NCBI GenBank assembly: GCA_000697335.1
Contig: JNEM01012718.1
Span: 1 to 64,000 of the forward strand
From: Conidiobolus incongruus B7586
Lineage: Eukaryota
Direction of reading: 5' to 3'
Length of the DNA stretch: 64,000 nucleotides
Below the pieces are notes generated by a model that was not told the origin of the DNA, ran no database searches, and saw nothing but the letters and a program-made list of their open reading frames with translations. The position numbers and the translations under genes are program-made. Shown here piece after piece: positions 1-64,000 of the stretch; the first letter of the stretch is position 1, and every line of letters starts with the position of its first letter.

Positions 1-617
1 AAATTTATTATTAAATAATAAAAATAGTATTTAGGTTTAAAAATCAAAATTATTATTTTAAATTTTAAAACAATAATTAATTAAAGAAACCATTGTTATT
101 ATTAAGTATCTATCTTTAATATTATAACATTCTACCAATTATTACTAATAATAATAAATTATATTAGTAGAGTATATTTTAAGTTATTAAAAAATTAATA
201 TTATATATTGATTTAAAAGAAATTCAATTGAAAAATTATTTATTTTATATGATAATAATTATATACATAAGGCAAAGATTATTAAAGGTTTGTTTATTGA
301 AAAGAGCTGACCTTTATTACCATTTCTATTATATTCACCAAATATGAATATTTATGATCATAATTGTTTTTATAAGTTAAAGAATTTGATTCAAGGAATG
401 AGATTTCATAATATTTCAACTTTATATTTCGAGATTAAAGGTGTAATTTTCAAAATAAATTATAATAACCTATATAAAAGGACCAAGCAATTACCATTAG
501 CATGGAATTCTGCTATTGAAAAACAAGGAAGTTATTAATCACTAAAATCATATTATTTTTGCTTTATCTTTTTTTAAAATATAAATCTAAAATTGGTGAA
601 CTTATTGGACCACAGTA
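1..617 (+). mobile_element. Degenerate mariner (DD34D) DNA transposon, 3' part; the left part runs off the window
   Basis: The frame from 242 reads ILYDNNYIHKAKIIKGLFIEKS*PLLPFLLYSPNMNIYDHNCFYKLKNLIQGMRF...KQLPLAWNSAIEKQGSY. This matches mariner HDNARPH...WEVLPHPPYSPDLAPSDY...LP.RW..CI...G.Y. The Asp codons at 251 and 356 are separated by exactly 34 residues. A TIR-like end ACTTATTGGACCACAG-TA lies at about 600-617. Confidence 0.8.
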
Positions 618-2467
618 TATTATAGATATTGAAGCATAATATTTTTAGGTATCTTAATTAAGTGATACAAAGAATGAATGTAATTATCTAAATAGCAATT
701 TAATGTTCTTGGTTGATTGCTGTATCTACTCTTAGCTGATTTATCTACAAAGGGACTAGGAAATATCTTTTATTAATTTTATATTCTACAATTAAAAATG
801 ATTGCGAGAAATAATATTAAAATGAAATCATAGCATATTATTTTATCTAAATATGAATCAATAATAATATTCTCTTAAACTATAGATTTTAACCATTTTA
901 TTTTCTTATGACAATATTAAAATCCCGAAAATTTCTAGTTGATTTTATCAATATTTAATAATCACAAATTGAACTCTCTTGTATTTACAAATTAGTCATA
1001 TGGTTTATTAGATCCATATGATAAGGAATTATCATGTGATGATAGAATAATATTCATTGATATCACTACAAAATTTAACTATTTAAATATTTCAAAAAAA
1101 ATTTTTTTTGTTTAATATGAAATTGTCTAAAAAATTACTTTTATATGGATTTAATCAAATTAAATCAATTTTTTATAATAAAACAAATTTCATTAGGAAA
1201 TATATCAAAAATCAAATATAGTTTGATAGGTACATATTGGAATAAAAATATAAAATTGAAGTATTAATTATTGCTTTTAGTTTACTACATAGCTCACCAT
1301 GGGTTAAGCAAAGAACATGAATTGATTGTGTAGTTTAATAACAACATCTAAGAGAATAATCTAGAAAACCAAACTAGTAGTGCTCAAATATCAATGAGCT
1401 AATCAAATATACGAAATTATGTATTTATAAGTAGACTTTGAGATATTGTGCACTCAATTCACTTTCAATGACAATGCAAAGATAGACTTTTCAATTACGA
1501 TTGACAATATTATTCAAAATTTTAAAAGAGGTTTATTATTTAATGGATTTTGTAAACTAAGTTTAATCAAAATTTTCAGTCTTTTCGTTGTAATACTAGG
1601 GTTTTCTCAAGGTATCCAAATATCATTCTATTTGTTTAATATATCATCACATATGCCATATTTACTTCAATTCTAGCTAAATTTCTTGAAATTACTCAAT
1701 CATTAATCCAATTTTTATCATTCACATTTGAAGTTTTGTATTATGTTTTGGCATTCTTTTCATTTGCTCCTGAAATTCAAGAATATTACAAATCGCCAAT
1801 GAAAGCACTATTATTACATATATTCAGTTAACAAGATAAGGTGCTATTAACAAGTAATGCATTGATCAACATTTATTTTTATATTTAGTATTAAACTATT
1901 TATAAAAGATACCAATAATCATGTTCAAATTCTAATTGATTTACAAACTTTTCAAATTGAATTTCGCTAAATTAAAATACTATGACATTTGAAAATATAA
2001 CTAAATCTTTATTAATAAGTAAATCACACCTACAGATTTAAAAATATTCAATTAATAAGTCATTTTATATACTATCAATTAAATTTATAAATCAAAAGAA
2101 AAATTAAGAGATTATGTAATTAAAATATAATAATATACTTATTAAATTAATATGAATCTTAAAAATAATAAAATAAATCTAATATAATGGTCAAATTAAT
2201 AGAATAGATGCTATTAATTATTCTTGTTTACTGAATACAAATATTTTAGTATTGATCTGAAAAAAGAATTGAATAATTTTATTATTAGTTGAGCTTAGTT
2301 ATAATAAAAATTTATAATATTGAAATGATTTTATTAAATAGCTTAAAAAGCTATAAGATAATTTCAATAATTAAATATATAATAATTATAAATAAAAAAA
2401 TAATTTAGTTAAATATAATTGAGTATTATCATAATTAAATAATCTAAAATTATTTGCTAAAATGATT

Positions 2468-2716
2468 TCAATCACTACGGAAATAGGCCATTGGAAGATT
2501 AAAGAAAGCAGGGCCAGTAGCCGCACTGGCAGCATCTTCTGCCAAAGCAGCTTCAGATACATTAATGGTAGATTCTGTGGTCTTTGATGATGCATTGCTG
2601 ACTGATGACGATGTCAATAGAGAAGAATCTGCATTAGTATTTGGTCCTTGCACTGGAGTAGAAGTAACCAGATAAGTGTAAAAGATTGTTGAAATGATAA
2701 AATTGTAGAAAATCAT
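2468..2716 (-). CDS. Small putative secreted Ser/Thr/Ala-rich protein (82 aa)
   Basis: GC-richer island in AT-rich DNA. Hydrophobic N-terminus followed by S-TPV resembles a signal peptide and cleavage site. TATAAATA lies about 70 nt upstream on the minus strand. Confidence 0.6.
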   Translation of the reverse strand: MIFYNFIISTIFYTYLVTSTPVQGPNTNADSSLLTSSSVSNASSKTTESTINVSEAALAEDAASAATGPAFFNLPMAYFRSD

Positions 2717-3592
2717 AATACTATAAACAAACTAAATACAAAATAAAACTTTTATAATTATAAATTAGTTCTACTATATGTCATATTTATATCAAAAAAT
2801 AAAATATATGATTGAATTAATATTTGAAATTTCCTATTCGGAGATTAATTCAATTATGTATTCTAAAATTTCAGACTGTTAACAATTTAAACTTTTCTAT
2901 TCAATCGTCAATTGAATTTATAAATACTTTCAATTATGCAATTTTTAATAACTATATTTATTTTGATAATAGTTCGGAATATATTGAAAACTATTTTACT
3001 ATTACTATTGTTAAAATAAACAATACAGAAACAATCTAGTATTCAATTAACAATATTTCTACAATTAGTATATACACTAAACTAATAGTTATTTTCAATA
3101 GCATATATGCCAATTATATTGCAAAATATAAACTAATTTTATCTTAGAATAATGCTCTCAGAAAAGATATTACACTAAGTATATATAATATTATATTCAA
3201 TTATGATTTATTATTTTTTTAATCTAACATTTTAAACAAAAATAATTTTATTGTTTAAAAATTAAAAATTAAACTCTTTTTAATAATAATAATAATAATT
3301 TTTTTAGGATATGAGCACCTATTTTCAATTTAGATTATAATAATATTCCTTGGTATTTATAAAATATTAAGTAATGACTAAATCAAAATTAGGGATAAGT
3401 GAATTGAATAAATGACCAATTTAATAACAATATATAAATTTTTTCTTTTTTTCAAAATTTAAATATTGAACTTGTTTTTATAATATAATTTGATGATTAA
3501 TAAAGTTAATAACCTTTATAACAATTTAATTGTAATAAATTTATTTATAATTAATTTAATAATTATATAATATATATTGCATCTGATAATGC

Positions 3593-3893
3593 TGTAACGT
3601 TGGTTGCTAGGAATTAATAAAGTAAATAGATGAAGCAGGTAAGCTACTTTTAGTCACCGACTGTACTTGTCTGAAGGCTTTATTGAGAGGATGAGAGAAT
3701 ACTGTTGTCTTGTGATATCAGTTTTTTATAGTCTAATTATCAGCTAAAAATAGTGTTTAGAGGTGAGATAGGTCTTCTAGAGAATGAGATCTTTAGAGCA
3801 GAGTGATGTGCCTTCCAGAGTAACCTCTCCCACAAGGAAATAGATGGCGAGGCAAAGTTGATTGCGCGAGTTACTGTCTAGGCAACCATAATA
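3593..3893 (-). mobile_element. Solo LTR-like element (about 301 bp)
   Basis: GC-richer block. The minus strand begins TATTATGGTTGCCTAG (a mutated TG start) and ends CTAGCAACCAACGTTACA, giving imperfect inverted termini. Internal order is TATAAAA, CT-rich tract, AATAAA. No clean target-site duplication. Confidence 0.6.
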
Positions 3894-4683
3894 TATTCCA
3901 AGAATGGATAACAAAAAATTATAAACTATGATAATGATTAAAGCTGATTAATATTAATGTTATATATATACAATTGAATTCTAATATTAAAAAGATATTA
4001 TTTTTGATTAATTAGTTTATAAATTGTAATTTATCATTTTAAATACAAGGGCAATATTTTCTATTGCAGTATTAAATAAAGCTAATTGATTCATAAGTTG
4101 TTATTGAATTATTTAGTACTTTTAATAGACAATAAATGTATTAATAGGTCAGTATTCATATGTAATTATAATTGATAAAGTTGATTATTATAGATTAAAT
4201 ATCTTTCCTTGAATTTTTATATTTTTCACAAAAATTCTTTAAATATAATTATAAATTAACAGGTTCAAATTTTGTAAAATTAAAAAATTTAACATAAATT
4301 ATATTGAAATTAAATTTTGTTAACTTATTAATTAGTTATGATAGTTTAGTCTTTTAATTGTTATAAATGCAATGAACTATATAACTACTAGTAACTCTAA
4401 TTTTATCAATATAACTACTAAATCAATAACTATAAAAGTTTGATTATACTTTCATATGATTATAATTTATAAAAAAATGGTGTGAAAAATATCCAATCAA
4501 ATATAATGAGATGATTAATGTGTTAATATTGATGTCATCAGCATTGATAATTTAAAATTGGATATAAATACCACATCTCACATTATTTCCAAATTTTAAA
4601 TTCAATTTTTAATTTTATAATAATTTTAAAACATAATAACTAAGTATTAAGGACTTATTACTATTGCTAAAGTAACTTTCAAC

Positions 4684-5737
4684 ATGTCAGAGCCCTATTT
4701 AGAAACCGAAGAAGCTAGTTCTATTTCTTTAAAATTACAATTGGAAAAAGTTTATGAATTTGTTGATAGTAGTAAAGTAATTAGAAATATCAAACATGAA
4801 CTAATCATATATTAATATTTTAAAAGCTTGTGTTTTTGACCTATGTGAATAGCGAAGGACATATTAAAACTAAGACAGTCCCAATTTATAAAAGATTTAA
4901 TGGGGTTGATTTATGGTAATTTGGCAATTTTAAGTTTTGCTACATTATTAATTTTATTCAGGCTGTTTATCTCCAAAGAAAATTTTAACTTGGATCATGT
5001 AAAATAATTGTTTAACTTTATTTATTATGTATTATTTATTAATATAATTTTTACCTTAGATTAACAACAAAATTTTAAGCGTGACTTTTGTTAATGAAAA
5101 TACTGGCGAATGGGTTACTTATAATGGTACTGCTGATTTAGAATCTGATTTTGAAATCATTCAATCGATTTTAAAAAATCAATTTCAAGTAATATTTTAA
5201 TTTATAAATTTTATTACGATTGAAAAATGCTTATATTCATAATAATTAGAAAGCTGTATACAATACAACCAACCAAATACTTTATTATTGGACTAAAGCT
5301 TATAACAACATATGTAAATTTACTCAACAAACATTGAATAAATTATCATTCAATGAAGCATCCGATGAATCAAAAGAGAAGCCTACTCAAGATGAATCAA
5401 CTCCAGCCCCAGTTCCTAGTCAATTGCTTTTATTGAAATTTCAGTCAATGTCAATTCAAACTAATTTTGTTGAACCAAAATTAATTAATAGAATTTATCA
5501 AGCGGCTAAAGGTACATAAAACAATAAAAATAATAATAATAATAATTTCATCAAAAGTTTTAACAATTTAATTTTAGGATCTTTAATTGGCGAGAGCACA
5601 AAGGTAACTACATTTTTAATTTTGATATTCAGTATATTTAATAATAAATTTAGGTCATGGTTATTGGCGAATTGACCCTTAATCAATTGAATTTAGCACG
5701 ACAAATTGAAACCCCTTTGATTAAATCCAAATTATAA
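4684..5737 (+). CDS. BLI-3-like / pyridoxamine 5'-phosphate oxidase-like general stress protein, multi-exon
   Basis: Manual splicing over about 6 introns gives MSEPYLETEE...LVFLTYVNSEGHIKTK...GVDLWLF...SVTFVNENTGEWVTYNGTAD...AAKGSLIGESTKVMVIGEL. This resembles the BLI-3 segments GVDL, GEW.S.SG and the C-terminal KG...GE. Confidence 0.6.
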
Positions 5738-5845
5738 AATAAATTTATTATCCTATATTTCATCAAAGTTAATATTTTTGCTATTTTGACTAATACTATA
5801 GCTAGAATTGAAATAGTGAAATTTATCTATCAAATTTATTAAATT

Positions 5846-7091
5846 TTATAATTGAGGCTTTGAACCAGTTAATTTTTCATAAACTTCAATATATTTCTGT
5901 AAGGTTTGTTCAACAACATAATCGGGTAGAGTAACCTTTTGTTCTAAATTGCTCTTATCGATATTAATGGATTCCAAATAATTTCTAACAATTTGCTTAT
6001 CATAGCTAAGAAATTAAATTAGCTATTATATATTAAAATATTTTTTGTTTGAAATCATACCTATTTTGACCAGTTCCAGGAGTGTATGAATCTAGAGGCC
6101 AGAATCTTGAAGAATCGGGAGTTAAAACTTCGTCAGCTAAGTGTAAGACACCATTGGAGTCAACACCAAATTCGAATTTGGTATCGGCAATGATAATTCC
6201 TTTGCTACGAGCATATTCAGCAGCCTAAATATTAATTGATTATGATTATATTCAAAATATAAGAAACAAATATTAATTACTTTAGTATAAATCTTTAAAG
6301 CAGCTTCTTCAAGAGCTTTGGCTTTTTCTTCCCCAACAATTTCAGCAACTACAATTATTACAATTAATAAATAATGATAAAAATAACCTAGTTGAAAATA
6401 CCTTTGCTAGGATGGATATTTTCATCTAAAAGTAGTTGATTTAGAAAAGTATAATATATATATATACTTTAGTTAAATATTACCATGTTCTCCAATTTCA
6501 GCCTTAGTACTTGGAGTGAAGAGAGGGGCATCTAATTGATCAGATTCTCTAAGACCAGCCTTTAAAGGAATATCACAAATAGTTCCCTTGGCTTTGTATT
6601 CCTTCCAACCAGAACCTAGTAATATTGATCCAAGTTTAGTAAAAAAGTAGTCAAGTGTATCCACTCGTGTTACCTGAAATATAACCTCTGACAATAGCTT
6701 CAACAGGCAAAATATTAAGACTTTTAATTAATAAAGAGCGTCCTTCTAATTGATCGCGATATTGCTGAACTTTAGCAGGCATTTTGTTGATATCGTGGGT
6801 GATCAAATGATTTGGTAAAACATCTTTCAAAAATTCGAACCAAAAGACACTCAATTGAGTCAATACTTTTCCTTTGTTCACGATACCCTAATTCGAATAA
6901 AAATGAGCATAACAAAATCTCTGACTTGATTTATATTAAATTACATTTTCCAAGATAATATCAAAAGCACTAATTCTGTCAGTGGCAACTAATAATAATT
7001 GATTTTCGTCAACTCTATAAATATCTCTGACCTTACCGCGACTGATTAATTCCAAATCGGGGCAGTTGGAGGTTAATACTAAAGAACTCAT
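5846..7091 (-). CDS. ADE1: SAICAR synthetase, multi-exon
   Basis: Motifs [65 protein letters not shown] and [12 protein letters not shown] across GT-AG spliced exons. Confidence 0.97.
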
Positions 7092-7181
7092 TGTACTATT
7101 GATAAATTATATTTTAAATTATAGTTAACTTAAATTTGCTTTAAGATTCGTTTATAAAATGATCGTACATTTTATAAACTC

Positions 7182-7187
7182 TGACTC
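7182..7187 (+). promoter_or_regulatory. TGACTC site (Gcn4/Bas1-type) in the ADE1 promoter
   Basis: TGACTC lies about 90 nt upstream of the ADE1 ATG. The same hexamer regulates yeast ADE genes. Confidence 0.4.
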
Positions 7188-7948
7188 TGCTCAGGATTAT
7201 GGGTTAAAATTAAATTTAATACACTGTGATAATGTACCACATTAAATGGTTAATTAGGTAAAGATCAAAATATTAATATTCCCTCATTGATCATAAATGA
7301 AATAAACCAATTTATCATTTATTAAATGTGAATATAGTATGGAACTACTTTGTATACAAAATTAAGCATTGTTGAGAGCAATAACTACGATTCTATTTCT
7401 AAATATTTTCAAATTTTTTTCCCTAATAAATAATTTTTTAAAATAGAATGATTTAAAATATGGTGTTGGAAAATTTAAAAATTAACTAATATTGAAATTT
7501 TTCATTATTATATTGTAATAAAATTATCAAGAACGCTAACACATAATAGTTAATTTTAAATATTATTATAACAAATTTTTTATATATAAATTTGATTCAA
7601 CTTCAAAATTTGGTTAATGGATATTGGATCATTCATTCAAAATATCCTCTTAAATATAATATATATAATTAATACAAATAAAATTAATAAAAAAAATATC
7701 ATTATTTTTTACTATTGATTATATCAATATAGAACAAATTTTCTAGATTTAATAATAAAACTCAAATTTTAGTCCCATAAATAAAATTTTTAATTTTTTA
7801 AATAAAAGAATTAGTTATATGTGATGTGTAAAGTTATTTAAATATTTAAAAAAATAAATTTTAATTGAATTTACCTTTATTAAATAATAATTTGATTACA
7901 TTTTAAATAATTTATCAACTTTATAAAAACAATTGAAATTGTACAAAA

Positions 7949-8732
7949 ATGTTCTTCTTAGTAAGATTATTATGTTAATTCATTATTAAATATCAAATAC
8001 TTATATTATATCAAAGAAAGATATGACTCATACCATTCAGTTACCTCCATCTTATTTTGGACCTGGAATAAGAAAGTTTGTAGAACAAAAATTACATAAG
8101 GACGTTGAAGGAACTTGTTCTGATCAATATGGTTATATTATATCTGTGGTCTCGATTTCTAAAGTGAGTCAGGGCAAATTAATTCCAGGAGCTGGTCAAG
8201 CTGAGTACACTGTTAACTACTCTGCAGTCGTTTTAAAACCTTTTAAAGGCGAAGTCTTAGATGCTATTGTTATTTCAATCACTAAGGTATTATACAATTA
8301 AATTAATTAACAAGATTTTTATTAATGTTTTTTAACTAGACTGGCTTCTTTGCTGAAATGGGTCCTCTAAAAATTTTCGTATCTTTATCTGTAATATTTT
8401 TTTTCCTAGAATTATTGAAATGAATTAATATTAAATCTTTTTTAGAATATTCCCGAAGAATTAGAATATAATGCTGAATCTTCTTCATTCCAATCTGAAG
8501 ATCAGGTAAACACAAATAAAATTTATTGTACTAGTATTTTATACTAATGTATTCATAATAGGTCATTGAAAACGGATCTCCAGTTCGTCTTAAAATCTTA
8601 GGTATTAGAACAGATGCTACAGAATTGGTAAATTAATCACATTACTATATCTGATCATGGTATTAAATCAATCTTTTTTAGTATATTATTGGAACTATCA
8701 AAGAAGATTATTTGGGTGCTATTTCATTCTAA
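7949..8732 (+). CDS. RPB7: RNA polymerase II subunit Rpb7, multi-exon
   Basis: MFFL|KDMTHTIQLPPSYFGP...VEGTCSDQYGYII...KPFKGEVLDAIV...GFFAEMGPLKIFVS...IGTIKEDYLG. Confidence 0.97.
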
Positions 8733-9435
8733 TCTTATAAAGGTTTTGTACAAATGAATTTATATTTATGCTTTAAAATTCATTTCTCGACCTGATTAAA
8801 TTTCTTTTTTAAATATTGTGATTTTCAATAAATTAATTGTAATTTTATTTAACCTTATTATGGATCAAGATTAATTTATACTAGCGATCGCTGGAATTAT
8901 ATATATTTTCAATATTACTCTTACTTAAGCAAATATGAAATCTAAAGTCGATAATAGTATATTTAATATAAAAAACACTCAAATCTAAGCTCTATTATAA
9001 TGAATCACGCTTCAATCATTTTTTCAATTACTTGTCTCTTAACATTTTTTATATTCAAAAATCTTTTCTTATTATATAAATTCAATAGCATTTGATGTAA
9101 TCTTTTAAACATCTATTTAGTATTAACTTATTTATATACACTTAAATTTGATTATCATAGTAAAAATTTGAAAATATTCAAAATTGGCTCTACATTGCAC
9201 GCTAATATTAAAAACCACTTTACATAATTCTACACAAATATATAATTAATAGAGTTACTCAATTATTTACAATATTTGATATAAAAAAGTAACACTATTC
9301 ACCATTCTAAATATTTAAAATAGTCCCATAATCAATTTATTATAATTATTTTAATATATTTAATTGTCAACCTGTCCCCATATTTTTTTATAAAAATTAT
9401 ATAAATCATTTAATTAATTTGTGAAGTTTAACTTA

Positions 9436-10415
9436 ATGGATATTCAATACCAACCTAGTTTAGGGGAATTAAAAGATATTATTTTTAATGAATTAAAAAA
9501 GTAAGGTTATTCATTAAAATAATTACAAATTTATAAACTATTATTTAGCATTTTGGACAATGAGAGATTGCTGATTGGTATTTACGGTAACTATGCATGT
9601 TCACACTTCAATATCTTTGTTGATCATTTCGATTAGGTATTCCTGGGAGTGGTAAGACTACCTTAAGTTTAAAGTTAAAGGATTATTTAAATCAAACTGG
9701 CGAAATCTGCCAATTAATTCCAATGGATGGTTATCATCTCTATAAATACGAATTAAGTCAATTTGAAGTAATAATAATTAGTTCAGTTATTACATGATAC
9801 ATTAATTATTATATTTTAATAGAATTATAAAGAAATGTTTGCAAGAAGGGGTGCACATTTTACTTTTAATCCATCGAGTAAATTTTAATATTAAGACTTT
9901 TTAGATTTTATAATTAATGATTGCTAGAATTGTTGGAGTTAATCAAAAAGTTAAAAATGCCGATTGATAATAATGTTAACTACTATGCCCCTTCATTCGA
10001 TCATTCTGTTGGTGATCCTATTGAAAATGATATCGAAATTTTACCAAGGTAAACTAAACAAATCATAATACTTCATATCATATATTGGTTATATTATATA
10101 GTCATAAAATAATTATTATCGAGGGGTTATATTTGGGATTGAATCTTGGTGAATGGATTGAAATTAATTCTCACTTGAATTTAAAATGGTTTTTGAACTG
10201 TGATATGAATATATGTAAATCAAGGCTTATAAAGAGACATTTATTAAGTGGAATAGGTAATTAGATATGCTTGAAATAGTATGTGACAATACTCATTTTT
10301 GTATATTATAGAAGCTGATGAAAAATCTGCTGAAAAGAGAGCAGTTGAAAACGATTTAGAAAATGGAAAATTTATTATTCAAAACTCCAAAAATTCGGAT
10401 TTGATTATAAAATAA
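9436..10415 (+). CDS. YFH7: P-loop kinase of the YFH7 / phosphoribulokinase-uridine kinase family, multi-exon
   Basis: Spliced translation contains GIPGSGKTT (Walker A), PMDGYHL, ARRGAHFTF, APSFDHSVGDP, IIIEGLYL, RLIKRH and ENDLENG. Confidence 0.85.
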
Positions 10416-10433
10416 AATGTTGTTACCAAAAAA

Positions 10434-10506
10434 TGCTCTCATAAGGGATCGGACCTGTGACCTTGCCTTTTTTCCACCATGCTCTAACTAACAGAGCTAT
10501 GAAAAC
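10434..10506 (-). pseudogene. Decayed tRNA gene, probably tRNA-Ile(AAT)
   Basis: Minus strand GTTTTCATAGCTCTGTTAGTTAGAGCATGGTGGAAAAAAGGCAAGGTCACAGGTCCGATCCCTTATGAGAGCA followed by TTTTTT. The A box, mutated B box and acceptor stem are recognisable. The anticodon arm is destroyed. Confidence 0.7.
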
Positions 10507-11143
10507 CAATTGTTGAAATCTAAAGCTCTATAAGTTAGTTTGTCAATAAATATTTTTATTCAATTTACATTTTTTAATGCTTTTGATTTCACTTCCACTT
10601 TAACTTTTTTGCATATTTCTCATTATAATACAATATATCGTTAACAAATTTCATTTATTATCCTTTTTTTATCTATTTACAGTTTGTCAATCACCAAATG
10701 TCTTCATACTTAAAAAGCTCAATCTTCCTTAATTATTATATAATAATTTTCTATAAAATTAATTCTGATACATCTGATTTATTGAATTCAAAATTTATAA
10801 AATTTAATTTATTAATACATTTTATAACGTATAGGTTGCTTAAACAATTTTATCTAGATCATAATGACAAAATGAATTTTTGGTTTTATGAGTTTAAAAT
10901 TTTCATTTTTATTAATTAATTTCAATCAATTTTAATTTGTGAACCATACACATTTGAGAAAAATGTCAAATTTTAAAATTTAGTTAATATATAAATAATA
11001 AAACGAATTTGAATAATTATGAATAATATTTAAAACTGTAAGGAGTAATAACAGGATAAACTATTAAAGAAATAATGAAAATTTTGAAGAATAAAATGTT
11101 CAGATATAAAACAATAATTAAAAGAAAATATTTTTATAAGCAA

Positions 11144-11214
11144 TGCCGTTGCGCGGAATCGAACCGCGGTCTGAGCGGCCACAACGCTTCGTACTACCAC
11201 TATACTACAACGGC
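11144..11214 (-). tRNA. tRNA-His(GTG)
   Basis: GCCGTTGTAGTATAGTGGTAGTACGAAGCGTTGTGGCCGCTCAGACCGCGGTTCGATTCCGCGCAACGGCA. Perfect acceptor stem GCCGTTG/CAACGGC, T loop GGTTCGATTCC and anticodon GTG. Confidence 0.96.
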
Positions 11215-11224
11215 TCATTATCAG

Positions 11225-11780
11225 TGTCACGGTTATTAGCTCTTGGAGCGTCATTGAGGACACTGACACAGCCATTCTGTAGGCCAGATTGTGAAACATG
11301 ATACCTACCAGCTGGGGTAAACTACCAATGATCAGATCTCTGGCTATTCGGCCTTGATCACTTGTAAATGGGGCTTTGTACAGAGCGACTAGACCAGCAG
11401 CAACAGTGGCGGCGTTAGGATCCGACATGCTAAAAGATGGAATCAAGGAATATCAATAGGAACGGGTTTAGAAGGATTAGTGTAAAATGACTCAAGTGGA
11501 ACTATGAGCAGTTACTTGAGTATACCAAAAGGGTTGGCTTTGGATGTAGGAAAAAGGTTTATTAATGTAAGAAAGTAAGGTAAGAGAGAGAGATCAAGAA
11601 GGGAGCCGAGCCCTTCTTATACTTAAGTGAAATATATAGGCATAAGTATGCACGGATGAGTAACAGTGAGGTCACTCAGACGTGGACTGGTAAAATGTTG
11701 ATAAGGCCTAATTTGGTTAATCAGGTACTTAATAGTAAATTGGAGTGAAGAAAGGTATCAATTAGGTAGCAATCGTCACA
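11225..11780 (-). mobile_element. Solo LTR, family A, copy 1 (556 bp)
   Basis: Runs TGTCACGG...CGTCACA, flanked by ATCAG at 11220-11224 and 11781-11785. The minus strand has TATAAGAA, a CT-rich tract and AATAAA. Confidence 0.88.
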
Positions 11781-11785
11781 ATCAG

Positions 11786-12341
11786 TGTCACGGTTATTAG
11801 CTCTTGGAGCGTCATTGAGGACACTGACACAGCCATTCTGTAGGCCAGATTGTGAAACATGATACCTACCAGCTGGGGTAAACTACCAATGATCAGATCT
11901 CTGGCTATTCGGCCTTGATCACTTGTAAATGGGGCTTTGTACAGAGCGACTAGACCAGCAGCAACAGTGGCGGCGTTAGGATCCGACATGCTAAAAGATG
12001 GAATCAAGGAATATCAATAGGAACGGGTTTAGAAGGATTAGTGTAAAATGACTCAAGTGGAACTATGAGCAGTTACTTGAGTATACCAAAAGGGTTGGCT
12101 TTGGATGTAGGAAAAAGGTTTATTAATGTAAGAAAGTAAGGTAAGAGAGAGAGATCAAGAAGGGAGCCGAGCCCTTCTTATACTTAAGTGAAATATATAG
12201 GCATAAGTATGCACGGATGAGTAACAGTGAGGTCACTCAGACGTGGACTGGTAAAATGTTGATAAGGCCTAATTTGGTTAATCAGGTACTTAATAGTGAA
12301 TTGGAGTGAAGAAAGGTATCAATTAGGTAGCAATCGTCACA
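11786..12341 (-). mobile_element. Solo LTR, family A, copy 2 (556 bp)
   Basis: Essentially identical to copy 1; the only difference seen is A11737 versus G12298. Flanked by ATCAG at 11781-11785 and 12342-12346. Confidence 0.88.
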
Positions 12342-12346
12342 ATCAG

Positions 12347-12647
12347 TGTGACGGATCTGATCCTGTTTCTCCTACCATCTAGCCAATAGAATCATATCAT
12401 GTGTATATGGCTCAATCTCAATACTGGTATTACCATATAAATACCATCTTTAGTACAATAACCTAGCCTTGGCTTGTTATTGTGTGCAATATCTACAATA
12501 AACCTTACTTATTTGCCTTAATATATTTCTGTTTATTGGTGGTTCATCCACCAGTATACAGCACAGTTCTAGTTGTGCGGGTTATGGATTGGTGACAACT
12601 CCCTGTAGATCATGATTTCAGTGGTAATGCCACTGAGAACAGTGACA
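12347..12647 (+). mobile_element. Solo LTR, family B, copy 1 (301 bp)
   Basis: Runs TGTGACGG...CAGTGACA with CCAAT, TATAAATA (12436) and AATAAA (12497). Flanked by ATCAG on both sides. Confidence 0.85.
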
Positions 12648-12652
12648 ATCAG

Positions 12653-13217
12653 TGTAGCGATTATTAGCTGTTTGGGTGTCATCGAGGATACTGACACAGC
12701 CATGGTGTAGGCCAGATTGTGAAGCATTGTGCCTACAAACTGAGGTAGGTTACTGATAATCAGTTCTCTGGCTATTCAACCATGATTACTGTTAAATGAA
12801 TCATTAACAAGGGTGACTAGATCAGCAGCAGTGGCAGTATGAGGATTTGGCATGCTAAGAAAACAAATTACGGAATATCAATAGGAATGGATGTAGACTG
12901 GTAATGGAATATGTCTCAAGTAAAGCTATAGGTGGCTGATTGAGGATGCTCGGAAGCGTACTAGGAATACGAACTTGAGGTTTATTTGTAAAGTAGAATA
13001 GAGAATGTATCTGTAAATTAAGTGGGAAGTGTTGGTATAAGTAGACCATTACAGACTAATAGCATGATTGTAAGAGCATCTGCATATTGCATTATCAAAT
13101 GTTTAGAGCCTTGTTTATAATTGGTTAGGATTATTTATATGGCTTAATTGGTATGATACGGGATTTAGTGGTGGGTTTTGAGTGAAAGAAGGTATCAATT
13201 AGATAACAATTGTCAGA
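12653..13217 (-). mobile_element. Solo LTR, family A, diverged copy 3 (565 bp)
   Basis: Clearly homologous to copies 1 and 2 (for example CTGACACAGCCAT, GTAGGCCAGATTGTGAA, AAGGTATCAATTAG). Termini are mutated (TGTAGCG...TGTCAGA). Flanked by ATCAG. Confidence 0.82.
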
Positions 13218-13222
13218 ATCAG

Positions 13223-13531
13223 TGTCACAGCTCTCAGCGGCATCACCACTGAGATCATGATCTACTCGGAGTTGTCACCGATCCATAACCAGCACAACTA
13301 GAACTGCACTGTATATTAGTAAGTAGACTACTAATGAACAGAAATATGTTAAGAACAAGTATAAGGTTTATTGTAGATATTGCACACAATAACAAGCCAA
13401 AACTTAGTCATTGTATCAAATATGGTAATTGCACAATAATTCAAGTATTGAGATAGAGTCATATGCATATGATATGATTCCATTGGTAGAATGCTATGAG
13501 ACTTAGGAAAAATGGGGCCAGATCTGTCACA
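13223..13531 (-). mobile_element. Solo LTR, family B, copy 2, inverted relative to copy 1 (309 bp)
   Basis: Reverse-complement homolog of 12347-12647 (TGTCACAGCTCTCAGCGGCATCACCACTGAGATCATGATCTAC...). Flanked by ATCAG at 13218-13222 and 13532-13536. Confidence 0.85.
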
Positions 13532-14029
13532 ATCAGTATCCCTTTGATATTATATAAGAATATTACTACAGCTCAAGATATATTTTAAATTTGTTTCTTT
13601 GTCAAATATAATGCGCTACTTGATTTTATTTATCATATCTTTTTACCTTATTCTACTTTTATAATTTTTTTCATATTCTTTTTTTTTATAAATTATTTTT
13701 CCTTGTTCATTTTTCAATATTTTTATTTCACTAAAATATTTTACAAAAAAATGGAAGTACAAAGCAATACACCTTTATATTTTACAGCATCAAAATGTAT
13801 ATTAAGTTATCATTTTTACTGATATCAGCTTAGTTGATTACACATCAAAATGGCATCATTCTCGCTACAGTCTATATTAGGAAAATTATGGATCACATTG
13901 AACTGAAAAAGAATTAATGATATATGCAAATAAACCCATATTCATCTAATTTATTTCAAAAAATATATAAATCTCCATTTGTCTGAGTTTAAGTTAATTT
14001 ATTATTGATAAATAATTAAATAATATAAA

Positions 14030-16476
14030 ATGTCTAAAAAATATTGGAATAATAATCAAGTTAAACAATTTTTAGAACAACAGTATAAATTAATCACGAA
14101 TGAAAGAGAAACTGATATTGTTGGAATTCAAAAGGGAATTGAATCGTATAGCGTGAGTGAATTGGGTAGATTGGGTTGGGCCATTTTAAATTTAAGAATT
14201 TCTGCAACAAAAACTGGTCTTGGTGGTAAAACGTAATATCCTTGTTATTTTTGGGTGAATTTAACGTCATATTAAAATTTAATTAGAGTTATAGATTTGG
14301 AGCCTGAAGATCAGGAGGATGATTTATTACCTTATCATTTGGTTAAAACTGGCGACGTCGTCGCATTAGAACCTCATGGGAGTAGCAAACCTGTCAAAGG
14401 AGGAAATGACCAAACTCAAGGAACTGTAATTAAAGTATTATCAAATAGAATTGTACTATCTCTTCAGGATGAATTGGAAGATTCAGAAGGGATTTGGAGA
14501 GTGTGAGTTAAATATTATATTTATCAAGGTCAAATTACTAATTCAATTATGATGATTACTATTATAGTATTAAATTGGCAAATGAGATCACTTTTTCAAG
14601 GTATTCAATTTTAAAACGAGATGAATACCCGATTAGCTAATAATATTATATTATTGTGCTTTAGAATGACTAAAGTAATTAATCATCTGAGCTCAAAATT
14701 AGAAAAAAATACTCTGAGTTCAGTTGAAAGAGTATTACTTAACATGCAAAGCCCTAGATTTAATTCAACAGTGAATGATGATAATTTGGAGTTGTTTGAC
14801 TCTAGTTTAAATTCTTCACAAAGAGAGGCAATCAAACTAGCTTTAAATGCTGAACATGTTGCTTTAATCCATGGACCACCAGGGGTAATTTATTTCAATT
14901 TAATTCTAGACCTATATTCATTTAATGTGATTTAGACGGGAAAAACCCATACATTGATTGAGTTGATTTTACAATTGATCAAAAGAGAGCTCAGAATTCT
15001 GGTGTGCGGCCCCTCCAACTTGTCAGTTGACAATTTAGTCGAAAGATTAGCAAAACACCAAGTGAATCAAATCAGATTAGGTCATCCAGCCAGAATTTTG
15101 CCCTCTGTAATAGATCACTCGCTAGATATCAAATCAAAATATTCTGATGAAGGTCTTATAGTTAAAGATATCAGAAATGAAATGGACGAATTGTTAAGTA
15201 AAGCAAGTGTAACAAAGGCTCGTGCGGAACGAAGAAAGATTTATACAGAGTTAAAAGAGTTGAAGAAGGATTTCAAAGCAAGAGAACAAAATGTTTTAAA
15301 TAATTTGCTTAAGAATGCCCAAGTGGTACTAAGCACATTAAACGGGTAATTTTACTGACTCAATGACATGACTTAAATATTAATTTAGATATCACTCTTT
15401 ATAGATCTGCATCTAAAAATCTTTATAATCAGCATTTTGATGTTTTAATTATTGATGAAGCGACACAAGCTTTAGAAGGTAATTAAAATTTTTATATATA
15501 GTTAAAATATACCATTAATAATGTTGTTTTTAGCGGTAAATATATTTTAATTTGACTATAAGAATATAGATAATCTAATATTATCTAGGAATGTTGGATT
15601 GCTATCACACAATGTCCCAAAGTAATATTTGCTGGTGATCACCATCAATTACCACCAACTGTCAAAAGTTCTAATCCAAAATTGGAATTGACTTTATTTA
15701 AGAGATTGCTATCATTCCATGGTAATTCAATAAGAGCAATGTTAAATGAGCAATACAGAATGCATCAAGATATTATGGAATTTTCTTCTCATTATTTATA
15801 TGAGGATAAACTTGTAGCTCATTCTAGTGTAAAAGCACATCTCCTAAAAGATTTAAAAGAAGTTGATGCTGACAGTGATGACGTGGTCAATACTCCACTT
15901 TTATTTGTTGATACCGCTGGATCAGATCTTTTAGAATCATCTACGACTGATATTAACTCTGATAATTCGTTTTCATTAAATAAATTAACTGATGATAGTA
16001 AGCTGAATATGGGAGAAGTTCAGCTGGCTGTATCTCATCTCAAATTACTTATCAGTACAGGGGTAAAGCCTAGTCAAATCGCAGTCATATCTCCATATAA
16101 CGGCCAAGTAACTCAGCTCATATCAGAGATTAAACCTATGTATCCTGAAGTTGAAATAGGGACTGTTGATGGATTCCAAGGAAGAGAAAAAGAGGCAGTG
16201 ATCCTAAGCTTAGTCAGAAGCAATTTTGATCATCAGGTAGGATTTTTGATGGACTATCGAAGATTAAATGTTGCAATCACTCGTGCTAAACGTCATCTTT
16301 GTGTAATTGGTGACTCTGATACAGTGATGTCACCACAGCCTTCTTCTCCAACTACTAAAGATCCAAGGGAGGATTCAGATTCTGATAAAATTGATGGCGC
16401 ACAATTTTTAATTAATTTAGGTGAATATTTGAGTGATCGAGGGGAAGTATGGACACCTGAAATGTACACTGAATAA
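14030..16476 (+). CDS. HCS1: SF1 Upf1-like helicase, IGHMBP2/Hcs1 family, multi-exon
   Basis: Motifs TGLGGKT, LNSSQREAI, IHGPPGTGKT, GPSNLSVDNL, RLGHPAR, DEATQALEAECW, GDHHQLPPT, QYRMH, ISPYNGQV, TVDGFQGREKE and RRLNVAITRAKRH. Confidence 0.92.
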
Positions 16477-16739
16477 TTAATTTTTCAAACAGCAATGATA
16501 TTACATGTATCATTTCCTCATCAATTATGCTTAAACAAATTTCCAAAATCTTTACATTGGTTCTTAAACTGATTATCATCGCACAAAACCAATAAACTCC
16601 AAATATTTATATTCATATTGAATTAGTTTTGAATCTAAATTCAATATTAAATATAATGTTTTTCTATTAATTTTGTTATACCAACAATTAGTGAAATCTG
16701 ATATGAATAAATATTACTCTGTATTTTAAATAATGGGAA

Positions 16740-18005
16740 TTTTTGCAATTGAAAACAAATAAATATTTTAATATATAATATATAAAAATAAATATATAAT
16801 ATAAAATTAATAATTTGTTTTATTATTAATCTTTTTGCTATACTTTTAATAAACTTTTAACATTTAAAAAATAATTTTTTTATTAAAGATTAAAATTTAA
16901 TGGTTTATAAACTAATTAAATTTTTCTATAGAAATTTTCTTCTTTATTAGCTAGTTTTTTAATTGTTTTAAATAATTATAATTTTATAAGTAATAATTTA
17001 AAAAATATATTAAATATGATAGTTTTTTTAATTAAAAAATATTAGAAAATTTATTACAACTTTAACTTTATATATTATATAATATCATATAAAATAATAA
17101 ATTTTCTTAAATAATATTAAGAACACTAATTAAAAATAGTTTTAATAAAATAATATAAAGTTTATTATTAATTAATTTTTCTTCAAAATTTAAATAAAAA
17201 TAATATATACTATTATTATCTATTATAACAATTAATATATACTTATAAAATATTTATTTAAAGGAATTTATAAGAGGGATTAATTTAATTAAATTAATAT
17301 TTTGATTTATATTTTAATAAAAGATTATACAAAAAGATTTAAGATTTATTAATTATAATAATTTATTATAAACACTTTAGTTTTTATTTATACTTTAATA
17401 AATTTTATTTAAAAATAACTATTATAACCTTTTTTAAGTTTTTGTTAAATTATAAAGTATTTATTTTATATGTTTATTAATTAATTTAAACTTAAATGTA
17501 TATAAAATACTTAAGTTATTAATATTAAAGTAATTTAGTAATTTTTTAATTAAATAAAAAAATGTTTATTAATATATTTTTTAAATCTATTAATAATTAA
17601 AAGAGTTGTAATTAAAATTAATTTTTATATTTTAATGTTTTAATTAGTTCTTTTTAATTTTAAAATAATTTACCTAACAATAAATAATTGATTTAAATAA
17701 TAACTTATTATTAAAAGTTACTTATAAATTTTAAATAATTTTAAAGGGTTTATAGTTAAGTTTTACTAATACTAAATTAAAAATCTTTTAATAATTACTA
17801 TTTAGTTTCAGTATAATTAAATTAAATAATAAATTCTAAAAAAGTTGATTTTTTAATCAAAAAAGCTATTATATATATATATATTCTCTTATTTATTATA
17901 TATATATATATTCTTTTATTTATTATATATATATATATATATATTATTTTAAACTAATAATATGCTTCAAAAATCAGAAATTAAAAAATTTCTTATTTCT
18001 TCAAA
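16740..18005. repeat. Extremely AT-rich dispersed repeat, copy 1 (about 1.2 kb), probably a hypermutated transposon relic
   Basis: Colinear with about 36455-37615. Shared blocks include TTTTAATAAACTTTTAA, ATTAGAAAATT, TTTTGATTT.TATTTTAATAAAAGATTATA, TAAAATAATTTAC and AAAATCAGAAATT.AAAAATTT. Boundaries are approximate. Confidence 0.7.
17871..17945. repeat. Compound (TA)n microsatellite with a duplicated TTCT(C/T)TTATTTAT spacer
   Basis: Directly visible in the sequence. Confidence 0.8.
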
Positions 18006-18212
18006 CCAACAGTAATATATTGACAATGTTTTATTTTTGAATAATATATTGTGATAGCATTGGAATCATTTAGAATTTGTAATAGGCTGATTATAATGTA
18101 CTATGAGTCTAACTTCATAACTAAAGCATATTCATATTATTCAAAACAATTAAATAATATAATTGTTCAATCATTTTTAGTATTACTGAGAATTTTGATA
18201 TTAAATAAAATA

Positions 18213-19434
18213 TTAAAGATGTGATATTTGACAATTTTCCTGGACTTTAGTATTCTTCTTAAATTCTTTTGAATATCTTAATCCACATGTATTAGGCAAA
18301 CTAAATACACTAATAATATAATTACAAAATATAAACAGAAGGGACTTACGTTTTAGAATCATGAAGAATTTTATTGCATTCGAGGGACTCGGTAATATTA
18401 CATTCTGTAAAAAATTCTTTCTTGTAAAGCATATTTAAAACCAAAAGAAAGTTAGAGAACAGAGAGTTTGAATTGATAAAGGCACATACCTTTTTAGACG
18501 GATGTGGATCAACAGGAGGAGATTTATTCGATAAGAAATTATCTGACAAACCTGTAACTGGATTGAATTATGGTGCTTGCTGAGACATGAATTGCTGAGA
18601 ATCTACCTCACCAGCTTGTAATCTGAGTTGAATTAACTTGGCCTTTAATAGTTCATTCTGGTTTTGGGGTGCAAAAAGGAGTCTAACATGGGAGCAGCCC
18701 TAGTGGGATAGGGTCTAGCCATAATAAACTAACACTTGGGAAAAATCTCCTCTATCGCTGTCAAAGTAAGGATGACTATGAACTTCTAATACAATGAATT
18801 TATCATCCATCTTTCCAAAACGATGAAAGAATTTTACGCAGCCGGAATGGGTACTTGGATGCTCAAATAATGGTGTTGATATCGTCAATGTAAATAAAAC
18901 TGGTAACATTTCTTTCAATTAAGTCGTCTGAAGAATAGTCAATAGTTTGTAAACAGGAGGGAGAACAAAATAAAAAATGTTAGAGGGTGAAATGAGGAGT
19001 AAATCCTGTAATTCTGATAAAATATTCATAGTTTAATTCTTTTAGTATAATCGGTTAAGTGAGCTCCGGTAAAGTTTATATTGATGCTGTCTACTTTTGG
19101 AGAGTAGAAGGATCGTTCCCTTCAATGAATTGGAACTCTTGTTAAAAGTAGCAAGAGTTTATTTGAATCACCTGGCAATTGGACATGTTAGATATTAAAA
19201 CAAATTGGACTATCAGTGTCAAAGTTGGAAACAAGAGTCATTTGAAAGTTGATGAATTTCTGATTAGTGAGAACAAATAATGAAACCGCGATTAATGATG
19301 CTCAAGTACCCATTCATTCAAAGAAATAATCAAAGATGATAATGAAGTAATACTATTAATTCCTTATTCCAATTAGGATTTAAAATGAAATATTCAGGGA
19401 AAAAATTATAAATACTAAAATCACTCCGACTCAT
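18213..19434 (-). pseudogene. wc-2: White collar-2 (WC-2/MadB-type PAS plus GATA zinc finger) pseudogene
   Basis: Frameshifted fragments: YTKR..ILSELQDL, CSPSCLQTIDYSSDDLIERNVTSFIYIDD, KFFHRFGKMDDKFIVLEVHSH, ARPYPTRAAPMLDSFL..NELLKAKLIQLR, and a degenerate finger FTECNITESLECNKILHDSK|TLPNTCGLRYSK. A GT-AG intron is retained at 18301-18349. The start position is uncertain. Confidence 0.85.
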
Positions 19435-21041
19435 TTTTCAGTTTACTCAAGTTTTGGATTTTGAACAAAATTTGTTTATATCGAACTCCTTCTCGATCTA
19501 ATCACTTCAACAATAAAAGTTATTATTATTTTATTCCCAAAATTAAATTATTATTTGATAAACACATATGATCGTCAAATGTAAGAATCTTTCAATGCCT
19601 TACTCGATAGCATATTAACAATGGAAAAGTGGTTTAAATAATTGCTGAACAAATTTGATATGAAAATTGAATCTAATTAATATCCGATTGGTTAAAAATC
19701 TAATTGAATCCAAAGACCACGTCAAATTATTCAGTTTTGATTAGATATTAATAGCCTAAATATCTAGTTCTATTTGACAAACATAATAATCGTCTCTATA
19801 ATGTATTAAAATTGAATATAATTGTACAGAATATGTGATATATTTCTAAAAATAATATGTTTTTACAAAATACTAAATATTTCGCTCAATACAATGTAAT
19901 ATATCTAAATTACTCTTAAACTATTAAAAGTAATATTCAATGTCATCTTAGTAATTATATTGATAAAGAATTCAAAATAAAATAATGTAATATAAAAAAT
20001 TAATTTGAATACTTTGAAATTTTGCAATATTTGAGATAAATAATCATTTATTAAGTCAATTCATGTCAAATAGAAAAATAAGTTCAAAAAATTTTCAATA
20101 TTAAAATATTTATCAATTGTTTGATCATGATTATTTTCTATCAGTAATTTTTAGTAAATGTTCTGATTTTTGTAATAGATTAGAAAAGATATTGAGAAAA
20201 TATAATTAATGATATTAATAAAATATTTAATTTATAGATTGTAAAAAATGAATTTGATTAATTGCTATCCACTTAATTATAATAATAATAATAATAATAG
20301 TTATAGCTTCTCTTACTCTTTGAATTATTTGTTGCCAATTAATTTTAACAGTTTTTGGATAAGTAATTATCCATTATAAAATATTTCGCTAGTTGTACAA
20401 ATAATATGATATTATACTAGGTTATATTTCATTTATATTGATAACTTATTAAATATTGAAATATTCTTTATTTTTCTTTTCAGTTTACCTAATTCAAGTA
20501 TAATTAATGATATCGAAATAAATTTTCAAAGTATGTTTATTGAAACACAAAATTTAGCAATATATACATATATAAGACTTGAATTTATTTCAAACGGATA
20601 CAATTCTATCAAAGTTGTTATTATTATTAGTAATTTTTATCATTGCAATAATTATCCATATAGTTTAATATACAGAAAAATAGACAACTATAAAATGTTT
20701 TTACATTGAATTACTCAGATACTCAAAAGTGAGATAAAAATAGCCATTGTTCATAATATTTGACTATATAATAATTAACTATTTCAATAAAAATCTGAAA
20801 ATCATCATAAATGTTAATAAAATTATCTATTATAAAATTAGTACTCTGAATTTGCTAATAAATTGTAATGAAGTTTAAAAATTACCAAATATAAAAAATT
20901 AAATAATGAGGATTATTAGATATGTTAGGATAATTATAAACTTAATTATTTTAAATAATAAATTGGTTGAACATACATAATAATAGTGATATAACTTTAT
21001 TTTGATAATATCATCTAATAAAAATGAAAATATTAGATAAA

Positions 21042-24000
21042 TTAGGATAAATTTTTGAGCTGATTGATAATATCTTTAACTTGATTGATTTTGAGTTCAA
21101 GTTCTTCGTCCTTAGTAGAAGTCTTAGAAGCTGATAATTCGTCTAATTTAACTCCTAATTTGTTTAATATGGAATTCGTTTCCGAAATAATCTGAGCTAA
21201 TCCACTACTCTTGATTTCATCACCTTGAGAATTGTGGAAATTTAGAGCTACCTGGGAGATGAGGAGAATGCATCCAGATATCAGGTTATTTAATATGACA
21301 ATACAGTTTTGTTTCTTAAAAATATTCTTGGATTCGGTCATCTTGATGGTTTCATGGAATGAAGTTTCTTCATGGTTGAGCATATCTAACAATGTTCCCA
21401 AAGTAGCTTGCTCTCCTGGGTGATTCAACACTTTAGGCTCCATTAAAAGTCTATAAGCCGGCTTAGATGATGCAAATAAGTTAGATAAATTATGGGGACT
21501 AACACCATCTACATTGAGCAAAAAGTGTAGTGAATTCTGAATCAATTGACGGATCACGCATCCAAGTCTGAAAGATAATGCACTTTGGAAGATTTCATCT
21601 GTGATTTGTAATGTATTGGAGGAATCTTTGGCACTAGATAATTCGACATACTTGAGAATCTCCATGTGTTCTCTGTAGCTAATGTTGGTAAAACGGGATT
21701 GGGTATCCAATGGATGTAACAAGAAATAGACCAATCGGCTCAATAGTGATGAAATTGAGTAAGAAATTTCAGGGGATTGGCGCAATAAATCAAGCATCCA
21801 GTAGGAGCGACTAAAGGTGGCAAAGAGTTGAAGCACTAAGCCTGTTTCAACAAGTAAATTGAACGAAAGATTGAGATCTTCACGAGCCAATGAAGTTAAA
21901 AGACCCACAAAATGAGTCCAATATATCTTGATAAATTCAGTAATTTGTCTTTGAAATTCAACAGAATCGGAGAAGTGCTCAAACAAACGATGAGCCAGCT
22001 CAAGGATACGATGCCATACGATATGGTTGTTTTCTGAAATGCCAGGATAATAGCTGTAATTGTGATGTGTGAACTTGGAGATAAGGCCAATCTTTTCTAA
22101 GCATGGAATTGGGCAGGGGATAGAAGCCATAGAAAGAAGGAAATCTAAAGTGACTAATGGGAAAGAACTCATATTGGGATCAGTATGGCGGTAGCAATAT
22201 AATAGCCAGTCAGCCACATTTTCCAAAACTTTAGTTTGCTCAAAGCAATTGATCCACAATCCGGGTCTAGGACATAATGGATAGCTAAAAAGAGATTTCA
22301 AGCAGGAGAGAATGGAAGCAATTGTTTGGTGAGTCTCAATATAAGCATCTTGAACTGACATATTAATTAATAAATCAATTATTTTAACTTGATTATTGAT
22401 CATATCAATACAAGCTTTTTCGAATTGTATTAATTCATGAGACTTCTTGGAAAGAATGATGTCATTACGGTTAAAAACATTGAAAATAGATTCGAGGGCC
22501 TTGGAAAGTTGATAGTAGCATGAGAGAGTACCCATAAATGTTTTAACATCGGATGACAGTGCCTTGATCAAATCTGTTGGAGAAGTTAAGTGTGATAAGT
22601 CGGTCAAAGTCAATACTAGCTTAAGTACATCAGCCGAATCATTCGAGGTCGAAGTGCCCACAGCTTGATTGGTTGTTCTGATGGATACAGAAGAAGACAC
22701 CTTTTGAATCTTTAAAATGAGGTCACAATATTCAGCACTGTTGAGCGCAAACTTAGAAGAAGAATCTGATTCGTATAGAGATTTTGAGATGTTTCTGAGG
22801 TAAGATAAAATCAAGGAATCTTTATCCTTTACCGATGGCCAGAGCTTTTCATCAGAAATCAGTGAGACAAGCATTAGTAATTCTGAAAAACTGTCAATAT
22901 ACTTGGAGAGAGATGACTTCAGAAGGGAGGCATGGTTGATTTGCTCGACTAAGTCGGGTATGGATGATATCGCTTCTTGTTGACTTGGAGTGAGATAGAT
23001 TAAGTTGTAAGAAATAACTTCAATCATAAATTCAATGGAGTATAAGAAATCAGATCCAAAAATTCTATATGGATCTAAATCAGAAGCTAAATATCTCTTT
23101 TCCAAGACAGTTGAATTGCTGATATGGAAATGATTTTTCAAGGTTGAAGCAAGGAATTGAATATCATTAAAGGGATCGTTTACCGAGAAGAGAGAAATGG
23201 AATCTGAAATAGCATTGACACTGTCTTTGAGCACAGCTTTTACCAATCCGATAAATTCTAGACTGGGTTGATTGAGAGTTGACTCAGAGCCAAAAATAGA
23301 TTGGACTTCATGACACAAGATGTTAAAAAAGTGTGAATTAGATTGATATAAAAATGCATCAAAATCATCATCTTGGTTCTTAGAATAGTCGTAAAATTTC
23401 TTAAGGACTTTCCAAATATAGTCGCCATTGGAGAGATGATTGCAGGCATCGGTAAAGTGAGACTTATGAGTCCAAATGGTGCTAAGACACTGTAATAAGG
23501 CCTTTCGGACATTACTGGATATCTCTTCTAAGTCACTAATCTTATCGAGGGAATTTTTCAAGCAAGTGATGATGGAGTTGGGAGAAGATTTAATTATTGA
23601 TTGGCTCGAAGAAGATTTAGAATGTAAACTAGTGTCATTTAGAGCCTCCAGGTAAGATTCACCAAATAAGAGCAAATTAGCAAATCCTGGATTAACTACA
23701 ACAGCAGTCGAAATGAAATTCCAAAGCTGGGATTGGACAAGATCATCAAACTGACCGGTCTTAAAGATATTAGACAATTGGGCGAGAGTAGAGTTGATAT
23801 CCGAAGTAAAAGAATGAAGGAAAGTGTTGCTATTACAACCAGAAAGGAGTAATTGCGTAAGTAGTATAATGGTTGATGAGATTATAACTGGACTAATACT
23901 GTTATCGATGAATTTAGCCAGAATATCAATAAAAGCTCTGTTTCCAACAGAATAATCAATGAAAACAGAAATTAGTTCGTTAGAAGATTCCGAAGTATTA

Positions 24001-26779
24001 GTCAATAGTTGATGCTGGATCAAGCGAGAGAAAAAGCTCAAAACAGTTTCTAAATGATCAACACAGTCCAATGCGTTGTCGAAAAGGGGACTGAATCCAG
24101 TTGGTTGCTCTTCGTTCAATAGAGATTGGTACTGATCAATTAAATCCATCAATGGAATGATAACCGATCTTGGATCATTGACAAACAGTTCGGTAATAAA
24201 GGAAAGATATTGGTCAATATTAGCGAATTTTTTGATTGTGTCATTTGGCTTTGAGCTCAGATCGAAGCAAAGAGAGAAAATACTTATACATAGTGTACCA
24301 ATTCGAACTCGGTTTTCAGCACTATTGTATTTCCAAAACAGATGAGAGCTGAAGATGGAGGAATAAATGAACTTGATACCAGTTTTCATATCATCCAGCA
24401 TATTCTTGCTAATATCGGATTTTCCAAGATACAGGTGTTGAGCAATCGATTGATTGAGAGTATTAACCAAGTCTAGGAATCCAATGGTCACATTATAGTC
24501 TCCAAGGATGATTTCTTCTCTGATTTTGGAGTAGATCATCTCGGAAGGACTGTTCCCTAGATGCAAAAAGTAATTGGCCAAAACAGGATCCTGTCTCAAT
24601 AAACCATATTTGTGAATAAGCTCCCAAGAGTCGTTGGAAAATCTTGGCACCAGTTGAGTCAAAATTTGCAAACAGCAAGCAATCGATTCATTGTTGAACT
24701 TTGAGTGGTTATTAGTGCTATAATTGATAATTTGCAGTACTAAATTTAGAATTTGATAAGGAGATCTTGAAGGATTTGACAAAGAAGATTGCTTTTGATT
24801 CTCTTCAAATGCAAAACCTGGGCAGAAATATGGAAGCCCATCTAAAATATATCTTAAAGCAACAACTATATCTTCAATTGAAATGGGCTGGTGAACTGTT
24901 GAAAAATTGCTGTTTGTGTACTCGGTTCTTGATAAATAATCTAAAACACCAAGCAAGTAGTCGAATACCGAGAATTGATATTTGAATTGAATAAGCATAG
25001 GTGATGAATCTTTTAAAATAACTCCTGAAGATCCAATAGGAACCTTCCAATGAGTGAATGGAATGTTGATATCAGCAAATGATGTTATGTCCGTTTGATT
25101 AGCGTCTGAGTTTTCATTTAACCTCATGTATGATTGTAACAATTCGGGAATGGGAAGAGTAAGAGTGCTAATATAATTGAGCTCCTTGATTAATGTATCT
25201 TGGGGCAAAACTTCAATAAATGCTGTAACGATCTTCAAGTACATTGATAAATCGTAGGGGAAAGCTCTTATAGCAGCATCAAGAATTACGGATTTTCCTG
25301 AATTGGCACTAGACCATATATCCTGTGCAATTTCAGAGCTGGTTACAACAATGGTACAGAAAGCATTCACAATCTGGTATTCAGTAGCGACAATGGGATA
25401 TGTGTCAAGGAAGGAGAGAATGAAAAATGATAGATCCTTCAAAAAAGATTGCGTTGCGAGGGGATCAATTGCACTATCCATTATTTCGATATAGGTTTGA
25501 TATTTGTAAAATGCTTGATTCAGTTTCAAAAGTGATAAAACATCTTCTATTTCATATTCTTCGTCGAGTGTATTTAATATAGTGGCCAAAGTATTTGTAA
25601 CAGGTGTTTGATACTTGATCATATGCTTCTGCTTGAACAATGTGTTAAAACACGTTTTCACAACAAGACCCCAAACCGAGACGATTAAAGAATGATCCTC
25701 AAATTCTCTCAAATAACAAATTTTTTCAGTGATGGAATCAATCAGATAAGGATTTTTACCCAAGAAATGAGTTGAATCCGAACTGCTGTTATGAAACTCA
25801 GTAATCATGAGTTCAATTTCGAGTAAACGCAAGAATACTAATGATTTGACTGTTTCCAAACGCTGAGAGGAGTAATTTTTATCGTAAGTGCTAAATCCGT
25901 TATCAATTTCCTGTCTCTTATCTTTGACTAACCATTCGGTAAAGGAAAGCACCAAATTTTGATCAATAGGTTGTTGATAGGAAGCCAAGGTAGCAACAAA
26001 TAAGATGACGGATTCTTGGAACAGGGTGTATTCGTTTAATAGATAGTATGATTGATATTTAACGTTTGAAATACTATTCAGCTGATCCATGCACTTTTTA
26101 ACCATATCGGACACTCGACCTGTGGTAGTTGAATCTTCCTTGAAGTGTTTATTGACAAATTCAGAAGCCAATTCACTCAAGGGGTTGGATTCCTTCTTGG
26201 AAATTAAGATAACTGTTGTCAATAAATTGAATATATTAACTTTTTCTTGGTAATAAAATTCGATAAAGTATTGGCAGATTTGTTTTTTAAAATCATTGTC
26301 GAGTATACTGGGTGGGTTTTTCGTAAAATCTTTCAACCACTTATGTGAGTGTTCTTTAGCATTAAAAATAAATTTTTTGAACCAAAAAACGGGTTTTTGA
26401 GGTTCACTCCAATTAAATTGTGAATGAGCAAGCTCCAAAATAGTTTTTTCATGATTGTGAACATTATATTGTTTACCATTCAAAGTAACGCTGGTTGGAA
26501 TAGATAATACTTTGGGAACACCCCCTACTTCTTCAACGAAATGCTTGAGAGGCTCCTGTAAAGTAAAATATTCGTTATCGAGGAGTAATTTGAAGGCTTC
26601 TGTTTTAACATTTAAATTGGGAGAAATAAGAGTATGATACAATCTTGAAAAGGACCCATATATTCTAAATATATGTATAAATATTAAACAAATAAAGAAA
26701 TTTTAAGATTCACTTACAATGGTTGTTGGATCCAATCTTCTGGAATAGCTTTTTTCCAATCCCAATCATTTGACTCCAT
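21042..26779 (-). CDS. NUP188: Nucleoporin Nup188
   Basis: About 1890-aa alpha-helical protein; a short first exon (MESNDWDW...) splices in phase to the 1866-aa ORF. Nup188-like segments: FYYQEK..NPL, FPYDLSMYL, E...GDYNVTIGFLDL and WKYNSAENRVRIG. Confidence 0.8.
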
Positions 26780-27083
26780 TAAAGATTATCTATATTATTA
26801 ATATTTTTATGTGTGTTTGAAATTTTGATAATAAAATTAAATAAAAAAATATTATATGTATAAATTGAATTTATGAAGTAACTTTATATGATTTTGTCAT
26901 TTCTTTAATTTCCAATATTTCCATATTTTATGTCATTGATCCAAAATTTAATGTTATGGGATTATCACATTATCAAAATTATGACTAATTACATCACCTT
27001 AATTATTAATGATTGATGATGTATAAAGTTAGTTACTGTTTTCTAATTTTCGTTTCTTTAACAATAATAATTATTTATAAACG

Positions 27084-28625
27084 ATGGAAAATAACTCGGA
27101 ATTGATTGCTCAGTTCATTTCATTAACTAATTCATCAACTGAAACAGCTGAATTTTATTTGAATGCTGCTAATTACGATATAGACGTAATATACCCTTGA
27201 TATAAAATCTCCAAATCTAATTTTAATTTTTCATAATTTAAAATAGGCTGCTGTTGAGCAATATTTTCAAACACAGGGAAATGAACATCTTTCTGAAGAT
27301 ATTCCTTCCGAATTTGTTAGTTCTCAGGGGCCTGATGTCTCAACTTCCCAAGATTTTACTGCTCAACCAAGTTCTCAAAAATTCAAGTAAACATTATTTT
27401 TTCCTTTTTTTACCTATAATTAGGTAACATTATTTAGATCTAGTAGCCGTTTTAAAAGCTTATCTGATTTGAATAGCGATTCAGAAGAAGAATCGGGTCA
27501 AAATGTTTATACAGGAGGTGAAAAATCGTAAGCTCAGGTACCTTATTCAGAGATTTAAATAATGAAAAATATATGTTTAGGGGAACAATGGTCAATCTTC
27601 CACCCGATTTTGAGCCCCAGACGGGTAATTTATTAGATTCAATTTTGAAGAAGGCTTCTGAAAAGTAATTTTGAATCTATATTTTTTAACAAATATTAAA
27701 CATTTGTATAGCTCTGCTGCTCATCCTGAAAGACTAGAAAAATCAAGTCAGCCAAGATTCCAGGGTCAAGGTAGATTCCAAACTTAAGAGCACAATCATC
27801 ATTATGAATAATGTCATTTTATCATAGGTTATCGTCTTGATGGGCCTTCTCCTAATCAACAACCAACTACATCCCAATTTCAGCCACCTAATACAAGCAA
27901 TGAACCTGTTGAAAGATACCTCACTGTATACAAAAATGGTATATTGTTTGGAGAAGATCGATTTTTGCCTTATGGCACCGAGGAGGCTACCAAGTTACTT
28001 CAGTCGATAGAATCAGGGTAATTATATATTTTTCAGTACGCAAAGTATTATATTTATATCCATTTAGAGTTGCCCCTCGTGAATTGATGGGAGTTGCCCC
28101 AGGTCAACCTGTTGATTTGAAATTATCTCAAAAGACAGACGAAGATTACATTCCTCCCAAGCTTCCCATGAAATCTTTTTCTGGACAAGGACAAAGACTC
28201 GGAAGGTAATATAGATTAACAGCATATTATTGTTATACTAATATATTTTAGTCCAGTACCATCGGCGGGATCCAGTTCATCAGCCCCGCCCAAACCAGCC
28301 CCAAGCTCTCAAAATGTATCTCACTCAGTTGACCCCAATCTTCCTCAAACTTCAATTCAATTTAGATTAATGGATGGATCGAGAATGGTAGCTAAATTCA
28401 ATCATACTAATACAGTAGGTGATCTTCGTGGATTCTTATCTTTGTAAGTTATATTACATATTTTTTTCCAAGTACCATGTTAATTTAATATTTTTTAGAT
28501 CTACCCCATCAGGTGTACCTTTCACTCTTAATACACAGTTTCCCAATCGTGTATTGGAAGACGATTCTCAAACATTGGCAGAAGCAGGTCTATTGAACTG
28601 TGTAATTATTCAAAAGAAGGTTTAA
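27084..28625 (+). CDS. SHP1: p47/Shp1 Cdc48 cofactor (UBA-SEP-UBX), multi-exon
   Basis: UBA-like N-terminus ([21 protein letters not shown]), YTGGEKS, SEP region (LTVYKNG..APREL), SHP box [10 protein letters not shown], and UBX domain ([23 protein letters not shown]). Confidence 0.93.
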
Positions 28626-28701
28626 TTTTATTATTTAAATAAATACCTTAATTTTTCATTACTATCTTAATATCAATTATTTATAATGTATAATATCTAA
28701 A

Positions 28702-28705
<4 letters not shown>

Positions 28706-28733
<28 letters not shown>
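28706..28733. repeat. (TA)n microsatellite
   Basis: Directly visible in the sequence. Confidence 0.9.
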
Positions 28734-28737
<4 letters not shown>

Positions 28738-29808
28738 TCATTATTATTTAACTTATCCATTGATTTAAAACAATCAGATTTTTATTTTATATTTCTATTT
28801 CAGCTAAATTTAAATAGTAAACTTAAACTATGTTAACTGAGTTAAATTGTCGAAAAAATTGCTACCTATAAAAATATTATTATGTTTGAAAATTATAAAA
28901 TATCAATTGTTATTAAATTATCAATCGAACATCATTGTTAATTTGATTTCGAATGAGTTATCTAATTACAATCACAATTATTATATCATTAACCATTTAT
29001 GTTTCCTTTAAAATTATAGATGTTTATAGCAAACATTCGATTGTGAAATGAATATAATAAATCAGTAATTTTTGTAATTTAAATTTATAACATCGATTTA
29101 ATTATAATCCTAAGTCAATTTTAATATATAATATTTATTTTCATTAATTGTATATATTTTTTCCACATTTCTATTATTTCATAATAAATCTCTATATTAT
29201 TTTAATAGTCCAATCTAACAAAATATAAACGAATAATTTTGATTTTATAAATTAAACTGATTAAGCTATATTATATATTTGATATTTTATTATATTGAGT
29301 TTAAATCCAATCTACTTATAAAATATGTTATTTTAATCGACTATTGAATTTGATTTAAAGACTAAAAGTAAATTAATTTTAACTTATTTCATAAAATATC
29401 GTTCATCAAGTGTACAATATATCTTGAGTTAATTATACCGTGTTGACAAATATCGGATTAATATATTATTTTCATATTATAAAATATTTAATTAATACAA
29501 TTCTGATAAAATTCATATATTTTGAGTGTTAATATTTTTTGTTTATTTTGATATTTGGACATTATTAAACAAATATATCAATTAAAATAATATTTTCAAT
29601 TATATTTATTATCATTCATAATGAAACATGCATATATTTAATAAAATATTTTAATATTAATAAATGCTACATTTGATAAATTGATTATCATTACATAATA
29701 AACACAAATCCCATAATAAATTCTATTAAAATTTAAATACATAGTTTGAATGAGCTTCGGTCATTTATAAATATTAATCTTCATTTTAAAATTAATCTTA
29801 TTAATAAA

Positions 29809-30460
29809 ATGTTACTTCGTAATACTTTAAGATTAAGCACTAAATTAACCCGTGTGAATGGTATCCAAAGTTTGAGAATGGTTCAAACTAAAATTGATGG
29901 TTTAAGAGGAGAACCTAAATATGTTGTTGATCCTCAATTGCCTGATAATTATCCAAATTTACCTCAAATTTATGCTCAACATAAAAATCCTTGGCACTAT
30001 CAAGATCAACAAGATCGTCGTAACTTTGATGATCCCGTAATTTTATTTATACGACTTGTTTATTGCTTAATTATTAATCATTCTATCTAATTATTAGATC
30101 AATGAACAAGATGAAGTTTTATCTGTCTGGGCTCCTGATCAACATGATTACCCTGCCAACAAGGCTTTATTTGAATTATTGTGCGTTGCCGGATTTTTTG
30201 CTTCCGCCATCTATATCTACTCTTTCTACACTCCCGAATGCCCTGCTGTAATATTAATTTCATTTTTATTTAATGAATTGTATTAAATTGTTTTTATGAT
30301 AGGTCCGCAGATCTTATCCCTTCGACGGATTGAGAGTTGAATTGGGTAACGACCCCAACTCTACTACCAACGAACGTCGTGTCGTAAGTATCCTTTAATG
30401 ATCACTTATTTTTCAATTAATTAATTTTTTCAATAGGCTCGCTCTACCAATGAATTATAA
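29809..30460 (+). CDS. NDUFB8: Mitochondrial complex I subunit NDUFB8 (ASHI), multi-exon
   Basis: Mitochondrial presequence, DPQLPDNYPNLP...QDQQDRRNFDDP|INEQDEVLSVW, one transmembrane helix, and PA|VRRSYPFDGLRVELG. Confidence 0.88.
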
Positions 30461-31779
30461 ATTCAAAATCCGAAATCCAAACTTCTTACAATTGATTTAA
30501 ATAACAAAAATATCTTTTAAATTTGTATTACTTTCATACAATAGCCATTTTAATCAATGTTCAAATATTTATTTTTTATACCATTCTCTAAAATTTTAAA
30601 TCAATTGATTGTTATTAATTAACAATTATTAAGTATAAGAGCATTAGATATATTAACATATTATTTCTATAGACTATAAATATTACTTTCAATCTTTTAA
30701 TTTCAATATTTAAATGGCATTTAACTAAATATATTTTGGTTATTAATTAGCATTAGCTATGATTTGTAAAACTTGGATGACTGAAAAATACTTATATGAC
30801 TGCTATTAATAATTTGTATTATTTTTAATATATTAATTATATTCAGTTTGCTTTATCAATATTAAATCAGTATAATTAGAGATACATGATTTTATATTGA
30901 TGGATTAATATCACTAATTCATAAGATTAATAGTATTATCACTATAATATAAGGCTATATATAGGTTCCTATTCAATAATCGAGATTAACTCCCCATAGC
31001 TAACATTGAATTGACTATAATCATAGTTTATATACCATCATGTATAAAGTGATTAAGTTGAATGATATAAATTTGTGAGTTGATGAAATGGTAATGTTAA
31101 TAATTGAAAAAAAAATAATTAAATTTAAAAAAATATGCATAATTACCTCAATTTATAATGTACTGTTTGGTAATTTATAGCTGTATTAGCTGAATTGTAA
31201 GGCATTTTAATCAATATCAAGAATTATATCTATCATTGTTAATTGTAATATTGAAACTTAGCTTTTTCTTTAATTAAATAGCATTATTCTAAATGTTCTG
31301 GAATTATAATTTGGTTATTAACTTAATTTTAATATCATATTCGCTCACACATAAATTTTTGAGATTATTGTCCAAACTTTTACAATCCATAACTTGAACA
31401 GAGATCGCATTTAGCAATAGATACCTTTAATATTCTGAAAAGATGATAATTTTAGAATCTTAATTCAAATATCAAAAATTTGGATAGTAATAGTATCAGA
31501 GAATGAAAATTAAATATATCAATTATATATAATTTTATGAAATCAGAAAATCTCTTGATTAATCATTAATGCATCTGAAAATGTAGAATATGATTATAAA
31601 TATTGAATCAAAAATAATTCTCCAGTATAAATTATATTATTATTCAAGGCTTGAGCATAAGCTTAAATCATAATAGTTTTTGTTTAATTAGGAATAAATA
31701 ATTACTTTTCTTGAACAAATGAATAAGTAATATAAAGCATTTGAACTAGAATTACTTCCAGTCATCTAATATGAAATTA

Positions 31780-33055
31780 ATAGGTTGTGAATAAAGTTTT
31801 TCAAATACTTTGAGATAGCATAACTTCATTCTGGGACAAGGTTTCAATTTCAATTATTTAAAACCAAAGCTGTAGTTTTTTTATATAAATTGAAAACATT
31901 TAATATAAATAACATCAATGGGCTTTGTAATCCTTGATTGCATACATACACCCTTTTGAATTAATGATACATAAATGAATCGAATCAAAAATTCTTCATC
32001 AAAACTTGTTATTTCTAAATAAATCCACCAGTAAAATTCACAATTATTAAATAATGTGCAAAAAATTCTTTCAAGTCATGGTATTAATTAGTGAATCAAT
32101 AGGTTTAGCAGAGAGCGATGCTCAATCAAACACAAACATAGAGCTGGTTTTCAAAGATCAATCACTACTAGGAAAGAATATTTAAAGAAATTAAAAGTAT
32201 AAAAAAATGAATTCATATTTATCTACAAGGGATGTATCTACAAGATTATATACTAATTATAGATTTATTTAATTTATATTGATGAGATCTGGGATTTAAA
32301 ATAACTTCAAAAGGGTAGCTAATATATTGTTAGCTTTTCAAAGAAGGATAATGAGTAAATTTAATAACTAAAAAACTTCAAAAAATATAGAACAAATTTT
32401 GTATTATTAATATAAATTATTGCCATTGATGAAAGTTGGTATCCACTATATATTATGACCTTGTCATAAATCTAAAGAATGGTTTGAATCTAAAGGTCCA
32501 GTCCCAACTTTTTCTAAACCCCAAAAATTCCAAGTCTCACTTATTGGTATAGATTTTATAAATATACACTTCAAATTATTATTGCCTTAACCACCATGAA
32601 TAATATGATATATAATATATTAATCGAGAAAAACAAAACAAAATGCTCATTTTTCTGGATTTGAAGACCTCTAATCATTCATGGTAATCCAAGCCTCATA
32701 AAGCAAAGATTGTCAAAGATCTTATTAAATCAAGGGAAAAGGTTGTATTACCAGACAATATGCTTTTTAAATATGAACTCTTGTGTTTTCAAGGATCTTG
32801 GGCTATTAAAGGACTTCAATGTTGGAAAGTAATATAAAAATTTCAGTGATAAAAATGCAAAATAGAATAAGACAATTAAACTGAATAATAAACACAGGAT
32901 TTTTAATGGAGTTGGCTAACTTTCAAAAGTTGGAAAATGTATTATATTAAATAGGGAAACTATTCATTTTATTGTAAAGTTTAATATTAATATTTATTAA
33001 ATATATTTAAAAATGTAACTTGTAAAATATTATTAAAACTTGTTTCACAACCTAA
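31780..33055 (+). mobile_element. Full-length degenerate mariner transposon (1276 bp) with TIRs and TA target duplication
   Basis: Left end TA-ATAGGTTGTGAATAAAGTTTTTCAAATACTTT; right end reverse complement TA-TTAGGTTGTGAAACAAGTTTTAATAATATTTT. Internal fragments: DLGFK, IIAIDESW, KSKEWFESKGPVPTFSKP, PHKAKIVKDLIKSREKVVLP and WKM..I...G.Y. Confidence 0.85.
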
Positions 33056-33283
33056 TATATAAATGAACAGCAAGCAATCTCAATATATTTTTAAATGATT
33101 GTGGTAATTTGGCTTATTTTGTTCGATTAAATCAATACCCAAATTGAATGTGTAATCATTAAAACTTGTACATATTTTCATAATTAGTTTATTTATTGAG
33201 AAAATATTTAATAAAAAATATTCAATTTTAGTATACAAATTAAATAATTAAGGTTTGATCCCTAAAATTATCGTTAAAAGAAA

Positions 33284-35606
33284 TTAATTCCATTGGCGAG
33301 CATAAGCTTTTAAAAGTACTCTTTGCTCCTTCTGTGCAAATTTCGCAACATTGTCATTTTCTAGCGCAAATATAGCATCATTTAAAGAAACAACGCGATC
33401 AGCATGAGATGCTATCGATCCAAGTCTTCCGAGAAGTGGTTGTGAACTGAGATATGGCCGAGGTCTACTTGATATATCGGATGGATCTTTGAGAAATTGA
33501 CCAATCTTGGTTTTAGGTTTTTTAGGCTTGGGAGGTTGAGCTGTATTGTTACTAGGAGATGGTTCAGCTGCACGCGGCGGTTGCGATGGAGGGGGTGGAG
33601 GAGTAATGGAGTCAGTGGATGTGGATAACATCCAGCTTTTTTGGACACCACCTGCACTGAGCAAAGCAGTGGCATTAGCGGTTTTTCTTCTTTGTTCTTC
33701 ATTAATATTTCTAGCTGCAGCTCCAATTGACGAACCATCTTTACGAGTTTTGCTTTTCTTAGTTTTTGTACCATCTCCTCCTTCTTCTTCTTTTTCTTTT
33801 AAGAATTCTTTCAAAATAATATCTTCTTCGCGATCTGCGCGGTTAATGGCATGTAGTTGCTTTACAGGATCTTGTGATATGACAATTTTGAACAAAGGAG
33901 TGTTATTACGAGTCATTGGGGGTTCTGAGAATTGGTTGGACCTAGAACGATGTTTACTAGCATTGATCATTGCAGCAAGTAAAGTACGAAGACGATCTTG
34001 ACAAGCTAATGCCATATAATTTACAGCATCAATATCTACATTAGTAAGTTTGTGTTTTTTAGCAATTAAAGCCATGCGATGAGCTAAGAGCGAAGAATTG
34101 GCAAAAGCTTGAGATCGAGTGCGATCTTCTTGAGGATGATCTAGGCCGCTTTGGTGTGAAAGCATATCATTCTCTTTCATAATATTCTCAGATTCTTCTC
34201 TAAGATCGACACCAACAGAATTCATAACATCGGCCAGAGCATCGTAATCCACTTTGTCATCTGTTGGATTTGAAGAAGTATTTTTGATTACCTGGAATGT
34301 ATTGCTCGTGGATGATTGAGGAACAGCTACAGGAGCTGGGGAGGGGGTAGGGACAGAAACAGAGATAGAGGTAGGTATATTGGCAGAAATGGTAGAAGGA
34401 ATAGAAATCATATTTGGTCTAACTTGTAAAATATCACCCGTTTTAGATTTAGCTGCAGGCTGGATATGAGGTTCAGTTTGAGGATAAGTTGATAAATTTG
34501 AAATATGAGTATTTTGGGGTTGTTTTTGAACTTTAGATACATTTTGATGTGGTGTAAATCTCAATGGAGTGGGTTGAGGACGCATTCTAAGTTGTTGGGG
34601 CTGCTGTGGCTGTTGTTCAAGAGGTGAATTTGTTGATTCTTTGTTAACTCCCTGGTTATCACCACTGTAGTTGGAACGTAAAAGTGCCTGAACCTTCTGG
34701 GTAAAAACATCGGGGGAAATTTGCTTAGTATTGATTTGCTCAATTAGCAAATCTAACATTTCATTGTCTTTCTTGGAAAGCTTCGCTCTAATTTTTTCTA
34801 GTTCAACTTTTGGTGCTAAAAATCGTCGGTTAGTGAAAGACACATTGAATCAAATATGAAATGCGAATACCTTTAGTTGGCTTTTTATGATGCTGCTTGA
34901 TTGACTTAGATGTTAAAGCAGATCTACCAGCAGGATTCGGGGCAATGAGTGGGCGAATAGGCTGTGGTCGATATTGAGAAGTTGGAATTGGACTTTGCAT
35001 AGAATTAGCTCTAGGTAAAACTGGTATTGTTGAGGTTGAAGCCTGTTTAACAGTAGTAGGTAGTTTAGCTCTAATAGGTACAGCTGACGTAGAATTTAAT
35101 GAAGAATTAGCTGTTGGCATAGGTCGAATTGGAGTATTGGAAGTAACCTTTGAGATTGTATCCATAGTCTTAGACTTTGGAAGAACTCTAGGAGGTGCAG
35201 GAGGGGGTGTAAAAGTAGTTGGCGAACTTGTCGTAGTGGAAAGTAAATCTTGAACATTTGGTTCTGAATAATTTATGGGAGTAGAAACTGAAGCAGGAGA
35301 GTTTAAATCTAAAAGACTACTTAATTCATTAATGTCAAATGAAGTTGAAGTTGCTGGGAATTCGTTGAGAGTCTTAAGGATATCTTGAATATCACGATTA
35401 TCTTTTGGCTCTTCGTTTGTTGGCAAGTCAGTTGAGGAAAATAAATTTATAATAGCCTGTGTATCTTGATCGAAATTTAAACCTAAATTGGCTGCAATAT
35501 CTAACCCACTATTATGAAAAGTGCTATCTGGAGTTGAGGTTGAAGTAGTTGAAGGTTTGACCTGAGACTTGTTTGACTGCTTTGAATTTGAATTATTATT
35601 TGACAT
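33284..35606 (-). CDS. TAF4: TFIID subunit TAF4
   Basis: The two ORFs are joined by intron 34816-34870 (GTATTC...CACTAAC...TTAG). Motifs DVMNSVGVDLREE, histone fold MALACQDRLRTLL..SKHR, RKTANATALLSAGG..KSWM and VSLNDAIFALE. Confidence 0.9.
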
Positions 35607-36454
35607 AGCGCATTAATATATTATAATATTATGATAAAAATATATTTTAGAAGATATCTACAAATTTTGAATAAAAATAATATAAAATAAAATTATTGAA
35701 GTTGAATGTGTGATTGAATTAGGAGACAAAGTCAAGTCAATTTTATACCCTTTTTATTAATAAACAGGTTAATGGGATTTTTTTAATTGTATATTTTTTT
35801 AATTCTATCAATATTTTTGATTAATTTCAAATTTTGATAAGCAAGGACTATTTATTAATTATTCATTATCTTTTATTATGTACACAAAGCTCAAACTCAG
35901 AAAATTTTTTTAATTCAACATAAATTTATTGAAATTATTACTTATTCATATAAGAATAAGTTAAAAATTAGATCAAATTTCCTTGGAGGTAAAACCTTTT
36001 AAAATTCAATTTTCTAGCTTGGGAGATACTAAATGAATATATCAGAACTGTCGGCTATTTCATCTGAAACAACTATTGCCAATATATATGACTTTAAATG
36101 ATATCCAGTTTTTTAATATCATTAACTATATATTGTATTATTGAAACTGTAAACGAAATTTGATAAAAATTAAAATGCAAATAAATCAAAATTACTAATG
36201 GAAAATTGTCTATACTGGATAAATAAATATATATATATATAATAAAGAATGGTTACTTATAGATACAACAATTAAAAGGAAATATTACTAGGAAATCACA
36301 TTATAAAATAACAATTTGACATATTCAAATTTTACTTACTCTATAATAATGAAACTCCTAACTTAACCTCTGGTATTTAGGCATATATTGAGATTTAAAC
36401 TAAACCTAAAAATGTATCTTTTATATTATTATTAATACAATTTTTAAGTAATAA

Positions 36455-37615
36455 ATTTTTTAAAATCAAAATTAAATAAGGTTTTTAAAATATAATTCAT
36501 AAAGATAAATACATAATATATAATCAATATATTTTTTATATTTAATTACTTTTTACCATATTTTTAATAAACTTTTAATATCCCAAAAATAGTTTTTTTA
36601 AATTGAAAATTAAATTTGAAGTTATTTTCTTGTGAATATATTGTTTAACTGCCTAAAGCAAATATAGTTATATTGATTGTAATTTAATAAGTATATTAGG
36701 TCTAGTAGCTTTTCTTAGCTATTGTTAATTAGAAAATTCTTTACAATTTTAACTTTGAACATTTTACAATTATTCTATAAAATAATAATTATTCTGAAAT
36801 TATATTAAAAGCACAATTAAAATTAGTTTTATTTAAAATATATATAGCTTAATATTTATTGATATTCCTTTAAAAATTAAATCAAAATTTTATATATTAT
36901 CAAAATTTATTCTAACAACCAGCGTTTACTTATAAATAAAATATATAATTATTAAAATTAGGTGATTATTTAATTAAACATTTTGATTTGTATTTTAATA
37001 AAAGATTATATAAAAAATTTATAATTTAACATAAAAATCTTGGCTTTTAGTTATATTTTAGTAGGTTTTATTTAATTTAGCTACTCTAACTTTTTTTAAC
37101 CCTTTGCTAAGTTATAAGGTATTTCTTTTAAATATTATTAATTAAACTAAGGTTCAATTTCAATATATATAATATATTTCAACTAATAATAAAGTGTTTT
37201 AATTATGTTTTAAAGTAATTTTTGTTTAATAATAATTAAGAGTAATGGTTAAAATTAGTCTTTTGGATTTTAGTATTAGACAATTCCTCTTCCAGCCTTA
37301 AAATAATTTACTTAGTGATAATTAGTGAATTTAAATAAACATCATTTTTATAAACTGTTTGCAAATTTTAAATGATTTAAAAAGGCTTGTGGTTAAGATT
37401 TAATGAAACTAAAAAACTTTGATTATCATTATTTAGTTTAAGAATAATTATATTAAACATTAAATTGTTAAAGGAATTTTTTAATGAAAAAAGCATCATA
37501 TATCAATTTATATAGTTTAAAACCATATATTATCCTTTTTACTTTGTATATAATTTTTTTGAAATTAATAAGTTTGAAAAATCAGAAATTCAAAAATTTT
37601 CCTTTTCTTTGATTC
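36455..37615. repeat. AT-rich dispersed repeat, copy 2 (less mutated homolog of 16740-18005)
   Basis: Colinear shared blocks with copy 1 in the same orientation; retains more C and G. Boundaries are approximate. Confidence 0.7.
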
Positions 37616-37977
37616 TGAGGAAATAAATTAATGAATCAATATTAGCAATTTTAATCTCTGAATAGTAATATATCCATATTTGTATTCATAATTTCCAATG
37701 TTAAAATAACACTAGTAAGGAATTTGAAATGATATTCATTAAACAAGAATACAGTTGAAATATTATCAATTCATCTATGAATGAAATATAAGAAAATAGG
37801 TTAATTATATTCAAATTTGTGGAATACAAAAAATTTAAAACGAATAAAAAAAATATTAAAAATATAATAAGCTGAAAATTTGAATTTAATAATAAAATAG
37901 TCTAAATTAGTAAATTAATTGCAATAATAGTAAGTTAATTATTAAAATATATTATCAGGTAAGAAGAGTATGTAACT

Positions 37978-50210: not shown

Positions 50211-53200
50211 CTTTATTAGAAATTATTTCCCAATGCTTATTTACTAATTAATCAAGTGTAATTTTTAATTAATTTCCCTATATTGAGTATTTAGTCAACA
50301 GCAACTTGATAACATGCTATTCAAAACCATGTTTCTCAAAGTGGCATTCATTGTCATCATAGCATTACTAAACATTTCAAAAAATATTATTTTAATAGAC
50401 TTATTACAATTATTCGTCAAAATTGCTAAGAGTTTAGGAACTCTGATTTAATATAATATTCCACCAACTATGCCGGAGAATGATTTTATTATAGAGTAAT
50501 TGATGAGTGTAATTAAAATTAATTGATATTTTAGTCGATATAGTGATAAAAAATAACAAATTTTATATTATATACACCAATATCTTTTATTATTAAAGTT
50601 TATTAGATTAATAATACAGTCCGCTTATTTCATAAAAAAATTAATCACGTTGCATACTCATACTTGAAAAATATATCTATTAATTATTTTTATAATATTT
50701 TCTAAATTTATTCTTTAATTAGCATATAAGTGTGATAAGTATTTTACTCCAGTTTGTATTATTTGACTATGTATCGTATTAAATATTGATCATGCTACAT
50801 ATATTTATTAAAAAAATAATATTTGATAATAATAATGATAATATAATATGAGTTTTAATTTTAATTACAATATAATTCAGATATTATTTTAATAAAATAG
50901 TAAACGAAATTTAATTTATGGATAAAATAAATTAAGTGATTTATTTTAAATAAAAACTACTATTCAAAAATAACGAATAATAAGGTAAATTATACCGATC
51001 AAATATTAACAGATAAACTTTTGGAGTTAAATATATTAATCATAAATACTTATATAGTAATTTTGAAGAATTTGTCAATTAAAAATCAAACAATATCTCT
51101 ATAATTTTTATCATATGATACATCGAAAATTAGTTATCAAATGATATTGTATATAATGTGGCTTGTATAAGTTATCATTGAAATTCTTTTTATCTTCAAA
51201 AATCTTCTATAATTCAAATTTAACATTATTTTAATATTAATTTTTCAACAATTATATATATAAATTTTATCAATTGATGAATATAATTTTTTTAAAGAAT
51301 AATTATATAAAATATTATAAAGTAATGATCTTTATTTTGAATAGTACATGCTTAATATTTCAAAGTTATCACTATTAAATATAAACTATCGTTGATTTTT
51401 AAGGAATATAGCTAAATTAATATGTAATCAGAATCTAGTTCCATTATTAGTGATTTATTTTGACATGATATTAAAATCTTTACTTATTTGATACTGTTTT
51501 ATAAAAACCAAATATAAAAATTTTAAGTATTCAGTTATAAAATTTTTGTAATACTTTTAGTCTAATGAAATTACTCACTAGTCCTGATGAAAATATACTT
51601 TAATATTTTTTTTATTAATACAGATTATCTCAGTTTTAATTTTTTTTAGATTTTAAAATTAAACAAAAAAGATATTATTTGTCTATACTTTAAAAATATT
51701 ATTTAGAGCATTATAATAACTGGTATTCAAAATTAAATAATAACTATAATTTGATTGTTTAATCATATTAATTCTATATTAAATTTAATTTGAATAACAC
51801 ATTTTTAAAAAGTCATATTCATCCCAGATACTCCTAAACCTCTTGATTTCGGAGCTACAAAAAATTACTATTTTATTACTAACTGTATATTAATTTCCTT
51901 TGCTATTGAGAATATGTACTCCTTATAAATACAAATCACACTATTTGATACACTAAATAAGTCATTATTCTAATTATTTTTTTCAATAAATCTGAATATA
52001 TTTATTAATCAATGGCTGTACTTTATCAAGATTTATATATTCTCATTCCATTTTGAGTATTCGATATTTTGATGATTTTGTTAGATTATGATATTTGACA
52101 TTATAAATCATAATTATATATATCGCTCTAACTTTAGATATAACCAGATACTAGATCATTGTTAATACAACTAAATTTCAAAAATTTAAAATACATTAAA
52201 AATTAAAAATTAATATGTACATAAATTAATTTATAATTAATTTTATTTATTATTAAAAAATTATATATATATATTTTTACTATTATATTAAACTTTATTT
52301 TATCAATATTAAATTATACAAAGAAAGTATATTAATTATTTGGATTATTTAGACCAATGAATATAAATGAAAATTTATAGTTTATTATATTTCTGCAGTA
52401 TTTGTCTTATCTCTAGTTAATTATAATCAAAGACCACTATTGCGGATAGTTGCTTGATATTGATAATTTCTCTTACTTATTATTCTATAAGCTAGAAAAT
52501 ATGATAAAGGATTTTTAATATCAAAATATATTTGAATTAAAATAAATTAGTAAAATCAAAGATTAATTTAAAGTATAATAATACAGAGTATTACTTAATC
52601 CTTTTCAAAATTAATTGTCATATTTTCCCTTAATATTATTCAAATAATATATTATATAAATAATGTAATTGTAATATTTCATAATTATCTTTCTATTTGA
52701 TATTTTCAAAATTATTGAACCATATTTACATTGTTCAGAAAATAAAATATTAATATATATTAATAATTATTTTTTGTCTGATTAAACTCTTTACATTATA
52801 ATTATTTATTATTAAAAACTATATCATTTAAATTATTTTGTTTTTTGAATAAATATTATTTTAATATTAAACATTGTCAAATATATATTGTATTTGATTA
52901 AATTGAAATTTTCTGTGTATCCAGTATATAATAAATTATAATTAAAAGTAAATTTTAATAAATATAATAATTAATTATATTAAAAATTTTATTTAATTAT
53001 AATTTAGAGTATATATATATATTTATATTTAATAATCTATCCCAATATTTTAAAATATAAATTTATATAGTTAATATTTAGATATAATATCTTTATATAA
53101 AATAAAAATATTATTAATTAATATTACTCTAATATTATGAATATTATAATATAATTTGATAAAATGTTATATATATATATTTGTTTTCGATATAATAATC

Positions 53201-56200
53201 TTATTTTTTGGATTATAGAATATTTTAATAGCTATATCAAATTTTTTGATATTGTTAAACTATTTATAATATTTCAAGGCTATGTTATTTAAGCTTTTAT
53301 ACGTTGATACACTGAATTTAACTCAAAATAGTAATAGATATAAAAAGATATTGAATTTCTGGATCAAACCTATATTGAGGCGGTATTAGATAACATATAA
53401 TTTTGTGCAGATATGAATTTATATATTCAATGACTGTATTTTATTACTGTACTATTGACAAAAGTGTATATTTTTATAAAATCACTTTAGTTTATCTTTT
53501 GTTATTTTATCTTTATTATATTCAATGTTTTGTTCTATTAATATTTTATCAATTATTTTTGAAAAAACAATTCAGCTTATTGAATTGAAATTGTTATACA
53601 TTATAAAAAATTCTAATTTCCATTTTCATTATGAACTAATATATTGATTGGTTAATTTTTATAATAATATTTGTGTCATGAAGATATAGAAAATTATAGT
53701 TTATTTCAGCTGTAGGGATCTTTTTTCAAATTCTTTTGAAAAAATGAGATTAATAGTAAATAGCTAATTTCAATTATTTATAATTTTAAATTTAATTTTA
53801 ATTTTAATTTTATATTATATAAAGCATTTAAATATTAATTTATCTTATATTTAAATCATTAAATTTTTATTAATGACTTTTTGTTCAACCTGACTTATAA
53901 CTTCTAAACTAGTATGATTAAATTTAAATTTTAAATATATTTTATAAAATTATTGATTTTTTTTTCTTATTATTGATGATATAGAGTTAAGACTTTAAAT
54001 AATAATATATTGAAAATATGTGTAATATCTTTATATATCAGAATCTTTTAAGTTATATAAATCTGAAAACAATATATCAAAATATTTTTATTTAGCTTAC
54101 AAAACTTATAATATAATAAATTCTAAAATACAGTATTCAATGAATCTCAATTTTGAATTATTCTAAATTAAATAAAAATATATATAATACAAAATGAGAT
54201 TTAAATTTTATTATATATTTATCCAAGTAATCTCTAAGATATATTAATTGTCATATCAATAAATCCATTAATTATAATCTCAAATTGATTTGATATATTA
54301 ATTTTGAAATGATACTTAGTTTAATATACTATTCCTATATCTCTAAATTGAATCTCTTAAGCTAACTTAGGCAGACTCAATTATTGGTTGTTGATTAATG
54401 TTTGTTTAACCTATAAAATTCAAAATAGTACATATATATTTTTAAAAAACATTATTCATTTGTATTTCCTTTAATTAATTTTAATAGTATAAACCAGTAT
54501 ATATTTTATTTGTTAAAATTTGAGAAATATTTGAATTATTTGAACTGTATAACTTGGATTTAAATAAAATTTAACTATTATATTTGATATTCTTTAATAT
54601 TTTAGGGATTTTAATAATTGTGTATTATTTGGTGATTTTAATTAATTCAATTACTAAAAATATCTATAATTTTTAAATAAAATACTAATAAATTTTATAT
54701 TCAACAAAAAATAATATTTACATAGTAATAATTGTGTTTGAGAGTTCATTATTCATTGAATCCTGATTTTAGCGAAATTTTTGCACTTAAATTTGTAATT
54801 TAATACAATTATCAATTAGTAATAGTCAATTATTGCATCCCTAAATATTTATTGAATGTGTATTTATTAATGATCTTTTGACATCATAAATATTTCAATT
54901 CAATATATCGCCATTAAGAATTTACTTTTTAATAAACAAATAAATAGATGAACAAAGCCTCTAGTATTGTGTTTATTCAAATTGTATTTTTTATTATTTA
55001 AGGTAATGAAAATGCTGAAGTAGTATATATTATTAACTAAATATATATCTGAATCAATTACAAAATTGCATCGTTCTCATATAAACTAATATAAATATTG
55101 ATATTATATTTATGTTAGATTATATTCATTTCTACAAGATATATCTATAATTATTTTTAAACTAAATGTTTATAAGATTAAACATATTAAATTATCAATA
55201 ATATTATAACTTACTAATCTTAATAATATATTACAATGAGTAAAAATATTTATTTGTGTAATATAATATCAATATATCATTGAATTCTAAACCATCAAAT
55301 ATAAAAATTCGAACGTTGATTTTAAATGATTAGAATATAATATAATAATAATATAAATTTACTTTTAAATTATCTATAAATTTGTAAGTTTTAAACAAGA
55401 CTTTCAATAGAGATATCGTGATCAATTAAGATTATTCGAAAAGTATTCATTATAATTTCTAAATATTCAATATAAAATATTATTTTATTACATCATTTTT
55501 TGAGAACAAAATAATAAGACAATCTGGAAAAATTATAAATCTATCTTCGATTAATCTTAAAAAATAAATAATTATTCCATATTTAAATTTTAATATTTAA
55601 AAAAAGCTGAAATTTAGTTTTTAGACTTTTTTAAACGTCAAGGCCCAAATATTTCAAAATTTAATATAAATAATAATTAATGAAAAATATCTATATAATA
55701 GAATGGAAATTAATATAGCCAAAATGGTTAAATAAAAAAGTATGTATAAATAATTTTCAAATATTATTTGCATTTATATTTTTTCAAATAAAAAAAGGTT
55801 TAGATGATAAACTAGATGAATAAAATAATTTCTAGTTTAATTAAAACGTTTATCTATTAAATAAATTAGTTGCTTTTTATCTTTAAATTTTTTTTAATTT
55901 TGATTAGAGATGGTTATTGATAAATTAAATTATTCATTTTTTCTTGAAGTGATTGTGCTCTTTTTATCAATGATTATTAAGTTTAGGAGTGATACCACTA
56001 TGCTTTAATATATAAAATATGAAATTTTCTAACCAATTGATAATTATACCATAAATAGTATTATTCTAAGTGTTTGCGATAATAATATTATATTATCTTT
56101 AATTTATCTATTAAGAAAACCAAATCAGATATAGTTGAATCAAAGTACAGATAATCAATAGTAAATTAATTATTCATCACTATTCATATTTAAGCCACCA

Positions 56201-56988
56201 ATCATTTGTAAGATAGTTTGTAATTCAAATAACCATTGTTTCTTGGGTTCTACAAAGTTAAGGTATACAGTATTTGGACTATCACAAAGTGCAAGTGTTA
56301 GTAAAAATAAAAAATAATGATTTCAGTTCTGGTTTATTTTTATCTACTAGAAAAATGTGGGAATCTTGTGATATTCACTGTGGATTTTAATTAAATAGTT
56401 TGTATTGACTTATAGGGGCAATATTAATGATCTCCCCGAAATTATTAAATTATCAAACTATTTAACTCTATAAAATTAATATAGAATATAATGATTATCA
56501 TGGAACATACAACATTGAACCGAATAAGAATCGTGTGTGACATAGAGCTGTTTGCTGTTTGTTCAGTAGAATAACATTTTATTATATTAATTATTAAAAA
56601 GATATATAGTAAAAGTGTTGATATGTGGTATGATAGTACCTATATCCTCACTTTTTATATCAGATTAATATCCTAAACGATTTAGACAAATTTATTCTAG
56701 TCTTATCTTAATATCATTGAATTAAAGGAAAGAGATTGAAAATTAATTAATATTATAAAGTTTACCCCAATTTAGAAATATTCAATCGCACTATACTGTG
56801 TAAAATCAGAATCACTTTTCAACCAAATTAACACACACAATTTGTGTATCAAATTAATATTCTCAAAGTTCTAATAGTAGAGAAAATACCCACTTTGATT
56901 TGGAATTAATAGCATCTGACTAGCTTTGATTATAAAAGTATAAATTAAATTTTGTCTCATTGGAGAAATTACTTTTTACATAAATATC

Positions 56989-58476
56989 ATGTCTACCCCA
57001 AGTAAAGTAAGATCAACTCCTAGTCGCTCTAACAGTATGACTCAATTACAAGTAGTCCATCCTACTCACTCTTCTCCACAGGACGACAGTGAAATTCCTA
57101 TCCCCAAAGATATTGAACAATCTTTGAACTCCAAAATCAATGAAATTGTAGAACAGTTCACGCTATCCAAAGAACAGCTTAAAGGTATTCAAGATGCTTT
57201 TATCATCGAAATGAACAAAGGCTTAGATAAGGACGGCCAAGACCTCCCCATGATTCCTACCTTCGTCACTGGCAGACCCACTGGTGAGGAAGTCGGTTCC
57301 TACTTTGCTATTGACTTGGGTGGTTCTCATCTCAGAGTCTGCTTAGTTCATCTCAAAGGTCCTGATCACGACACCGAAGTTATCCAGAGAAAGTTTGTTG
57401 TTCCCGAAGAAATCAAAGCTGCTGAAGCTACTCACTTATTCGACTTTATTGCTGAACATGTCGAATCCTTTTTAGTCTCTACCTCCGTTACAGCTCCTAA
57501 GGGTCAATCCATTCCCCTTGGTTTCACTTTCTCCTTCCCTGTCAATCAAACTGCCATCAACCGTGGTAGACTTATGTTCTGGAACAAGGGCTTCACTTGC
57601 CCTGGTGCCGTTGGTAAGGATGTTGTTCAACTTTTACAAGATGCTTTAGATCGCAAGCAAATCAACGTCACTGTTTCTGCTATTGTCAACGACACTGTTG
57701 GAACTTTACTTTCTTCTGCTTACAAATATCCCAACACCCTCGCTGGTGTCATTTTAGGTACTGGTACCAATGCTGCCTACTACGAAAAACTCAATAACCT
57801 CACCAAATGGCGTGGTGACACTTCCATCAGCGAAGAAATGATCTTGAACATGGAATGGGGTAACTTTGACACTGAAAAGAAGTACCTCCCCTGTACTTCC
57901 TTCGACAATCACTTGGACAGAGAAACTCAAAACCCTTACCAGATGGTTTTTGAAAAGATGATCAGCGGCAGATACTTGGGTGAAATTGTCAGAATTGTCT
58001 TGATCCATTTGATTGATCACAGAATTTTATTTAACGGTAAGAGTACATCAATTCTCAATACTCCCTACAGCTTTGCCAGTAGCTACTTGAGTGACATCCA
58101 TGGTGATGAATCAGACTCTCTCACCAAGACCAAGCACATTCTCGAAGACCTCATTGGTTTCCCTGCTAAATCCACAACCCTTTTCGAAAGAAGAGCTGTC
58201 CAAAAGATCTGTAAAGCTGTTGGTATCCGCTCTGCCAGATTAAGCTCTGCTGCTTTAGCCAGTTTATGCTCTAAGAGATTAGACTTAGTAGCTGAAGGTG
58301 TTACTATTGGTGTAGATGGCAGTTTATTCGAACACTACCCCAACTATCCCCAATACATGAAGGAAGCTTTGACTGAATTATTAGGTGAAACTCATGCCAG
58401 AGGCATTGAATTAGTACATGCTACTGATGGATCAGGCATTGGTGCTGCTATGACAGCTATGATTGCTTCCCAATAG
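56989..58476 (+). CDS. HXK: Hexokinase (intronless)
   Basis: LPMIPTFV, AIDLGGSHLRV, LGFTFSFPV, VNDTVGT, ILGTGTNAAY, NMEWGNFD, FEKMISGRYLGE, DGSLFEHYP and DGSGIGAA. Confidence 0.97.
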   Translation: MSTPSKVRSTPSRSNSMTQLQVVHPTHSSPQDDSEIPIPKDIEQSLNSKINEIVEQFTLSKEQLKGIQDAFIIEMNKGLDKDGQDLPMIPTFVTGRPTGEEVGSYFAIDLGGSHLRVCLVHLKGPDHDTEVIQRKFVVPEEIKAAEATHLFDFIAEHVESFLVSTSVTAPKGQSIPLGFTFSFPVNQTAINRGRLMFWNKGFTCPGAVGKDVVQLLQDALDRKQINVTVSAIVNDTVGTLLSSAYKYPNTLAGVILGTGTNAAYYEKLNNLTKWRGDTSISEEMILNMEWGNFDTEKKYLPCTSFDNHLDRETQNPYQMVFEKMISGRYLGEIVRIVLIHLIDHRILFNGKSTSILNTPYSFASSYLSDIHGDESDSLTKTKHILEDLIGFPAKSTTLFERRAVQKICKAVGIRSARLSSAALASLCSKRLDLVAEGVTIGVDGSLFEHYPNYPQYMKEALTELLGETHARGIELVHATDGSGIGAAMTAMIASQ

Positions 58477-61464
58477 TATGTATAATTCAAAATCATGAAT
58501 TTTGTTGCAATAGTATTAATATCTTATGAAAATATTTAGTAGAAAAATAAAAAATAATAATCACTGTGGAATTAACTGTATCACCCTTTGAGTTCCATTA
58601 GCTTGACTAGGTCTTGGACTTTATTGACTTTTAGTGCACCCTCTGATTGATTTCTTAATTTTGGATTATAGCAACATGGCAGATATTGATTATTTTTCTA
58701 TTATTAATTAATTAATTAATTACATTTGACTGAATAAATTGTTTATTCATCAATATGACCAACGTCTAAAATTTCGTAATAGATTAAGTGGATAATAATA
58801 TAACAGTATTTTGATAAATATCAAAAACAATTTTATCACATAACAATAATCCAATTAAATTTAATTTAGAATAAATTTAATAATATCTCCCATTATTACT
58901 TGGGAAATAGAATTAAATTAGTTGTAAGATTTTCCGCAATTGTTTAAAATTTCTATTATTATAAAAAATATAAATATATAAATTTTTATTCTCACCTAAA
59001 TAATATTACTTAAAAATGATTTCATTTATTATCATAAAAAACTCTTTTTTTACTTTTCTTCAAATATATTTTATAAATATTAGTATAAATAATTTATAAA
59101 ATATTAATAGTATTATTATTATTATATTTTTTGTAAAAATTAATTTTATTTAATAAATTTCTTTTCAGTTTCGGAGAATATAATTAAATTAATGCATTAT
59201 TTAGACATATAAGATCTAGAATTTTAATGCTAATATTTAATTAAATATGTCAATAACTAGAAAAATTTTAATATTAAATAATAATTTGTTTTAAAATTTA
59301 GTTTATAAATAATGGTAATTGAGATGAAAATCATATTAATATAGTAGTAAAGTTATATATCTGATTATTATTATAATTTATATATATGATAATGAAATTT
59401 CTCAGGCATTGTACTTTTAAATAATGGAAAAATGTTATAATTCCTAATACAAATGTTGAAAAAAAAGTTTGCAAAATTAATTAAATTCTCTATTTTACCA
59501 ATTTTATAAAATATAATATTAATTCAAGTCTCAATATTTTAATATATAGCGTTGAATTAAATTCATAATAGTTTTTGATATTAATAATTTAGATTATATA
59601 TTATAAAAGAATATCTTCCACAAACTTCATTAATATTCCAATTTTTCAAATTAAATTTGCAATTATATCTGATGATGACTAAATTCTATATCAGTACAAT
59701 TAATAAAATTATGCAGATTTAAAAATAATTATTATAAGATGCAAATATTGATAGATATTCACAAAATAGACTAATTGTACTATATAATTCTCTACTTACA
59801 GTTTATCTACAAATTAACTATCTTAATAAATATATTTAGATTAAGTTCAGATTTTATTATTTGATTAAAAAAATAAATATTACTTTATGAAACTATGATA
59901 AAAGATAGTATTTCAAATGTTTATTAAAACAACCAAAATGATATTGGATATTGAATTTTTATAAATTGATATTTAATAAATGATTAATATATATGTTGAG
60001 ATGCCTTGAATCGTTGTATATAATTAAATTTTGATATCATCAAATTTCAGTAATGAAATACTAATTTTGCTATTAAAATATATTGTTTTATTTATATATT
60101 AGAATGCTAGTGACTAATCAATAGTTTCCAAAATAATTATTAATTTATAAAATTTTTTTTCTATATTAATCGAAATAAAAATATTCTTTGGCATTTTTTT
60201 TTAAAATAATATATGGTTATTATAATAGGGCATTTATATTCTCAAACCTTATTATTGATAGATTTTAGGAAAATATATGGTTGATTAACATACATATCTG
60301 ATGTTTCACAATTATTTTTTTCTTCAAGATTTGAGTCCGTGAATAATATGAGTTTTTTAATTTTAAATTTAATTATATTATCCATACTTTTGGGTTCAGA
60401 ATTTATACTATTATATTACAAGTTAGTAATATCTTTGGATTATTATTTGAATATAGCTTATTAATTTGATATATTTTAGTGCCAAATCATATGGGTAATG
60501 AACTAATATTTTAAAAAGGAGAATATTTAATGATCATACATAAGATTTTAATTGGAAGTCAAGTAATATTTGGTCCATTCTCTTATAAAATGTCTATGAA
60601 ATATGATATATCATTAAACAAATATGTATATAAGTATCATTTATATAGTATATTATAATAATCAATAGCTATTCCAATTATTCCACATATTTCAAAACTA
60701 AAAAATCGAAGTTATTTTTAATCTATACTAGAATACAAACACGAAATTGTAAATTATATTATAATATTTGTAAAGAAATCATAACGATATTTGAAAAATT
60801 GAAAATATTTCTGAAGTATTATTTTAGATTTTGATTATACTCAACTTTTATAAAATAAAATATTAATTGTTTAAGTATTAAGAAATGATTTTATAATAAT
60901 ATTTTAAAATCGAGTAGATGAAGAGATTTCTAATGCCTTTATTTATAACAATACTATTTATCAACATAAACGATGTTCAATTATTTTCAAACTATAGCAT
61001 AGCTGTTATATGTTATATTATATTTTACTTATTAATCTATCAATAAAGGAATCAAAATAATATTTTGCATTTCTTTAGGTAGGTAAATTAAAACATTCAT
61101 ATGAAATCCTTATTACAGATATTATTTATAATTTTATATTAATATGAACTTTATTAAAGATATATAAAATAATATTTTTCAATCTTTGATATTTAATCTT
61201 CAAAATATAATCAAATTGAATCCCATAAGCTGAATATATAAAAATTTAATTCAAATAAATAAGTTGATATGGAGTAAATCAAAATAAATATAATTCATAA
61301 TAATATAAGGTATAATTATATACAAAAATAAAGCAGTAAAATTATAATATTATTATCAAGTATAAATAATAATTTCGCACTATATATATTTGCAATCAAA
61401 TAACATTTTGATTTTGAGATCTAACTTTGATTAATTTTTTAGTTATATTTTATATATAAAAAAA

Positions 61465-62140
61465 ATGAAACTTAATTTATCTAAACCTGTTGCCTCTAAC
61501 AAATCTCCCTTGGTTTATCTTTTTTATAATGTCCTTGAAAAACAAGCTATTGTAACTAGATTCCCTTATATTAAGGTAATTAACTTATTATACTTTTATA
61601 TTATTTTTATAATTAATTATTTAGGAACATAACACTTATCAAATTGGTACCATTAGTCCCAAAATAAGAAAGGATCACTGGAAACCCATTTTAGTTATCA
61701 GTGGATTTACTCAAGAAAAAACTGCTGATATTGTATTCCACAGCTTAGCCACTTACCCCAAAGAATTACGCGATGAAAGCTGGAAGACTTTACCCAAAAA
61801 TTTAAAGGTTGCCGCTTTAAAGAACCAAATTGAACATAAAATAAGTGCTACTTGCCGAGTTTTGGAAGATTTACCCAACTACATTCAAGACACTCAGGTT
61901 TTTCCCGAGCCCATCGCTAAGGATGACTTAAAATTGACCTGTTATTGGGAAACAGATTACTGGAAGAATTTAATTGAAAAATACAATCTTCAATGGCCAG
62001 ACTATATCTCTCATGATAAATTAAAATTAATTAGAGGTAGATCTATTGCCAACGAACAATTTAGAACTGTTCAATCCGGCTTCGGTAGATTGAACGAAAT
62101 CAACAAGCTTTTAAAAGATCGTAAAGAACAAACCGCTTAA
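61465..62140 (+). CDS. MHR1: Mitochondrial ribosomal protein mL67 / Mhr1
   Basis: VYLFYNV..QAIV, KIRKDHWKP, LKNQ..KIS, YWE and QWPDYISH match Mhr1-family motifs. One intron. Confidence 0.7.
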
Positions 62141-62580
62141 ATTATTAAACTTTATCTAAATTAATAGAATTACAATTATTTGAATATTATTTTATTAAAT
62201 TTTATATCTTATAAATTTTTAAAATTTATTAAAAGATATATACTATCAAAATTTTTCTAATTATCATCAATTTAGAGTTAAAACCTAGTTTACTGCCTAT
62301 TTATTTAACAAAATCCAATTTTTTCACATTATTGATATAATCTTCAAAATTAATACTTGTTTTACAAAAGTTTCTTAAAAATATATATATATTGATTAGA
62401 TGTTAATACAAAATAAAAGATGTAAATCCCATAATAAAAAAATATTAATGATATTATTATAAAGATAAGTAATTAAGTTAAAGAAAAAATATAATTGAAT
62501 AAACTTCCATAAAAATTTAAAATTATTAAAAAATTATTAAAATAAGCAAGAAGTAAATAATTCAATAATATTTAATTATA

Positions 62581-63878
62581 ATGAGCGTTCAAACCAACTC
62601 AGATTTATTTCACGATGAATTGATTCACGATGTCGAATATAATTTTTATGGTGACAAGTTGGCTTCAGTTAGTTCGGATTGTAAGGTTAAAGTTACAGAC
62701 CTTCAACCTGATGCAGAATCTAAAATCAATGATTATTGGAAAGTAAGAGGTTTTTAAGTATTGGTAGAATAAATTAACTGAGGAAATTTGTTAGGCTCAC
62801 TCTGCCCCTATTTTAAGGGTTGCTTGGACAGATCCACAATTCGGTCAGATTTTAGCTACATGTTCATTTGATAAACTTGTAAAAATTTGGGAAGAACAAG
62901 ATCATGGTAATTATTTCTCAATTTTATAAATAATAATACCTGTTTATTCATCATTCTTTATTTTTTTATTTAGAACCTAAAAACTCTGGTAAAAGATGGA
63001 TTGAACGTGCTCAACTCGTCGAAAGTAAAGGTACAGTTTACGATATTGCATTCTGTCCAAGTCACCTGGGTCTCAAATTGGCTGCTGCATCCTCCGAAGG
63101 TATTGTCAGAATTTACGAAGCCATGGATGTAGTTAACCTCGCAAGTTGGACGGTAATGGAGGAGTTCCATGTTAATGGTGTTGAAAATCAATCAGTTTCA
63201 AATCCTCATGAGACTGAAGTACGCTATTGTTTGTCATGGTGTCCATCATATGTACCCTCCGGCTATCTTGCCGTCGGTTCCGGTACTTTCAACTCAGTTA
63301 AGATTTTCCAAAATGAAGGCAGCGCTTGGAATAATGTTCTAACCTTGGATGGTCATCAAGGAATTGTCAACGATGTCGCTTGGGCGAATACGATGGGCAG
63401 ACCATACCATCTTATCGCAACTGCATGTCACGACGGAAAGGTCAGAATTTATCAAGTAACATTACCAAGCAAATCTGAAGGATTATCTACACTTCCTTCC
63501 TCCCCTCAACCTTCTAATGAGCAACATCACTCCGCTCTTGCATCGGGTTCACCCACACCACAGCCTTCTCTTTTACCCCCTAAACACACTTCCCAACTCG
63601 TTGCTGAGTTTGGCGATCACCAAGCGCCAGTATGGCGTGTCAAATGGAATATTACAGGCACAGTACTTTCATCATCAGGTGACGATGGTAAAATTCGCCT
63701 CTGGAAGTCCAACAATGCTGGAGTTTGGAGATGTATCTCGTCCGTCAGCTTAGATAACAATATTCCTTCCAACACATCTATGCATAACAATCCAGTTGCA
63801 AGTGGTAGTATTTCAATTTCCAACTCTCAAAATAACATGCATTCAATGAATGTTATACCATTACCAACTCATGACTAA
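62581..63878 (+). CDS. SEH1: WD40 nucleoporin / GATOR2 subunit Seh1
   Basis: HDELIHDVEYNFYGDKLASVSSD, PQFGQILATCSFD, HLGLKLAAASSEG..RIYEAMDVVNLASW, DVAWANTMGRPYHLIATAC and VWRVKWNITGTVLSSSGDDG. Confidence 0.93.
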
Positions 63879-64000
63879 TTTACTTTTTTGATTCAATGAA
63901 TCTATATTGGATGGATATCGAATTAGGAAGATATTGAATTTTAATTTAATCGTTGTCAACTAATATTTATATTACCTTTTGAATAAATTTCAATACTCTG

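What the first reader, a model, noticed from the sequence alone, without database searches (positions are those of the whole stretch)
11215..13536. Polarised stack of five solo LTRs at one nucleotide position upstream of tRNA-His: a CRISPR-like insertion log
Seen: the layout is tRNA-TCATT-ATCAG-[A1 556]-ATCAG-[A2 556]-ATCAG-[B1 301]-ATCAG-[A3 565]-ATCAG-[B2 309, inverted]-ATCAG. Six identical 5-bp repeats separate TG...CA-type units from two families in both orientations, with no nesting and no internal retroelement sequence. The tRNA-proximal pair differ at about 1 nt, while distal copies have decayed termini or TATA. Known: LTR integrases make 5-bp duplications, yeast Ty3 integrates at Pol III start sites, and LTR-LTR recombination leaves solo LTRs. 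Inference: repeated cycles of base-precise integration at -6 to -10 of the tRNA, each followed by collapse to a solo LTR, regenerate the target and push older units outward. The tRNA then acts like a CRISPR leader and the array records invasion order. It points to Pol III-targeted retrotransposons with very precise integrases in this lineage.
Basis: partly seen in the sequence, partly recalled or inferred. Interest (0 to 1): 0.93.

Follow-up and report, generated by a model that had tools for sequence, protein, structure and literature searches.

The report
Stacked solo LTRs at fungal tRNA
Five leftover ends of jumping genes sit side by side just upstream of a tRNA gene in a Conidiobolus-type fungus, each separated by the same five bases, likely because several element families keep landing exactly ten bases before tRNA genes and push older copies outward, which would leave a partial record of invasion order.

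Summary
The host is Conidiobolus-like. Contigs of one sample show both LTR types as dispersed high-copy families with the same ends. At other loci LTRs abut through other 5-nt spacers (3 distinct joints), so ATCAG is a target duplication. Majority flank lines carry the tRNA A-box in the register of a 10-nt gap (4 of 8 family-A rows score 8-9 of 9, null P about 0.0005; 4 of 4 rows of a B variant). This fits Ty3-like targeting of Pol III genes at near single-base precision, with serial re-use of the site. Corrections: A1 and A2 share a rare variant, so they are likely one insertion plus a local duplication or conversion. A3 is its own subfamily. The age gradient is supported for A only. Nothing supports a CRISPR-like function. 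No full-length element was found, so the superfamily is open. Targeting and double insertion are known; I found no paper on such stacks or on targeting in Zoopagomycota. The scan had noted nested LTR and LINE stacks at tRNA genes elsewhere, not this form.

The parts
11144..11214 (-). tRNA-His(GTG) gene, the likely targeting anchor (internal A and B boxes)
   Evidence: ARAGORN; Rfam RF00005 63.4 bits
11215..11219 (-). 5-nt stretch between target duplication and mature tRNA 5' end; candidate pre-tRNA leader (start at -5 inferred from a T-A step)
   Evidence: sequence; start site inferred, not measured
11220..11224 (.). Target-site 5-mer ATCAG, copy 1 (-10 to -6 of the tRNA)
11225..11780 (-). A1: solo LTR, family A, young; TATA at LTR position 143, AATAAACC at 218; 68-codon frame running off its 3' end
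   Evidence: family depth and sharp ends
11781..11785 (.). ATCAG copy 2
   Evidence: depth remainder about 1 copy in 3 of 4 runs
11786..12341 (-). A2: solo LTR, 555/556 identical to A1; shares a rare base with A1 (12067/11506)
11786..11989 (-). ATG-started open frame inside LTR A that leaves the LTR without a stop; likely the start of gag (same in A1 from 11428; in A3 from 12853 with one CGA-to-TGA stop)
   Evidence: differences by codon position 15/10/24, one 3-nt indel, pS 0.44, pN 0.18; no homolog found
12342..12346 (.). ATCAG copy 3
12347..12647 (+). B1: solo LTR, family B, opposite orientation to the tRNA; TATA at 90, AATAAACC at 151; folded 3' part (z -4.4 against mononucleotide shuffles)
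12648..12652 (.). ATCAG copy 4
12653..13217 (-). A3: decayed solo LTR of an A-related subfamily (75% to A1 in the 3' half, 64% in the 5' half); both termini altered
   Evidence: deep related family at 13113/13116
13218..13222 (.). ATCAG copy 5
   Evidence: bridged by an exact contig in 4 of 4 runs
13223..13531 (-). B2: solo LTR, family B, 83% to B1, intact termini, no TATA match
13532..13536 (.). ATCAG copy 6, followed by unique AT-rich flank (GC 18%)
   Evidence: bridged by an exact contig in 3 of 4 runs

Best explanation
The array is five LTR-type units separated by one repeated 5-base target, likely built by LTR retrotransposons whose integrase is tethered to the Pol III start complex and cuts the same five bases, 6 to 10 nt upstream of the tRNA, each time. 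Steps: (1) the tRNA's internal promoter positions TFIIIC/TFIIIB whatever lies upstream (established for Ty3; inferred here). (2) Integration duplicates the 5-mer and leaves one copy at -10 to -6, so the target is regenerated (geometry shown; fixed 10-nt offset supported at other loci). (3) LTR-LTR recombination reduces each element to a solo LTR (inferred). (4) The next element enters between tRNA and stack, so order runs young to old outward (supported for family A, untested for B). (5) Local duplication or gene conversion likely edited the newest pair, so the five units stand for four or five insertions from at least two families and three subfamilies.
For: Exact six-fold 5-mer geometry (chance 2e-11). 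Sense-strand AATAAACC in 5 of 5 units, TATA in 4 of 5, TG...CA ends in 4 of 5. 675-764 contigs laid per run, across all identity bands; summed depth 69-100 times (A) and 13-44 times (B) that of a unique contig, and loose ends pile up at the unit boundaries (the tool warns that summed depth is no copy number). Three distinct LTR-to-LTR joints from other loci, each with exactly 5 nt between (TAATT, CTACC, and AT+AAT in a 1904-nt contig); 6 of the 12 rows shown in table 5c, 19 hidden. Flank majority lines scored by hand for the A-box TRGYNNARY(N)GG in the register set beforehand by a 10-nt gap: family-A ends 9, 9, 8, 8, 7, 6, 4, 4 of 9 (8 rows; null mean 3.0-3.15, P(>=8) <= 0.00055). B-variant ends show G at +1 and TRGY at 8-11 in 4 of 4 rows (null <= 0.0005 per row). 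The mean A score of 6.9 fits 40-50% tRNA-facing flanks in simulation, near the ceiling of one half for two-ended units. A3 is older than A1/A2 by altered termini, GC-to-AT excess 76 vs 50 (P=0.026), CpG loss 9 of 12 vs 2 of 7 (P=0.07) and a stop in the conserved frame. Precedent: Ty3 1-4 nt from the start site, TFIIIB-dependent, both orientations (PMC5911963); Tj1 5-11 bp upstream of the mature 5' end (PMC4600332).
Against: No full-length element, PBS, PPT, RT or integrase was found. The B1-type end rows score only 5, 4, 5, 6 of 9, and 2 of 8 family-A rows score 4. The four runs are one sample, rows show majority lines of 5-13 contigs rather than single loci, and only 24 of 650 loose-end rows were visible. 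At other loci I saw spacers but not both copies of a duplication. B1/B2 show no age direction (P=0.77). A1/A2 share a rare base. Two joints in table 5 (12341-13374, 12282-13219) look like nested or imprecise insertions elsewhere. No empty or shorter allele was seen.
Confidence: 0.8

Rival explanations
1. A1/A2 is one insertion plus a local event (slippage across the near-identical 13-nt ATCAG-plus-LTR-end junctions, unequal exchange, or conversion), so the stack logs four invasions and is editable. This refines rather than replaces the best explanation.
For: At 11506 and 12067 both copies carry G while the listed other letter holds all depth in 7 of 8 run-by-site cells; the remainder in X2 is 222, about 2.4-3.2 single-copy units, against 98-146 units for the majority letter. 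Junctions 1 and 3 match at 12 of 13 nt.
Against: A-to-A joints with other spacers appear in 2 contigs from other loci (position 11784), so independent double insertion of young A copies is plausible; conversion after two real insertions gives the same shared base. The remainder was visible in 1 of 4 runs only.
Confidence: 0.55
2. Insertions are guided by the previous LTR end or by the 5-mer junction itself, so units can enter at any junction and order is not chronological.
For: All six junctions are equal in sequence, so sequence alone cannot give polarity; B1/B2 and A3/B2 cannot be ordered.
Against: The 10-nt offset to tRNA genes recurs at loci with unrelated flanks; the least decayed units are tRNA-proximal.
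Confidence: 0.1
3. The A1/A2 pair, or more of the array, is an assembly artefact.
For: Near-identical 561-nt repeat; no listed contig spans the whole stretch; no long read; the single A1/A2 difference has only 0.26-0.39 of single-copy depth in 3 runs and none in the fourth.
Against: Exact bridging contigs for two junctions; about one copy of depth at the A1|A2 spacer in 3 of 4 runs; 2.4-3.2 copies of the shared rare base in X2.
Confidence: 0.07
4. The units are non-autonomous DNA transposons (MITE- or Ginger-like) with 5-bp duplications, not LTRs.
For: No retroelement protein linked; TGT...ACA ends also occur in some DNA transposons (recalled).
Against: Terminal inverted repeats are only about 6-10 nt and imperfect; oriented TATA and AATAAA; a selected reading frame that runs off the 3' end of A implies that the unit is part of a longer element.
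Confidence: 0.04
5. ATCAG belongs to the elements or is a fixed sequence target.
For: None beyond the local repetition.
Against: Other loci have other spacers and mixed flanks that start at the same unit ends (agreement 0.46-0.56).
Confidence: 0.01

Closest known systems
Ty3 (sigma LTRs) of Saccharomyces cerevisiae (PMC5911963, PMC6673722; passages)
   Same: LTR element at the 5' side of tRNA genes, 5-bp duplication, both orientations, solo LTRs left behind; 36 tDNAs with pre-existing Ty3 insertions are mentioned.
   Different: Ty3 ends lie about 15-17 bp from the mature tRNA (PMC5014426) within a window of several bases; here 10 nt. Stacks of several families sharing one duplication were not described in the passages read. 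Host is a zoopagomycete.
Tj1 of Schizosaccharomyces japonicus (PMC4600332; passages)
   Same: [quoted passage not shown]
   Different: Tj1 spreads over several positions and inserts in one orientation only; here one offset and both orientations.
Tyl3, Tyl6, Ylt1, LTRyl7-9 (Yarrowia), Tca8/beta (Candida albicans), DGLT-A (Dictyostelium)
   Same: Several tRNA-adjacent LTR families in one compact genome, often known only as solo LTRs.
   Different: Wider offset ranges for Tca8 (6-30 bp) and DGLT-A (13-33 bp); no duplication-spaced stacks in the passages read.
Double insertion at one target: P-element, jockey and R1 dimers in Drosophila (McGurk and Barbash, 10.1101/158386; passages)
   Same: The target duplication is kept between adjacent elements; dimers can expand by unequal exchange.
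   Different: DNA transposons and non-LTR elements, mostly one family per tandem; no anchor gene that sets polarity, except rDNA for R1.
Tandem LTR retrotransposons of plants (PMC11899658; passages)
   Same: Several LTRs at one locus, solo-LTR alleles.
   Different: They share LTRs and keep internal regions, with no duplication between units; the opposite signature.

Membership tests
Solo LTR of an LTR retrotransposon | TG...CA ends with short inverted repeats | tested here: met
   4 of 5 units; A3 altered at both ends
Solo LTR of an LTR retrotransposon | Flanked by a 4-6 bp target duplication that differs between loci | tested here: met
   ATCAG on both sides of all units; other 5-nt spacers at 3 other joints
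Solo LTR of an LTR retrotransposon | Dispersed multi-copy family with sharp ends | tested here: met
   depth, identity bands and loose ends at unit boundaries
Solo LTR of an LTR retrotransposon | Promoter and polyadenylation signals in one orientation | tested here: met
   AATAAACC 5 of 5, TATA match 4 of 5; motif matches only
Solo LTR of an LTR retrotransposon | Same unit found at both ends of a full element with PBS, PPT and gag-pol | tested here: inconclusive
   no genome held; searches blank; only a selected frame leaving LTR A
Pol III start-site-targeting Ty3/gypsy elements (Ty3, Tj1, Tyl3/Tyl6, Tca8, DGLT-A) | Insertion within about 5-30 bp upstream of tRNA genes at many loci | tested here: met
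   10 nt here; A-box in the same register in flank majority lines
Pol III start-site-targeting Ty3/gypsy elements (Ty3, Tj1, Tyl3/Tyl6, Tca8, DGLT-A) | Domain order RT-RH-IN and placement in Metaviridae | not testable with these tools
   no internal sequence recovered
Pol III start-site-targeting Ty3/gypsy elements (Ty3, Tj1, Tyl3/Tyl6, Tca8, DGLT-A) | Integrase tethered by TFIIIB/TFIIIC | not testable with these tools
   needs the integrase and an assay
Ty1-type copia targeting of Pol III genes | Insertions spread over about 1 kb upstream, often nested | tested here: not met
   one offset, no nesting at this locus (window size from PMC5911963)
Ty1-type copia targeting of Pol III genes | gag starts inside the LTR (recalled for Ty1, from no call) | tested here: inconclusive
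   family A has such a frame, identity as gag unproven
Recombination-made tandem LTR retrotransposons | Shared LTR, no duplication between units | tested here: not met
   5-mer between all units
CRISPR array | Constant repeats with polarised acquisition at a leader | tested here: inconclusive
   geometry analogous; polarity supported for family A only
CRISPR array | Host-encoded acquisition and guide-RNA-based defence | not tested
   no RNA data; the repeat here is an integrase by-product and differs by locus

The most novel reading that the evidence does not exclude
Across this fungus's many tRNA genes, at least two unrelated LTR families integrate at one base offset, tighter than Ty3 or Tj1, and build polarised duplication-spaced stacks that can be read as genome-wide chronologies of retrotransposon invasions; this would be the first Pol III start-site targeting described in Zoopagomycota. 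A bolder extension, that the host uses the stacks as a silencing memory, has no support here (about 5%).
Probability: 0.55. Interest if true: 0.7.

Novelty: new variant of a known kind. Interest (0 to 1): 0.58.

Why it matters
It extends start-site targeting of tRNA genes, known from ascomycete yeasts and social amoebae, to an early-diverging fungal phylum, which bears on whether the habit is old or arose repeatedly. Ordered stacks give a clock-free way to rank invasions and to test LTR dating, solo-LTR formation and conversion between neighbours. An integrase that re-uses one base position without harming its target would also interest those who seek safe-harbour integration. The parts of the mechanism are known; the new things are the lineage, the precision and the stacked architecture.

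Tried and rejected
No whole genome is held for this window, so the census of tRNA upstream regions could not be run. Per-locus tRNA-to-LTR joints remain unseen. Exact-pattern scans of metagenome contigs for LTR B and LTR A: 0 matches each. A 16-mer scan of viral contigs gave 114 matches; blastn of A3 and B1 against the fetched loci gave at best 37 nt at 86%, treated as chance. Searches for the protein encoded in LTR A: Pfam 0 of 2; word-indexed search 1 hit, a low-complexity repeat protein; full HMMER search 3 hits, all repeat proteins matched on short stretches; rejected. A and B as one family: rejected. A1/A3 distance as an insertion age: rejected, subfamily difference. PMC336330 and PMC1204282 (original sigma/Ty3 papers) were not held and may describe adjacent sigma elements. 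Helenus-type TRIMs (PMC10886601, passages) were considered; Rfam and ARAGORN find no tRNA inside the units.

Full report
1. Observation. A tRNA-His(GTG) gene lies at 11144-11214 on the minus strand. Five bases upstream begins the first of six ATCAG copies (11220, 11781, 12342, 12648, 13218, 13532), which bound five units of 556, 556, 301, 565 and 309 nt. A1 and A2 differ by one transition; A1/A3 are 76% and B1/B2 83% identical. A and B share only their ends. Six equal 5-mers have a chance of 2e-11 from local 5-mer frequencies. The units are 37-42% GC in flanks of 17-18% GC. No other copy lies in the window, which has one tRNA gene.

2. Host. The window's hexokinase is 88% identical to that of Conidiobolus coronatus and 64% to Neoconidiobolus thromboides, so the host is a Conidiobolus-type zoopagomycete. 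No whole genome is held.

3. Anatomy. Read in LTR sense, A1, A2, A3 and B2 point the same way as the tRNA and B1 the other way. Four units run TGTGAC...GTGACA; A3 has both ends altered. All five carry AATAAACC on the sense strand only, and four a TATA match upstream of it. Family A holds an ATG frame of 68 codons that leaves the 3' end without a stop. Between A2 and A3 this frame differs at 15, 10 and 24 first, second and third positions (P=0.017 for third-position excess), has one 3-nt indel, and pS 0.44 against pN 0.18 (transition bias inflates pS). It is likely the start of gag, which argues that A is the end of a longer element. No homolog was found.

4. Other loci. Four DNA runs of one sample were laid as contigs on 10900-13900 (X1-X4 of the 7 runs listed). 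675-764 contigs per run fit, spread over all identity bands. Summed depth is 69-100 times (A), 32-44 times (B1) and 13-17 times (B2) that of a unique contig; the tool warns that this is no copy number. Loose ends gather at the unit boundaries with mixed flanks (agreement 0.46-0.56), so the boundaries are right and ATCAG is not part of the elements. Three distinct end-to-end joints from other loci have exactly five letters between a B end and an A end: TAATT, CTACC, and AT+AAT in a 1904-nt contig (6 of 12 rows shown, 19 hidden). Two further contigs cross an A|A spacer with another letter at 11784. Two joints (12341-13374, 12282-13219, opposite strands) look nested, so stacking is not the only outcome.

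5. Fixed offset. Table 7 showed 24 of 650 rows, 16 of them at unit ends. I fixed the row convention on the 11433/11995 rows against table 4 ('before' names the first, 'behind' the last matched base) and scored each line by hand for the nine informative A-box positions (motif recalled; boxes TRGCY and YGG also in PMC10886601), in the register that a 10-nt gap dictates. Family-A ends: 9 (X3, 11786), 9 (X1, 12342), 8 (X4, 11786), 8 (X2, 11225), 7 (X1, 11786), 6 (X2, 11786), 4 and 4 (X1, X3, 11225). Majority lines of random window flanks score 3.0-3.15 on average, with P(>=8) at most 0.00055 and P(>=7) at most 0.0067. B1-type ends (12648) score 5, 4, 5, 6: inconclusive. The four rows of a B end variant (12638) reach only tRNA position 11 and show G at +1 and TRGY at 8-11 in 4 of 4 (null at most 0.0005 per row). 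The A mean of 6.9 matches simulations with 40-50% tRNA-facing flanks, close to the one half expected if nearly all copies sit at tRNA genes. Limits: one sample, majority lines of 5-13 contigs, a biased subset of copies, and a model-based fraction.

6. Assembly. Exact contigs bridge A3|B2 in 4 of 4 runs and B2|flank in 3 of 4. At the A1|A2 spacer 1.1-1.3 single-copy units of depth remain after the listed variant in 3 of 4 runs; the letter of that remainder is not shown. The other three junctions were not among the rows shown. There is no long read, and the runs may be the assembly's own source.

7. Order and age. A3 looks older than A1/A2: altered ends, GC-to-AT changes 76 against 50 (P=0.026), 9 of 12 A1 CpGs turned to TG/CA against 2 of 7 the other way (P=0.07), and a CGA-to-TGA stop in the conserved frame. 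Its divergent 5' half has its own deep set of related contigs (13113, 13116), so most of the 24% is subfamily distance. B1 against B2 shows no direction (24 vs 21, P=0.77). Intact distal spacers limit post-insertion decay: at 10% divergence 15 bases survive with P=0.21, at 20% with P=0.035. A1 and A2 both have G at 11506/12067 where the family majority (98-146 units of depth) has A; the remainder is 2.4-3.2 units in X2 and absent in the other runs. Two independent draws from the family would rarely share it, so the pair is likely a local duplication or was converted. The log is therefore partial and editable.

8. Mechanism. Shown: geometry, dispersed families, locus-specific spacers. Supported: one offset across loci; A3 older than A1/A2. 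Inferred from Ty3: tethering by TFIIIB/TFIIIC, which load through the internal boxes and so survive replacement of upstream DNA (PMC5911963; PMC4600332). Inferred: collapse of each element to a solo LTR between insertions, and a start site at -5 next to the duplication. Confidence 0.8.

9. Known systems. Ty3 inserts 1-4 nt from the start site, Tj1 5-11 bp from the mature 5' end, Tca8 6-30 bp and DGLT-A 13-33 bp. Double insertion that keeps the duplication between elements is established for P, jockey and R1 (10.1101/158386). Plant tandem LTR elements share LTRs instead (PMC11899658). It works like Ty3; membership of Ty3/gypsy is untested, and a frame starting inside the LTR is recalled from Ty1, so copia is not excluded for A. 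Ten searches gave no paper on duplication-spaced solo-LTR stacks at tRNA genes or on tRNA targeting in Zoopagomycota. I saw passages only of PMC5911963, 10.1101/2022.12.06.519325, 10.1101/158386, PMC11899658, PMC12387763, PMC5014426 (plus section 40), PMC10886601, PMC6673722, PMC5006619, PMC4600332, PMC10515909 and PMC7175516; other papers as listings only. I opened no supplements; the LTR tables of PMC5014426 and PMC6673722 may hold adjacent LTRs with a shared duplication, and two early sigma papers were not held. Earlier scan notes report nested Ty LTRs (e1-575432, e1-573121) and a LINE stack (e1-7146771) at tRNA genes of other genomes, unchecked here; none matches this sequence.

10. Verdict. 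Real feature, new variant of a known kind. The CRISPR comparison fits the geometry only. Interest 0.58.

Noticed in passing
window 11786-11989 (-), also 11225-11428 and 12653-12853: LTR family A carries a 68-codon ATG frame under purifying selection that runs off the LTR's 3' end; likely the start of gag, and a handle to find the full element. No homolog found.
   Followed up: partly
window 11732: The one base that separates A1 from A2 has at most 0.26-0.39 of single-copy depth in three runs and none in the fourth; may be a mixed culture, ongoing conversion or a contig filter effect.
   Followed up: partly
window 12510-12647 and 13223-13365: The 3' part of LTR B folds more stably than mononucleotide shuffles (z -4.4 and -3.2); family A does not (z -0.5, -0.8).
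   Followed up: partly
window 40635-41219 (+): Intronless, GC-richer ATG frame of 194 codons with a cysteine-rich end inside AT-rich DNA; no Pfam family and no homolog of similar length. Orphan gene or foreign insert.
   Followed up: partly
window 14024-16476 (+) and 7990-10400 (+): The stack sits in a gap of about 3.6 kb between ordinary genes: a superfamily-1 helicase (AAA_11/AAA_12) to the right, a P-loop kinase-like gene (by eye) and Rpb7/Rpc25-family gene to the left.
   Followed up: no
window 11102-11202: Summed contig depth over the tRNA-His gene is tens of times the flank, in line with many tRNA copies; a related species has 1294 predicted tRNA genes (PMC12387763), a large target set.
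   Followed up: no
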